Shown: positions 1 to 64,000, numbered from the stretch's first letter. The stretch is 64,000 bases of DNA from Candidatus Bathyarchaeota archaeon (GCA_963775685.1 CAVZJV010000014.1:640001-704000), one strand, 5' to 3'. Numbers and translations: made by a program. Notes: generated by a model from the sequence alone, not told the origin.

Positions 1-886
1 ATTAACATGTGACGGCATGACAAAACTCAGCGAAATCTTAAGCGATTACAAGATAATCTGGGGAATGAACGTACCCCGAATAAAAGACTCAACCCAATCA
101 TTGCGTTTCTGGAATGACGAAATAAAACAAATGAAAAAGCAAATTGAACAGTTCACCGGTAATAAGATAACCCGTAAAAACCTAAAAGAAGCCATCGAAA
201 CAAGCCACAGAGCCACAAAAGCGTTTCGCCGCCTCCAGGAATTACGCAAAGGCAACCCAGTTATTATGGGTAGGGACGCCATGTTGGTAAACCAAGCGTA
301 CCAGTGGGATAACAAGAAGCGTTGGACAGAAAAAACTGAAGCCTTATGCGATGAACTTGAAGCGAGGGCGCAGCTGAAAGACTGGGTTTGCCCCCCAGAT
401 ACTCCGAGAGTGATGGTGACTGGCACACCGATGTTCTGGCCTGACAACTGGAAATTGCCCAGTTTGGTTGAAGAAAGCAGTCCTCAAGGAATTATAGTAG
501 CTGACGAACAATGCTCGGGCGAAAGAATCCTCAACGACCCTGTCGGTGTCGACGAATGGTCCATGGATGACATGTTAAACGCGATAAGCGACCGTTACTT
601 GATGGCGTCCACATGCCCCTGCTTTACTAGCAAAGATGGCAACGAAGACCGAATAAACTGGCTTCTTAACAAAGTCAAAGACTGGAATATTCAAGGTGTA
701 ATCTACTATGTGGTCCGCGGCTGTATGCTCTACGCAATGGAGTACACTAGAGTCAAAAAAGCGCTGGACAAAATAAACGTCCCAGTGTACTACCTTGACA
801 CCGAATACACAAGAGAAGATGTTGGACAAATGAAGACCCGTGTGGAAGCGTTCCTTGAAATGTTAACGGCAAGAGTGGATTTCTAA
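1..886 (+). CDS. 2-hydroxyacyl-CoA dehydratase / benzoyl-CoA reductase subunit (HgdB/BcrC/BzdN family), 5' end outside window
   Basis: PRVMVTGTP, TCPCF, GCMLYAME and C-terminal LDTEY...GQMKTRVEAFLEML are typical of the family; operonic with two activases. Confidence 0.85.
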   Translation, partial: LTCDGMTKLSEILSDYKIIWGMNVPRIKDSTQSLRFWNDEIKQMKKQIEQFTGNKITRKNLKEAIETSHRATKAFRRLQELRKGNPVIMGRDAMLVNQAYQWDNKKRWTEKTEALCDELEARAQLKDWVCPPDTPRVMVTGTPMFWPDNWKLPSLVEESSPQGIIVADEQCSGERILNDPVGVDEWSMDDMLNAISDRYLMASTCPCFTSKDGNEDRINWLLNKVKDWNIQGVIYYVVRGCMLYAMEYTRVKKALDKINVPVYYLDTEYTREDVGQMKTRVEAFLEMLTARVDF

Positions 887-887
887 A

Positions 888-1673
888 ATGATAACAGTTG
901 GAATGGACTTGGGCACGCAAAGAGTGCAAGTAGTAATTGTAAAAGAAGGCTGCGTAGTTGCAAGAACCACGGCTTTCTCGGGATTTGACCCCACCAAAGC
1001 TGCAGAACAAGCCGTTGATGAAGCCCTAAAGATAGCATGTCTAAAGCTTTCAGACGTCAATCACTTCGCTGCAACAGGTTCAGCCATAGATATGGCACCA
1101 TATGCAAACAGCAAAGTTAGCATGATGAGTGCAGACGCAAAAGCAGGCGTATACCTCGTCCCTAAAGCTCGAACAATCATAGATGTCGGAGCCGAAGAAG
1201 CTAGAGCTGTAAAGTGCGATGAGAAAGGAGTAATGGCAGATTTTGTAGTGAACGAGCGCTGTGCGGCAGGTGCTGGCGCTTTTATTGAAGCTATGGCAAG
1301 GGCTCTTGAGGTAAAGATTGAGGATCTTGGTCCACTGGCACTTAAAGCAGAGAGAGCAAGCCCCATAAATGCATCCTGCGTAATCTTCGGCGAATCAGAT
1401 GTGGTTTCACTTATTCACCGCCAGGAACCCAAACCAGAAATCGCGCGAGCCGTATATGATGCAATGGCAGACCGCGTTTCCTCCATGATTCATCGCTTAG
1501 GAATAAACCCTGAAGTAGTTCTAGTGGGTGGAGTTGCCAAAGACCCAGGTTTCGTAGCGTCCCTGAATAGAAAACTAGGGTTAACTGTCACGATTCCAGA
1601 GTACCCTGAATACGTGGGTGCGCTGGGCGCTGCACTGATAGCGGCTAACCGTCCAAAGGAGCTGCAGAAATGA
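888..1673 (+). CDS. ASKHA-type acyl-CoA dehydratase activase / benzoyl-CoA reductase ATPase subunit (BadG/BcrD/BzdP-like)
   Basis: GMDLG, IDVGAEEARA, NERCAAGAGAF and CVIFGES motifs. Confidence 0.85.
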   Translation: MITVGMDLGTQRVQVVIVKEGCVVARTTAFSGFDPTKAAEQAVDEALKIACLKLSDVNHFAATGSAIDMAPYANSKVSMMSADAKAGVYLVPKARTIIDVGAEEARAVKCDEKGVMADFVVNERCAAGAGAFIEAMARALEVKIEDLGPLALKAERASPINASCVIFGESDVVSLIHRQEPKPEIARAVYDAMADRVSSMIHRLGINPEVVLVGGVAKDPGFVASLNRKLGLTVTIPEYPEYVGALGAALIAANRPKELQK

Positions 1674-2569
1674 GCGCTACACAACCGACAGAGTTTTGGC
1701 GTTGGCAAGAATACCACCGCGTAATTCCCAACAAGAAATGGACCTCCAAAGACATAATCACCGCAGGTGTCGACGTAGGGTCCGTTGGATCTAAAGCAGC
1801 CATTATGGTAAATGGTGAAGCCTACAGCTGGGGCATCACGCGCACAGGCGCCAACAGTCCAGAGAGCGCTAAAAAAGCCCTCGATTACGCCTTGGAAGGA
1901 ACCGGACTCAAAGTAGGCGACCTCAAGTACATCGTCGGCACAGGCTACGGACGCGTCAATGTACCCATGGCAAACAAAGCTATCACCGAAATTGCGTGCC
2001 ACGCTAAAGGTGCCAATTACATTTGGGGACCCCGCGTCCGGACCGTCCTTGACGTAGGCGGACAAGACATCAAAGCAATCCGCATTGACCAAACCGGCAG
2101 AGTCGTCTCGTTTTTGATGAATGACAAATGTGCAGCCGGCACAGGCAGAGGCATGGAAGTTTTTGCTGACCTTCTGCAGATTCCCATAGAACAAATCGGC
2201 GAAATCTCTCTTAAGGTCGAAAAAGAACCCGAACCCGTAAGCTGCACCTGTGTTGCCTTCGCTAAAACCGAAGCCATGGGACTACTTCGAAAGGGCTGGT
2301 CGAAAGAAAAAGTGTTAGCGGCATATACGCGAGCGATGGCTGTTCGTATGGCTAACCTCATAAACAGAGTTGGCCTAGAGAAGGAACTGGTAGTTACCGG
2401 TGGTCAATCAAAAAATATCGGCATCGTTAGCAGAATCGAAACTATCCTTGGCGTAAAGTGCCTACCTATGCCCCAATGGCGGGAGGGCGGTTTAGACCCG
2501 ATGGTTGCCGGCGCGTTGGGCGCTGCTTCACTTGCTAAAGCATTGTATGATAAAGCGCAGAAAGGATAG
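1670..2569 (+). CDS. bzdQ: Benzoyl-CoA reductase ATPase subunit, bzd-type Q (BadF/BcrA family)
   Basis: N-terminal FWRWQE extension, ITAGVDVGSVGSK, TGYGR, LDVGGQDIK, MNDKCAAGTGRGME. Confidence 0.75.
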   Translation: MSATQPTEFWRWQEYHRVIPNKKWTSKDIITAGVDVGSVGSKAAIMVNGEAYSWGITRTGANSPESAKKALDYALEGTGLKVGDLKYIVGTGYGRVNVPMANKAITEIACHAKGANYIWGPRVRTVLDVGGQDIKAIRIDQTGRVVSFLMNDKCAAGTGRGMEVFADLLQIPIEQIGEISLKVEKEPEPVSCTCVAFAKTEAMGLLRKGWSKEKVLAAYTRAMAVRMANLINRVGLEKELVVTGGQSKNIGIVSRIETILGVKCLPMPQWREGGLDPMVAGALGAASLAKALYDKAQKG

Positions 2570-2576
2570 ATTGCTT

Positions 2577-2879
2577 GTGATTACGCATTATGGCTACTGT
2601 GATGGCTCAGGCGAATTCTACATCATTATTGACTCGGATAAATGCAACGGCTGTGGCAAATGTGTAAAAAATTGCCCCCAAGTAGCGCTTATACTTGAAA
2701 CTGAATTCATCGATCTTGAAGATAAAACCGTCGTAGCAATCTCTGAAGCGCACCGCAAAAAAATCAAATACACATGCAGCTCCTGTAATCCTCAAACCAA
2801 CAATACTCCCTGTGTGCTGGCTTGCGAGTTAAAAGCAATCAAATGCATCTGGAACCTCAGTAAGCCACCAATCTTATAA
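2577..2879 (+). CDS. 4Fe-4S ferredoxin (BzdM-like electron donor)
   Basis: GTG start at 2577; HYGYxDGSGEFYI, CNGCGKCVKNCP, CSSC...PCVLAC; directly follows the reductase genes. Confidence 0.8.
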   Translation: MITHYGYCDGSGEFYIIIDSDKCNGCGKCVKNCPQVALILETEFIDLEDKTVVAISEAHRKKIKYTCSSCNPQTNNTPCVLACELKAIKCIWNLSKPPIL

Positions 2880-2910
2880 ACACAAAAACCTGATAAGGAT
2901 TCGGTAAAAA

Positions 2911-3930
2911 ATGAAAAAGAAAACGCAACTTCAAGGGTCTGTTTATAAAACCAACAATTACTTCTTGACCCCCGCAATCACGACCATAGCGTTTCCCATG
3001 TTAATTGGGAGAAAAAAACAACCAGAGTTGCCCACGGAAACAGCCCCCAAGCCCACCCCAAAACCTAAGGGGCTTACAGTAACAAAATACGAAATTGCGG
3101 ACAGTGTCTTGAAATTTTTTGATGCAAAAGGGTTTCTCAAAAAACGGTGGGTGATAATTAAAGAAATCCCTGTTTACAAGATAACAAGCATCGAGAGTTT
3201 TGGCAACGAAGTAACAATAGACTGGAACGACTCTGTTTTTTCGTTTGTTTCCAAGAAAAAAAATGAATCTTTCACCGAGTTGCGTGACCAGATTCGAGAT
3301 TTGCTTGAAAGACAGCAGCAAACTCTGAGCGCCACCTCAAAAGATAGCCTAAAAAAAATAGAGCTTTCACCCATAATTAATTCTTCAATCTCTATTGTTG
3401 ACTCATCATTCAACATTTTGATGGGTTTGCAACCAAAGATAGTTAACTGGACTCATCTGGAGGGCTATACGGACATTTTAGGGAGCAACTTGGACTTTAA
3501 AGGGCTATCGTTGGAAAAATTAAACTTAGATTTTGGATTTGTTTCTGCTGCCGTCAAAAAGCAGGCGCCTCAAGAGACAGCAAAAGAATCTTTCGAAATT
3601 CTAAAGAAGATTTACGGGTACTTTGACGACTTAAATCTCGATAACGACGTGAACGGTGGCAGCAGCATCGTGAAGAATGTGAAAGAGGTAATCTTTGCAT
3701 ATTATATATTGAACGATCTGATGCTTGGGAAAGTTATTGGTGTAGCGGACAGCGAGAAAGAGGTTTCAGCACTAGAGGGTGTCTTGTTGGAGCTGGCTAA
3801 TAAGTCAAATCTTAAGCTTAGCTTTGGGCAGCTCAAGGTTTGTTTGAACCAGATTGTTAGTGAAGGGTATAATGATGGCGTAATAGAGGATGCGCGTCTG
3901 ATTTTTAAGGATCAGTTAAAGTTGCTTTAG
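2911..3930 (+). CDS. Hypothetical protein (start may be 2998)
   Basis: 339-aa open frame, no recognised motif. Confidence 0.6.
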   Translation: MKKKTQLQGSVYKTNNYFLTPAITTIAFPMLIGRKKQPELPTETAPKPTPKPKGLTVTKYEIADSVLKFFDAKGFLKKRWVIIKEIPVYKITSIESFGNEVTIDWNDSVFSFVSKKKNESFTELRDQIRDLLERQQQTLSATSKDSLKKIELSPIINSSISIVDSSFNILMGLQPKIVNWTHLEGYTDILGSNLDFKGLSLEKLNLDFGFVSAAVKKQAPQETAKESFEILKKIYGYFDDLNLDNDVNGGSSIVKNVKEVIFAYYILNDLMLGKVIGVADSEKEVSALEGVLLELANKSNLKLSFGQLKVCLNQIVSEGYNDGVIEDARLIFKDQLKLL

Positions 3931-4394
3931 GAGTGCGATAGATTAGAGACCCTTTAGACTGGCTTGTTTGGTTTTTGCGAAAGGTCAGATAATAACGCGT
4001 CTCACTTTAATTTGGATATAAGATAATGAACGATGAAATATTTCTAATCTATCATTGTTAACAGCTTTATTTACAACTAATTCTGATCTTGGAAAGTCCC
4101 CAATGGAACCTCCAGATAAGAAACCTCATTGAAACAAAAACTATCATACGAAAACCTCCGAGCGCTACCCGAAACCTCCGTCAGAACCGACCTGTTGTGA
4201 TATGGCGGCCCTTTAAAGCAAAGACTGACAATTTAGCAAAGCTCTCCGAAACCCTTAATCAAGCGGTGAATGTTGTCCGAAGACCAGCATTCAGTATTGA
4301 GTATTGATAATCAATATAACCTGTATTATTTGAGCATTCGCTAGCTTTATCTACCGAAAACATCAATTGAATGTAAGACAATTGGGGTAGAAAA

Positions 4395-4955
4395 ATGACA
4401 AAGAGTCCACAATCAAAAGATGACGCGCTCGAGGCATTAGACTTCATAGTCAACGTTTTAAAAGAACATGAAAAAGACTTAGATAAGCTCATTAATGAGT
4501 TAGCAACAGTCACCGAACAAATGGGAGACAACAGCGAACTAAACGCCAAAGTCAAAAAAGTAGAAGGAAAAATAGACACAATTCAAAAAGAAGTCACAAA
4601 CTTGGTAGGTCAACTATCCCGTGCACCTAATCAAGAATTGCCAACTACAACTTTTAGAGAACAGACAGTTGAAATGGCACCTTCATTTGCTTCCATAGCA
4701 ACTGGCTTGCCATCCACGATTTTGCGGTGCAAGCAGTGGGAGGATTTCCAAGTCTTGGCGGCTCGGGCTCAAACACTGTCTTTTAGCTATAAAGAAGATG
4801 AGAAGGTTTTCCAGGCAGACGCAATTAAGGGTAATCAAATCATCTCCTATAATGGAGCGCTTCCAAAGTTTTCATCTATTCTGAAGATGTGGCTGTCTAA
4901 GCAGCTTGATGTGGCTGAACGTAACGTTTTGGAAGGCGTTTTGACCGTAAATTAA
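4395..4955 (+). CDS. Hypothetical protein with N-terminal coiled coil
   Basis: 186-aa ORF with a heptad-like N-terminal half. Confidence 0.65.
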   Translation: MTKSPQSKDDALEALDFIVNVLKEHEKDLDKLINELATVTEQMGDNSELNAKVKKVEGKIDTIQKEVTNLVGQLSRAPNQELPTTTFREQTVEMAPSFASIATGLPSTILRCKQWEDFQVLAARAQTLSFSYKEDEKVFQADAIKGNQIISYNGALPKFSSILKMWLSKQLDVAERNVLEGVLTVN

Positions 4956-5361
4956 GGTAGCTTACGCTGAATTCATATCTCCATTTTTTATTTTTGTTTC
5001 ACAAGGCTTATAAGTAATCTATAATATCTTAAGTCTTGTTAGTGATTGGATGGATTGGTTAAGGTTGAAGGCTACACCACTACGCCCAAAAAACAATTTC
5101 CGTTTTCGAAGCCTTCTCCTTTCTCCTCGATACGGATGGCAAGTGGACAGCCAACACACATAACCACCCATCCAAAAGCACTAACAAAAAAATCTCCAAA
5201 ACAATCCCTCATTATGATAGAACATAAATTAAGAGACAGGACACTGGAGAGGTCGCGACCCTTCAACATAGCACAGTTTCTCCGTTAAAAAAATGGCAGG
5301 CTATAGAAAAAAAAGCAAAGCTGAGTTCAATAAGGACGTCAAAAAATAAAAGAAAAATAGG

Positions 5362-5934
5362 CTAATAGTTCTCTGTCCAGACTTCAAAGTAGGCTTTGGA
5401 GTGATCACATGTTGGGCATTTATCTGGCGCTGAGTCACCTTCCATGACTAAGCCGCAGTTTCTGCACTTCCACTTGACTGGTTGATCCTTCTTGAATACT
5501 TTGCCTTGCTGTAAACTTTCAAGCAACTTGTTGTATCGACGTTCATGATAAGCTTCTACTTTTGCAACACTCCGAAAAGTCCAAGCAACATCTTTAAATC
5601 CTTCCTGTTCAGCAACCTCACCGAAGTTGGGGTAGAGTGTTCCCCACTCGAGTTTTTCTCCTTCAGCTGCCGCTTTAAGGTGATCGGCGGTCGAAGCGAT
5701 TACGCCTGCTGGATAGGTTGCTTTGATTTCAACCATTCCGCCTTTCAGATGCTTAAAGAATAACTCGGCATGTTCCTTCTCGTTACCTGCAGTTTCCTCA
5801 AAAATCGCCGCAATTTGCTCATACCCTTCTTTTTTGGCTACGCTGGCGAAGAATGTGTAGCGGTTACGTGCTTGAGATTCGCCAGCAAAGGCGGCTAGAA
5901 GGTTCTTTTCTGTTTGACTTCCAACAAAATTCAT
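5362..5934 (-). CDS. rbr: Rubrerythrin
   Basis: AFAGESQARNRY, EKEHA, EGEKLE, EAYHE diiron motifs; C-terminal rubredoxin WKCRNCG...CPTC. Confidence 0.95.
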   Translation of the reverse strand: MNFVGSQTEKNLLAAFAGESQARNRYTFFASVAKKEGYEQIAAIFEETAGNEKEHAELFFKHLKGGMVEIKATYPAGVIASTADHLKAAAEGEKLEWGTLYPNFGEVAEQEGFKDVAWTFRSVAKVEAYHERRYNKLLESLQQGKVFKKDQPVKWKCRNCGLVMEGDSAPDKCPTCDHSKAYFEVWTENY

Positions 5935-6086
5935 ACTGTTTAACTCCTACCTTTTGATATCTGAAACCAAAATAAAAGTGTTCCCAGTTTTTTCTATATT
6001 AATGTGAACGCTTTTATTTTCCACCACTCATTAGTTGTATGCCGGATGATGAGAAGGCATTAGCTTGACAACTTGTTGGATGACGG

Positions 6087-6107
6087 ATCAGAGTTACTCA
6101 GACGGCA
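6087..6107 (+). repeat. Candidate attL direct repeat
   Basis: ATCAGAGTTACTCAGACGGCA, 20/21 identical to 38236-38256; ends ~55 bp upstream of the integrase start. Confidence 0.5.
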
Positions 6108-6160
6108 ACGTCTGGGAAACTTTATGTTGCGAAGAAGTATAAGGTTTCTCAGGCGAAAAG

Positions 6161-7459
6161 ATGAGAAAATACGCTAGAGAGTGGGTTCAAAATTATCCCA
6201 GCATCGCAAAAATCTATGAAGCAATCGCGGGCATCAGGCGAATGGGCTCCGAGGGCACAGTTGAGATTTATGTTAAGGGCGTAAAAGGTTTCGTTGAGTA
6301 TTTAGGCTATTCTGACCCTGAAACAGCGCTCCTAGCAATTAAAGAAGGCAAGATAAACGTCGAAGAGAAAGTAGACAAATTTATCGATTATGCATTAGAA
6401 GAACAAAATAAAGCTCACAATCACGTTCGTAATCATGTTTTTGGCGTCAAAAAATGGTTTGGGTTAAACGGTATCCAAATGGATTGGAAGAAAATTGAGC
6501 TACCAACCACGTCAGAAATCCGAGAAGAGGATCGAGCACCTACAAAAGATGAGCTAAAGAGTCTGCTTAATCATGGAACATCTCGAGACCGTGCGGTTAT
6601 TTTTTGTGATTCAAGCAGTGGTCTTAGGGCAGGTACTCTCTTTAGCTTAAAGAAAGGGGACTTAGACCCTAATTATCCAGATTTGGCACGTTTAACTGTT
6701 CAAAGGAAAAGAGGTAGAAAATTCACTAGTAAGCGACGAGGAACTGCGGGAAGGTTATTCTGCACTTTCATTACGCCCGAAGCAAAGACCGCTCTGCTGC
6801 AATACTTCGAGGAAAGAGAAGCAGCAGGAGAAGTCCTAACTGATGAATCACCTCTCATAGGCGATAATTATCATAAAGGCAAGTTCACAACCATAGAGGA
6901 TTACGAAAAGGTCTGGGCAAGAATCCTAAAGCGAGCAGGATTAGCCAAAAAATCAAACAAATGGTACGAGCTACATATTCATACGCTAAGAAAGTATTTC
7001 CGTTCAAACTGCATCGGAGTTGACGCCAGTTACCGAGAACGCTGGATGGGCCATAAAGGACTCTACCTTGACATGAGTTACTTTAAAGCTGATGAACCAA
7101 AGAATCTGGAAGAATACCGCAAAGTCATTCCGCATTTAACTATTCAGGCAACTCCAATAGAAGAGAAGAAACTACGGTCGAAGATGCTTCTCGACTTCGC
7201 AAGACTCCAAGGGTACGATGACAATCAACTGCAAAAACTAGGCGATGTTTTAGCAAGAGCCAAAGACGTTGATGAAGCCATAACAGAATTTAGACATCTG
7301 AACGAAGACAGCGCACAGACAGACAACAGAGCTCAAAGTAGAAGTGCAACTGGAAAGTACAGCGTCGTGAAGGGAGAAGGGGAACTTGTTAAACATTTAG
7401 ATGACGGCTGGAGTTTAATTCAGAGCCTAAGCGAAGAAAAGTTTCTAATGAAAATGTAG
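6161..7459 (+). CDS. Tyrosine recombinase / site-specific integrase (intact)
   Basis: SSGLRAG (R), HTLRKYF (H-x-x-R), WMGH, MSYF (Y). Confidence 0.92.
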   Translation: MRKYAREWVQNYPSIAKIYEAIAGIRRMGSEGTVEIYVKGVKGFVEYLGYSDPETALLAIKEGKINVEEKVDKFIDYALEEQNKAHNHVRNHVFGVKKWFGLNGIQMDWKKIELPTTSEIREEDRAPTKDELKSLLNHGTSRDRAVIFCDSSSGLRAGTLFSLKKGDLDPNYPDLARLTVQRKRGRKFTSKRRGTAGRLFCTFITPEAKTALLQYFEEREAAGEVLTDESPLIGDNYHKGKFTTIEDYEKVWARILKRAGLAKKSNKWYELHIHTLRKYFRSNCIGVDASYRERWMGHKGLYLDMSYFKADEPKNLEEYRKVIPHLTIQATPIEEKKLRSKMLLDFARLQGYDDNQLQKLGDVLARAKDVDEAITEFRHLNEDSAQTDNRAQSRSATGKYSVVKGEGELVKHLDDGWSLIQSLSEEKFLMKM

Positions 7460-7804
7460 TTCATTATTTCTAGGAAATGATTGGGGGTCGTAGTCTAGTT
7501 TCGGTCTAGCAAACTGCTGTCGACATCGACAAAAGAATTTTCGTGTTTTGCAATCTCTCCTTTTTTCTAGAGAGATACCGTGGAGCGAACCTCTGACTAA
7601 ACTGCTGTTTTTCAGGATGCCATTATTTACCGTTTTTCTTGACATTATTCCTAATTATAGGAAATACGATTAACAGCATAGATAATATGGATGCTAACCC
7701 TATGTGTACTAGGCGCAGTATTGAAACAGCCAACCTGCGTGCCTTGTTGGAAAACACAAATGCTTTTAACCCTATTTCCCCCATAAAAAACTGGAGAAAA
7801 AAAT

Positions 7805-8865
7805 ACGCAAGCCAAAATCAAGAAAATATTAGACGCAAGCGTTCGAGTAATAAGAGATTGCTGCTTGGAAAATGGAGCTATTGTTGCTGCAAATTGCTCC
7901 AAGGATTATTTTCCAAAGGAAGCTAAATATTATACGTATGTTTGGCCTAGAGATGCTTCTTTTACTTGTGTTGCCTCTGATATTCTTGGAATTGAAAATC
8001 AAGAGAGATTTTTTGATTGGTGCATAAGAAGGGCTGAGGGCTTTCAGAATAGTGGATTGTTTTTTGAGAAATATTACACTAATGGATTAAAAGCGCGTTT
8101 TAGATTTCAACCAGATCAAACTGGGTCCGTTCTTTGGGCAGTCTGGCATCATTTCAGAGATGATCTGAAGAAAGCTCTTCGTTACAAGAACTTGGTTGAA
8201 AAGGCTGCTAACGGTATATGTGACAAATGGAAAGGTGATCATTTTGCCGTCATCACAAGTGACTTGTGGGAGGAAAGGTCGACATTCCCTGATTTGAAGG
8301 AAAACTGGACTTATTCCTAGCTGCTTGCATCAAGGGGTTAGAATGTGCTAACGATATAGCGCCTAATGAGAGATGGATTGAAGTTGCTAACTTAATGCGG
8401 AAAAGGCTCGAAAATCATTGTCTATCTTACTATTTTAGGAGTTACGGTGACCTTAGCGATAAGAGAGTTGATGCTTCCCTTTTGGGTTTAGTTTACCCTT
8501 TTGAAATCTTTTCCCCAAATAATCCCAAAATCGTTGCAACCATCAAAGAGCTTGAGACTAAGTTGGTGGTTGATGGTGGCCTTCACCGGTATGAGCAAGA
8601 CGAATACGATGGTTGGATGTATGAAGAGCAGCATAGAATGAAAGGTTCTGGAGCATGGCCTTTACTCAACTTTTGGCTAAGCATTTACAACGCAAAGGCA
8701 GGTAACAAAGAAAAGGCCCTTCAGTACTATAACTGGGTCCTGGATAAAGTTGATAGCTTTATCCCTGAGCAAATATTTGATAACGATATTCAAATTTCAG
8801 TTAGTCCACTTTGCTGGAGTCACTCAATGTTCGTTTTAGCTAGCAAAGAATTGAATTATATTTAA
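7805..8865 (+). pseudogene. Glycoside hydrolase family 15 (glucoamylase-like), one frameshift near 8317
   Basis: NGAIVAA, YTYVWPRDAS, QPDQTG, DLWEE, VDASLL, LHRYE, PLCWSHSM; frame opens at ACG 7805 behind GGAG. Confidence 0.85.
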
Positions 8866-9328
8866 GTTTCTTGGTGTTGGTTATCAAAGACTACTGACAA
8901 TTTTTAGGTTCAAGTTTATGAATTATGTGTTTGAACCAAGCATAGATGTATACTACTCCTAAAACACCAAAACCAAATAGTGACACATAGAATAACCATC
9001 AAGCACTTGGAAAAAAAGAGATTACTTCATTTCTAGTTATTGCCATTAGGACAATTTAAAAAAAATGGAGACTTCATTGAAGCAGATTGCTGGACAGAGT
9101 CTCCGACAAACGTTGTTGCGAATTAACCAAATATAACCAAAATCAATCAAGAGATAACTGAATTTTGGCGTTTTTACGTTCCTTTTTTTAAGAGAAAATA
9201 AGAATTGATTTTGTCGTCAGTGTACACTTGCCAATCTATATTATTAATCAAAAAGCTATAGACGATATTGAGCACTAAGTAAATCAATCGTTTACTTTTT
9301 GCTTAACCAAATTTGGAGAAAAGGAAAA

Positions 9329-11737
9329 ATGCAAAAAAAAGTAGCTACTATTGTATTAATAATACTATTAAGTATAACAGCTATCCCCTTGCTATCAACA
9401 ACTAAGGCTGCGACAACCTACAACTACCAAACCTTTGCTTATCTCTCTATTCGACCAAACCCTATAGGAGTCAACCAAGCTTTACTGATTAACTTTTGGA
9501 TAACACCGCCCATGCCTCAACCCGGCATTCTAGCACATGGTTACACAGTTGAAATCACACGTCCTGACGGAACCAAAGAAACTCTCGGACCATTTACTAG
9601 CATAAAGCAGACACCTCGATGTGGACCGAGTGGATACCAAAGACAGTTGGGACATATCAATTGAAAGTCATTTATCCAGGAGAAACAGTTCCCTCAGGAA
9701 CACCATATCAGAGCACCGTAATGACATCTACATTTTCAAGCAAGACAGTGGACACTTACGTTTTCGCTCCTGCTGAAAGTCCAGTAACAGAACTCATTGT
9801 ACAGGAAGAACCTATTCCTGGCTACCAACCAACTCCACTTCCAACAGAATATTGGGCACGCCCAGTATCAATCGAAAACAAAGAATGGGCCTCACTTATG
9901 GGTAACTGGGTAATGAGCAGTAACAGCCCTAATAGCGCATACTATCAGCCATATGGGGGAGGACCAGAATCGGCACACATTCTTTGGGTTAAAACCACTG
10001 GCAAAGGCGGTATAGTCGGCGACGTTTATGGAGATAGCGTATACAGCGGCGACCCACTAGGAACACGCGTTTACAGTATATGCAACTCGCTATTGCCGGA
10101 ATGGGGTACTACAGCGCACCCGATGGAGTACATTGTGTAAACTTGCGTACTGGAGAAGAGTTATGGGTTCAAAAAGGCATAACTCTGTCCCTTGCAATCG
10201 CTGAAAACTATCTTGTACGCGCTCAAGGTCCACCAGTCGATTCCTACAACGCATACTTGATGCAACTAGGTTCATATCTTTACAAATGGGATGCATACAC
10301 TGGTGAATTAATCGTCAACGTAACCGGCATGTCAGGAACCTACGACCCAACCCCCTACGACGCGGGCGACTGGGGTGTGCAAACATACGTTTACAGCACA
10401 CAGACACTTGGCGGTCAAAGATACCTAATTAAATGGACTCCGCAAGGCAATAGTAATAACTTCACCAGCAGAACCGTATACAATGTCACCTATCCGCTTG
10501 CTGGCATAACTGGAATATCGGGAAATTATGGCTTCTACTATGGCGTAACACCTAACACTGTTAACCCCTCAGGAGCGTTTGATATTAAAACAGGACAGAT
10601 AGTATGGATGAAAAACTACACTATCAACGAAGCACAGTTCTCAAGCGCTGGAACTCTAACTGAAGAGGGAATTTACGTCTATCCGAAATATTATGGTGAC
10701 CCCAATCAGCAGGGATTAAGACCACTGATGGCTATTGACATATCAAACGGGAACATTCTGTACGATTCCACTGTAACTACCTATCCTTGGGGAAGCTTTT
10801 GGAGCTACTCTAAAGCAGCAGCTTACGGTATGGTCTATTACCCAACCTACACAGGACATGTCTGGGCATTTGACGCAGCAACAGGTCAAGTTGTCTGGAA
10901 AGGCGGGTACAATCCAGTGGGCTATGAAACGCCCTATGGCTACCAACCTTTCTTTTCCTCGATTGCAGTTGCGGGCGAAAAAGTCTATGCTGGAAACGAC
11001 GAGCACAGTGAACAATCACCATATTATCAAGGAAAAGGAATGTGGTGTCTCGATGCTTACACGGGAGAAACAATATGGAACATAAGTTTCTGGTCACCGG
11101 GCTTTAACATGCAAGGACTCTTAGCCGACGGATTACTTGTGGCCACCAACTTCTATGACGGTCGCCAGTACGCCTTCGGTAAAGGCAAAGCGCAACTACA
11201 ATTGTAGCATCACCTGAAGTTACTATTCACGGATCTAGCGTACTGATAACGGGTACTGTAAATGATGTTTCCCCAAGCGCTAAAGATGACCGAGCAGTAG
11301 CATTGTATCCAAACGGTGTTCCATGTGTTTCTGAAGAGAGCCAAAGCGCATTCATGGAATATGTCTACATGCAAAAAGCAAAGCCAATGAACACAACCGG
11401 TGTTTCCGTAACATTAAGCGTTCTTGACTCCAATGGCAATTACAGAGACATAGGCACTGTAAACACTAACGCCGACGGGTACTACAGCTCAAACTGGACC
11501 CCTGACATCGATGGAACATACACTGTCTATGCTTCGTTTGCTGGCAGCACTTCCTATTGGCCATCTCATGCAATCGCAGCCTTCGCCGTTGACCCAACAT
11601 CGCAAACCCCAACACCAACAGCAGTTCCAGTTCAATCAATGGTGGATCAGTACTTCTTAACGGCTGTCATAGGCTTAGCGCTCGTAATCATCGCATGCTT
11701 TGCAGTAACGATTCTAATCCTTAGAAAACGACCCTAA
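9329..11737 (+). pseudogene. Secreted PQQ-like beta-propeller repeat protein, paralog 1 (about 3 frameshifts)
   Basis: Signal peptide, PNPIGVNQ, PLPTEYWARP, AFDAATGQVVW-type repeats, C-terminal TM + LRKRP; pieces 9299/9619/10080/11303. Confidence 0.85.
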
Positions 11738-12164
11738 AATCTAACTTCCTCTTTTTCTTTTTTGAAAAAGCTATTAGCTTAATCAAACATAATTGCGATT
11801 GTTGTCTTGTTCTGTGTTGTCTTAAAATAGCTTACTCTCTGAACTACCGGTTGTAATTTTTAATTTTAAGATAAGCGGTTAAAGGTGATTACTTTTGAAA
11901 ACAAGGATTGATATACTCCGAAAAAAGTACATTTTGGTTTCAATTCTTTTTTTCAAATATTTTAGGCTGAACTAATTCAAATTTAGCTATGTTCTTTAAC
12001 GCTCATTGACCGCCATTAATTTTTTATTGATAAAAAACTTACAATAATATTATAAACTAAACCAGTAATAAAATCTAATTGAATTGGGCAAGGGCATAAG
12101 TACGTAATTATTTAATGATTATGTTTTTTGTTCAATTTAAAAACAAAAAAAAGGAAAAGAAAAA

Positions 12165-14651
12165 ATGCTGAATTTAAAAAGTAAAACTATGGCTATTTTG
12201 ATTGCTATAATTCTAATGATAACCACCTTCTCTGTTTCAATTATGGCGGATGTACCTGTTGCAAATGCCCTAACTCATACTGAGTCCGATACAAATGCCT
12301 TCATAACTGTCAGTCCTAACCCCATCGGGGTTGGTCAGACAATGTTCATAATGTACTGGCTAATCCAGGCTAATCCGCTGTCAGCAGATAACTTGGAAAC
12401 TGTCTGGAAGGATTACACCTTGTTAATCACAAAACCCGATGGAACAACTGAAACTATAATAAAGAACGCCAATGCAGCGGCAGGCCAAGCTACAACATAC
12501 GTTCCTGACAAAATCGGCACCTACACTTTCAAATTTACTTTCCCTGGCCAGCAAGTAAATAGCTCAACAATTGATAATTATTATAGAAGCAGTAATGCCA
12601 CAACCACATGTACAGTGCAAGAAGAACCGATCGCTTCACTACCTCAAAACCCGCTTCCAAACGATTATTGGCAGCGCCCGGTAAACTGGGAAAACCAAGC
12701 ATGGAACTCAATCACAGGAAACTGGTTCGGTGACATCCATCTTTGGGAGAATTGGCAAGCACATGGAAAAACTCAAGGCCTCAATCCCGACACCGTGTCT
12801 CCTCAAAGTGCTCACGTACTATGGACGTTACCCATAGCTGACGGAGGACAAATCGGAGGATCAATGTATAGCGACAACGACAAAAGCAACTATTTCGTTG
12901 GCAAATCATACAAAGAGTATTGGACTCCACCGGTTATCATCAACGGAGTAATGTATTACAATAGTCCTCTTGGTATACCACCGCGCACAGGAGTTACCGC
13001 TGTAGACTTACGTACTGGAAAAGAAATATGGCATAACGAAGCAATTCCATCAATTTCATTTGGCACAGTCTACTCCGAGCATAACCCAAACGAAGTAGGA
13101 GGCTGGCCATACCTATGGTCAACAGGCGCGAACTATACAATGTATGATGCAAACACAGGAAGAAAAATTCTTGACGTCACCGGCATGTCAGGCACTCCAA
13201 TCATAGATGCAACAGGACAGTTACTTGTTTACAGATTGCAAGCAATTAACGTAACTCACGGGTTCTTATCTATGTGGAATGCAAGCAGAGGTACAGGAAG
13301 CACCGGAAATTCTCCTTGGGATAGTTGGAGCTATGATACACCTGCAGGAGGCGTCCTTACCTATGCAAAAGGAATTCAATGGAACGTTACAGTACCAATA
13401 TTTCCGCAGACCGGAAAAACAGTTGCTATCTGGGGCATAAATGACGGTGTAGTACTAGTAACTGGAGAGCAAGCAATCCAAGACTATCAAACAGAGGCAG
13501 GCTATAGCGCGTTAACAGGTGAACTTCTATGGAATACAAACCGATCGATAGGAATGCTCCATGAAACTTCCGCCCTTGTACCAGGACCCATTGCAAACGG
13601 AATCTATACAGAACACAACAAAGAAGTTGGCACCTATTGGGCTTTTGATATACATACAGGTAAACAACTTTGGGTAAGTGAACCAGATCCCAATGCTTGG
13701 AACATTTTTACCAGACAGGGAATTGGTGATGGTAACGTCTTTATGATGGCAGGAGTGGCTTCAGGAAGAGCATACAATGCCAGCACAGGTGCACTTGAGT
13801 GGGAGTTTTTTGCTCCACAAGCAGGGTTGGAAGCTGTCACGCCAACTTATCCTTTCGAAGGAATGTATAACTGTTTGGTCGGCGGCGGAATGACCTTCTT
13901 AGCGGTAACTGACAGCCACGGCGATCAGCTATTCAGAGGGGCAAAAATGTACGCTATCAACATGACAACCGGAGCGGAAGAATGGAGCATCGACGGATTC
14001 TACGGTGAAGCGCACGGAGGAGGACACGCAATGGCAGACGGGTACCTCGTAGCACACAACATGTATGACAATCAAGTCTATATCATCGGTAAAGGTCAAT
14101 CAGCGACTACAATCACTGCACCAACGATTGGTTCAACGCTTGGTTCTACCGTACTGTTACAGGGCACAGTTACAGATCAATCGCCAGGTCAAACATGCTT
14201 AGGAATACCCGCTGCAGGTACACCAGCAATCTCTGATGCAAGCATGAGTGAGTGGACTTCTTACCTCTATATGCAGAAGCAAAAACCCACAAACGCAACG
14301 GGGGTTCCAGTATCAATAGATGCAATCGATCCAAATGGCAACTTAATACACCTTGGCGATGTTACAAGCGATGCAAGCGGTCAATATAGTCTCGCATTAA
14401 ATACTAACACGCTTGCTGCAGGTGCAGGTACATACAAAGTTATCGTAAGCTTCGCAGGCTCCAAATCTTATTTCAGTTCATCCGCACAAACCTCTCTCTG
14501 CGTTACAGAAGCAGCGCCAACAACCGCTTCAGCACCTGTTGCAGCAGTATCCATGGCTGACCAATATTTCATCCCTGCAGTTGCGACAATCATCCTTGCA
14601 ATCGCTATAGGTTTCGCAGTAACAATACTAGTCCTTAGGAAGCGACCATAA
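12165..14651 (+). CDS. Secreted, membrane-anchored PQQ-like beta-propeller repeat protein, paralog 2 (intact, 828 aa)
   Basis: Signal peptide MLNLKSK..., PNPIGVGQ, AVDLRTGKEIW / AFDIHTGKQLW repeats, Ig-like C-terminal domain, TM + LRKRP. Confidence 0.9.
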   Translation: MLNLKSKTMAILIAIILMITTFSVSIMADVPVANALTHTESDTNAFITVSPNPIGVGQTMFIMYWLIQANPLSADNLETVWKDYTLLITKPDGTTETIIKNANAAAGQATTYVPDKIGTYTFKFTFPGQQVNSSTIDNYYRSSNATTTCTVQEEPIASLPQNPLPNDYWQRPVNWENQAWNSITGNWFGDIHLWENWQAHGKTQGLNPDTVSPQSAHVLWTLPIADGGQIGGSMYSDNDKSNYFVGKSYKEYWTPPVIINGVMYYNSPLGIPPRTGVTAVDLRTGKEIWHNEAIPSISFGTVYSEHNPNEVGGWPYLWSTGANYTMYDANTGRKILDVTGMSGTPIIDATGQLLVYRLQAINVTHGFLSMWNASRGTGSTGNSPWDSWSYDTPAGGVLTYAKGIQWNVTVPIFPQTGKTVAIWGINDGVVLVTGEQAIQDYQTEAGYSALTGELLWNTNRSIGMLHETSALVPGPIANGIYTEHNKEVGTYWAFDIHTGKQLWVSEPDPNAWNIFTRQGIGDGNVFMMAGVASGRAYNASTGALEWEFFAPQAGLEAVTPTYPFEGMYNCLVGGGMTFLAVTDSHGDQLFRGAKMYAINMTTGAEEWSIDGFYGEAHGGGHAMADGYLVAHNMYDNQVYIIGKGQSATTITAPTIGSTLGSTVLLQGTVTDQSPGQTCLGIPAAGTPAISDASMSEWTSYLYMQKQKPTNATGVPVSIDAIDPNGNLIHLGDVTSDASGQYSLALNTNTLAAGAGTYKVIVSFAGSKSYFSSSAQTSLCVTEAAPTTASAPVAAVSMADQYFIPAVATIILAIAIGFAVTILVLRKRP

Positions 14652-14820
14652 ATAAAGAAAAACATACAAACAATCATTTCCTCTTTTTTTAGTTCTAGTC
14701 GAATAATAAATCGTTTTACTAAGCGGGCGATAACTAATCTGAGGCGTATGTTTTCCTTTTCATTCTCTTTTTGGCAATAGCTTTTGCTCTACCAAGAATT
14801 CCCCTAATCTCTTCAATTTG

Positions 14821-15111
14821 TTAATCACTTATTTCGCCCAATTCCACCGAATCAGATATAGCTTTCAATTCAAGTCCCGACGGAATCAAGCTTCCTTGCT
14901 TTACGTAAGTTTCAGCAGGCTCAAGCTCTTTGTGCAAGATTCTCTTAATTCTGCCAGAGAAAACCATTTCATCAATAAGCTTCACCATGCCATCTTCAGG
15001 AACGTCCAGTCTTTGCACACCATAGTTGATTAGATCGGTTTTCTTTGTGTTCCCAAAAGTGCACAGATAGGAAATGATTTTCTGCTCCAAACTCGAAAAC
15101 GATTTTTCCAT
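14821..15111 (-). CDS. Small hypothetical protein, possibly winged helix
   Basis: MEKSFSSLEQKIISYL...KTDLINYG...LIDEMVFSGRI pattern. Confidence 0.5.
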   Translation of the reverse strand: MEKSFSSLEQKIISYLCTFGNTKKTDLINYGVQRLDVPEDGMVKLIDEMVFSGRIKRILHKELEPAETYVKQGSLIPSGLELKAISDSVELGEISD

Positions 15112-15500
15112 TTTAGCGCCCATTTTTCGTTTATCTATAAGCAAATTTAAGTCTTCATAACATGAAAATTGATTTCTTCTCTGGTAGCGAGTCAACAAAT
15201 AATATTAAAACTCCTTGGAAGTTTAACGTCACCAATCTTGCTGGTTCACACATAGTTTTCTAGAAACAAATTCACTATCCGCCCTTGATTTTGATTTAGA
15301 AAATTTTTCTCATTTTGCGTGCCACTTCTTTCTCGATTTTCACATTTGACACACTATTCGGCGGAACATACCCCGAGTGGTGATGTCTCCCGCGCAACTC
15401 TTCCCTTTTTTTCTTAAGCATTTATTTTTGCCATAAGAAAGAGGTAGCCTAACTTCCACAAAAAAATTTTGAATTTAGGAAGTTAGTATCGTAGTCCATC

Positions 15501-15629
15501 TTGGGGGCTCGTTGTCTAATTACGGACACAACTTTTGATGGATATATCACCCGCAAGACCCTATTTGTATGTACGGGTTGCATTTGCTCTTTTCTACTAT
15601 TTCGGTTCTAGAGCCCCAGCAAACCAACC
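15501..15629 (+). repeat. Structured repeat copy A (divergent 5' part)
   Basis: TTGCATTTGCTCTTTTCT core and TAGAGCCCCAGCAAACC 3' arm; TGGGGGCTC can pair with GAGCCCCA. Confidence 0.65.
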
Positions 15630-15755
15630 TGGCACTTTCTATTCAATTCTTAGCATATAAAGAAGTGATTTGTCAGAAGGAGCACTTGTTACAACATTTC
15701 TTAAACAAACCGAGAAGCAATATAGTAATTACTGAATAAAGGAGAAAACAAAAAA
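15630..15755 (+). promoter_or_regulatory. Promoter/leader of paralog 3, homologous to 19038-19162
   Basis: 26-bp identical core ACTTGTTACAACATTTCTTAAACAAA (15684-15709 = 19094-19119), then AATATAGTAATTAC and AAAGGA. Confidence 0.7.
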
Positions 15756-18384
15756 TTGCTAAATCTAAAAAACAAAAGCTTAGCTATTTTGATTGCAACA
15801 CTCTTAACAATTTCTATGGGAACTTCAATGCTTATATTACCAAATGCTAACGCACATACGCCTCCATATGAAATTCCAACATATGCCTACATCAGTGTTC
15901 AACCTAACCCCAGTTGGAGCAGGTCAGCAAGTATCCCTTAACTTCTGGATTGACAAAGTACCACCCACCGCAAACCAAGCGTGGGGAGATAGATGGGGAA
16001 ATTTCACAGTGAAAGTTACCCATCCTGATGGAACAATAGAAAATCTAGGACCTTTCACAGCTGATGCCGCTGGAGGAGCACACGCATGGTACACGCCCAG
16101 CACCGTAGGCAACTACACATTTATTTTCACTTTTGGAGGGCAAACATTGGCAGGCAACAATCTATGTCCAGGGTTCACTGCTGCTTCATATCCGAACATT
16201 GGCGATCATTATGCATCAAGCACTAGCGTACCTTATGTCTTGAACGTAGGGCAAGAGCCAACACCAATTCTACCTAACAATCCGCTTCCAACAAGCTACT
16301 GGCAACGCCCCATATTCTCAAACAACTTAGCTTGGTACCAGGTCAGCGGAAACTGGCTTGGTGGCGGCACCGGAGGAAATTCGGGATGTCAATACAATTC
16401 TACCTCAAACTATGTTCCATATTCTACAGCGCCAAATACAGCCCACATAGTTTGGACAAGGGAATACGCGCCTGGGAGGGCTCATCGGCGGCGAATTCGG
16501 CGGCAACATGGTTGACAGCATGATGATGTCAACTTCACAGTACGAGTGCAAGTTTGCGGGAGTAGTCATCAAACGGAGTACTTTACCGTACTTTGGAGCC
16601 GGGTAGTTTGAGAAACTATATGGGCTGGGAAGCAATAAACTTGCGAACTGGAGAACAAATATGGTGGCAGAATCAGTCATACACTAAATGGCTAAGGATG
16701 GGTCAAATCTTTGACTATGTGTCACCCAACCAATATGGCGGACTAGCCGACTTGTGGAGCGTTGAGGACACTGTAGCGCCAAACACTGGTCAAACATGGG
16801 GCATGTATGATGCAATGACCGGCGGCTGGATATTATCTATAGTCAATGCCACAAACCCAACCTGGGCATATGGAGAACGCGGTGAGCTACTAGGCTACTA
16901 CATCAATTCAGCCACAAAAACACTGAATATGTGGAACTCAACCAGATGCCTATTATTAGGACAAAATCCAATGCAAGTTGCCGTTTCAACTGAAGACAAC
17001 TGGCAATGGAGACCAAAAGCAGGTGCAGAAATCGACTTCAAAGTCGGAATACAATGGGCAAAACCCTTGGCAACAACCATGGTAGCCGACAACGGAACAA
17101 CAGTAGATATTTAAGATTGATGCCTGAAAAATCCGGAACTACAGCTTACCCTATGGCAATAACCAAAGTCAATAGCGTAGTAATGGTAGGTAACAGCGGA
17201 GCCGGAGGCAGATTCCAGCAACCAAGGTTCATAGTGAATGAAGCCTATGACCCGATAACAGGCGATTTGAAATGGGGTCCGACAACAATAGAATTAGATC
17301 CATGGTCTAGGATGTCAATGAGTTCTTATGGACAGGGCGTCTTCACTATATTTACTTATGAAACTCAGACAATCAGCGCCTACAGCCAAGCGACAGGACA
17401 GAAGCTATGGGGACCCGTACAGCTAACAACGCCTAATAATCCATGGGGATACTACCTTACGCAATCGATTATTGGTTATGACAAACTCTTTGTGACTGAC
17501 TTCGGAGGAAATGTCCATTGTCTCGAACTTGAAACTAGAAAATTTCTATGGAAGACCAACACTAATGATGTTGCACAAAGAGGTCCAGCAGGAGCAAATA
17601 CTCCTTATGGTATATGGACTATCGCCAACATTCTCTGCTTAGCCGACGGAAAACTTTTCACCATGGGCGGCCACCATACAGTCCACCACTTTTCAACGGC
17701 GGCGAATTAATCGCGTGGAACGCAACTACTGGAGAAAAGGTATCGAGTGATTTGCTTTTGCCATCACAAACAGCGCTAACGGTGTACTATCAGACGGCTA
17801 TCTAGTATACCAAACGCTTATGACAACCGACTTTACTGCTACGCCAAAGGTCTATCAGCCACCACCGTCTCAGCACCAGATCAGCTATCCCAGAGCGATC
17901 TTCTGTGTTGATAAAAGGCACAGTAACCGATCAGTCTCCAGGACAAACTTGCCTAGGGAGTACCTGGAAAGGGAACACCAGCAATAGCCGACGAAAGCAT
18001 GACCGAATGGATGGAATACCTCTACCCAACAACCTATGCCAACAAACGCAACTGGAGTACCAGTTAACATCGATGCCATAGATGCCAACGGCAACTACCG
18101 AAACATCGGAACTGCAACAAGCGATACAACCGGAGCATTGAGTTTAGCTGGAAACCAGATATTCCAGGAAATACACAGTGATCGCCACTTTCCCAGGAAC
18201 AGAAGCGTACTATTCATCAGCTCAGGAAACAAGCTTTGTAGTCGACCCAGTGACGCAAACAGTATCACCGCAACCAGTAGCCAAGCACCAACTACTATGT
18301 ACATAATGGGTGCAGCAATTGCAATTATCGTTGCAATCGCCGTTGTTTCGTCATAACAATACTTGTTTTAGGAAGCGACCTTAA
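15756..18384 (+). pseudogene. PQQ-like beta-propeller protein, paralog 3 (many frameshifts)
   Basis: MLNLKNK signal, NPLPTSYWQRP, AINLRTGEQIW, DQSPGQTCLG, MPTNATGVPV; ends AGG AAG CGA CCT TAA (RKRP*) at 18384. Confidence 0.85.
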
Positions 18385-18450
18385 AAATGTCATACAAAAA
18401 TCTATCTTTCCCCTTTTTTAGTCTTTTAAAAACATTGGAGAACAAGACGA

Positions 18451-18545
18451 GGGCTGAGAAGGCTCTGGAACAATTAACGAAATAGCCATAGTAAAAGAGC
18501 TTTTGCATTTGCTCTTTTCTTAAAAGCCGGAGTCACAGCAACCCC
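18451..18545 (+). repeat. Structured repeat copy B
   Basis: GGGCTGAGAAGGCTCTGG ... AAAAGAGC-TTTTGCATTT-GCTCTTTT ... CCGGAGTCACAGCAACCCC. Confidence 0.75.
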
Positions 18546-18927
18546 ATGATTCTTCAGCAAAAATGTTCCTTGAAACCGTTTTTTAAAGCATAAAAGTGTA
18601 CTGGTAGGATTTGAACCCAGGCGAAAGTGGAGATATCACCCGCAAAACCCCTTTTTTCTTTTCTATTTTGTTAGACGTATGCTTTTAAAATTTATTAACG
18701 AGCCATTTCTGCAAATTAATAAATTTTGAGCCAAGTGCGAGCTTTACTCTTTGGGTCCTTCTAAAATATCTGTTAATCGACCGCTTATCATTACCGATGG
18801 GTCAAAATTGAGTGATCGTTAGGTCGGTCTTTGTCAGTTGTACTTTATACAATATTCTGGATCTTAAGAACGATAAAAATCGTTGGAAAACAAACAAACA
18901 CACAAAAAAACCCACGAAGAAAAGATA

Positions 18928-19037
18928 GGGGCTGAATGGGCTCTGGGTTTAGTTCAAGATACCTATCCATAGTTTGTCGTGGAGAACGTTTGCATTTCGC
19001 TCTTCTCCAAAGACTCCAGAGCCTAAGCAAACCAACC
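18928..19037 (+). repeat. Structured repeat copy C
   Basis: GGGGCTGAATGGGCTCTGG ... GGAGAACG-TTTGCATTT-CGCTCTTCTCC ... CCAGAGCCTAAGCAAACC. Confidence 0.75.
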
Positions 19038-19162
19038 GATTTTTCTATCCAATTTTTTAGTATATAAGAAATGTTGATTTTGTCAGAAGAAGTACTTGTT
19101 ACAACATTTCTTAAACAAATCAAATCTAATATAGTAATTACAGATAAAAGGAAAGAACAAAA
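19038..19162 (+). promoter_or_regulatory. Promoter/leader of paralog 4
   Basis: Aligns over ~125 bp with 15630-15755; TGTT-AC-AACA dyad immediately before TATA-like TTTCTTAAAC. Confidence 0.7.
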
Positions 19163-21655
19163 ATGTTGAATCTAAAAAATAAAACTTTGACAATTTCAAT
19201 TGCTTTGCTTTTAGCATTTTCGATGATCGCTTTGCCTATCGCAGCTAACGTACCTACACATCACAAGTCAACCCACGCATATGTAAGCGCTACCCCCAAT
19301 CCAATCGGTGTCGGACAAGAAACCCTCATACACTTAGGCATCACCGACGAATTACAAGATGTTACATACGGCTGGGAAGGATTAACCGTAACAGTTACCC
19401 GACCAGACAATACAACAACAACCCTTGGTCCTTTCAGAACCGACGCTACGGGCGGAACAGGCACAATTTTCGTACCAGACCAAGTAGGCACGTACATCCT
19501 ACAGGTAAACTTCCCACCACAATGGTTCAACTGGACTACCAACGGCGGAGCCGACATCTGGTATGAAGCAAGCACAAGCGAAAAACTTGCATTAGTTGTT
19601 GACCTAACACCTGACAAATTCTACCCCGGACAACCATTACCAACAGAATATTGGACTCGACCAATCGACGATCAACTTAGGGACTGGTATCAAGTCGCTC
19701 GTGCCTGGCTAGGCTTCTTCAGCTGGCCGCACTTGGAGAGTTCGTTGAGAACAATGATACGCACTGAAACATCACACATTCTATGGGCAAAACCACAAAC
19801 AGTTGGCGGTTTAGTTGGGGACCCATACGGCACAGAAGGCTTCGAGAACGGAGACGCATATGAAGGTCTATGGGGCTACGGCTCACCAGTAATAATCGAC
19901 GGAATAATCTACTACAACAACGACAAAGACGGAGGGATTCTGGAATCGAGCACACCGTCTCAGCGATTGACCTACGCACAGGCGCAGAAATCTGGAACAG
20001 AGCACTTATCGGACCAGACAACATATCCCGATCACTTACATTCGGACAAATCTTATCCTTCAACTCATACAACTACCAAGGCGCATTCTCGTATCTCTGG
20101 GCAACAAGCGACAGCACATGGAATGCATTTGACCCCTTCTCAGGACGATTTGAATATGGCATGACTAACGTACCATCAGGCACACAAATACGCGGACCAA
20201 ACGGAGAAATACTCATCTACACAGTAGATACCACACACAACTGGATGACTCTTTGGAACTCAACCAAAGTCGTCAGCGATTCTGGCAGCTTCTTGCGCAA
20301 CGGCATGGCTTCAACCTACAAAGTAGCTTGGTCTGCTGACCGCAACGGAGGATACATGTGGAACGTAACTATACCCAATGACTTGCCCGGCGGAGCAAAC
20401 GTAGCATACTTAGACGACATAGTTGTAGGCTCAGAATTGCAATCCAGAACAGCGACAGCCAACATCTTAGGTCTCACAGGCAGCCCAATGATTCTGGGCA
20501 CTCAACGTTAAAACTGGTCAAGAAGGGCAACTACTCTACCAGAAATCATGGCAACCACCAACAGACAACCTCTCTATAACATTCGAGAAATCAAGTCTGG
20601 TCGACAACGTATTCACCATCTATAGCAAAGAACTACGCTCACACATTGCCTTTAACATGCACACAGGCGAACAAATGTGGGGGCCAACCACGCCAGATAC
20701 TATCTACAGACCTTTGGTCTTCAGAGCAACTTTGCATATGGTAAACTCTACGTAACAGGGTACGGCGGAATCGTTTACTGCTACGACGCAAAATCAGGCA
20801 ACCTTGTATGGAACTATACAGTCGTCGAACCATTTGGCGGCTCAGAAGTTCATGGAGCAACAATTGGCCAACATCAATACAGTTCATAGCAGACGGCAAA
20901 ATCTACTAGCAAACTCAGAGCACTCAGCCAACCAACCATTGCCAAGAGGCGGACCATTTTTAGCGCTCGATGCAGAAAACGGCAGTGTTGTCTTAGAATC
21001 GACGGCGCATTCCGTCAACCACGTTGGGCTGGGCAAGCCGGCATGGCAGATGGCATAATTGCTCTATTCAACACCTACGACAGCAAATCTACGGAGTCGG
21101 TAAGAGTCCAAGCCAAACAACTGTGACTGCATCACCGAAAATTTCAGAGTTCGGAAACAGCGTCTTAATTGAGGGTACAGTTCCCGAACTTCAGCAGGCA
21201 CACAGGATTCTCGTGTAACAGCACGTTTCCCCAACGGTGTAGCAGCAGTATCCGACGACAGCATGAATGACTGGATGCTATATGTCTATATGCAATTTGC
21301 ACGTCCAACAAACACAACTCGTTCCAGTAGAACTTAGCGTTATCGACACAAACGGCAACGAGCGAACAATCGGCACAACAACAAGCGACTCCAGTGGAAC
21401 ATTCAGTTATCAATGGACTCCTGACATCACAGGCAAATATACCGTTACAGCTACTTTCGCAGGCACCAACAGCTACTGGCCATCATATTCAGAAACCACC
21501 TTCGCAGTTGACCCCGCAACGTCAACACCAATCCCACTGAACCAGTTGTACAATCAGCTGATCAATACTTTATTCCTGCAGTCGCAGGCATAATCGTTGC
21601 AATCGCAATAGTTGGGGCTTTAATCGTACTCTTGATGCTTAGAAAGCGAGCATAA
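19163..21655 (+). pseudogene. PQQ-like beta-propeller protein, paralog 4 (many frameshifts)
   Basis: MLNLKNK signal, PNPIGVGQ, PLPTEYWTRP, AIDLRTGAEIW, WTPDITGKY; ends LRKRA* at 21655. Confidence 0.85.
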
Positions 21656-21709
21656 AAAGAATATGCAACCAAAAAACAACCCATCCTTTTTTAGTCAAAA
21701 AGCAATGAA

Positions 21710-21821
21710 AGAAAACTGGGCTGAGAAGGCTCTGATCAAACTAACAGTGGCCTACTCACTGTAAACGCATTTGCATTTGCGTTTCTCTCCTTGCCCCAGA
21801 GCCTCAGCAAACCAGTTTTCT
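21710..21821 (+). repeat. Structured repeat copy D (best folded)
   Basis: AGAAAACTGG-GCTGAG-AA-GGCTCTG pairs with CAGAGCC-TCAGC-AAA-CCAGTTTTCT; inner hairpins ACAGTG/CACTGT and AAACGCA/TGCGTTT. Confidence 0.8.
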
Positions 21822-21899
21822 ATTCATTATTGGCACCTTGAATATTGAGTATAAATCCTAATAAATCTCGAGCTACAGAAAGTTATTCAGGAAGTTGTT

Positions 21900-22808
21900 T
21901 TGCCTGATTTTCTTGTTGGCACGGGCGGTTGGGCTTACTTCAAAGTTCCAAACAAGCCATTTCTAAAAGCATACAGCGAACTATTCAATTTTGTAGAAGT
22001 CAACTACACTTTCTACGAGTACCCAAATGCTCATTTGGTTGAGAGATGGCGAAAAACAGTGCCTGAAAGCTTCACTTTTTCAGTTCGGTGCCACCAAGAC
22101 TTAACTCACAACAATGGGTTTTGTGCCGACGAGTCAGGCTTACGAAATATTTTATCAAATGCGAAGCTACTGTGACATCCTATGCGCGCCATATTTGGTT
22201 TTGGAAACACCCGCAAAATACGTGATAGACCAAGAGAACGCAAAGGATGCACGGGATTTTTTTCTTCCTTGAATTTTAATGGGCTAAGGCTTGTATGGGA
22301 ATACCGGGCACCTATTACTCAAAAAATCATGGACCTCATGGAGGACTTTGGCATAATTCAATGCGTTGACCTGTCGAGGCAATACCCAAGTTATGATCCA
22401 GATGTTGCGTATTCAAGGTTGTTTGGGAAGGGCAACAACATTTACCAGTTTACCGACGATGAATTGGCGGAAATTGACCAAAAAGCCCAAGAAACCAATT
22501 CTAAAACAGTAATATTGTCTTATCGCGCAAGGATGAATACTGACGCTGCTCGTTTTCTGCACTACAAGGGTACTGGCAAGTTTCTTCCAGTCACGGCTTA
22601 CACCGGTGTTGATTCTGCAAGAGCAGTCCTATCAGAAGACGCCACTTTTCCATCTACAAAAGCTGAGTTGAAAGCGGAACAGGACTGGAAAGTCATCGAC
22701 ATAACCCCGGAGAAAAGAGCGCATCTTGCTGAGGTTCTTGAAAAAATACCTGACAAAAAATATTCAAACCTAGAAGATGTCATAACAGAGTTGAGGGCGG
22801 TCTTTTGA
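21900..22808 (+). pseudogene. DUF72 family protein (frameshifted)
   Basis: VGTGGWAY, FVEVNYTFY, FTFSVRCHQDLTH, YSRLFG. Confidence 0.8.
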
Positions 22809-23627
22809 CTGAAGAGAACATCTTTCTTGGTACCTGGGGGTGGAGCTACAAGGAATGGGAGGCAACTTCTACCAAAAGAAAAATATTGAAAGCAAGCTTC
22901 GAGCTTACTCTAGGGTTTTCAAGACCGCTGAAATAGATTCAACCTTCTATCGCAACCCATCCAAGGGAACGGTCATGGGTTGGCTGAAGTATTCTCCGAG
23001 CGACTTTATTTTTTCTGCTAAACTGCCAAAAACCATAACTCATGACAAAGTGCTTGGGTTGAAAAAAGATGTTAAAGCTGATTTAGAAGTATTTTTGGAT
23101 TTGATGCGTCCCCTGCAGCTTGGAGGAAAACTCGCTTGTTTGCTTATTCAGCTGCCTCCAAAATACTCATACAACCCAAAGAACCTTGAAGCGTTCTTCC
23201 AAATACTCGACCCAACATTTAGGTATGCCGTAGAGTTCCGAAACATGACATGGCTACTCCCAGCAACTGAAACCTTCGCACTCCTGAAGCAGTACGGAGT
23301 TGCTTACACGATTGTGGATGAGCCGCTTCTGCCTCCGGAAATGCATCTGACGGCTGATTTTGCATATTTCAGATGGCATGGCAAAGGAAAAGACATCTGG
23401 TTTGATTACCGATACAGCGAAAGGAGCAGCCCTGGGTTCCAAAGGTCCAGGAAACAGCCAAAAACGTCAAAAAAGTCTATGGATACTTCAACAACCACTA
23501 TCAGGGTTACGCTCCAGAGAATTGCCTATGCTTACTTGAAAAGCTTGGACTGTTATCTGATACTCAAAAAAAGGTTAAAGAAAAGTCAAAGATTAAGCAG
23601 TCGCAACTGGGTGCCTACTTTGGTTAA
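22805..23627 (+). pseudogene. Second DUF72 family protein (frameshifted)
   Basis: LGTxGWSYKEW, AEIDSTFY, AKLPKTITH, QLPP, AVEFRN, YFRWHG, YGYFNNHY. Confidence 0.85.
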
Positions 23628-23759
23628 GACTTAACTGCACAGCTTAATCAAAACCAACTGCGTAAGTGAAAACACTTTAACCCAACTCTCCAGTATACTT
23701 GCAAGCAGTTTCAACGTCACAGTTTTTAAAGTCACTCAGCAAATAATTGTTCGAGCTCT

Positions 23760-23930
23760 ATGGTAGATTTGTCTAGGCCTTGCGATGCTTGCGGGAAAAT
23801 GGTTGGCGGCGGAGTCTATTCATGCCCTAAATGCCAGATTTACTTCTGCTTCTACTGCGCATGCCAACTTCCAAACACTAACAATACAATAAAGAAAGAA
23901 TGCCCAATGTGCGGTGGAAAATTCGAGTAG
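23760..23930 (+). CDS. 56-aa two-site zinc-finger microprotein
   Basis: Hand translation MVDLSRPCDACGK...CPKC..FCFYCAC...CPMCGGKFE*; four CxxC pairs. Confidence 0.75.
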   Translation: MVDLSRPCDACGKMVGGGVYSCPKCQIYFCFYCACQLPNTNNTIKKECPMCGGKFE

Positions 23931-24041
23931 TGGATATACCTTCATAGCCAAACTGAATATTTACTAAAAATTGCCCGTCTACATCCTAATTAGCAACCCT
24001 CAGATCATACGAGGAAACATGGAAAACTGGAAAATAACTCG

Positions 24042-24119
24042 TTATGGACATGCAAGCAAAGGAAAAGGGAATACAAGAATAAACTCTGAAATAAAAAACA
24101 GTCTTAGCAGAAACCGCAT
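24042..24119 (-). CDS. Hydrophobic micropeptide copy 1 (MRFLLRLFFISEFILVFPFPLLACP)
   Basis: Homologous to 25918-26001 and 26533-26622. Confidence 0.35.
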   Translation of the reverse strand: MRFLLRLFFISEFILVFPFPLLACP

Positions 24120-24248
24120 AACCGTTTCCTTACAATTTGTTAAGCCTTGGATCAAAATTTAGTCTCCCACACACCATTTCAACGTCAGCTATCATCTTTA
24201 GAACAAAGGGATGCAAACGGAACGTGCTTTGTTTGACGAGAATACATG

Positions 24249-24332
24249 TGAATGTTGTTTCATCCTGTAACAACTTAATGTTATAAACTGAATGTTGTTT
24301 CATCCTGTAACAACTTAATGTTATAAACTGAA
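24249..24332. repeat. Exact 40-bp tandem duplication
   Basis: TGAATGTTGTTTCATCCTGTAACAACTTAATGTTATAAAC x2, followed by TGAA. Confidence 0.9.
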
Positions 24333-24361
24333 ACGCTCAAATGATAAATAAGGTAAAATAA

Positions 24362-24602
24362 ATGGAACAAGCCCAAGCATACAAATTGGATTTGACTAAA
24401 ATAGAAGGAAACGGAGACTTCTCATGTCCAAGATGCAGAAGTACCATTTCACCGGATGAGACTACAGAAAAGACCTACTGCATTATAGAACCAAAAGTCA
24501 ATAAAAATGGGCTTGGAAGAACTGGTGATTAGCTGCAACATATGTAAAAGTCATATTCACTTGACTGGATTTTCTCTCTTGGATGAATTGTCTATTAAGT
24601 AA
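24362..24602 (+). pseudogene. Small zinc-ribbon protein (one frameshift near 24510)
   Basis: MEQAQAYKLDLTKIEGNGDFSCPRC...LEELVISCNICKSHIHLTGF. Confidence 0.7.
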
Positions 24603-24876
24603 AGTAACTCTCGAAAAACACTGATTTGCTTTTTGATTTTGTTCCAACCTTCCTAAGCAAATTTTAAGCCATTATAACTATTCTTACGGAACAAACCAAC
24701 CTTACTACAACAGCAACCCAGCACGGCCCTCAAGCACCAACTCCATCAGCAATGAAAGCGAGAATGACCTAACTCGGTCCCCTAAGGTGAATATTAGGTA
24801 GTTGACGAATCAAACTTTTGGTTATCTTTCTACACATGAAGACTGCAGCCTAAAAGAAGGGGGTTTTGCAGAAAAG

Positions 24877-25281
24877 TCAAAGCGGCAATTTTTTCTTGGT
24901 CACTCTGGATGCACGGTAAAGTTCAAGTATTTCCCATGTTGCATTGGAAACTTTCAAGTTTGAGCCATTGAAGTAGTCTATGTATTTGATTTCGCTACTT
25001 GGCTTAGCAACTCCGGAGGTTTCTATTAAGAAAACTTCATGGTTGTCGGTTAATGATTCATATTCAAAAAGAAACCTACAAACAACTGTTTCAAGAATAG
25101 TTTCTTCTTTAAGTTCTCTAATTGCTGCGTCTTTACGACTTTCACCTTTTTCTGCTCCGCCTCCAGGCAAATAAAAAGTACGATTATCATGGCTAACAAC
25201 AAGTATCCCCCTTAAAGCATCAACAATCGCGGTTCCTCGTCTCCTTTTAGAAGCCAGCATATTGCATACTTGGCACACCAA
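24877..25281 (-). CDS. NUDIX hydrolase
   Basis: Nudix box PGGGAEKGESRKDAAIRELKEET. Confidence 0.9.
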   Translation of the reverse strand: MVCQVCNMLASKRRRGTAIVDALRGILVVSHDNRTFYLPGGGAEKGESRKDAAIRELKEETILETVVCRFLFEYESLTDNHEVFLIETSGVAKPSSEIKYIDYFNGSNLKVSNATWEILELYRASRVTKKKLPL

Positions 25282-25917
25282 TTTCTAATAAGCAATACGC
25301 TCTACAAAATCTTGGATTTCTGCTCTATGCGTAGAGCAAACTACGCGTCCACATATGCAGACTTTAGGAGCAACCTTGATTTTTGAATATTTTCTTGTTT
25401 AAATTATTTGGGAAACTAAGATCAGGCTGAGGGTTAACCATTTTTTTAGAAAGTAAATAATGAATAATGAATGCAATATACAATAAATAGTAAATATTTT
25501 ATCAGGATAAATGACATATGCAAAATTACAAATAATTAGACAAACAATACATACATAATTTCTCTCTTTCACATTTTTCCTTTCTTTTCTCTTTTTTTTA
25601 GTAAAGTTTCATTTTTACGCTCCAAAAATAGTTCTTAGGGATTGAATCCTGCCTAAGTAGGAACCGAATAACCGTCTCGATGCAGTAAACGCGCCTATAA
25701 TCATGTATTATTTCAGCTTGTTAGTGCCGTTACAATTTCGCCTTCTACTTCATTTCTTAGATAAAGAAAACCAAAACCGAAAATGAAAACCATACTCAAC
25801 GTAAACAAAAAACCGCAAACTATAATGTAGATAATCAGCCACGGCATTTTTTTCCCTCAGTTAGCGTTAGCTTATTAGCTGTCTATGTTTAAAGCGTTTT
25901 CTAATGAAAAGGTCTGG

Positions 25918-26001
25918 TCATGCAAGCAAAGAAAAAGGCAATACAAGAATAAACAATGAAATAAAAAATAGCCTCAGTCGGAAACGAATAACTGTTTCCA
26001 A
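25918..26001 (-). CDS. Hydrophobic micropeptide copy 2 (METVIRFRLRLFFISLFILVLPFSLLA)
   Basis: TTG start; synonymous differences versus copy 3. Confidence 0.45.
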   Translation of the reverse strand: METVIRFRLRLFFISLFILVLPFSLLA

Positions 26002-26532
26002 TCAATATACAGTGAGTAAATAGAATAATTTTAGAGATTCTTGTATAAAATTTAAACCTCAAAAACTAAAACAACTTACGCTTTTATGTTAAATATTTGC
26101 TGAAAAATGGGGATGGTTGGCTGAAACTAATATTGTGTGCTTTAGGTTTTGTCGTTTTCGCCGACTATTTCAGCCATTTTCTTAATTCCGTTTTCGGCGT
26201 TTGCTCCCGTCCGAAAGCAAGTACATTGGCTTTTCGTTTCTTAGCAAATCAATGCAGTTTTAGAAATCATCCAAGTGATTGTGTATATTCTTATTTTGCG
26301 TGCCAGCCTGCGTCTGTGGGTAGAGTAGCCCCATTTGCATGAAAAATTAGTTGACCTATGTATTTTCCTGCGCTTTTCAGCCAAATTCTATGTGGAAACT
26401 TATTTGAAGAATACATTACTTCATACTCTTCGATTTTTATAGATTGTACCCAAACAAATCGCCACTATATTTTATATGCAGATAGAACTTAAATTCCTTA
26501 CGAGGTGGCTTGAAGGATTAGAGAATAACACG

Positions 26533-26622
26533 TTAAAGGAATGAAATTAGAGAACAAAGAAACACAAGAATAAACAATGTAATACGAAGCAGCCTTAGCC
26601 GAAAACGGATAGCCGCCTTCAT
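26533..26622 (-). CDS. Hydrophobic micropeptide copy 3 (MKAAIRFRLRLLRITLFILVFLCSLISFL)
   Basis: ATG...TAA, 29 aa; RFRLRL and LFILV conserved with third-position changes. Confidence 0.45.
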   Translation of the reverse strand: MKAAIRFRLRLLRITLFILVFLCSLISFL

Positions 26623-26735
26623 ACGTGATATTCAAGCTATGCATTAAAATTTAATCTTTTTCCCCCTCTTGATTCTCACTAACTACTACTGCCCGTTTCT
26701 CTCATCTAACTACTCTCTACTTCTCTCTCTCTCCT

Positions 26736-27136
26736 TTAGCACACACAAGACAAACAAACAGACAAAGACAAACACGTCACAAAGAGTAGATCCGCAAAGT
26801 CTAAGCCAAGCTTAGCTTTTGTGAGGATTCTTTGTGTTTTCTTCCCCTTAGCCATAAATTCTATTTTACCACAATTAGGACATACATGCAGTAAGAGAGG
26901 AAGGATTATTTCTCCACTAACATCATACATGGAAGCTATACTAAGGATTTTTTCAATCCCTGAGAACCAACCATTCTGATTTTTACTTCATTACAGCTCA
27001 TTTCTGAACCACAAAGAGGGCATTTCAAAATTTCTATAATTTCTACCGCTTCAGCTTCGAGATTTTTGCTAAAACAGTAAGGACATACTTTTGCATTATC
27101 CGCTAAAATTTCCTCTCCACAGTTCAGACATTTCAT
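26736..27136 (-). pseudogene. Multi zinc-ribbon small protein (split frames)
   Basis: CLNCG, CPYC, CPLCG, CPNCGKIEF across two adjacent ORFs. Confidence 0.6.
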
Positions 27137-27664
27137 AACAAATCAATTTATGTTCATATGTACTGTTTTGGTTTTAACCTTTTTGTTGTAAGCACGTACA
27201 CTATGTTATACATATTCTTGGTAGCAATTCTTTCTTTCCATTTCTAATATATTTCGCAAATAATAGAGTTTCACTAATCAATGTATCAATAATTTGTCTT
27301 TTTTTTAACCTTGATTCTTTCAAAACACTTAAATCCACAAAATTTCAGATACCGAACAGGTATCGTTTGGAGGTTTGATAGTCTCTGTCGCTTACAATAG
27401 ATACTATTTCCGTTAAGAAGTATATTCGTGCAGGACAGAACGTTTATGAAAAGTTTATAGTAGAAAAAGAAGCGAAGAAAGGAAGGTGGAAGGTTGCAGA
27501 GTAAATTCCAGATCTACAAAATGAAATCCTAATAAATTTGAAAATATAGAAATGTAACAAGGCAAAATGTTTGCCTATTTTCTCGTTGGGAAAGCGGTTG
27601 GGATTCCTTCAAAGCGCCAAACTAGATGATCTTCAAAAATAGAAACTAAAAAAGGTTGTACTTT

Positions 27665-27733
27665 TTACCATTCTTCTTCTTCCCATTCCTCGTCTTCAGT
27701 TTCTTCCCATTCCTCTTCCTCTATGAATATCAC
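27665..27733 (-). CDS. 22-aa Glu/Trp micropeptide MIFIEEEEWEETEDEEWEEEEW
   Basis: GTG start 8 nt after GAGGTGA Shine-Dalgarno; TAA stop. Confidence 0.55.
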   Translation of the reverse strand: MIFIEEEEWEETEDEEWEEEEW

Positions 27734-27951
27734 GTTCTTATTCACCTCACAACAAGCTGCAAAAGCTACCTGCCCCTTCAAAGCCTTAAGCATTTACATA
27801 CGTCAATTGACGTTAAAAATCGACAGGGAAACACCACTAATCATGCCTCAGGCAATTAATTTTCTATTCAAACTTATTTAAGAGAAACTTTTCCTTTGTT
27901 ATGTGATTTTCAATTGCCATTCTACCAACGCTAAGATATTTACCATTCATT

Positions 27952-28149
27952 GACTATCAATATTCAAACGAGGAAATAGATGCGTGGGTGCCAAAAGGTC
28001 AGGAAACAAGCAAATCGGTAAAGAAGATTTATGGATTCTTCAACAACCTCTACCACGGTTATGTTCCTGAGAACAGTTTGTACTTGCTTGAAATACTCGG
28101 GTTGCTATCTGACTCTCAAAAGAAAGCTAAAAGAGAAGTCAAAGGTTAA
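27952..28149 (+). pseudogene. Isolated C-terminal fragment of a DUF72 gene
   Basis: DYQYSNEEIDAWVPK...KIYGFFNNLYHGYVPENSLYLLEILGLLSDSQKK aligns with 23404-23580. Confidence 0.8.
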
Positions 28150-28195
28150 GCAAGCTCAATTAGGGTTGTTTTTTTAGAACTCTTAACTGGTTACT

Positions 28196-28435
28196 TCAAA
28201 CGTGAATAAATTCAATCTCTTCTGTGTTTGCTATTTGAAATTGCGGGTTTTCTTTATTGAGTTTCTTGAAAAAGGATAATCTGTTTTCAAAGGCAGGTAC
28301 TAATTCATCTAACAAAATTGCTTGCATTTCAGGTGAGAGATCGGTTATTTCCTCTATGAACGTTTCCACGAACTCGTTTTTCAATTTTTTTCTTCGTTGG
28401 GTTGTATTATTCATGATTCTGCCCAGCTTTATCAT
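28196..28435 (-). CDS. Small hypothetical protein
   Basis: 79-aa ORF, LSPEMQAILLDELVPAFENRL helical pattern. Confidence 0.55.
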   Translation of the reverse strand: MIKLGRIMNNTTQRRKKLKNEFVETFIEEITDLSPEMQAILLDELVPAFENRLSFFKKLNKENPQFQIANTEEIEFIHV

Positions 28436-28562
28436 GTTTCCCAGAGGCTTTAAGTTGTTTATGAATTTGAAATCAAGTGCGTTGTGATGGTTATTGATTT
28501 CTTAACTTTAAAGAGGTGGATATTCTCTATGCGTGGTATCTGTTGCCTAAGAACTACTCCTT

Positions 28563-29255
28563 TTATTCTTTTTTGTTGTATTCGTTCGCTTTTTTCATTT
28601 CACTGTCTAAGGGGTAGTTCTCCTCAAACATTGATGCAAGAAATCGAAGATTTTCAGGTACATAATTATTTATTTCGATAATTTTGGTGTACTTAACTTT
28701 AAAACGCTTAGCTACTTTAACCAGTTCCTTGCATACTTTGATGAACTCTTTGCGATTCTCTCTACTAACTGACTCATGAGTTAAAGAAGGTTTTATGACA
28801 GTCCTAACTATGTTGATGAGGTTCTCCGCTTTTTTAATTATTTGCGACATTTCTTTTTTCTTGATTACTTTGAATGGTTCATTACCATACAATTGTATAA
28901 ACCCATAAAATCCATCTGTAAATTCAATTTTATTTTTTGAACTGGTTTCACCTAATCGATTGATTAAGTCGAACGCTCTTGTATTGTATTCTCCCAATTC
29001 TTTCATATATCCTGTGTTTATTGAGATCTGTTTGCATTTATTTGCTAAAGACTCATATTCGGTTAATAGTTCGATATACTTTTTCTGAATTTGAATAAGA
29101 TGTTTTATTATTTCATTTATTTGCGTTCTTGTTGGCGCTATATGAATAGCCTCTATTAAAGGAATGAATTGACCATTAATTGCAGCCATAGAGTCAAAAG
29201 TCGCAGCGATAGAAATCATTTCAACTTTAAGAGCACTTTCCAAACGTTCCTTCAC
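28563..29255 (-). CDS. Hypothetical all-helical protein
   Basis: 230-aa AT-rich ORF. Confidence 0.55.
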   Translation of the reverse strand: MKERLESALKVEMISIAATFDSMAAINGQFIPLIEAIHIAPTRTQINEIIKHLIQIQKKYIELLTEYESLANKCKQISINTGYMKELGEYNTRAFDLINRLGETSSKNKIEFTDGFYGFIQLYGNEPFKVIKKKEMSQIIKKAENLINIVRTVIKPSLTHESVSRENRKEFIKVCKELVKVAKRFKVKYTKIIEINNYVPENLRFLASMFEENYPLDSEMKKANEYNKKE

Positions 29256-29533
29256 AAGAGTATTTTTCTGATGTTCAGTTATAACTAGAGCAATATCCCT
29301 AACTATTGGAAGGGTTGTGCTAATTACTGTAAGAGGAAGATTTTTGTTATCGCCCAGATTTATCCCCTTTTAGTTAATTGACCTTTGGGTTATTAATTAA
29401 TTTGCGGTGTAATCATTAAGAGGCTGAATTTGAACATATTCAACAATTGAGAAATGTCTTTTCAATTAGGAATAAAGAAGCGGAGCGACCCGCGCAAGCG
29501 GGAGCGGAGAGGTAATGCCTGCGGTCTTGGTTT

Positions 29534-30372
29534 TTAAATTGCTTCAAAATCAAAGAGGTCTTTTTTCCTTTGTATATTGGAAGGTTTCTGACAGAATTTT
29601 TTGATATATCTATACCAATCTTTTCTGACGTATTTTCTATCTCTCCATATTCTAATTTCACGCGCCTGTAAAAGCACCCAGTCAAGATCATCAAATCCAT
29701 ATTCAGTTTCAAGTTCCTTCCTTCGCGCATGACGTAATCCTTCCATAATCAATCTTTTTTCGTGTTGGTCTACATTTAATTTAGCTTCACCAGAAATTGT
29801 CTTTCTATTTATTGTATAATCCGTAATCTCATAATCTGAAGTTTTTGAAGATGCCGTATTTTACGATAGAATACCAATAATCAATACGTTTTTTGGGAAA
29901 AACATAGTTCGTCCCCAAGCTTTGAAAATAGTTATACAATTCTTTAGTCCAAGGGTCATCAAACACGCTATTAATTGGTAAACCAATAAGTCGATAAGGA
30001 GGTCCTTCGGTTGGTTCAAACTTCTGTTTTGAAATTTTTATTCTGAAAATTGCAACTTGAATTCTTTTTGAGAATTCACTAACTAAATCACTTGCATTAA
30101 TTTGTTTATTATCAATTTGTCTCATAAATTCCAAAAATCGTTTGAGTGTTGGTTCTGGCATATCTATTTCTTCAAGCCACGAATCGTCCCCTTTGGCAGT
30201 GGGTTACGTTCATGTTTCCAGAGCTTGGGTCACGTTTTGATGTTAATTCAGTCGGTCTTGGTATCCCTAATAAATAAAGAGCTTTTAGAAATATTTTGGT
30301 TTTAGGCTCAGGTACACTCTCTATACATTCACGTACTTCCATGTAATTTAGAGTATTCTTTTTTGTCTCCAT
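29534..30372 (-). pseudogene. Tyrosine-recombinase-like catalytic domain protein (frameshifted)
   Basis: Joined frames give LYLLGIPRPTEL (R), RLIGLP, EGLRHAR and terminal KYVRKDW (Y). Confidence 0.6.
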
Positions 30373-30496
30373 AAGTAGATAGATAGTCTCAGTTACGGAT
30401 AAAAGATTTTTCTAAGCTATTTGGGAATTAGTATAATTATTTATAGCTCGTACAATAATTGTTCAAATTATCCTATTTGATAAAAAGGGAATCAGT

Positions 30497-31556
30497 TTGG
30501 GGGAAAAAAATAAAGTCAACGAAGCAGTTGAGTTGTACAGAGGGAATTTTGAGAGTTATAAGGACCTCGCATTAGCAGTTGACAATATTATTCGCCAAGT
30601 TTTAGACCAACAAGGAATAAATTACCATAGCATTACGAATAGACCGAAGGAAGTTGAACGATATAGAGAGAAGGCTTCAAAAGAAAAATATGATGATCCT
30701 AAGAATCAAATAATGGACATGGCTGGAGTGAGAATTATAACTTATATTGATTCAGATGCCAAAAAAGTTGAAAGAATTGTGAAATCATTGTTTGTTATAA
30801 TTCCTGAATACAGCAAAGATAAATCAGAGGAACTTGGAACAGATAGAGTGGGATATCGTTCGATTCATTGTATTTGCACCCTTGGAAAAGAAAGATTAGC
30901 TTTACCCGAAAATAGGGCTTACAGAAATCTTTTTTTTGAAATTCAAATTAGGACAATATTGCAACACGCGTGGGCAGAATTTGAACATGATAGAAACTAT
31001 AAATTTAAGGGTGTAGCTCCGAACGAAATTAGAAGAAGATTGTCTGTTGTAGCTGGAAGTCTAGAGCCTACTTGATTGGACTTTTGAATCGATATCTAAA
31101 GGTATTGATGAATATACTTCATTAATTAAGGAAAAGACAAAGTCAGGGGATTTTAGCGTTCCAATTACTTCGGCATCTCTAAGAGTTTATTTGCCACAGA
31201 AATTTTCTAAATTATTAGAAAATGGTTTGAAGCCTTACCAAGATGAAGAAAATGATATTAAAATGGTTAACGAGTTATCTGATGTAGGAATTTTGACTCT
31301 TGAGCAGTGGGATAAAGCAATTCCCAAAAATCTTATAGAAATGGCGATTAGACATAAAGTCTCTACAACATATTTGGGCTTGATTAGGGATATTATGATT
31401 CTTTTTAATGCGGAAACTTACTTTAAGAAAGCTTGGAAAGATTCATGGAAATATCTCGACAAGGAATCAGTTAGCCTGTTAGAAAATTACGGAATTTCAG
31501 AAGAAGAATTAAAAAAGTATCTTAAGAAAAGACCATATACCATCTACAATAGTTAA
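30497..31556 (+). CDS. RelA/SpoT-domain (small alarmone synthetase-like) protein; frameshift near 31070
   Basis: ITNRPK, IMDMAGVRII, GYRSIH, EIQIRTILQHAWAEFEHDRNYK. Confidence 0.88.
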
Positions 31557-31594
31557 TGAATAATATTTGATTTTTAGGTTGTGTTCTCCACTAT

Positions 31595-32240
31595 CTATTT
31601 CTTTGTGAAGAATTTAACTCCATCAAAGTCCATTTCAAAGTTGTAGCCTTTTGCTAATAATTGCTTAACCTCTACTATGTTTCTCGCTTCTGCCACTTGA
31701 TAATTCTCTTCGCCAGTTGTGATTAACTCTGATAAGACTTGTGTTTCTGTTTCCCTAACGGGTATATTGATTTCATTTTTATCTTTGATAAATGGATAAG
31801 CTTTCATGTATGCGTCTTTTAATCCTTCGTCTGCTGGTAAGCTGTAGGCATCTCGGCTATTGATTAATTGGGGTCCGAGTATTTGGTCTATCCAATTTGA
31901 GTTTTCCAGCTCTTTCTAAGTCCGTTTGAAGTTTCTTTCTAAGCTATGAGCTGACATTCTTTCTTCATTTACGCTTTCAAAAACTTCTCTCATTAATGAT
32001 GATAATGAATGCCTTGAGTATCGTTTTATTTCTCCTTTAGTCCATACTTTGAACAATGGACTGTCTTTTGTGATAATCGCAGGTTCTACATTTCTTGAGT
32101 CTCTTGACCCTTGTTTTTTGGCTTCTAAGTATTCTTTTAGTGCTTGTATGGATTCTTCGCCAATGAATTTTTTAGCTAAGAGATTTGTTTTCTCGGTGAT
32201 TATGTTTAATTGGATTATTGTTTCTCCATTTTTCAGTTGT
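31595..32240 (-). pseudogene. Decayed C-terminal half of a tyrosine recombinase
   Basis: MSAHSLERNF, DQILGPQL, RDAYS...LKDAYMKAYP and tail VKQLLAKGYNFEMDFDGVKFFTKK; internal stop. Confidence 0.7.
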
Positions 32241-32244
32241 TTGG

Positions 32245-33245
32245 CTATATTCTGAAGTTCTCTAGCTCGTTTACATTATGTAATTCTACTGTCGGATCTT
32301 TAATTTTCGAGGTAACGTTTTTGGTAGGCGTTACATTATTAAATTGGTTGTCGTAGTACGACCGGATTAGGACTTTGTAAAAACCCATTTTCCTGTTAAT
32401 CGTTAAATCATGAATTAGAACGTGCGCCTTAATTGGTCCCCCTACCATAGGTTCACTATTAAGAATTTGGCTTACATCAGCACGGGAATTTTCCCATAAA
32501 TTCATAAGTCCTTTTTCATCCTTTTCTGACAAGATTAGTCCGTTTAAACACATTAGGGGATTTTTATTTCCGATGAATTTCTCGACGGTTAGACCGCTTC
32601 TGCATTTATTAGCATCACCAGAGTTTTGCGCGGAGAGAACATCCTGCAAGGAATTTCTATCGGACCAGCGGAAAACTTTTGTTCCCATCCTAAAGGGGCA
32701 ATAATTGATGGACCTTCTTTTTCGCCTATTTCGTTCAATAAATTCTCAGACGGTATAGATTTTTCTTTAAAAAAGTCGCATATACGATAAGTTATCCCTT
32801 CGGGGAATAAAACAAGCCTCTTCTGACCGGGCAATAATTTAACTGAACGTTCTAACCAGTCAATACAAGAATCAATGTCTTTTTGTTGACACGTTATTTG
32901 AATTTTTTTATTGCATGTAATGTTAATAGAAGCTTTATCCGCTTTAGGAATACTCTTAATGTTTAAGCTAATTCGTTCAACTGACACGTTTCCAAAGGGC
33001 TTTAATTTAAGGTTTTTACAACAATTTTGAATAAACTCAATTGTTGACTCATAATCGATGTTTGAATAATAAAAAGCATCAACTAAAAAACTAAATCTCT
33101 CGGTTTGGTTCGGTGGTCGATCCCTTAACCAACGCCTATTTACGGAAGCTATGTTGTTGGCAGGCACTATTTTTAGATCGTGAATACCAAGAGAAAAAAC
33201 GTTTGACTTAAATGAGTCTTTATAGCAACTTCGATCAAAAACCAA
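32245..33245 (-). CDS. Hypothetical protein (two overlapping frames, probably one gene)
   Basis: ORFs 32589-33245 and 32245-32688; 3' end runs into the recombinase relic. Confidence 0.45.
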
Positions 33246-33452
33246 AAACTTTCCTAAAGTATCATCACCAAAGAACCCTAAGAAAAGTCCTTCGCTTGCA
33301 CCAATCGCTGTACCATCCGGTTTTTTCCGACGTAAAGCATGCGTAGTCTCCCACTCTTAGCTCGTTAGTCTCTTCCACTCTCAACCCACCGAAATACCCC
33401 ATGGTATACCGGCCACATATCTATTGTGTAAAGAATCAAGGGGCTAAACAGA

Positions 33453-33638
33453 TTGGAGACAATAATAACAACAGCTAAAGCATACTTGACCGAGAACTCA
33501 AAAATTATTGTAATTCCTAAAAAGATCAGGGAACAACTTGGTGAAAGAAATACTGACCTTTTCATCGTTAAACTAGACGAAAAACAACGTATTATCCTTG
33601 AACCGATAAAGAAGGTGACACCACTTGGCAACCAGTGA
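33453..33638 (+). CDS. AbrB/MazE-like small DNA-binding protein
   Basis: IIVIPKKIREQLG...FIVKLDEKQRIILEPI. Confidence 0.75.
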   Translation: METIITTAKAYLTENSKIIVIPKKIREQLGERNTDLFIVKLDEKQRIILEPIKKVTPLGNQ

Positions 33639-34576
33639 ACATGAAATATTGGAGCATTGGGATGGGTTGGAGCATTGGCAGGGATTGCTGTCCCCGGTTG
33701 AGCTGAAAGCATTGAGGTGGATTATGCTTGATCCAACAAAGCCTTTTTGTTCAGGAGATTTAATGGAATCGGCTGGAATACGCACAGAGGGAACAGCTCG
33801 AAACATTAATTGGAGGTTCAAGAAACTCGGGATAATCGAATTGTATTGTAGATCTTTGTTTGCTTTCTACAAACTGAAATCAGTTGACATCTGAAAATCA
33901 AAAAACCGATGACATTATCGCGAATGGGGGGTAATGGGCTTAGGTGTGTTGGAAGATTGACCTTTTATCTTTGTTGGATTCAATAGCTGCTGAAGAGCTT
34001 TGCAGGGTTCACGATGTCCGCTTAACCTTTATCGCTGAACGGTTGTACAATCTTCTCGTTAGTAAAGGCAGCTACAAACCTGAGATAAACTCGAAAAATA
34101 TTTTCTTTGGTTGTTTTGAATGGTCTAAATACAGGTCAGTTAAAGTCTATGTCCATTGTAATGGCACTGTTTCATTCATGTTAAATTGTGGAAATTGCCC
34201 TATTGAGGCAAGCGCTAGCGGTTTTGTTAGTATGGCAGGTTTTCTCGGAGGCATCCGAAACCAACTCATTAACGAATGTAGGAGTCTGGATCCCCCAATT
34301 ACCGAGGCAAGCATTCCATCAATTGATCTCTGGAGGGTTGTTATGTGGCACTATGGAAAGGATTCTGCTCAGGGATTTAGCGGAGAAGCCTTCAATATTA
34401 CTTTCACAATGTGGTGTGGGCTGCTTGCAAGGATATATGTGCATGAGCAGGATGACTCCCGTAAAGTAAGGTTTGAAGTAGTCGAGACCCCCAAGAAATC
34501 ATTACAGGAAGTAATTGCTAAAAAATTACATCTATGTTGCGGTGCATGCTCGGGATGTTTAAAGCAATCGTCGTAA
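33625..34576 (+). CDS. Mobile-element protein with N-terminal wHTH (two frames, 33625-33894 and 33944-34576; possibly one gene)
   Basis: ARNINWRFKKLGIIEL helix-wing; C-terminal VHDVRL...WHYGKD; overlaps the AbrB-like gene. Confidence 0.5.
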
Positions 34577-34758
34577 CCCCTAACGAGAAAACGGTTGATT
34601 TTGGTTGTTTGTTGGCTATTGCTAGGGCTGAGGCTTGCCGGCGTGAGCAGACGAAGGTGAATCCGTACGGTTAGGGCGTTGGTGTTTGTTGCAGAGTTGG
34701 GCGTGCATGTTGCGGTCTATGAAGCGGGGGAAGTGAAAAAAGATGGTGGAAGCCAAAA

Positions 34759-35220
34759 ATGACCACTAAGAATGTTGACTCGGATTCTAGCACTTTGGTA
34801 CACCAGCGTCTTCATGGTAGGCGGACGACTATGTCGCTTAGAATTTTTCCTGAGGTTAAGGAGGCTTTTACGCGGCGGACTAGGCAGTTGGGGCTTAGTA
34901 CGTGTCATGCTGCTGAGAGGTTGTTTACGGGTTGGTTGTATGGTGTTGAGGAGAAGGTTGAGTGGGTACACCAGATCCCAAAAATTGACCTTACGTTGGT
35001 GCGGGATGTTAAGCGTGTACGTCGGTACTACACAGAGGTTGTTGAAGAGAAAGTCGCTCAAGAATGTACTTTTAAGCGTGGCAAGCTGCCAGCTGTTGCA
35101 AAAGCCTTCTACAAGATTAAAAACCAAGAACATTTTGTCTGTTGCAAGCATCTTGAGTGTATTAAATCAAGGCCTGCATGGGTTTTGTTTAAAGCTAAAA
35201 ATGGGTTAGGGGTGGAATGA
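34759..35220 (+). CDS. Hypothetical protein, possible ribbon-helix-helix plus Zn-binding tail
   Basis: TTMSLRIFPEVKEAF...QLGLSTCH pattern; G/T-rich codon usage. Confidence 0.5.
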   Translation: MTTKNVDSDSSTLVHQRLHGRRTTMSLRIFPEVKEAFTRRTRQLGLSTCHAAERLFTGWLYGVEEKVEWVHQIPKIDLTLVRDVKRVRRYYTEVVEEKVAQECTFKRGKLPAVAKAFYKIKNQEHFVCCKHLECIKSRPAWVLFKAKNGLGVE

Positions 35221-35604
35221 TTGGTTTCGGGTCAGCGTAGGGCAAACTCATTAAAGGGTAATAAAAAGTTGGAAATTGTGGTGAGGATGCAGAAAATGTT
35301 GGACCGATTAGGCATTCCTTTAATGATTTCTTGGAATCCGAATCCTAACATGGCGGTTCATGGAGAAATCAAGGGGTACAGCCTTTGTGTTTATAATAAG
35401 GAGCTGGATGAAGCGTGGGCAACTTTTATGCATGAAGTTGTAGAGTTCAAGCTTAAGCGAGTTACCAGAGTCTATCGAACTCTAATTAACAATCTAATTG
35501 ATGGCTACGAAAAGCTTGCTTACCAAGAAAAGGAAGAGTTTGTAGAGGGTATACCTAAATTAATAGAAGCCCAAAAGCCCAAGCTAGATGAAAGCTCTAG
35601 ATAG
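35221..35604 (+). CDS. Hypothetical protein
   Basis: 127-aa ORF with TFMHEVVE (degenerate HExxH-like). Confidence 0.55.
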   Translation: MVSGQRRANSLKGNKKLEIVVRMQKMLDRLGIPLMISWNPNPNMAVHGEIKGYSLCVYNKELDEAWATFMHEVVEFKLKRVTRVYRTLINNLIDGYEKLAYQEKEEFVEGIPKLIEAQKPKLDESSR

Positions 35605-35659
35605 TCAAGAACGCGAGCTGTAATCAAATGCTCAAAAAAAGAAAGAGAGATCGATTTTT

Positions 35660-36085
35660 CTATAAGAATGGAAGCCCTAGACCAATTACAGCGATGCCTA
35701 TCAATGCTAATACAAAGATTATCACTACAAATACAATTACTGCCACTATAGCTATTGCAAACGCCATCAGCCAGCCACAGTCAAAGAAATGCTTAATCAA
35801 TGCAAGCCAGACAATGAACATTATTAAGGATGCGATTAAGCCGCCTATGAGGGCTCCAACGATTGCTCCAATGACGACTCCAAGAACCACGATCCAGATA
35901 GCGTCGGTAAACTTTGCTTTTTGTTTGCCTACGAGTGCTCGTCCAACAAGCCAAAGTATTGGTGCGACAAAAATTATGCTTACGACTATACTTATCAAAA
36001 GTCCAACAAAATCCATAGAAATCATTCCACCACTATGTTTTATGGAAGCTTCACCTAATAAGACTTCGCAATAGACGGCAGACAT
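35660..36085 (-). CDS. Small four-TM membrane protein
   Basis: Four hydrophobic segments, KHFFDCGW loop; likely start near 36026. Confidence 0.75.
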   Translation of the reverse strand: MSAVYCEVLLGEASIKHSGGMISMDFVGLLISIVVSIIFVAPILWLVGRALVGKQKAKFTDAIWIVVLGVVIGAIVGALIGGLIASLIMFIVWLALIKHFFDCGWLMAFAIAIVAVIVFVVIIFVLALIGIAVIGLGLPFL

Positions 36086-36170
36086 TAATCACATTACAGA
36101 ATGCTTGTTTCTCCGATTATGCGATGACTAAACCGCCCAAAATGTTGTTTCTCAGACGTTAACATGCGAG

Positions 36171-38235
36171 ACGGAAGGGGGGGAGAGGGGGGAGGGGGGG
36201 GGGAGGGGGGGACCGTAGCGCAGATCAGGTACGCGATCTCCTGGGTCGAGTATGGATACGAAAACAAGATCGGACATGGCGCTCAAATCATCATTGTGGT
36301 TACCACTGTTAAGCTGTTATAGCCTTATGATTACAAACTCGTTTGAGGTGCCGCTGGCGAAGGATCGGTATCACCTTGAAATAGTTACCAGCTGCTGCAC
36401 TATCATGGATATGGGTAATGAAGCCTAGATAATCTTGTACATGTCATCGAAGGAAAAGTCCTAGCGGGTTCTGAACTCTGTGAAAACTCTGGTAAACAGA
36501 GCCTCTTGTCATCACTGCCAGTCAAGAGCTCTATATCATAGTCATGCAGCTAAGTACAGTCAGGTGCATAGCATGAGGAGCTTTGTTTCTTGTTCTTTAT
36601 AATCGCCGTACAGTGTGTGGCTACTTTTGTAAGTCGGGGTCGTGTCATATTCGGATTCAATGACTAAATTAGCTTGTCATCTGCTCCACCTCCCAAACAG
36701 CCAACGGAATGCCGCTCGTCGTATCCTAAATCGTCTATAACATCATCGCTTAGAAGCACTCATGAGTCCTCAAGATCATCGACTCCTTCTCGTATAAATA
36801 TGCTGCTGACAGTCCATGCACAACCTCGAATTGACTCGGTGTTAAATCAACAAACAAAACTGGTGCAAGTTAGAAATCTGTACTCTGACAGAGAATTCTC
36901 GGCGATTATTCTTGACCTTGGATTGAACAGATTTCTGAACGATATTAAGCAGTTCTTTGGGTTCTTCCAAGTCTCCAACTCAAATTCGATTGTCTATTAG
37001 CTCACCTTATGACAACAAATGGCAATGGGAATCTTAACGTTCTGTTCTCTCTCTAATCTCTCATACAATACGGGGTGCATTTCATATTCTCAAATAGTTT
37101 TTGTCCTGCTTAAGCAGGTCATCAAAATCAATTTTGCCTTTCATCGACTGCAACTGATAAATGATATTTTGCGGGGATCCAGTATTGCTAAATAAATTGA
37201 CTCTTGGAAAAGGACAATGGCTTTCGATATACCCAAGATCACGTCGTCGCTCTCCTTTGGAAACGAACGCCAGATACATGATACAACAAATGGAATCCAT
37301 CGTTTCTTAATAATTTTTGAATAGCTTCGTCAGTAATATCTTCTAGTTGTAGAGTGTAACTTCCTGGAATCATTGGACAAGCGGGTTTCCTTTCTCGGTT
37401 TATCAGCGCTTAAAAGCACGTGCCCGCGAACATCTGGAACGATACAGAAACCACTCTGCGCTGACTTCGCATCAACTGGGCTTCAAAGTCTGCTGTTATT
37501 CCCCATCTGGCGGTAGGATTCATAAGGGTGAATGCTTATTGTATTAATTATGAGCTCTGAAAAGCCTTTCTTCTGAATTTTCCTCACTCACTTTATCACC
37601 TCCTCCGTAATTTAATTTGGAACTTTGCTGGAAAGATCCACTGTTGTTATGACTGTGCTTGAGCATCAAAATAATGGAGGGTCCGATAGTAGAATCGTGA
37701 CACTTATTTTATAAGAAATCTTAGAAAAATAGGCGTTCTTGAAGACTCGAGTTTCTTGCTCTACTCTTGAAAATGGACCGGATCACGGAGAACTTCTGAC
37801 TTTCGAGTTAAGATTCATCGAAGGAAATGACAATGTTGCAGTCATAATCATTGTTCCTCCACAAAAGGCTCAAGATATTTTATTGCGTACAGCAATAAAA
37901 GAGTACTATATTGAATGCTATGCTAAATATTCATAATTGGGAGCCTCTAAAAGACTTTGCAGGTGCATCCCACTTTTTCTCGAAAATAAAATTGCAAGGC
38001 AGATTATTCTTTTTTTCTCCCTTTCGTATAGATCGCCGTCAGATGAGTTATCATTGATCACATCTAATTTTATTTAGAAATTGGTAACGCGTGATCTATA
38101 AGATGTTTAGGGTATAAGACTCAACTTTTGAGGCTATGAAAAGCAGTTGTTACAGTGTTGGAGCTGGTGAATAAGGAGGAGAAGGAAGGAAGGAAAAAGG
38201 AAGTGGAGGAGAAGGGGAAAGGAAAAAAAGGGGAA
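36171..38235. other. ORF-poor segment bounded by a G-run (36171-36210) and a GA-rich run (38165-38235); decayed gene or low-quality sequence
   Basis: No long ORF; GGAGGTGA-like site on the minus strand near 37600 followed by broken frames. Confidence 0.5.
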
Positions 38236-38256
38236 ATCAGAGTTACTCAGACTGCA
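38236..38256 (+). repeat. Candidate attR direct repeat
   Basis: ATCAGAGTTACTCAGACTGCA matches 6087-6107. Confidence 0.5.
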
Positions 38257-38676
38257 TGGCCAACCTTAAACCTGTGCCAGCCCAATATATTTTCAATCGA
38301 GAGTAAGCAAAACTTCGAAAATATAGCATGGAAAGTTTACGCGGACCTATTAAAGTACCCTTCAGTCAAAAGGCCAGACCATAATTGCTGGAAACCGAAG
38401 AAGAGAATATAGACCACGTAATAACATTGACATAAAAACTATTGCATCGTTATTAATTAAAATAAACGGTAAAAAATCTGAAACTGCCCCTTTCGGAAAT
38501 GCAGATTGAAAAGTCAAATGTCCCAAAAGATCATAAATTAAAGTCTGGCGTGATGGGCGCAGCCACTTTTTGGTTTCTGCTTAGTTGCTTGTTGTAGTGG
38601 CGAGACTACAGCATGCCCTTATATCTTCAATATTCACTCTCAATATATAGTTAAACATTGTGTTTTTGATAAGTTT

Positions 38677-39027
38677 ATGGAGTTGAAAAAAATTTTTAAC
38701 AGAAAAATCTTCCATGGCGCCATTCTCGAAAGCACCCTTCTAAACCTTATAAACGAAAATAACGATCGCGGTCTACACGGTTATGCTATCTTGAAGGAGG
38801 TGGAAAAGAAGTTTGGCATATGGTTAGGTCCTTCTTCAATTTACCCTGAGCTTGGACGTTTAGAAAAACGGGGACTTATAGCATCAAGCTGGGAGTTCGC
38901 CTTGGGCAAAGCCCGCAAGCAATACCGAATTACACGAAAGGGGCAAGGTCTGCTAAAAGAATATTCTATTGATTTAAAAGCCATTATTCCAGTTTTAGTT
39001 ACCTGCAAAGCAAAAAATGATTTGTAA
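38677..39027 (+). CDS. PadR family transcriptional regulator
   Basis: LHGYAIL, GPSSIYPELGRLEKRGLI, RKQYRITRKG. Confidence 0.92.
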   Translation: MELKKIFNRKIFHGAILESTLLNLINENNDRGLHGYAILKEVEKKFGIWLGPSSIYPELGRLEKRGLIASSWEFALGKARKQYRITRKGQGLLKEYSIDLKAIIPVLVTCKAKNDL

Positions 39028-39211
39028 AATAGACAAATGATTTCTAAAGAAAAACGGACAGATGACAAGTGCAATCTTGTCCATTGGAGTCAATAGTAAT
39101 TCCATCGCCCTTAGTAGAGCAATTTGGATACAAAATCCTCAAAGTTTTTAAAATATTAACTAAACTTTAATAAAAAATGGTCTCATGATTTATTTAGCAA
39201 CTTATAATAAT

Positions 39212-39580
39212 TTATGCTCTCATCTTTTTAAGCATACACTGTAATATTTCTCCGCAAAACATGCATTCTTCAGGGAATTGTTCTCTCTTCTCTTTATCGC
39301 TTAAGTATCCAAGGTAATGCTTGGAAAAGATTGCTTTATCTTGGTTTTTCCCGGGTGCTTCCTGAGTGGGTACAACCTCGGCGGAAGTTGCTTCCGGCGG
39401 ACCTTCTTTTTTGTTTTCGTAAACAGTTATTTCTGTTAGACAATGTGGGCATGCATTATAGGTTTCTTTTGAACTTTGCTGAATATTTAGTGTAGATAGG
39501 GGCATAGCTAAAATTTTAGCGCATACCTTGTTGGGGCAGGTAATTTTTTTCTCTTCAATTTTTAGCAACCAATACATCAC
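39212..39580 (-). CDS. Cys-rich hypothetical protein
   Basis: CPNKVC, ACPHCLTEI, HYLGYL, PEECMFC...C. Confidence 0.65.
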   Translation of the reverse strand: MMYWLLKIEEKKITCPNKVCAKILAMPLSTLNIQQSSKETYNACPHCLTEITVYENKKEGPPEATSAEVVPTQEAPGKNQDKAIFSKHYLGYLSDKEKREQFPEECMFCGEILQCMLKKMRA

Positions 39581-39804
39581 CCTCTTTATTAGAGCTCAAG
39601 TATCTACTAGTCAATACATGTATCACGCATATTAATATTCACTATATTTTACCTCAGAAATCTAATCACCTCATTTGATTACCAGCCGTTGCCCCGAAAA
39701 AACGTGAACTAAAGACAACTGTAACCGTTCCAAGTATTGAATGCTGATCTTTGCAAATTTTTTTAAGTAACCTCATTTACAGATAATTGAGAAGGAGAAG
39801 GCAA

Positions 39805-39972
39805 ATGGAAGAGGACTTTCTGTATAGCGTACGTAAGCTTAATTGCTCTCATCAAGAAGAGTTGTATACTCAGAGGAACTTTGACATTTTAAATGGCTTA
39901 GAATTCAAGTTGAAACGTTGTCTAAGTTGCCACAAAATTGTGGAGTTAGAGGCAAAAAAACTCTCTGAGTAA
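39805..39972 (+). CDS. Small Zn-binding hypothetical protein
   Basis: GGAG RBS; CSH...RCLSCHK. Confidence 0.55.
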   Translation: MEEDFLYSVRKLNCSHQEELYTQRNFDILNGLEFKLKRCLSCHKIVELEAKKLSE

Positions 39973-39978
39973 AAGTTC

Positions 39979-40386
39979 CTATTTATCCTTTATGTATAAG
40001 TAGAGTTGTCCTTGTTTTAAGAGGTCTAACGTGTTCTGAGTTTCTATAGATGTCAATTTGCAAGTTTTGGGGTCTTTTAAGAATAGAAGTTTTTCAGGTG
40101 CATTTTGGATTATGTGCAGGTCTTCCCATGTTACCTTGAGATCCTCAGAAGGTATGTGGGTGTCCACATCCATTGCCCACGCTCCTGCGTCCAATTCGTC
40201 ACCTTCCCCCAAAGTTGTGAATGGACCAAGCAGACTTTTATCGTCTAAGTTATAGAGGAAAATTATGGAGCCCACTTTAATGTCTTCTGTAGGCTTTGTT
40301 TTTTCGTCCACGCAAGTGTAGCGTTTGTTGCTTAAACATTGTTGCTGGGACTGTTTTGTACAGAAAAATACGTATCCGTCGTACAT
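39979..40386 (-). CDS. DCD (development and cell death)-like, PUA/EVE-fold protein
   Basis: GYVFFC...QCL...IKVGSIIFLYN...LLGPF...DAGAW resembles the DCD pattern. Confidence 0.55.
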   Translation of the reverse strand: MYDGYVFFCTKQSQQQCLSNKRYTCVDEKTKPTEDIKVGSIIFLYNLDDKSLLGPFTTLGEGDELDAGAWAMDVDTHIPSEDLKVTWEDLHIIQNAPEKLLFLKDPKTCKLTSIETQNTLDLLKQGQLYLYIKDK

Positions 40387-40912
40387 AACCGATAAAACCT
40401 TCGTGTATAATTGGAAGCGTGTCGGCGTTTATTTCCTTTTCTTTTTTGTTTCCGCTATGAAAATGGATGTTGGTTCTACCATTACCATCGCTTGCTCCTA
40501 CACCTCTCTTTATCCCAACACCTATTCACCACACAAAAAAGAATGACAACACCAGAATCCCTAGCTTAACTTACCCAGGTATGCCAATAAACCGCCAATT
40601 CAATAACTCAACCAATAAAACGCACCAGCTCCTCAACTAACGTCAACTCTCACTTCAAATCTCATCCCAAAGCCCTCCTCGCCCTCACAAAAAAAATTTA
40701 GCTGACCCAAACACAATATCTATGAATCTTACACTTCAAAAGCACCAAAAGCCACAAACATAGACTCGTATTCGTTTCAAGACAACTATCATCAGAAGAG
40801 ACAAGGGTCAAACGACGCATTGTATTATTGTGACCTGCAAAGAGTCTAAAGAACTACGCAGGAAACTAGAAAATTTTATTAAACCTTACCTTACTGTTGC
40901 TAACTCTTATAG

Positions 40913-42337
40913 GTGGAATGCGCTTTCAAGACTGTTTCAGTAGCTAAATTCGGCGGCAGCCTCCTTGATGTGGAAGGTAAAGGTATCCCCAAAATTGTTG
41001 AGCAGATAAAGCAAATCAGAAAAAAAGACGGGTGTGGACCAATTGCTGTGTTCTCTGCGCCGATTGGCTGCACTGACGCAATTATAAAGATAGGCGAATC
41101 TTACGCGCAGGCGTGCCATTTGCCTTTGGAGCCAGTTTTTGAAGTATATGAGAAAATAGCAAAACTCTACCTTAAGGATAAATATCTAAAGGATGCCCAG
41201 GACGAATTAGCTAACTATAAAGTGTTAACTCAAACTACCCTTGACACCATCAACAAGCGTTTCAGCGGCAACATCAAAGCCCGAGCTCTCACTTTGGGCG
41301 GCGAACTCGCCATGTCAGTCTTAATGGATTATATCTTGAGAAGCAACAGCTTAGAATCCTTTTGTTTATCCATGGAAGACTGGCCTATATTAACTGATGA
41401 CAACTTTGAAGACGCACTACCAAATTATGAGTTAAGCAAAAGAAGACTCCACAGCCTGATTGGACCCCTCGAAGAAGGTAAGGTCATATCTCTAGCTGGG
41501 TTCCTAGGGGTTACCGTAGACGGCCTTGAAACCATCCTTGGGAGAGGAGGCTCAGACTTAACAGCAGTTTTCACATCATGCCTCCTAAAAGATGTTTACT
41601 CAGCAAAAACTCTCCTCTATAAAGACGTGCCCATCCAAAGCGCTGACCCCAAAGTCGTCCGCGGACAAAAAACAGAACACGTCAACGCCCTAACCTATAA
41701 CGAAGCACACAAAGCATCCATGATGGGTATGAAAATTGTACAAAGTCCTGCAATCGCAATGGCAAGACGTTTTGGTCAGCCTTTGATGGTTGTACCAATT
41801 GATGAGCCCAAGATGTTTTCATTAATCGAGGCTGAAACAACAGGAGGAGAAGTCGTCAAGTGTCTGACCGGAAAATCAGGCTGTGCAATCCTCTCCATGA
41901 ATGATGAAAAAAGCCGCTCGCTTGAGGATTCTCTAAGGATTTGGGAACGCAGAAACGACTTTATAGACTTGGGTGCGGAAACCATGGAGACGGGTGAACG
42001 CATAAGAGACTTCCTTTTTTTAGATTCGGATTTCCTCAAGAAAAACGATGAGAAACTCAAGGGTTTTGACGAGAACATGAAAATCGATTACGGCTTAGGT
42101 GTGGTTACACTAATCGGTGACCGCATGAAAGATTCACCTGGAGTTGCCTCACTTGCCATCAGCGCCATCTCAGGCATCAACATAAAACGCGGCATCTTCG
42201 CACCCCACACCTCACAAATCATCCTCGTCGTCGAAGAAGAGAACGTACACGCCACCGTCGCAGCCATCCACCAAAAGAAACAAGAACTAAACAAGAAACC
42301 GCCAAACTGGCCAATGGGATTTCAATCATCAACCTGA
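40913..42337 (+). CDS. Aspartate kinase family protein
   Basis: VAKFGGS, LGRGGSDLTA, SADPKVV, LTYNEA, C-terminal ACT (LIGDRMKDSPGVA). Confidence 0.88.
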   Translation: MECAFKTVSVAKFGGSLLDVEGKGIPKIVEQIKQIRKKDGCGPIAVFSAPIGCTDAIIKIGESYAQACHLPLEPVFEVYEKIAKLYLKDKYLKDAQDELANYKVLTQTTLDTINKRFSGNIKARALTLGGELAMSVLMDYILRSNSLESFCLSMEDWPILTDDNFEDALPNYELSKRRLHSLIGPLEEGKVISLAGFLGVTVDGLETILGRGGSDLTAVFTSCLLKDVYSAKTLLYKDVPIQSADPKVVRGQKTEHVNALTYNEAHKASMMGMKIVQSPAIAMARRFGQPLMVVPIDEPKMFSLIEAETTGGEVVKCLTGKSGCAILSMNDEKSRSLEDSLRIWERRNDFIDLGAETMETGERIRDFLFLDSDFLKKNDEKLKGFDENMKIDYGLGVVTLIGDRMKDSPGVASLAISAISGINIKRGIFAPHTSQIILVVEEENVHATVAAIHQKKQELNKKPPNWPMGFQSST

Positions 42338-42658
42338 AATCTCTTCTTCTTAGCCCTGACATTATTTTTTAATTTCAAGAAAAATTCTAAGCGTAAAGTA
42401 GTTTCTTGACCGCGTTGCCGTTGACGTCATTGTTGAAGTAGCAAAACACTCGACGGGGTTTGTAGCTGTGCAAATCCTGGGGCGAGAGATTTGATTTCTC
42501 AAACTCCTCGGCTGTAGAGAAGCATCAAGAAAGTGGGTTCTCAAAAGTAATCTCTGTAGTTTGTGGAAAGGGCTACAGCGGACACTTTCAATGGCCCCTC
42601 CCTTCTGTGTAGTGTCGTATGAACACCCACCTTTTAAGTATTATTTATAATATGGGGG

Positions 42659-42901
42659 GTGCGTGACCCAAATATGACTCAGACGGAAACCCTAACTGGA
42701 ACCGACCAGTTTGTAAGCTTAACCCTCCACAACTTCTCCGCTGAAATGCTAAAAGACTTTGCCCAAAAAATCGTCAAACCACATTTTAGAGGCAACCTAA
42801 ACCAAGCTCTTCGTGCCCTAATGGAAAACGCGATAAACGAAGAAACAACATTCAACAATACTCTAATAGTAGAATCTGAAAAAGCCAAAAGCGAGATTTA
42901 A
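42659..42901 (+). CDS. Small hypothetical protein, possibly ribbon-helix-helix
   Basis: 80-aa ORF, GNLNQALRALMENAI. Confidence 0.55.
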   Translation: MRDPNMTQTETLTGTDQFVSLTLHNFSAEMLKDFAQKIVKPHFRGNLNQALRALMENAINEETTFNNTLIVESEKAKSEI

Positions 42902-42926
42902 ACCTCATGCACTGTTATTTCTTAAT

Positions 42927-43409
42927 CTAATTATAATTCCTGTTTTTACGACGCATGAAAACAACTATCAGTATAGTTCCTATAACAGTGATAATTATAG
43001 GAATTAACAAATAGATAAGAGATGGCTCTGCTGAGGTGCCGCTGTTTGAAATATCAGGGTTTGTCTCAAAAGAGAAAGCCACTTGCACCGGGTTAGAGCC
43101 CAACTGGTCATTCTCGAAGTTCAAAGTATAGTTTCCTTCTTGTTGGGCTACGAAGTTAAATGTGGCAGATTTATCGATAAGGCCGAGATTGATGATTTGG
43201 GCGCCGTTTGGTGCGTTAATCCAGAAGCGGAGTGTCCCCGATGTTGAGATGGAACCATTGAATGTTGTTCCTTCGGGCAACATGATGGGCAATCGAGATG
43301 TTGAGGTAACTGTAAAAGTTGGGATAGTAGATGCAGAAGCACAATGAGCAATAAGAGACAATGTCAGTAGGGCAATCAACAATGAAACTGACCGAAATTT
43401 GGTTTTCAT
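42927..43409 (-). CDS. Secreted single-TM protein with emp24/p24 GOLD-like domain
   Basis: Signal peptide, FWINAPNG...FNFVAQQEGNYTLNFEN, C-terminal TM + basic tail. Confidence 0.65.
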   Translation of the reverse strand: MKTKFRSVSLLIALLTLSLIAHCASASTIPTFTVTSTSRLPIMLPEGTTFNGSISTSGTLRFWINAPNGAQIINLGLIDKSATFNFVAQQEGNYTLNFENDQLGSNPVQVAFSFETNPDISNSGTSAEPSLIYLLIPIIITVIGTILIVVFMRRKNRNYN

Positions 43410-43626
43410 GTTTTCACTTGAGACGTTAAGGTAAGTTTTAAAGGTCCTATTAACGTTCACGCATTAAAAACCGAAAAAACAACTTGAATAAAGCAGAAAA
43501 TACTAAAAACCCAACCTGAATTAGTTGAATTTAGACAGCACAGTTGACAGGGTTAAAAATAGCTCAAAAGACTAAAAAAGTTGGTTCAGCTTCGTTGAAT
43601 TTGACCAGTTCTTGTCGTTTAGTGAC

Positions 43627-44475
43627 CTAGCGAACGAGAAGAACTGAACGTTGAGCATGCATACAGACGTCAGCACTTACACTTCCAATCAAGAATCGTT
43701 TGATACTGCTTAAGCCGCGGCTTCCAAGCACAATAAGATCATAATCGTCTATTTTTGCAACCTTCAGTATCATGCTTGCTGGATTGCCGTATTCCAAGCG
43801 TCTATCACACGTTACCCCCTCAACGTTTGTCGTAGCTTTATCCAGTATTTGCTCTCCAACCGCCCTGGTAAGAGCGGGCTCTAATCGGTGTAATTCCCCG
43901 TTTTCAACGTTAAGAATCGTCATGCGGATGCAATTGAAATGTTTACACAAATCAACAGCGTAATTGAGAGCTTTGATGGCTTGCTCGGAGCTGTCAAATG
44001 CCACGAGCAACTTGCCTAGTTCAGTTTTTCGCTTTGTAATCAAGACGGGGCATGGAGCATGCAATGAAATTTTTTCAGCGACACTGCCAAGAGAATAATG
44101 GTACGCTTGCTTTTCCGAAATATTTCCCATTATCAATAAGTCACAGTTTAACTCCTTGACTTTTTGTAGGATTCTGTCAGCTGGGTCTTCAGCTCTTTCA
44201 AGAAGAACCTCTACGTTAACATTTTCCTCATGGAAGTATTCTTCAGCTGTCCTCAGGATTTTTTCTCCTACATTCTGGTAGGTTTTGTCAAGTTCCTGTA
44301 GAATTAGCGGTGGCAATTCATAGCTGGCTTTCAATTCTGGATGCATGAAATCATGGGAAATAACATGCATCGCGATGACTTTTGAACCGAATTTTTTGGC
44401 AATTGTTGCGGTGAGTTCCCTTGCTCTCAAACATGAATGAGAACCGTCTAAGGGTAAAAGAATTCTTTCAAACAT
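43627..44475 (-). CDS. Tandem-domain universal stress protein
   Basis: ILLPLDGS, LGSVAEKI, DLIVLGSRG...IGSVS. Confidence 0.93.
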   Translation of the reverse strand: MFERILLPLDGSHSCLRARELTATIAKKFGSKVIAMHVISHDFMHPELKASYELPPLILQELDKTYQNVGEKILRTAEEYFHEENVNVEVLLERAEDPADRILQKVKELNCDLLIMGNISEKQAYHYSLGSVAEKISLHAPCPVLITKRKTELGKLLVAFDSSEQAIKALNYAVDLCKHFNCIRMTILNVENGELHRLEPALTRAVGEQILDKATTNVEGVTCDRRLEYGNPASMILKVAKIDDYDLIVLGSRGLSSIKRFLIGSVSADVCMHAQRSVLLVR

Positions 44476-45188
44476 TAGGGTCCCTGGAATATACTGGTAG
44501 CTTTAAGTATTTCAATTTTGGCGTACGCTAAATCAGCTGCAAATCAACCGTTAGCCAAATTCTTTGCTTGCTTGAAAACAACAGCGAACATCTGAGAATG
44601 AAACTAGAAATTTGTGAAAGTACAATTTTTGGTTTTGTAGTTGGCGGGTTTGAACCCAAGCGTTTGCGATGTAAAAACCCTTTATTTCGTTAAATCAATC
44701 GAGCAGTACAATAGTCTTATTCAGCCAACAAGGACCTCAAGCCAATGTTTTATCAACGCGTTGTTGATTGCGAAGAAAATGACAAAGTACTTGATAGCAT
44801 CTTTCAGATAGATAGTATGTAAGGTTTCTTGTATAGCAAAGAAAAGTTTCTACTGCGAAAGAATTGCCGAGGTTGTTTTAGGCTGGTTCTTTTACCGGGA
44901 TTTTCAGTATGTTTTGGTTGCGTCGCTACTGTCGCCACTCATTGGAAAACCGTGAACATATTTTTTCCGCGGCGAAAAAAGCAGGAGTCATAATAGGTGC
45001 AATCGAGCAAATTTACCTACCATACAATTTAAATATTGACATACATCGATGAAGTGCTAAACGAGCATGAGAAATCCATAAGCAATCGTTGTTAGGCGCT
45101 TACCTAAGTTTAAAAAATCTTCTGTTCAATAAGACTTATCTTTTAGGTGACCCACAACTTCGATATCATTCAAAAGGTCATGTTACAT

Positions 45189-46151
45189 ATGGGAAACATT
45201 ACAGTTGCCATCCTTGGCGCTATAGACTATGGAGGCAATCTTGGAAAAAAAGGAACAACCACAGACATAACCCTATACAACCTCAAAAAAGGTGAAGACA
45301 CGGTAACCTTCATCGAACCCACCCGTTATCCTGAACGGTTAGCGCCCCTGTTCTATGCCTGTGCTTTAGCGAAAGAAGCCGTCATCGTTGTAGACGAACT
45401 TAACGCTACTTTTGGTGAACAACTCGTGATGGTACAGTGCTCCGAAATAAAAAGCGGCTACATTGTTTTGCGGAATTACATTTCTAAAGAAAAAATTCAG
45501 CCCATAATCAAAGGCACCAACCTTGAAAACTTTGAATTCGTCGCCGACGACACAAACCAATTGCGCGAAAAACTATTAACCGATGCTGCCAAACAAAAAC
45601 CCACCCAAACGCTCCAAACAGTTGGAACCGTACCAGTAGATCACTCCTTTAACGTGAAAGGAGTTGGCGTAGTCGTCTTAGGCATAATTGCTTATGGTAC
45701 AATAAAGAAGCATGCCACATTGAATGTTTTGCCAGGCGCCAAAACTACCCAAATTCGTTCAATCCAAAAGCACGATGACGAATTTGACATTGCGGGTGAA
45801 GGCGATCGCGTGGGATTGGCATTGAAAAATGTTGAAGTTGAAGACCTTGACCGCGGCACAATTCTAACAAACGACCCCCTCATCAAAACCTCCACTAAGC
45901 TGCAGGCCCATGTGTCGCTGGTTAAGTATTGGCAAACCCCAATCAAACCGGGCATGGTAATGCACATTGGACATTGGACCCAATTCATTACAGCAAAAGT
46001 GGAAGCTTCAAGCGACTCCGGCGACCCCAAAAAACCAACCCTATCAATAACGTTAGATAAACCTCTCGCTTACCGCCCCAACGACACAGCCGTTTTGATG
46101 TATCTTGACAACGCAAAGCTGCGGGTAGCTGGAACATTTTGGCTTTCTTAA
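45189..46151 (+). CDS. SelB/EF-Tu-like protein with degenerate G domain
   Basis: KKGTTTDIT, VDHSFNVKGVGVVVLG, IRSIQKHD, GDRVGLALK; no GxxxxGKS/T. Confidence 0.85.
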   Translation: MGNITVAILGAIDYGGNLGKKGTTTDITLYNLKKGEDTVTFIEPTRYPERLAPLFYACALAKEAVIVVDELNATFGEQLVMVQCSEIKSGYIVLRNYISKEKIQPIIKGTNLENFEFVADDTNQLREKLLTDAAKQKPTQTLQTVGTVPVDHSFNVKGVGVVVLGIIAYGTIKKHATLNVLPGAKTTQIRSIQKHDDEFDIAGEGDRVGLALKNVEVEDLDRGTILTNDPLIKTSTKLQAHVSLVKYWQTPIKPGMVMHIGHWTQFITAKVEASSDSGDPKKPTLSITLDKPLAYRPNDTAVLMYLDNAKLRVAGTFWLS

Positions 46152-46466
46152 CCGAAAAAATTTTTATGGGTTAACGAAAGGTTTTCAATGGCTTTTTTAG
46201 CTCTTCTGATAAATCCAAGATTCAAAAGCAGGACAAATGGGTTATATCCAAACATCTACGGGGATGTTCGCCTCTTTTTACTTACGTAAAAATTTCCATC
46301 TTATTTTACATGCACAAATAGTACGAGACCAGAATAATAGTACTGACTGTAACTATTATTGTGTCGAAAAGCCAGCGGTTTTACCTGTTACTCGTCCAAA
46401 CTGCCCTCTAATCGTAAACAACGATGAAAGTAGCATTTAGGAAAATAATAAGTGCCTGTTTAATGT

Positions 46467-47567
46467 ATGATTATTCGTTGCTGTATGAATAAAACAGCAT
46501 TATCTTTAACATTCATCTTGGCCTTGTTTATCTCAGCGGCATTTATAGTTGGTACAGCAAATTCCGCGCTAACAAACACAATTCCAACAGGACCCATAGC
46601 GCCTTTGGTGATATCCATGGAGTCGCCTACGACCTCGACCTATGTCTCTTGGTTTGTGCCGCTCAAATTTTCTGTAGAAGGCAGTTGGGATGGGTTTGTG
46701 GACCATTGCTCTGTTGCATTCAGCATAGATGAAGGTTCACGGGTTGTTATTTATGATCCACCAATCCGAATTAATGAATTATCCAAGAACTTTACTTTAA
46801 CACTGGGACCTCTTTCAGAAGGCATGCATCACTTGCAAGTGTTTGCAACCGTCAGCGGTGTTTACCGGACTGACACAAACGCTCTTGCCACTAATGACTT
46901 TACCTCACAAACGTCAATCTACTTTATGGTTAACACTTTCGGCCAAGCCCAACTCTCGATCCTTTCGCCCCTAAAACAAACTTACAATACAAACAAAGAG
47001 ATCCCAGTTGAGTTTAATGTAAACAGAGCACCCTCAATCGTTAGCATGGGTTTCACTTTGGATGACCAATCAAACGTCACCATTCCAAGAAACACAACGT
47101 TATACGGACCAATATCCGATGGCATACACAAATTAAAAGTCTATGCGGTATATTCTGACGTTCTCCCTGTTTATTCAATTGTAAATTTCACCGTTGACAC
47201 AACCGCACCAAAAATTACAATTCTTTCATTACAAAATAAGGAAACGTACAATTCATCAGAGATACCTTTAGTTTTTAACGTAAATGAAACAACGTCGCTG
47301 ATTACCTATATCTTGGACGGAAAAGTGCATACAATTAGTGGAAACGAAACCTTGTCTATACTGCAAGATGGAGACCACAAGTTAACAATCTACGCGACAG
47401 ATAAAGCCAGCAACGCTGGAGCCTCAGAAACAATCGATTTTAACGTACAAGTACCCATTCCGTCCCAGATAGCCCTCGCAATCCTACCGCCCATGGCAAT
47501 CGTCCTAATTGGAGGCCTGAGTCTACTAATCCTTTTTGAGAAACAAAAACAGTCAACCCAAAACTAA
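46467..47567 (+). CDS. Cell-surface protein with Ig-like repeats and C-terminal TM
   Basis: Signal peptide; repeated EGMHHL / DGIHKL / DGDHKL; VDTTAPKI. Confidence 0.75.
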   Translation: MIIRCCMNKTALSLTFILALFISAAFIVGTANSALTNTIPTGPIAPLVISMESPTTSTYVSWFVPLKFSVEGSWDGFVDHCSVAFSIDEGSRVVIYDPPIRINELSKNFTLTLGPLSEGMHHLQVFATVSGVYRTDTNALATNDFTSQTSIYFMVNTFGQAQLSILSPLKQTYNTNKEIPVEFNVNRAPSIVSMGFTLDDQSNVTIPRNTTLYGPISDGIHKLKVYAVYSDVLPVYSIVNFTVDTTAPKITILSLQNKETYNSSEIPLVFNVNETTSLITYILDGKVHTISGNETLSILQDGDHKLTIYATDKASNAGASETIDFNVQVPIPSQIALAILPPMAIVLIGGLSLLILFEKQKQSTQN

Positions 47568-47770
47568 CACTGACAAACAATTTAATAAAGACAAAATTTA
47601 ACAAGTGACTTGGCTATTTCTGATACAAATAGAAAAAGTCAATAAATTTTTTTAACCCCCCCAAATACAATCTTTTGACCTAAGAGGACGGAAAAACCGT
47701 TTTAAGTATTCGGCTGCGTCAAAATTTTATCATAAAAATCTAGTTTGAATAAAGTAGCGAACTGTGGCCT

Positions 47771-50236
47771 TTATTTGCGTTTTAACATGTTTTCTAAGAA
47801 CGGCTTGAGCTTTGCGTTTTCTGCTTGGATTTTCTCTCTTCCTATCGCTTTCATGTCGGCGTCTATTTCCTTGATGACTTCGGCGTAATGTATACCTTCT
47901 GCAGCCGAGACGTACTCAACCCGGAATCGCTCAGGACTCATGCCGAGTTTTGTGAGCAAATTTTTGAGGGCATCTGTTCGGGCTTTCATCTTGTAATTTC
48001 CGCTGATATAGTGGCAATCATAGGGCAAATGACACGCGCCAAGAAGAACCATACCTGCTCCAAGCCGGAGCGCTTCGAGGACGAATTCTCTTGCAACTCG
48101 CCCACTGCACATTACTCGGATAGCTCTCACGCTGGCGGGGTAATCGCAGCGGCTAATGCCTGCAAGGTCTGCGCCTGCGTAACTGCACCAGTTGCAGAGG
48201 ATGGCAAGGATTTTTTCTTCCGGCTTATTTTCCAGCGCGGCACGGACTTGAGCCATTATTTGGGCATCAGTGAAATGCATCTGGGTTATTGCATGTTGTG
48301 GGCATTCAGCAACACATGTTCCGCAACCATGGCAACTAGCTGTGATTATTTGAGCAGGTAGACCTTTTTCTTGTCTGATAGCACCGTATGGACATTTATC
48401 AACACAAACTCCACATTTCTTGCATTTCGCTTCGTCAATGACGCTGATTATTGGTTCAATCTTCCACTTGGGTTTGCTGATAACTGTTGCCGCACGCGAT
48501 GCAGCGCCGCTGCCTTGTGAAACACTTGCTGGAATGTCCTTTAAGCCTACGCATGCGCCAGCGTAGAAGACTCCATCAGTTGGTGCATCCATAGGTTTGA
48601 GTTTGGGGTGGGCTTCCATAAAGAACCCGTCTGAGCCGCGTGAAAGGTTGAGTATACGTGCTACTTCTTCGGAACCCTTCTTAGGTATTGCTGCAGTGGC
48701 GAGGACAACCATGTCGGCGTCCACTTCAATGGGAGTTCCCAAAAGTGAATCCTCTGAGTGAACGGTCAGGTTGTGGGTTTTGGGGTCTTCATCGATCCGG
48801 CTCACGCGTCCGCGGATGAAGTTTACGCCTCGCTCACGTGCGCGGTCGTAGAATTCCTCATAGCCTTTGCCTGGGCTTCGTATGTCCATATAGAAGACAT
48901 AGACTTCTACATCTTCTTTGTACTTCTCCTTAAGCTGAACCACATGCTTAAGAGTGTACATGCAACCAAAGTTACAACAGTAAGGGTAGTGTGTTTTGTC
49001 TCGGCTACCGACGCATTGGATAAAGGCAATTCTGTGTGGTTTTTGACCATCGGATTGGCGGATGACTTTGCCAGCTGTGGGACCAGCTGCAAGAATTAAT
49101 CGTTCGAACTCCATGCTCGTGATAACGTTAGGGTACTTTCCATAGCCAAGTAACGGCATGTCATAGGGCAGGTAAACATCAAAGCCTGTAGAAACAATGA
49201 TTGCACCAACATCAAATTCAACTTCCTCAGCTTTCTGGTTGAAATCAATGGCTTGGCGTTCACCGCAGGCTTCCGTGCATTTGAAGCATTCAATGCAGTA
49301 ATCCCTGTTAATCGAGTAAATTAGAGGAACAGTCTGGTCAAATGGCACAGAAATCGCTTTACGCGTGCCAAGGTTCATATCCCATTCGTTGGGGTACTCA
49401 ATTGGGCAAGCATCTTTACATTCGCCACAACCCGTGCATTTGTCAGTTAGAACGTAACGTGGATTTTTGCGGATCTTCACTTTAAAGTTGCCTATGTAAC
49501 CGTCAACCTTAACCAGTTCCGAGTTTGCGAAGATTGTTATGTTCGGGTGACGAGCGCAATCCACCATTTTTGGTCCCTCAATGCAAATGCTACAATCCAA
49601 AGTGGGGAAGGTTTTGTCCAGCGCCGCCATGTGCCCTCCAATGCTTTGGGTGTTCTCAAGCATGTAGACCTTGTATCCCATTTCTGCCAGATCTAATGCT
49701 GCGTTCATGCCTGCGATCCCACCGCCGATGATAAGTGCTTTGTTGGTAACTGGAACCTCGATGGTTTGCAGGGGCTGCATCAATCGCACTTTTGCGACTG
49801 CCATGCGTACCGAGTCTTTTGCTCGTTCTGTTGCAGCACTAGGATCGCTTTGGTGGCACCAGGAGGCGAATTCACGGATGTTTGCCATTTCATAGAGGAA
49901 TGGGTTTAACCCTGCTTCGGAAACTGTGCGTCGGAAAGTGGGCTCATGCATTCTGGGTGAACATGCAGCTATGACTACGCGGTTTAGATTTTGCTCTTTT
50001 ATGGCTTTGCGGATTTCTGCTTGCCCAGGGTCGGCACAAGTGTAGCGGTTTTCCTTAACAAAAACTACGTTTGGAATTGTCCTTGCGTATTCAGCTACCG
50101 CTTTTACGTCTACAGTTCCTGCGATGTTTAATCCGCAGTGGCAGACGAAAACGCCAACTCGCAACTCTTCAGGTTGACAAGCGGGTTGGCAAGAGGCTAC
50201 TTCAGACTGTTGGGGTGTCGTTTGTGAATCGCTCAT
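47771..50236 (-). CDS. hdrA: Heterodisulfide reductase subunit A fused to C-terminal MvhD
   Basis: GVFVCHCGLNIAG, GGGIAG, KTFPTLDC, QCVGSRD, EAHPKL; C-terminal CNWCSYAGADLAG, RVMCSGR. Confidence 0.95.
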   Translation of the reverse strand: MSDSQTTPQQSEVASCQPACQPEELRVGVFVCHCGLNIAGTVDVKAVAEYARTIPNVVFVKENRYTCADPGQAEIRKAIKEQNLNRVVIAACSPRMHEPTFRRTVSEAGLNPFLYEMANIREFASWCHQSDPSAATERAKDSVRMAVAKVRLMQPLQTIEVPVTNKALIIGGGIAGMNAALDLAEMGYKVYMLENTQSIGGHMAALDKTFPTLDCSICIEGPKMVDCARHPNITIFANSELVKVDGYIGNFKVKIRKNPRYVLTDKCTGCGECKDACPIEYPNEWDMNLGTRKAISVPFDQTVPLIYSINRDYCIECFKCTEACGERQAIDFNQKAEEVEFDVGAIIVSTGFDVYLPYDMPLLGYGKYPNVITSMEFERLILAAGPTAGKVIRQSDGQKPHRIAFIQCVGSRDKTHYPYCCNFGCMYTLKHVVQLKEKYKEDVEVYVFYMDIRSPGKGYEEFYDRARERGVNFIRGRVSRIDEDPKTHNLTVHSEDSLLGTPIEVDADMVVLATAAIPKKGSEEVARILNLSRGSDGFFMEAHPKLKPMDAPTDGVFYAGACVGLKDIPASVSQGSGAASRAATVISKPKWKIEPIISVIDEAKCKKCGVCVDKCPYGAIRQEKGLPAQIITASCHGCGTCVAECPQHAITQMHFTDAQIMAQVRAALENKPEEKILAILCNWCSYAGADLAGISRCDYPASVRAIRVMCSGRVAREFVLEALRLGAGMVLLGACHLPYDCHYISGNYKMKARTDALKNLLTKLGMSPERFRVEYVSAAEGIHYAEVIKEIDADMKAIGREKIQAENAKLKPFLENMLKRK

Positions 50237-51180
50237 TAGGAATCCTCCGTTTTCAGAGATTCTAATTGAAATCGTTTTTCTACTACTTGACGTCTATTTT
50301 GGGCAGCTTGAGCTTTAAGTTCCTTGGCTGCGTCAGCTGAACTCGTTATTCGCTCTAAGGCTTTGTTCCATGTACCTGAATGGATTGGCGTGTGAACAAC
50401 TTTTGTACGTTTAACGCATAAGGCTTCATCTACCGGGCACACATTCTTGCATGCACCACAGTAAGTACAAAGCAAATCGTTAACGTGAACCTTCTTGTCG
50501 TCCCCCAACACGAGAGCCCCCTTAATGGGACAAACGTCTAGGCAATCTGTGCAGCCCTCAGGGCATTTTTCCTTGTTTATATTGGTTTTTCCTTCAAAGG
50601 CTTTTCTTACTGTTAGTGCCCCTGAACGGCATTTGTATTCACACACCTTGCAGGTTGGACAATAATCTTTCTGGATGTCAACGTTAATTTGGACACGTTC
50701 TTTCTCAGCTGGGGAAAGCTCTTGCATGTTTTCGACGGGTTTACCGTCAAAACCAACTTTTGAAATTTTTATTAGCGAGAGGGGACATGCACTTTCACAT
50801 TCGACACACTCTTTTTCACATTTATGGGTGTCAATCGTTACACCTCGAACAAGTTGGGGGTAGCTATCTTTTGCCAAAATGGATAGATCATGTTGATCGT
50901 TTAGGGTTACCTTGATTGCACCATAGGGACAGGTAACGTCACAGATGCCGCAAAAGTTACATTTTGCTAAGTCAATGTCCACCTTGGCTTTCTTTGCCTT
51001 TTCACCTGCAAGCTTGGGTTGTTTTTGTGTTTTTATGGCGTCTTTAGGGCAAGCCAACGAGCACACTTGACAGCCAACACAGCGATTTTTATCAAGAGAC
51101 AACTTGTAATCTTTAACCTGTAAATTCCATTCTAACGTTAAAGCGTCTGCCGCATCCTTTTTTATGGTTTTTAACGGCAT
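50236..51180 (-). CDS. Polyferredoxin (FwdF/MvhB-like)
   Basis: Six CxxCxxCxxxC-type clusters; operonic with hdrA. Confidence 0.88.
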   Translation of the reverse strand: MPLKTIKKDAADALTLEWNLQVKDYKLSLDKNRCVGCQVCSLACPKDAIKTQKQPKLAGEKAKKAKVDIDLAKCNFCGICDVTCPYGAIKVTLNDQHDLSILAKDSYPQLVRGVTIDTHKCEKECVECESACPLSLIKISKVGFDGKPVENMQELSPAEKERVQINVDIQKDYCPTCKVCEYKCRSGALTVRKAFEGKTNINKEKCPEGCTDCLDVCPIKGALVLGDDKKVHVNDLLCTYCGACKNVCPVDEALCVKRTKVVHTPIHSGTWNKALERITSSADAAKELKAQAAQNRRQVVEKRFQLESLKTEDS

Positions 51181-52246
51181 ATTTTACCACCAAGAGTATT
51201 CCTGATTACAGTACAGAATAGCACCACAGCTACATCTACTTGATCAGCTAGAATGTTGAATGATGTGCTTTTGATATAAATATTGCTTGAAAAAACCAAT
51301 GTTTCCAAGGAAAAGCGAGAAGACTCCCATGCCTATGCTTCTAACGTTGGTTAGATTCCAAGTTTATCGACTGGAAGGTTATTTTTTTTACATAGTTTTT
51401 TGTTTTCTTGCCGAGTAAGAAAAACATCTTTTACGATTCTGCGGTACGCACAAAGCACAATGCGAAATGCTTCATTAGTCACAACTGTAAATTGTTGAGC
51501 TGTGTATGTCTTAAAAGCAGCTCAAAAGAGGTTTAGACATAAGCTCACTTCCAAAGAATAATAACTTGCGAGAAGAAAGGGAATCTTTTAGATGTGAATG
51601 TTGTTTTGAGATTTGCTGGTTCTTAAGTTGAATATGATCCAGATACTATTGAACGCGGTTGCCCCACAAAGGAACAAAGAAAAAGACGTCGCAAAAGCCG
51701 TTCTTGAACAACAACGAAGCGAGACGCATCTGATTTCCCAGAATATACAAACAAACAGCCATGTTTGCAGAAAAAAGCCTCTTTAACCAAAGATCTTGTT
51801 TGCCCTTTTGTTTTTTTCATTGATTTTGCCTAGTTTTTTTCTATTATTGGGTGGTGGCTAGTTCACCATCACGAACCATGGCAAGCTGGAAATTTAGAAA
51901 CGCTACTTCGTCAGGACTTCCGCTAGTTTCTTTGTGTTTAAGGGATATATGCAGGAGCAAAGCCACGGCTGCCCAACACGCTTGCAAACCAATTTTGCTG
52001 ACAAGGACCATGAGTATTCTTTTAGGGGAGCAGAAGCTGAACCATCAACTCAAAAATAAAATATAGAAATTAGTAGAGCAGACTTAAAAATGGAGAAAAC
52101 TAAACCCAAAAACGCAGTAGATATCGAGCTGTTGTCGAGTTGTATTTTGTCAACTTTTGCAATCCGCCTGTTTGATGTATGGAAAAATATCCAAATATTA
52201 CAGAACAGCTGACCATATACAGAAGCATCCAAATCTTGATTCGGCT

Positions 52247-52621
52247 TTAAATGTAATATTCAGGTACAAGGTCAGGTTTAATGTCGCCTATCTTGCAGGT
52301 TGAACAGAGCTTACAGAAATCAAGCGTGATTTCGCCGGCATCAATCGCCTTGGTTACGAGTTTTTTTGCTGTTTCCTGTGCTATGTCTTGAATTTTTGGC
52401 AAAAAGTCCTCTACATGTTCAATGCCTTTGTAGGCGCGTTTTGAACTGAGGTATTGACTTATGGCAGCTTGGGTGGTACCGAGTTTTTTGGCTGCGGCGG
52501 TTTGGGAGAGACCATATTTTTGAACTAGTTCTTTGGCGACCAAGGAGCGGAAAATGGGCAAAACATATTTGCCGACTATTTCGCATTGTGGGTCCATGAA
52601 TATCAATTGCTTATAACGCAC
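52247..52621 (-). CDS. HTH transcriptional regulator
   Basis: PQCE...LSQTAAAKKLGTTQAAISQYLSSKR. Confidence 0.88.
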   Translation of the reverse strand: MRYKQLIFMDPQCEIVGKYVLPIFRSLVAKELVQKYGLSQTAAAKKLGTTQAAISQYLSSKRAYKGIEHVEDFLPKIQDIAQETAKKLVTKAIDAGEITLDFCKLCSTCKIGDIKPDLVPEYYI

Positions 52622-52835
52622 TTATACTAAATAAGATTTTCAGAGAAAAACATCATCATTTCCATAATTCAATCAAAAAACGAAAAAATCAAACCATATA
52701 CCCAACATACCCTTATTACCCAAGAAGGCCAAAATATTTTTTGGCATTTTTTCACAGACAAAAAACTTAACTAACCCAAAAACGATACTTTTGAATAGCA
52801 ACCTAATATACAATTCTCATTAACTTTTAAACGAG

Positions 52836-53567
52836 ATGGAACTATTGGAAAATAAAACTCAACCGCCAAAAGGTAACCCGCAAATAAAGATTCTAAAAAA
52901 CGGGCCTTACTTGGTTTCAACAAAGGTTCCTTTGTTTCCGATGACGATAAAATGCGATGGTCAATCCATTCCCATTGAATGGGTAATCGGTGACATACTG
53001 CAAACACCCGAGAACTATATTCTCTGCCGTTGTGGGCAATCTAGTACCAAACCGTTCTGTGACTCAACTCATCTAAAAGTGAACTTTGACGGGAAAGAAC
53101 AAAGTGATAATGAGCCTTTTGAGAAGATTGCAAAAGAGATTGATGGTCCAACGCTAAAGCTTAAAGATGCTGAGATATTGTGTGCTTCTGCGCGGTTTTG
53201 CCATAGGGGAGGAGACATTTGGCCGCAAATTCCCAAATCAGACTACCCCAAACTAAAGCAAAATGCCATCAGGAATGCCTGTGACTGCCCATCTGGTCGG
53301 CTTGTAATCACCGACAAAGAAACGGGCAAAACAGTTGAGCCGTCACTTGAGCGATCAATCGGGTTAATTGAAGACCCCGGCATGGGTATTAGTGGTCCAC
53401 TTTGGGTTAGAGGCGAGATCTCCATCTATTCTGCCGAGGGTCAGCTCTACGAAATTAGGAATCGAATTACGCTTTGCCGTTGTGGAAAATCAACCAATAA
53501 GCCGTTTTGTGATAGCAGCCATTATCCAGAAGAAGATCGAGAGGTGATTGGAAATGAGCAAAAATGA
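52836..53567 (+). CDS. CDGSH iron-sulfur domain protein
   Basis: Two LCRCGxSxxKPFCDSxH motifs flanking CASARFCH...CPSGRL. Confidence 0.92.
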   Translation: MELLENKTQPPKGNPQIKILKNGPYLVSTKVPLFPMTIKCDGQSIPIEWVIGDILQTPENYILCRCGQSSTKPFCDSTHLKVNFDGKEQSDNEPFEKIAKEIDGPTLKLKDAEILCASARFCHRGGDIWPQIPKSDYPKLKQNAIRNACDCPSGRLVITDKETGKTVEPSLERSIGLIEDPGMGISGPLWVRGEISIYSAEGQLYEIRNRITLCRCGKSTNKPFCDSSHYPEEDREVIGNEQK

Positions 53568-53889
53568 AAAACAGAAAACTAAATTTGCCAAAAGTAGTGT
53601 TGACGAAGCTTTTAAGTCTAGAGAGAAGGCGTTTGTTCTCTTCTATGCTTCTTGGTGTCCTTATTCGCAGCGGTTTCTGCCAGTTTTTGAAGAATACGCA
53701 AAAGACAATCCTGAGGAATGCGTAAGCATAATGATTGATGACAAACCCGACCTATGCGACAAATACGCTATAGACTATTACCCAACAGTGTTGCTATTTA
53801 AGAAAGGGGCAATTAAAAAAAGACTTGATGCCACTCCCGGGGTTGGGTTAACCCAAAAACAATTAAGAGAACTTACATCAAACCCTTAA
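53554..53889 (+). CDS. Thioredoxin-like protein (CxxS)
   Basis: FYASWCPYS, YYPTVLLFKKG. Confidence 0.85.
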   Translation: MSKNEKQKTKFAKSSVDEAFKSREKAFVLFYASWCPYSQRFLPVFEEYAKDNPEECVSIMIDDKPDLCDKYAIDYYPTVLLFKKGAIKKRLDATPGVGLTQKQLRELTSNP

Positions 53890-53943
53890 ATTCTTTTTCT
53901 ACTTTTTTGTGCTGCATGTGAAAGGCATTTTCTTTTTTCTTGT

Positions 53944-56900
53944 CTATTGTTTAGGCAGTAATTGCTGATATTCAGTGTTGACTTCCCCATGCTTATTTAG
54001 CAGTATTTTGTTTATTTTGCGCCATTCTTCACTTATGGTTGGCCACATTGGACCGCCGATGATACTTTTCTTGACGTATTCGTCAAGTGATTTTTCTCGT
54101 TTGATGGTTCGCTTATTCCAATCAACACTAATTAGTCCAGAGCGTCTTAGGTATTGAAGGTTGCGTGCCATCTGGTTGGAGTTAATTGGGTAGGTTATTG
54201 CGCTGTTTAGGTCGTCGGTCAAAGATTCGATGGTAAACTCGTCATCAACTCGGAGGCTCACAGTTGCAATCATATCTTGCATCAGTTTGGCAGTTTTAGT
54301 AACATAGTAGGTTCTCTTAGGTACCAGAATTTGTTCGATTCGGTAAGCATTTCGCTTATAGAACCAGTTCTTTACTATTTCTGCGAGGGCTAAGTATGAA
54401 GAAAGCAGAATAACTAAGGCTACATAAAATAGCGGTGGAGGTGCAACAAAACCGAAAACTTCACCCAGAGGTGTGAAAGGCAATGTCAGAGCGAAGACCA
54501 GGATTACTAGACTACTTATAGTTAAGTATTTGCTTGGTTTGCTCTTCCAAAAAGGTGCACGTCTAGTTCTGATTACGAAGACAACCAGTATCTGTGAGCA
54601 TAAGGATTCGATGAACCATGCAGTTTGGAATAAATGCTTATCATGGAGAGAGATTGTGGAGAGGGGAATTAACGGGATAAATACCAAGAGCATCATAAAG
54701 AAAGTCAGAAAATCAAAAAGAGAACTAACTGGACCTAAAGAAACCATGAACCTTCGGATGAACGCCAGGTCCCACCGTTTGGGACGTTCAACGTATTCGT
54801 CATCAACTTTATCCGTTGTGATAGTGGATTGAGACATGTCATAGAGGAGGTTGTTGAGGAGAATTTGGACTGGCAGCATAGGCAAAAAGCCAGGGGGAAG
54901 GAAAATTGACGCGCCAGCCACGCTAAACATGTTACCAAAGTTTGAACTGACTCCCAGCATTATATACTTCATAGTGTTGCCAAATGTTTTGCGTCCTTCC
55001 AAGACACCTTCCGCCAGCACGGTTAGGTCGTTTCTGGAGAGAATGATATCTGCGGATTCTCTTGCAACATCCACAGCGTTGTCGACTGATACGCCAACAT
55101 CACTGGTTTTCAGCGAGGGCGCGTCGTTAATACCATCACCCATGTACCCCACGACATGACCGTTCCTCTTTAGTAGGGTGATTATGCGGTCTTTTTGAAT
55201 TGGGTTAACTCGGCAGAAAACGTTTGATTCTTCAACAACTGCCGTTAACGCTTCATCAGACATATTAGCTATATCAGTTCCAAGAGCAACACCTTTCAAT
55301 TCAAAACCCAATTCATCGCAGACTTTCCGAGTAACTAGTTCGTTGTCGCCTGTGAGAACTTTAAGTTCAATTCCTGCCTTGCTAAGCATCTGCAGAGATT
55401 GTTTAGCTGTTTCTTTAGGCGGGTCCAGGAAAGCCACAAACCCCAAGAAAACCATGTCGTTTTCGTCGTTAATCGAGTAAACAGCTTTGTCCTCTTTGAG
55501 CCGCTTATAGGCAATTCCTAAAACTCTAAGACCTTCCGCACTGTAGTCATGATATTTCTGCTCAATTTTTTTGCGAGTTTCTTCACTAAGGTCCGCTACT
55601 ATCCTAGCTAACTCGTAGTAGGAGCACACTTTGAAAATTTCTTCCGGAGCTCCCTTAGCTATAAAGAACCTTTGCCCCTCGTTTTCAACAACCACAGAGA
55701 CGCGTCTTCTTATAAAATCGAAGGGCACCTCGTCGATTTTTTGGTATTTTGAAGTTTCAATTTCCTTGTGTTTTAGGATGGCTTCGTCAAGTGGACTTTT
55801 GAGTCCAGTTTGGAAGTTGCTGTTGAGGAAGGAGTAGAGGAAAACTTTTTCGTCTTCAGTGCCTTCCAAATCCACGTTTAAGATGAGTTTTATGCGGTTT
55901 TCCGTTAGGGTGCCTGTCTTGTCAGTGCAAAGTACATTCATGCTACCAAAGTTCTCAATTGACGCGAGCCTCTTCACGATGACCCCTTTTTTAGACATCG
56001 CCATGGCGCCCCGGGAAAGGTTAATCGTGATTATCATAGGCAAAAGCTCAGGTGTCAATCCTACTGCCAACGCAACCGCGAAAAGCAAGGCTGTCACGAC
56101 GCCATCAGTTGTAGGATTGCGCAACGAAATTATCAAGAAGACAAAGATAACCAACAGGAAAGTTACCTGCATGATGAGGAAGCCAAAGCTTCTGATACCC
56201 CGTTCAAACTCGGTTTCAGGTGCTTTCTCAATCAGTTTTTTGGCGATTTTGCCGTATTCTGTTGCGCTGCCTGTTTTAACGACTATTGCAGTTGCTGAGC
56301 CGCTCACTACTGAGGTGCCCATGAAACAGAAGTTGTTCCACTCAACAATCGAGCCTTCGTTACCTTTTACGGCGCCAGCGGTTTTCTCTACTGGAAACGA
56401 TTCGCCAGTTAAGGATGACTGGTTAACGAATAAATCTTTGGCGTTTACGACTCTTGAGTCTGCTGGGGCTATGTCGCCTGCTGAAAGATAAATTATGTCT
56501 CCGGGAACGATGTCGGGAAACTTTATTTCTTGTTTGACATGGTCCCTAAGTACTGTAGCTGTAGTGGTGACTTTTTGTTTAAGCAACTGGGCTGCTTTTT
56601 CAGCTTTGCTTTCCTGATAATAATCAAGTATGACGCTGATGAAAATAATGGTCAGGATAATTGCTGTGTTGGCAATTTGTCCAAGTATCCCCGAGATTGT
56701 GCCTGCAACTAAAAGAATGATTACCAAAGGGCTTTTGAAATGTAAGAGGAACTCTTTGATGGCGGAGTGTTTATGTTCACGAGCAAGTTCATTTCTACCG
56801 TAAACTTCAATGTGTTCGGCTGCCTGTTCTGAACTGAGTCCTTGTGGTGAAGACTTCAAGCGTGCCATGAGTTCCTCTATGGAAAGACTTACCATATCTT

Positions 56901-56976
56901 CCGAGGTCAACATCGGCTGAATTGGTTCCACTGTGTTATTGCTTGAAGTGACACCGTTTTGCAGTGCTTTCGCCAT
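53944..56976 (-). CDS. mgtA: Magnesium-translocating P-type ATPase
   Basis: TGES, AVGLTPELLP, DKTGTLT, GDGINDAP, SSNFGNMFS, QILLNNLLYD. Confidence 0.93.
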   Translation of the reverse strand: MAKALQNGVTSSNNTVEPIQPMLTSEDMVSLSIEELMARLKSSPQGLSSEQAAEHIEVYGRNELAREHKHSAIKEFLLHFKSPLVIILLVAGTISGILGQIANTAIILTIIFISVILDYYQESKAEKAAQLLKQKVTTTATVLRDHVKQEIKFPDIVPGDIIYLSAGDIAPADSRVVNAKDLFVNQSSLTGESFPVEKTAGAVKGNEGSIVEWNNFCFMGTSVVSGSATAIVVKTGSATEYGKIAKKLIEKAPETEFERGIRSFGFLIMQVTFLLVIFVFLIISLRNPTTDGVVTALLFAVALAVGLTPELLPMIITINLSRGAMAMSKKGVIVKRLASIENFGSMNVLCTDKTGTLTENRIKLILNVDLEGTEDEKVFLYSFLNSNFQTGLKSPLDEAILKHKEIETSKYQKIDEVPFDFIRRRVSVVVENEGQRFFIAKGAPEEIFKVCSYYELARIVADLSEETRKKIEQKYHDYSAEGLRVLGIAYKRLKEDKAVYSINDENDMVFLGFVAFLDPPKETAKQSLQMLSKAGIELKVLTGDNELVTRKVCDELGFELKGVALGTDIANMSDEALTAVVEESNVFCRVNPIQKDRIITLLKRNGHVVGYMGDGINDAPSLKTSDVGVSVDNAVDVARESADIILSRNDLTVLAEGVLEGRKTFGNTMKYIMLGVSSNFGNMFSVAGASIFLPPGFLPMLPVQILLNNLLYDMSQSTITTDKVDDEYVERPKRWDLAFIRRFMVSLGPVSSLFDFLTFFMMLLVFIPLIPLSTISLHDKHLFQTAWFIESLCSQILVVFVIRTRRAPFWKSKPSKYLTISSLVILVFALTLPFTPLGEVFGFVAPPPLFYVALVILLSSYLALAEIVKNWFYKRNAYRIEQILVPKRTYYVTKTAKLMQDMIATVSLRVDDEFTIESLTDDLNSAITYPINSNQMARNLQYLRRSGLISVDWNKRTIKREKSLDEYVKKSIIGGPMWPTISEEWRKINKILLNKHGEVNTEYQQLLPKQ

Positions 56977-57285
56977 AAACCTCGCCCCCCCTTAAAACGT
57001 ACAATAGAATACATTGCCCTTAAAGGGGTTTCTCAGCTTTGCAACGTAGAGTTCCCTGAAACCACAACTTCCTTTATTTTTGTGGTATGCCATGTTTGCT
57101 TTTTTCGATAGCAGTCCATGCAATAGCCATTATCTTAATGTTTTCAAGACGACCCTGCATACTCACCAAGCCCCTTGGCTAACACTGTAACGTTGCCGAT
57201 GGGTTTTCCGCATTTCTTGCGTCTTACATGTTGAGTGTTACTCATTTCGCCTCAAAAAATTAAAGTTACACATCTTATAAACTGG

Positions 57286-58041
57286 CTACTTCCATTTAGT
57301 CAGGATTTCTTCTCGCTGGAAAGTAACTTTGCTTAAGTAAAATAGGGCGACTGTTGCAACGGCCAATGCTGCAGAGGTAATTAAGGCAAGAAGCTCTTTT
57401 GATATTATAGTGTTTCCTGTTGATGCGAAAACTACCAGCAAAATCAACGGAAGAACAACAATGCTGCCAAGTTGCTGGGCTGCTCTTACGTCATTGACTC
57501 TTGAGGATATGATTACGTTGGCTTCAACGCTTAAGACGCATACCAGCGGTGCCATAACGCCAATTATTATTACCCAGTAAACATTGGGAATTAGAAACGT
57601 ACTCAACGCGATATAAGACCAGCCATCTATAAGAGCTGCAAATATTGCTATGCCCAGATACGTTACACCCATGCATGGAATAAATGCTGCTAAGCTTTTA
57701 CCTAAGAGTAACTCGCCGTCTGTTGTAGGAGTAGCTAAAAGAGGTTCCAGGCTATGTTCAATTTTTTCACCTACAAAACTGTACGACCCAATTATTGAGG
57801 CTAGAGCTGCAGGTATGATTACAAAATATGTTGAGCCTAAATTCGTTATTGTCTGGGCGGCCTCTATTAATTGCGGTTTGGTAAGTGCTGCTGCTTCAGC
57901 TTCTAGAGAAAATATGAAAATTATAGGCAACACCAGTCCGAGGATTAAAGGCAATGCAACTAGTGAATAGAGGATATACCTGTTTTTCTTAAAGACACTA
58001 AGGTCTTTTTTCGTTACAATCCATGACTTCCAAATTCTCAT
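57286..58041 (-). CDS. ABC-2 type permease
   Basis: SFVGEKIEHSLEPLLATP...LLGK; multiple TMs. Confidence 0.9.
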   Translation of the reverse strand: MRIWKSWIVTKKDLSVFKKNRYILYSLVALPLILGLVLPIIFIFSLEAEAAALTKPQLIEAAQTITNLGSTYFVIIPAALASIIGSYSFVGEKIEHSLEPLLATPTTDGELLLGKSLAAFIPCMGVTYLGIAIFAALIDGWSYIALSTFLIPNVYWVIIIGVMAPLVCVLSVEANVIISSRVNDVRAAQQLGSIVVLPLILLVVFASTGNTIISKELLALITSAALAVATVALFYLSKVTFQREEILTKWK

Positions 58042-58967
58042 TAAGCAGAAGCCTCCCGGATAAGTTTTAAATAAACATCCTCAAGTGTCGAACGCAATTC
58101 TGTAACATATTGGATGTTGCCCCCTGCTCCTACAATTGCCCTCACAACTTCAGGGTTATCTTTTTCAGGGTTATCTATGTCAAGAATCAACTTGCTGTCA
58201 CTGATTCGTATATTTTTAACGGCGTTTATTTTTTCCAAGGCGGAAGTAATCGCGCCGTTTACATTTTCCAAATGAACAATAGTTTTTCTATTATAAAGGC
58301 TGCGCTCCAAGTTTTTTGGCGAATCAACCACAATTAACTTACTCTTCAGGATGGCGATTCGATCGCAAAGCCGTTCTGCCTCACCTAAATTATGAGTGTT
58401 AATGAATATAGTTCGCTTCTCTTTTTTAAGTTCTAAAACGAAATCTCTCACCGTTTTAGCAGATTCGGGGTCAAGGTTCGCTGTCGGCTCATCCAAGAAC
58501 AGTAACTGTGGGTCGTGGATTAAGGAGCGGGCTATAGCTAGTTTTTGTTTCATGCCCTTGCTAAATGTGCCTGCGAAGTCTTCTCGTCGATCCCAAATTC
58601 CCAGCAACCTTAAGAGGTGTTCAATATTTTCTCTTCGCTTCTGCTCGGGGACTTCATATAGCTGCCCATAAAAATCCAAGTTTCTGTAAGCGCTTAAGCT
58701 GTCGTATAACCCAACGTTTTCTGGGAGGAAGCCGACCATTTTTCGTATTTTTAGGCAGTCTGCTTGTTTATCTATGCTGCAGTTTCCTATTTTGGCGTCG
58801 CCGCTGGTTTTTCTTATAAGGCAACAGAGCATGCGTATGGTAGTGGTTTTGCCTGCTCCGTTGGGACCCAGAAACCCGAAGACTTCGCCGTCTTCAACAT
58901 GTAGAGAAACACTATCTACAGCTGTTAGGTTACCGAATTTCCGAGTTAGATCATTTGTGTCAATCAT
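58041..58967 (-). CDS. ABC transporter ATP-binding protein
   Basis: GPNGAGKTT, FSKGMKQK, LFLDEPT. Confidence 0.95.
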   Translation of the reverse strand: MIDTNDLTRKFGNLTAVDSVSLHVEDGEVFGFLGPNGAGKTTTIRMLCCLIRKTSGDAKIGNCSIDKQADCLKIRKMVGFLPENVGLYDSLSAYRNLDFYGQLYEVPEQKRRENIEHLLRLLGIWDRREDFAGTFSKGMKQKLAIARSLIHDPQLLFLDEPTANLDPESAKTVRDFVLELKKEKRTIFINTHNLGEAERLCDRIAILKSKLIVVDSPKNLERSLYNRKTIVHLENVNGAITSALEKINAVKNIRISDSKLILDIDNPEKDNPEVVRAIVGAGGNIQYVTELRSTLEDVYLKLIREASA

Positions 58968-58996
58968 GCCATTGGAATCCTCGAGTGCTAAAGGGT

Positions 58997-59359
58997 TTAG
59001 GCTTTTTCATATTTAGATTCTTCTATCCGCTGTTGCTCTAACTTTTCATCGGTCAGCACGCTCTCAGACGACTGCGGCTTCTTCTCTTCAAGTGGCCATG
59101 TAATTGAATCTTTCAGATAAGTTTTCATGAAGCTTATTTTGCCGCAAGCAGGGCACTTGAGCTGTTTAAAGGGCCCTATGTGGAGCATTAAAATGCTACG
59201 TGAGGCGTCGAATACAGCGGGGCATTTTGAGCATTTTGCATGCATTCCGCCGCTCTTCATTATATAAAAGCGAAAAGTCACCGAGATGACTAAAGCCTCG
59301 ATAACTATAACAATTCCTACGTGGGGGTTTCCCAGAGCATCATTGATTATTTGTGTCAT
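58997..59359 (-). CDS. Zinc-ribbon protein with N-terminal TM
   Basis: CSKC...HIGP...KCPACGK...ITWP...RIEESKYE. Confidence 0.75.
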   Translation of the reverse strand: MTQIINDALGNPHVGIVIVIEALVISVTFRFYIMKSGGMHAKCSKCPAVFDASRSILMLHIGPFKQLKCPACGKISFMKTYLKDSITWPLEEKKPQSSESVLTDEKLEQQRIEESKYEKA

Positions 59360-59448
59360 TATATGAACCCTGTTCTATACTATTACGAATCATCTCAAGC
59401 TACGCGCTAATGCAGATTTCTTTAAGAAAAACCGTTCTTTTGAATAAA

Positions 59449-59715
59449 TTAGGTTTTCTCGTATTTGGAATCTTCTATGCGCTTCTTCTCTAGTTCTTCA
59501 TCATTTAATTCTGGTGTGGCAACCTGCTGCTGTTTTGCCTCTTCCGGAGGCCAAGTAATTGGGCCTTTCACTGAGGAGTAGACGTTGAGCCAGCTTCTTT
59601 TTCCGCAGGCAGGGCATTTAACGTAATGTAGGGGACCTATATGCGGTGCCAAGGCTGCTCCGCCAAGACCTTGTTCGAAAACATTGCCACATTTCTTACA
59701 TTTTACCCTTGTCAT
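59449..59715 (-). CDS. Zinc-ribbon protein, paralog of 58997-59359
   Basis: CKKC...HIGP...KCPACGK...ITWP...RIEDSKYE. Confidence 0.78.
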   Translation of the reverse strand: MTRVKCKKCGNVFEQGLGGAALAPHIGPLHYVKCPACGKRSWLNVYSSVKGPITWPPEEAKQQQVATPELNDEELEKKRIEDSKYEKT

Positions 59716-59847
59716 ACTGATCGCTGCTTAACTAAGTATTTTTATGTTAAAAACCTTCCCAAAGAAACTAAATTAACCTTGAATATTACCCAAAATTTGT
59801 TGGGTCGTTTACTAATCTTTTTTAGATACACCAGTTTGATTTTATTT

Positions 59848-61089
59848 ATGACTACTGCCATGTTTTGGCGAAAGGACATACTTCCAAACGGTTTAAGAAC
59901 CTTATTTTTCCCAAGACAACATGCAAATATGACGCAGTTATCCGTCGCCGTTGAGTTTGGGTCAAACCAAGAACCTCCAGAAAACGCTGGAGTCGCCCAT
60001 TTCCTTGAGCATATGATTGCTGGAGGTTCAACAAAACGTATACAACTATCCCGGAGCATAGAAAATTCAGGCGGAATTTTAGACCTATATACTGACCATG
60101 AGCACATGATGAGCACGATGAATTTTCTGCCTGAAGAATTGGCAAATGCTGTTTGTATAATACCAGAATTGCTCTTCAACTTTGATTTTGAGGAAGAAAA
60201 ATTCAATCAAGAACGCAAAGTAATCCTCAATGAGTTAGCCGAAGCGTTGGACGACCCATGTGAGAGAATTGAAGATTTGCTTCTCAAGAGCTTGTTTAAA
60301 GACCATCCAGTAAAACGCCCAGTTGGAGGGTTTCCGAAAACTGTCAAGCGGTTAACTCTAAGCCAGTTGAGTGACGCACATAAAATAAATTATGTTCCAG
60401 AGAACATGATTTTGATTTTAACGGGCAGTTTCTCCAAAGAATCGATTGGTAAAGTTCTTAAAAAGTTCGCAGATAGAAGTACTTCAGGGATATTTTCAAA
60501 AAAGAATTATCCTCTTAAAGCAGGTAAACAAAAACAGCAGGTTGTTAAAAAAAAGGCTGGAATTGCCCAAACTTATCTAAGTATTGGTGCAAGAACAGTT
60601 TGTTCTACCAATAAGGATGCAGCTGCACTAGATGTGATGAGTGCAGTTCTTAGTGGAGGGACAAGCTCAAGGCTATTCATCGAGCTTAGGGAAAACTATG
60701 CTTTGACCTACGACGTCAACTCGGACCACAACAAGGGAAAAGATTTTGGCTATTTTAACGTTAACTGTGCAGTGAAAGACAAAAATCTAGCTAAAGCTAA
60801 AAGCATAATTCTTAAGGAATTGACGACTCTGAGAACGCAAAAGGTATCCGATGATGAGCTTGAACGATGCAAAAACCTCATAATTGGAGGTATTCTAAGA
60901 GGCATGGATAATCCTCAGGAAGCCATAGAAATCATTGCATACTTGGAGATGCAGTATAAGAATGAACATGCGCTTTTGGATTACATAGCTAAAGTTAAAG
61001 CTGTATCAAATGAGAATATAATGGATACCGCCAACACTTACCTTCAAGAAGACACACTTTCAACGATAATTCTTCAACCAACAAAATAA
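59848..61089 (+). CDS. M16 (pitrilysin-like) zinc peptidase
   Basis: LPNGL, GVAHFLEHM, SSRLFIELRE...LTY. Confidence 0.92.
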   Translation: MTTAMFWRKDILPNGLRTLFFPRQHANMTQLSVAVEFGSNQEPPENAGVAHFLEHMIAGGSTKRIQLSRSIENSGGILDLYTDHEHMMSTMNFLPEELANAVCIIPELLFNFDFEEEKFNQERKVILNELAEALDDPCERIEDLLLKSLFKDHPVKRPVGGFPKTVKRLTLSQLSDAHKINYVPENMILILTGSFSKESIGKVLKKFADRSTSGIFSKKNYPLKAGKQKQQVVKKKAGIAQTYLSIGARTVCSTNKDAAALDVMSAVLSGGTSSRLFIELRENYALTYDVNSDHNKGKDFGYFNVNCAVKDKNLAKAKSIILKELTTLRTQKVSDDELERCKNLIIGGILRGMDNPQEAIEIIAYLEMQYKNEHALLDYIAKVKAVSNENIMDTANTYLQEDTLSTIILQPTK

Positions 61090-61462
61090 CAGTCACATAC
61101 GAATTTTTGAGAAGCGATTTGTAATGCCGTTTGGCAGATTACCAACTCTATAAGTGGACACCAAGATACCGCATTTGAGAACCTTAAGCTCTAAAGAGCA
61201 TAACTGGAAAACAGAGCCTGAATCGGCTGCTGGTTTATCTACCCACGACTTGATGTTGCTTGGCAAATTAGTACTTATTGATAGAAGCAAGAATTTGTAG
61301 GTGCATCCAACCAACCACAAAATGGATTTTTCATGAAATAATCTCTGCTATACAAGTTCCAGATTGATTAAATGCATAGAAAAAATGTAAAATTCTGTTG
61401 TTCACATTTGTGACCACAAGTTTTCAAATAGTATTGATGCACATATTTTACAAGTTGATTAT

Positions 61463-61609
61463 TTGATTTCCTGCAATAGAGTTAATTGTCCAAAATGTGG
61501 AAAAGAGTTGTCTCAACCTGACAAAAAACTAGAGAACACTGTTTTCTATGTGGCACTTTTTACCTGTAATTCATGCGGTACTACCTTCAAATTTTCTACA
61601 GAATTTTAA
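61463..61609 (+). CDS. 48-aa zinc-ribbon microprotein
   Basis: Hand translation VNCPKCGKELSQPDKKLEN...FTCNSCGTTFK. Confidence 0.6.
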   Translation: MISCNRVNCPKCGKELSQPDKKLENTVFYVALFTCNSCGTTFKFSTEF

Positions 61610-61659
61610 TTGCCGTCATGTATTTTTATTTATTTTCTAGTGCATTTTAGTGAGCTTTC

Positions 61660-61942
61660 AGCACAATCTTAGCCCACAGTCATTTAATCATGAGCTTCTT
61701 TTTGGCAGTTGCCCACTGCAATTTTAGGCATGGACACTGATTCAATCTTTAGTGCCACCGATATGTCGGGTAAGCACCCGGAGTTAACAAACGGGGCATT
61801 AAGCATTCCAGTTGTGATGGAAGTGATGGGCAAAGGAGAACTCGCAAGCTTTAGAGCTAAAACCTACATGATGCTTGAAGAGGGAAAAGCCTATTCGCGT
61901 CTATGGAAGGCACGCTTGGCATTACTCCATGTTCCCTATTAG
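61660..61942 (+). pseudogene. Fragment of a family B DNA polymerase (motif C region)
   Basis: STILAHSHLIMS then ILGMDTDSIF...FRAKTY. Confidence 0.6.
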
Positions 61943-62649
61943 TAGAGATAGCGGTTTCACCGTTGCACCTTAAAAACCGAAAATATTCACCAAAAAAACC
62001 CAAAGGGCTACTTAGATAAATGGTGGGAGGCTTTATGTCACTGATTTCTACTTTCTAGCCTTTATCAGATATGTCCCTAAAAATAAAAGAAACGCACCTA
62101 TTATTAGAGAGAAAAGAATAATTGGTTCAAAAATTTGCTAAAAAAAGAACCAGCGAAAAGAAACGAACCCACCTACGGGATCGACGTCAATGGTGGTTTC
62201 GATATTTATTACTAACAGCGACACGCCAAGAAGGATTAAAACTAATCCACCAGCCACTGAGGGTAATAGCCCATTTATTTCTAACTCTCAGCCCGAGTAT
62301 CACTCCTAGAGCAATAAGAAACACCCCAACCATCAAAATAAGAAAAGAAACTCTGCGACAAAAACGCCTGAAAATTATACCAACCTATCCCATATTTCAT
62401 TTGCGTTATATTAATGATCAAACCAATTTGAGTAATTTCCACCGTTGATATCTAACTCAAATATGAATATGATTACTCCAAGAAGGATTAAAATGAAACC
62501 CACAGCTATTGGGGGATAACCCCATTTGTTTTCTAACCTGCTTATCCATGGATTCACTTTAGCCTTGTTTGGATTTAATCTTGTCTTTATGAAAAATAAA
62601 AATAAAGAACAAATTATGATTGTGTGTTTATTTTCACTTGTCCCAGAGG

Positions 62650-62677
62650 GTTCTGATTAGAGCTTCTCAGCTCCGTC
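62650..62677 (-). repeat. 5' half copy of the structured repeat
   Basis: Minus strand GACGGAGCTGAGAAGCTCTAATCAGAAC versus B GACGAGGGCTGAGAAGGCTCTGG and D GGGCTGAGAAGGCTCTGATCAAAC. Confidence 0.5.
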
Positions 62678-62733
62678 ATTTCCTTTTTGATCTAAACTAA
62701 CTGTAGGTGCAATTTTGCGGTTAACTCAGAATT

Positions 62734-63803
62734 CTAGGCTTTTTCAGATTTCAACTCATCACTTGTCTTAGTCAAAAGCTCCATAGGCGAATCCGTATTC
62801 CGCTTCTCTATATCCTTCATATCACGCATCTGATCTCGCATAGTCTCAATGTCTTTTCTTGCCTGATTGCCATGGTTAACCGTTAGAAACTGAAACGCTT
62901 TGTTACAAGCATCAATAATAGTCGTTTGGCTAATAGCATACTTTTCTTTCGCACCGCTTCGCATGTGCCCAAAAAGGGTATCCTTGATTTCATGAGTTAA
63001 GTTAGCCCTCAAAAGCGCATCGTTGTAAGCATCACTCAAGCTCTTGGTTTTGAACTTCTCGGTGTCCTCTTTGCCATAGGTTTTTTCAACCATCGTCTTA
63101 ATGGCATCGTTGATAAACCGAGTTGTCAACCTTTGACCTTTCTGGCTAACAAACAAAGTACCTGAAGTTGAGTTTCTCCTCTCATCAAGCATAGCTTTAA
63201 TGTCATGCACACACTCTTCACTTATGCAGATTCTTTGCAGAACGTTGGTTTTTTCTCTGTGAAGCGTTATGGGATAGTGACCCTCACTTTCTCTTATTTT
63301 GGGTAAATCCTCAATGCTTAAGTCTGAAACAGTGGTTTCGCTAAAACCACTCTGACAAGGCAAAGCAAAAGCGCTCTATCTCTTACATCTCCATACCTGA
63401 TAAATTTGCTTTATCTGTTGATTGTCAGGAATCCATCCCTAACTACTTTGTCCTGTGCTCTCTTTTCAACCCTTAACTCTTTGCGTTTGAACCTTAACGG
63501 CACTCGACGAGCAGAAAAGAAACGGGTAACAGAGATAATATAGCTCATAACTGAATTTGCCTTCAAACCCTGAGTAACTAAAGCATCCTTGTAATCAATG
63601 GTTTTTTCCTCAAAGAACCCGCGTTCTTTTGGGTTGCTCGACTGCAAATCTTTAAAGCGTCTGTGAATCTGTTCGCTTGGATTCATGTTTATGAAAACCA
63701 ACCATCTGGAGCAGCGTTCTTTGTAGTATTGGGCTGTTCTTTCTGCAACCTTGCCAAGCCATTCAATAGTGTAAGGATCGTTTGTCCAGTCATCCGCAGC
63801 CAT
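62734..63803 (-). pseudogene. Tyrosine recombinase family protein (two frameshifts, atypical catalytic motifs)
   Basis: Core-binding-like N-terminus (ANSVMSYIISVTRFF); QSGFSE, REKT, KSLSDAY, LFGHM, KEKY. Confidence 0.8.
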
Positions 63804-64000
63804 GCTCAAGCACTTTCTAAAATTATGCCACATATCTTAAAGAATTTTGCACTGTTGAATCTTGGGTTATCTTCTTGGAACCTTTTAGCCAAGTCTTGCG
63901 CTAGCTGATATTTACTTTCTGAATCCGTAGTTCTTATTAAATCCGCTACGGCTTGGAAATGCTATTTAGAAAATATTAAGGCACCTCCAAGCACGCTGTA

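Follow-up and report, generated by a model that had tools for sequence, protein, structure and literature searches.

The 64,000-nt stretch of Candidatus Bathyarchaeota archaeon DNA analysed here (the window) carries paralogs 2, 3 and 4 of a family of PQQ-propeller surface-protein genes, interspersed with copies of a folded element of ~105-120 nt. Such genes form a large family in soil and peat archaea and are present in 34 intact copies in this genome. Paralog 2, which encodes a signal peptide, a PQQ_2 beta-propeller, an Ig-like domain and a C-terminal membrane anchor, has no element directly behind it. The features of the locus are as follows.

12165..14651, plus strand: paralog 2, intact, 828 aa (Pfam PQQ_2, E 1e-12)
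15578..15629, plus strand: copy A, partial, with loop, CU tract, 3′ arm and AAACC tail only (nhmmer partial match, model positions 62-108 / 63-113)
15756..18356, plus strand: paralog 3, frameshifted, readable only across several frames
18410..18450, plus strand: module upstream of copy B, with CCCC and T6 (paralog 3 terminator), AGT, an A/T-rich TATA-like box and a TTGGAG motif
18449..18547, plus strand: copy B, full (CM 86.3 bits)
18501..18526, plus strand: anti-start-codon and anti-ribosome-binding-site segment of copy B (from sequence and antisense alignment)
18501-18510, 18511-18518 and 18519-18526, plus strand: hairpin loop TTTTGCATTT, hairpin 3′ strand and tract of copy B
18927..19037, plus strand: copy C, full (CM 42.1 bits)
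19163..21655, plus strand: paralog 4, frameshifted, readable only across several frames
21683..21715, plus strand: module upstream of copy D, with a T6 run (21687-21692) downstream of the stop codon of paralog 4 (21653-21655) and followed by an A-rich spacer
21716..21819, plus strand: copy D, full, behind frameshifted paralog 4 (CM 104 bits, the best-scoring copy in the genome)
21718..21735, plus strand: 5′ arm of copy D, with GG, GCTGA (outer helix), the 3-nt bulge GAA and GGCTCTG(A) (inner helix)
21763..21784, plus strand: hairpin P3 of copy D, AAACGCA / loop TTTGCATT / TGCGTTT
21785..21795, plus strand: CU-rich tract of copy D, predicted to be single-stranded, CTCTCCTTGCC
21796..21813, plus strand: 3′ arm of copy D, with CCAGAGCC, TCAGC, the bulge AAA and CC

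The initial annotation described four copies sharing one architecture. This holds for copies B, C and D, which are full and align end to end, but copy A is a 3′ half only. As that annotation had recognised, A is well kept from loop to 3′ arm; the 5′ part assigned to it (15501-15577) turned out to be unrelated sequence with an unrelated repeated motif, not homologous to the element. In the window, exactly three matches to the 5′-arm pattern were found, all on the plus strand (at 18451, 18929 and 21718), compared to 0.53 expected, and 2 of 100 shuffles reached three occurrences. Copy B starts 88 nt past the last ORF piece of paralog 3 and is a mosaic: its 5′ part resembles copies C14:2300k and 2055k (block identities of 85-96%), while its 3′ part and flank resemble the copy at C14:72k (95% identity), with the junction at 18494-18517. 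The start of paralog 4 lies 123 nt downstream of copy C, and the TATA-like box of that gene ~25 nt downstream. The predicted fold of copy D has an energy of -36.3 kcal/mol (z -4.1), and its 3′ arm is the most conserved 18-mer of the family. The layout A-gene 3-B ... C-gene 4-D is real, but bracketing is not the general arrangement, as the element usually sits downstream of a gene.

A search of this 3.06-Mb genome recovered 33 loci at E<0.01, on both strands and spread over 7 contigs, with adjacent genes all belonging to the one paralog family. At 21 of the 33 loci the element lies 45-131 nt downstream of a co-oriented PQQ-propeller paralog and just past its oligo-T terminator, a run found behind 33 of the 34 intact paralogs. 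The search of other genomes that had been proposed extended this family to the whole genus, again normally behind a paralog terminator: of the 24 other genomes of the genus, 21 carry copies, with 12-20 elements each in G003, G007 and G012, as does G040, a genome of another family. In relatives, 23 of 28 loci likewise lie behind a co-oriented paralog, at 30-76% protein identity. The paralogs themselves occur in all 24 genomes of the genus and in G040 and in 0 of 15 other genomes of the order, a distribution that the element matches. The 18-mer has at least 126 exact matches in public genomes, and among the matches listed 72 of 80 are from Bathyarchaeota or Bathyarchaeia. Since only 15 of the 34 intact paralogs carry the element, and some copies behind paralogs are decayed, no single gene depends on it.

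The 5′ and 3′ arms pair as first described and enclose a hairpin whose stem varies among copies while its loop is kept. The closing stem is bipartite (GCUGA/UCAGC and GGCUCUGG/CCAGAGCC) with conserved bulges. We examined 101 distinct copies from other genomes, nearly all of which begin with GGGCTGAG and end with CTCAGCAAACC. In this larger alignment, compensatory changes appear in two helices: 91.3% of cells pair, double changes are found at 15 of 20 pairs (155 cells) and 0 of 500 shuffles matched any measure, with slid controls pairing at 20-54%, bearing in mind that covariance-model alignments lean towards the modelled structure. Without alignment, the hairpin forms in 78 of 128 copies, with 42 distinct inner stems. 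The 8-bp closing stem pairs at 91.6%, compared to at most 89.2% in 1000 partner shuffles. The loop is predicted to be unpaired with a probability of 0.73 and the tract with one of 0.61, compared to 0.43 for the whole element (n = 52).

No match to Rfam 15 was found in the 64-kb window at gathering thresholds, and a permissive search of nine element loci returned a single chance match (E 0.69) outside the element. ARAGORN detected no tRNA or tmRNA gene in the window. C/D box RNAs are marked by box C (RUGAUGA) and box D (CUGA), H/ACA RNAs by an ACA box and a pocket, and K-turns by tandem sheared G-A pairs next to a 3-nt bulge; none of these motifs was seen in the aligned arms, and these classes gave no Rfam match. 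Integron attC sites carry an inverse core RYYYAAC at the 5′ end and a core GTTRRRY at the 3′ end, neither of which is present at the element ends in the 101 copies; the putative cassettes would all belong to one gene family and the element copies lie on both strands, unlike an array of unrelated cassettes in a single orientation. The integron integrase model TIGR02249 gave no match above cut-off in 41 genomes, weak matches being generic tyrosine recombinases only, and the Y1 HUH transposase (PF01797) was not found in this genome, G040, G003, G007 or G012, its occurrence not following the element. The varied insertion contexts of MITE, REP or IS200/IS605 elements were not encountered, given the preference for co-oriented paralogs noted above, and inspection of the element flanks revealed no apparent target-site duplication. 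Of the two alternatives raised initially, a new structured non-coding RNA family is thus favoured, as the fold covaries and has no Rfam counterpart. The searches for an integrase and for Y1 gave no support to the other, a recombination or transposition substrate, and position and orientation relative to one gene family are fixed.

A finding new to this analysis is that the element interior (loop and CU-rich tract, on the strand of the gene) and the translation initiation region of the paralogs are reverse complements of each other. In copy D, the loop TTTGCATT is the complement of the start context AAATGCAAA, and the tract CTCTCCTTGCC is the complement of the purine-rich Shine-Dalgarno region of the paralogs. 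In copy B, the segment 18501..18526 aligns antisense over 24 nt with paralog C14:793673 at its 5′ end. Among the alignments between elements and paralogs, one spans 55 nt, from -22 to +33. This complementarity is specific to the paralog family: when the reverse complement of the interior was compared with gene 5′ regions, using start codons chosen by a heuristic, a local score of at least 20 was reached by 14 of 34 intact paralogs and 6 of 2534 other ORFs, and a score of at least 22 by 8 of 34 and 0 of 2534, respectively, though the relatedness of paralogs and genomes means that such tests overstate significance. Predicted element-paralog duplexes go down to -33.8 kcal/mol, and -22 kcal/mol is also reached by 98 of the 2534 other ORFs. 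Purine-rich ribosome-binding regions are common.

The complementarity also tracks lineage. Genus loops read UUUGCAUUU and genus paralogs start with AUG CAA, whereas G040 loops read UUUUCAUUUU and its paralogs start with AUG AAA or GAA, AUG C being found in 0 of 15; the loop G/U thus follows the +4 C/A of the start context. Mean duplex energies within a lineage were -14.7 (G000), -15.0 (G007) and -18.8 kcal/mol (G040), compared to -10.1 to -13.9 kcal/mol between the genus and G040, and pairs from the same lineage outperformed cross-lineage pairs in both energy and alignment score in these three genomes. Elements match the 5′ end of their own gene among the least well (mean rank 22 of 34), a result that speaks against inversion within a gene.

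Copy B had been taken to favour a plus-strand fold because its closing stem keeps pairing through G-U. This argument fails family-wide: G-U and A-C appositions in the 8-bp closing stem number 42 and 37, or 26 and 20 in a second count, and being about equal they give no strand signal from that helix. The hairpin does favour G-U over A-C on the plus strand (54:15; 19:10 in an alignment-free count). Upstream of the initial GGG, a T-rich then A-rich box spans -35 to -17, where conservation ends sharply; its base composition suggests a candidate promoter. As an oligo-T terminator separates gene from element, read-through would have to be partial. Only 17 of 129 copies have T5 or longer within 30 nt after the element, so no oligo-T run marks its 3′ end.

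Because its core mirrors the ribosome-binding and start site of the family, the element probably yields an antisense RNA silencing sibling genes. Computation establishes the family with its fold, position, complementarity, specificity and lineage tracking, and we hold with moderate confidence that the element acts as a trans-acting anti-start-site RNA in a conserved scaffold. What was found agrees with an antisense RNA: complementarity is specific to ribosome-binding site and start codon, it is kept across lineage changes in three genomes, and the recognition bases are exposed by prediction. Transcription, pairing in vivo and repression, the steps that we infer, might proceed as follows. The element would have arisen when the 5′ end of a PQQ-propeller surface-protein gene was copied in inverted orientation. 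Terminator read-through, or the T/A-rich box ~26 nt upstream of the GGG start, would produce a small structured RNA from the same strand as the upstream gene. Its conserved closing stem would act as a clamp exposing two complementary segments, the hairpin loop UUUGCAUUU against the start-codon context AAAUGCAAA and the CU-rich single strand UCUUUUCUCCUAA against the ribosome-binding region of the family. Acting in trans, this RNA would base-pair with sibling paralog mRNAs at their translation initiation regions, preventing translation or setting off decay, and would thereby exert family-wide control over which surface proteins are made. A more speculative and rather unlikely extension is that the ~35 paralogs form a self-regulating antisense network, in which the carrier of a module would silence its siblings at their start sites, its own having drifted beyond the reach of the RNA. 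Only a subset of surface proteins would then be displayed, and the splicing endonuclease might process the scaffold into a stable circular RNA. If true, this would be an archaeal RNA-based counterpart of mutually exclusive surface-antigen expression in eukaryotic parasites.

It is improbable that the element instead works at the DNA level as a recombination substrate, with the inverted 5′-end copy and conserved arms serving as portable homology or as a folded single-strand site, so that gene conversion, duplication or inversion among paralogs diversifies the surface-protein repertoire. The junction inside mosaic copy B, the five element-gene-element brackets and the equality of G-U and A-C in the closing stem are compatible with this idea, as are the subtypes, which track genomic neighbourhood rather than the protein tree (C14:1896k and C14:1902k share a subtype although their proteins fall on opposite sides of the deepest split). 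However, the integrase and Y1 searches described above weigh against it, plain homology would need neither a covarying hairpin with a conserved loop nor lineage tracking of the ribosome-binding site, and the recombination seen could be a mere by-product of conserved sequence.

There is a slim chance that the element has an RNA role other than antisense and serves to process or stabilise the paralog transcript or a small RNA. The archaeal splicing endonuclease would cleave its closing stem, and the released piece of ~100 nt would be circularised. In the predicted structure, two 3-nt bulges lie on opposite strands, G-(A/U)-(A/G) on the 5′ strand and AAA on the 3′ strand, with helix-H-bulge-helix polarity on each strand, so that bulge polarity and spacing, with G-W-R and AAA around the invariant GCUG/CAGC, resemble a bulge-helix-bulge. 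However, these four near-invariant pairs are followed by a fifth position that is A-U in 78 of the 101 copies and unpaired (mostly A-C) in 23, so the central helix is not cleanly 4 bp. The outer helix consists of just two G-C pairs (93% paired in the 101 copies), and its extension into the flanks is unsupported (-2.30 compared to -2.12 kcal/mol for unrelated copies, 1109 of 5000 permutations). A purely shape-reading enzyme would not need an invariant helix sequence, and processing alone leaves the antisense match unexplained, although it could coexist with the antisense model as a route of RNA maturation.

We regard as very improbable a functionless relic, in which part of the 5′ end of a paralog was long ago duplicated in inverted orientation and then carried along as the family expanded. 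Such a relic would account for the inverted homology of the interior, for the retention of the element by fewer than half of the intact paralogs with decayed copies among them, and for the at least seven gains or losses required on the paralog tree. It fits poorly with the compensatory changes in two helices, with an antisense segment that follows lineage-specific start-site changes, with elements still alignable as DNA behind proteins diverged to 30-35% identity, and with intact, top-scoring copies behind frameshifted genes. Finally, a mobile miniature element (MITE, REP or IS200/IS605-derived) inserting near terminators is extremely improbable. The element does occur in numerous dispersed copies bounded by imperfect terminal inverted repeats, and a few orphans lack a paralog within 3.5 kb, but its orientation and distance to one gene family are fixed, its distribution is that of the family, its interior derives from the family itself and this genome lacks a Y1 transposase.

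The proposed anti-start-site RNA can be compared with several known systems. RNA-OUT of IS10 is a stable stem-loop RNA whose loop first pairs with the ribosome-binding site and start codon of RNA-IN; it overlaps its target gene, to which it is perfectly complementary, and controls all copies of a repeated gene in trans (multicopy inhibition). The element likewise is a stem-loop whose loop would meet the ribosome-binding site and start codon of a repeated gene in trans, but it is archaeal, lies behind the 3′ end of a gene as an inverted partial copy, matches siblings better than its own gene and sits inside a separate conserved closing stem. In Archaea, sRNA162 of Methanosarcina mazei is reported to act in trans by masking ribosome-binding sites (PMC3510493), and is similarly a small RNA proposed to pair with a translation initiation region; RNAs of that type are single-copy with few unrelated targets, whereas the element occupies 33 loci attached to a matched gene family. 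With bulge-helix-bulge substrates of the archaeal splicing endonuclease (PMC7714728), the predicted fold shares two opposite 3-nt bulges in matching polarity and a long inner helix next to a short central one, but its central helix is 4 bp plus an A-U/A-C apposition and invariant in sequence, with an outer helix of only 2-3 bp. Integron attC sites have been reported in Archaea (10.1101/2022.02.06.479319 / PMC9668308), and the element is like them a ~100-nt folded imperfect palindrome directly behind an ORF, in gene orientation and sometimes in arrays. It differs from attC in lacking core sites, in that no integron integrase scored above cut-off in 41 genomes, and in accompanying one gene family, with copies dispersed on both strands.

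Some plant microRNA genes were born by inverted duplication of their targets, and Giardia and Plasmodium control surface-protein families by antisense RNA or RNAi. Although these systems are eukaryotic and use Dicer/Argonaute or chromatin machinery, none of which is implied here, the element would resemble the former as a regulator derived from an inverted copy of its target gene, and the latter as an antisense RNA linked to the choice of a surface-protein member from a large family.

The 5' arm of the element occurs at exactly three sites in the window (18451, 18929 and 21718), all on the + strand, against a chance expectation of 0.53; as many as three were reached in 2 of 100 shuffles. The initial annotation had described four copies of one architecture, with this arm common to copies B, C and D. 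The arm was indeed found on one strand in all three, which also align with one another end to end. The common architecture extends to copy A only in part.

Copies of the element in the window:
15578-15629, + strand, copy A, match covers hairpin loop through 3' tail only
18449-18547, + strand, copy B, aligns end to end with C and D
18927-19037, + strand, copy C, aligns end to end with B and D
21716-21819, + strand, copy D, aligns end to end with B and C

In the full copies, the 5' half of the shared fold consists of GG, GCUGA, a 3-nt bulge and GGCUCUGG, the variable interior terminates in a hairpin with loop UUUGCAUUU, and the 3' half consists of a CU-rich single strand, CCAGAGCC, UCAGC, AAA and CC. 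Paralogs 3 and 4 are 86-95% identical in their promoter and 5' leader regions (15669-15754 and 19079-19163), which carry a TATA-like ATATAA approximately 25-30 nt past copies A and C. This region has a third, similar copy at 2303282-2303371 of the same genome's contig C14.

RNAalifold recovered only 5 pairs from a plain MAFFT alignment because the internal hairpins were misaligned. A hand-written structure on a seed of 9 sequences, followed by covariance-model realignment, took its place. Among 101 distinct copies taken from other genomes only, 91.3% of cells pair and 15 of the 20 modelled pairs show double-sided changes (155 cells), and none of 500 shuffles reached any of five measures, bearing out the earlier claim of a structure maintained by covariation. 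Sliding the partner by 1-3 columns lowered pairing to 20-54%, and a 55-copy set including the own genome agreed with this result. Since these alignments were fitted to the model, two tests were repeated without alignment. The conserved loop is enclosed in 78 of 128 copies by a hairpin stem of 4 or more Watson-Crick pairs, with 42 different inner stems, and the 8-bp stem, anchored on its invariant neighbours, was 91.6% paired, compared to 89.2% at most when partners were shuffled 1000 times. Covariation was never seen in the 5-bp outer helix of the 101 copies, the fifth pair of which is A-U in 78 and mismatched in 23. The + strand fold that the initial annotation had favoured from G-U pairs is supported by the hairpin, where G-U exceeds A-C (54:15 and 19:10), but not by the 8-bp stem (42:37), so that the strand signal is mixed. 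Three additions to the fold were rejected: a general second hairpin (z < -2 in only 18% of 141 copies, mean z -0.35), an extension of the outer closing stem into the flanks, which is unsupported, and a helix between the CU tract and the purine-rich leader, TTGGAG... (-6.30 kcal/mol within copies compared to -6.36 kcal/mol across copies, 3140 of 5000 permutations).

After one iteration, a profile of copies B, C and D detected 33 loci in the 3.06-Mb genome at E<0.01; 21 of these follow a paralog, or a fragment of one, on the same strand at a distance of 45-131 nt, and five copies have no paralog within 3.5 kb. The search of relatives with a covariance model, as proposed at the outset, was positive in 21 of the 24 other genomes of the genus (1-20 copies each) and in one of 16 genomes from the other genera of the order. 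The latter, G040, belongs to another family and gave 15 matches in a first search and 12 at a stricter cut-off. The protein family has the same distribution, being present in all 24 genomes of the genus and in G040 and in none of the 15 others. At 23 of 28 loci in relatives, the C-terminal half of a paralog with 30-76% protein identity to those of the own genome terminates just upstream on the same strand. The exact 18-mer that forms the most conserved stretch of the 3' arm has at least 126 occurrences in the public genome collection, and 72 of the 80 matches listed are Bathyarchaeota or Bathyarchaeia MAGs. All seven archaeal loci examined carry the element (one truncated by a contig end); none of eight bacterial loci has a convincing one, the best being a partial 13.6-bit match (E 0.036). 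A viral origin was rejected, as the sole IMG/VR match falls at the host edge of a record classed as a "provirus", which opens with a paralog tail and element. The opening ~1.9 kb of this record (L277/L278, bases 601-1854) resembles flanking host DNA and not virus.

The four tandem paralogs of the window, of ~830-960 aa each, comprise a signal peptide, a PQQ_2 beta-propeller, an Ig-like domain and a C-terminal anchor. Paralog 2 is intact; the other three are readable only across several frames.

Paralogs readable across several frames:
9299-11737, paralog 1
15756-18356, paralog 3
19163-21655, paralog 4

The three may be genuine pseudogenes or the product of local misassembly, and the elements that follow them are intact. 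One frame shift at least, read by eye near 15900, falls at a homopolymer. Among the 34 intact paralogs of the genome, 33 have a run of at least five T 16-41 nt past the stop codon, usually in the context CTTTCCCC-TTTTTT-AGT, which identifies the T-run as the gene's terminator and places the element behind it. The element comes next after the T-run in 15 of these paralogs, at a median of about 29 nt.

The segment of the element that spans the hairpin loop and the CU tract is, on the + strand, the reverse complement of the region where translation of the paralogs themselves initiates; in the own genome this region reads UUAGGAGAAAGAAAAAUGCAAAA. The loop UUUGCAUUU matches AAAUGCAAA, that is, the start codon and the first base of the second codon, while the tract UCUUUCUCCUAA matches the Shine-Dalgarno region. 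By prediction, the loop and the tract are the accessible parts of the fold. In one copy the antisense alignment covers 55 nt (-22 to +33 of the paralog) and takes in ACUAUGGCUA of the signal-peptide codons; it is interrupted only in the middle, where the hairpin's 5' strand has been substituted. The interior of the element thus derives from part of a paralog 5' end, copied in inverted orientation. To assess specificity, the reverse complement of the element interior was aligned locally with the 5' regions of the 34 intact paralogs and of 2534 other ORFs. Scores of at least 20 were obtained for 14 paralogs and 6 other ORFs, and scores of at least 22 for 8 paralogs and no other ORF. Duplex energies of -22 kcal/mol or lower were found for 12 paralogs and 98 other ORFs, and of -25 kcal/mol or lower for 6 and 21, respectively. 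The match is specific to paralog start regions, and the element is most likely a module for a putative antisense RNA that would target start sites within its own gene family.

The same correspondence was found in G040, whose paralogs are ~33% identical in protein. Their start regions read UUGAAGGAAUGAAUAAAUGAAA and the elements of that genome carry the reverse complement, UUUUCAUUUUUUCAUUCCUUCAA; A or G takes the place of C after AUG, and the loop base is correspondingly U instead of G; none of the 15 G040 paralogs starts with AUG C. Elements paired with paralog start regions of the same genome gave mean duplex energies of -14.7 kcal/mol in the own genome, -15.0 kcal/mol in G007, a relative within the genus, and -18.8 kcal/mol in G040, compared to -10.1 to -13.9 kcal/mol for cross pairs between the genus and G040. 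Alignment scores followed the same order, with a lower same-sense control throughout. The shared scaffold argues for a single origin of the element, and the tracking across lineages therefore amounts to co-evolution.

The start region of a gene usually matches the element behind it poorly (ranks 1-34, mean 22 of 34 for 13 pairs; mean 9.4 of 15 for 8 pairs in G040), and pairing in cis with the start site of the own gene was rejected for this reason. Paralogs without an element are the better targets in the own genome, with a mean energy of -16.6 kcal/mol compared to -12.3 kcal/mol for carriers (Mann-Whitney P = 0.0036, 19 versus 15 genes that are not independent of each other). Together, these two results argue against pairing within one mRNA and against gene inversion between a gene's own 5' end and its own element. 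They fit a proposed action of the element in trans on sibling genes.

Upstream of the GGG, the sequence is C-rich, then T-rich (-35 to -24) and then A-rich (-23 to -17), with a pyrimidine-purine step just ahead of the element's first G, a profile that would fit an archaeal TATA box and start site. Transcription of the element is only inferred. Because the T-run is also the gene's terminator, read-through would be an alternative source of the putative RNA. Oligo-T after the element is generally lacking (five or more T in 17 of 129 copies).

Carriers are scattered throughout a quick tree of the paralogs, the well-supported branches of which force at least 7 changes. Element subtypes track the genomic neighbourhood rather than the protein tree, and copy B is a mosaic with its junction within the hairpin, indicating that elements have been exchanged by recombination. 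Such exchange may simply follow from how conserved the elements are. Outside the window, two nearly identical stretches of contig C14 in inverted orientation (50.7-53.8 kb and 819.2-822.2 kb, ~770 kb apart) each carry a paralog and an element upstream of it; the tree branch lengths of the duplicated paralogs are 0.003 and 0.0095. A tRNA-like 3' fragment on the minus strand (18598-18663), with a T-arm-like GGGTTCAAATCC followed by the motif GATATCACCCGCAA, resembles stretches at C14 positions 796645, 800663, 1461384 and 1467723. The motif also occurs inside copy A in its initially annotated extent (15543-15562) and at C14 position 2279228, and fragment and motif could be an integration-site remnant. 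A perfect 40-nt tandem duplication at 24249-24328 contains TGAATGTTGTTTCATCCTGTAACAACTTAATGTTATAAAC twice. Downstream of the paralog cluster, two further families of dispersed direct repeats (23433-23579 and 27985-28131; 24045-24136, 25915-26006 and 26536-26627; 66-82% identity) point to a second set of genes that was duplicated locally.

Soils, peat and sediments harbour Bathyarchaeia in abundance; these archaea are uncultured, and to our knowledge almost nothing is known of their gene regulation. The element provides a concrete candidate regulatory RNA family with hundreds of copies, linked to the largest surface-protein family of these genomes. If the antisense reading is true, it would represent a new way for a prokaryote to coordinate a multigene surface family, and would illustrate cleanly how a regulator can arise by inverted copying of the gene that it targets. 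With the covariance model and the tracking of start sites, existing peat and soil metatranscriptomes can be searched directly for the putative RNA.

The element was also compared with known classes. Comparison with Rfam, likewise proposed initially, gave no match, making the element new to that database; ARAGORN found nothing, and the element was not described in the literature searched. Of the alternative of a recombination or transposition substrate, two specific readings, as an IS200/REP element and as an integron site, failed. Against an IS200/REP element stand the fixed position and orientation of the copies and the absence of Y1 transposase from the own genome, G040 and several element-rich genomes. 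Against an integron stand the lack of core sites, the membership of all adjoining genes in one family and the absence of any integron integrase above cut-off among 41 genomes. A hammerhead-like CUGANGA core was ruled out by inspection, and a minus-strand small ORF from the loop ATG was rejected as coding because its 51 codons in B are cut to a stop after 6 codons in D. By the size and polarity of its bulges, the closing stem resembles a bulge-helix-bulge motif as defined in PMC7714728. Because the central helix is only partly canonical in length, and the outer helix likewise only partly so, the resemblance is a lead only. The element is a real, selected and structured family, new to the databases and papers searched.
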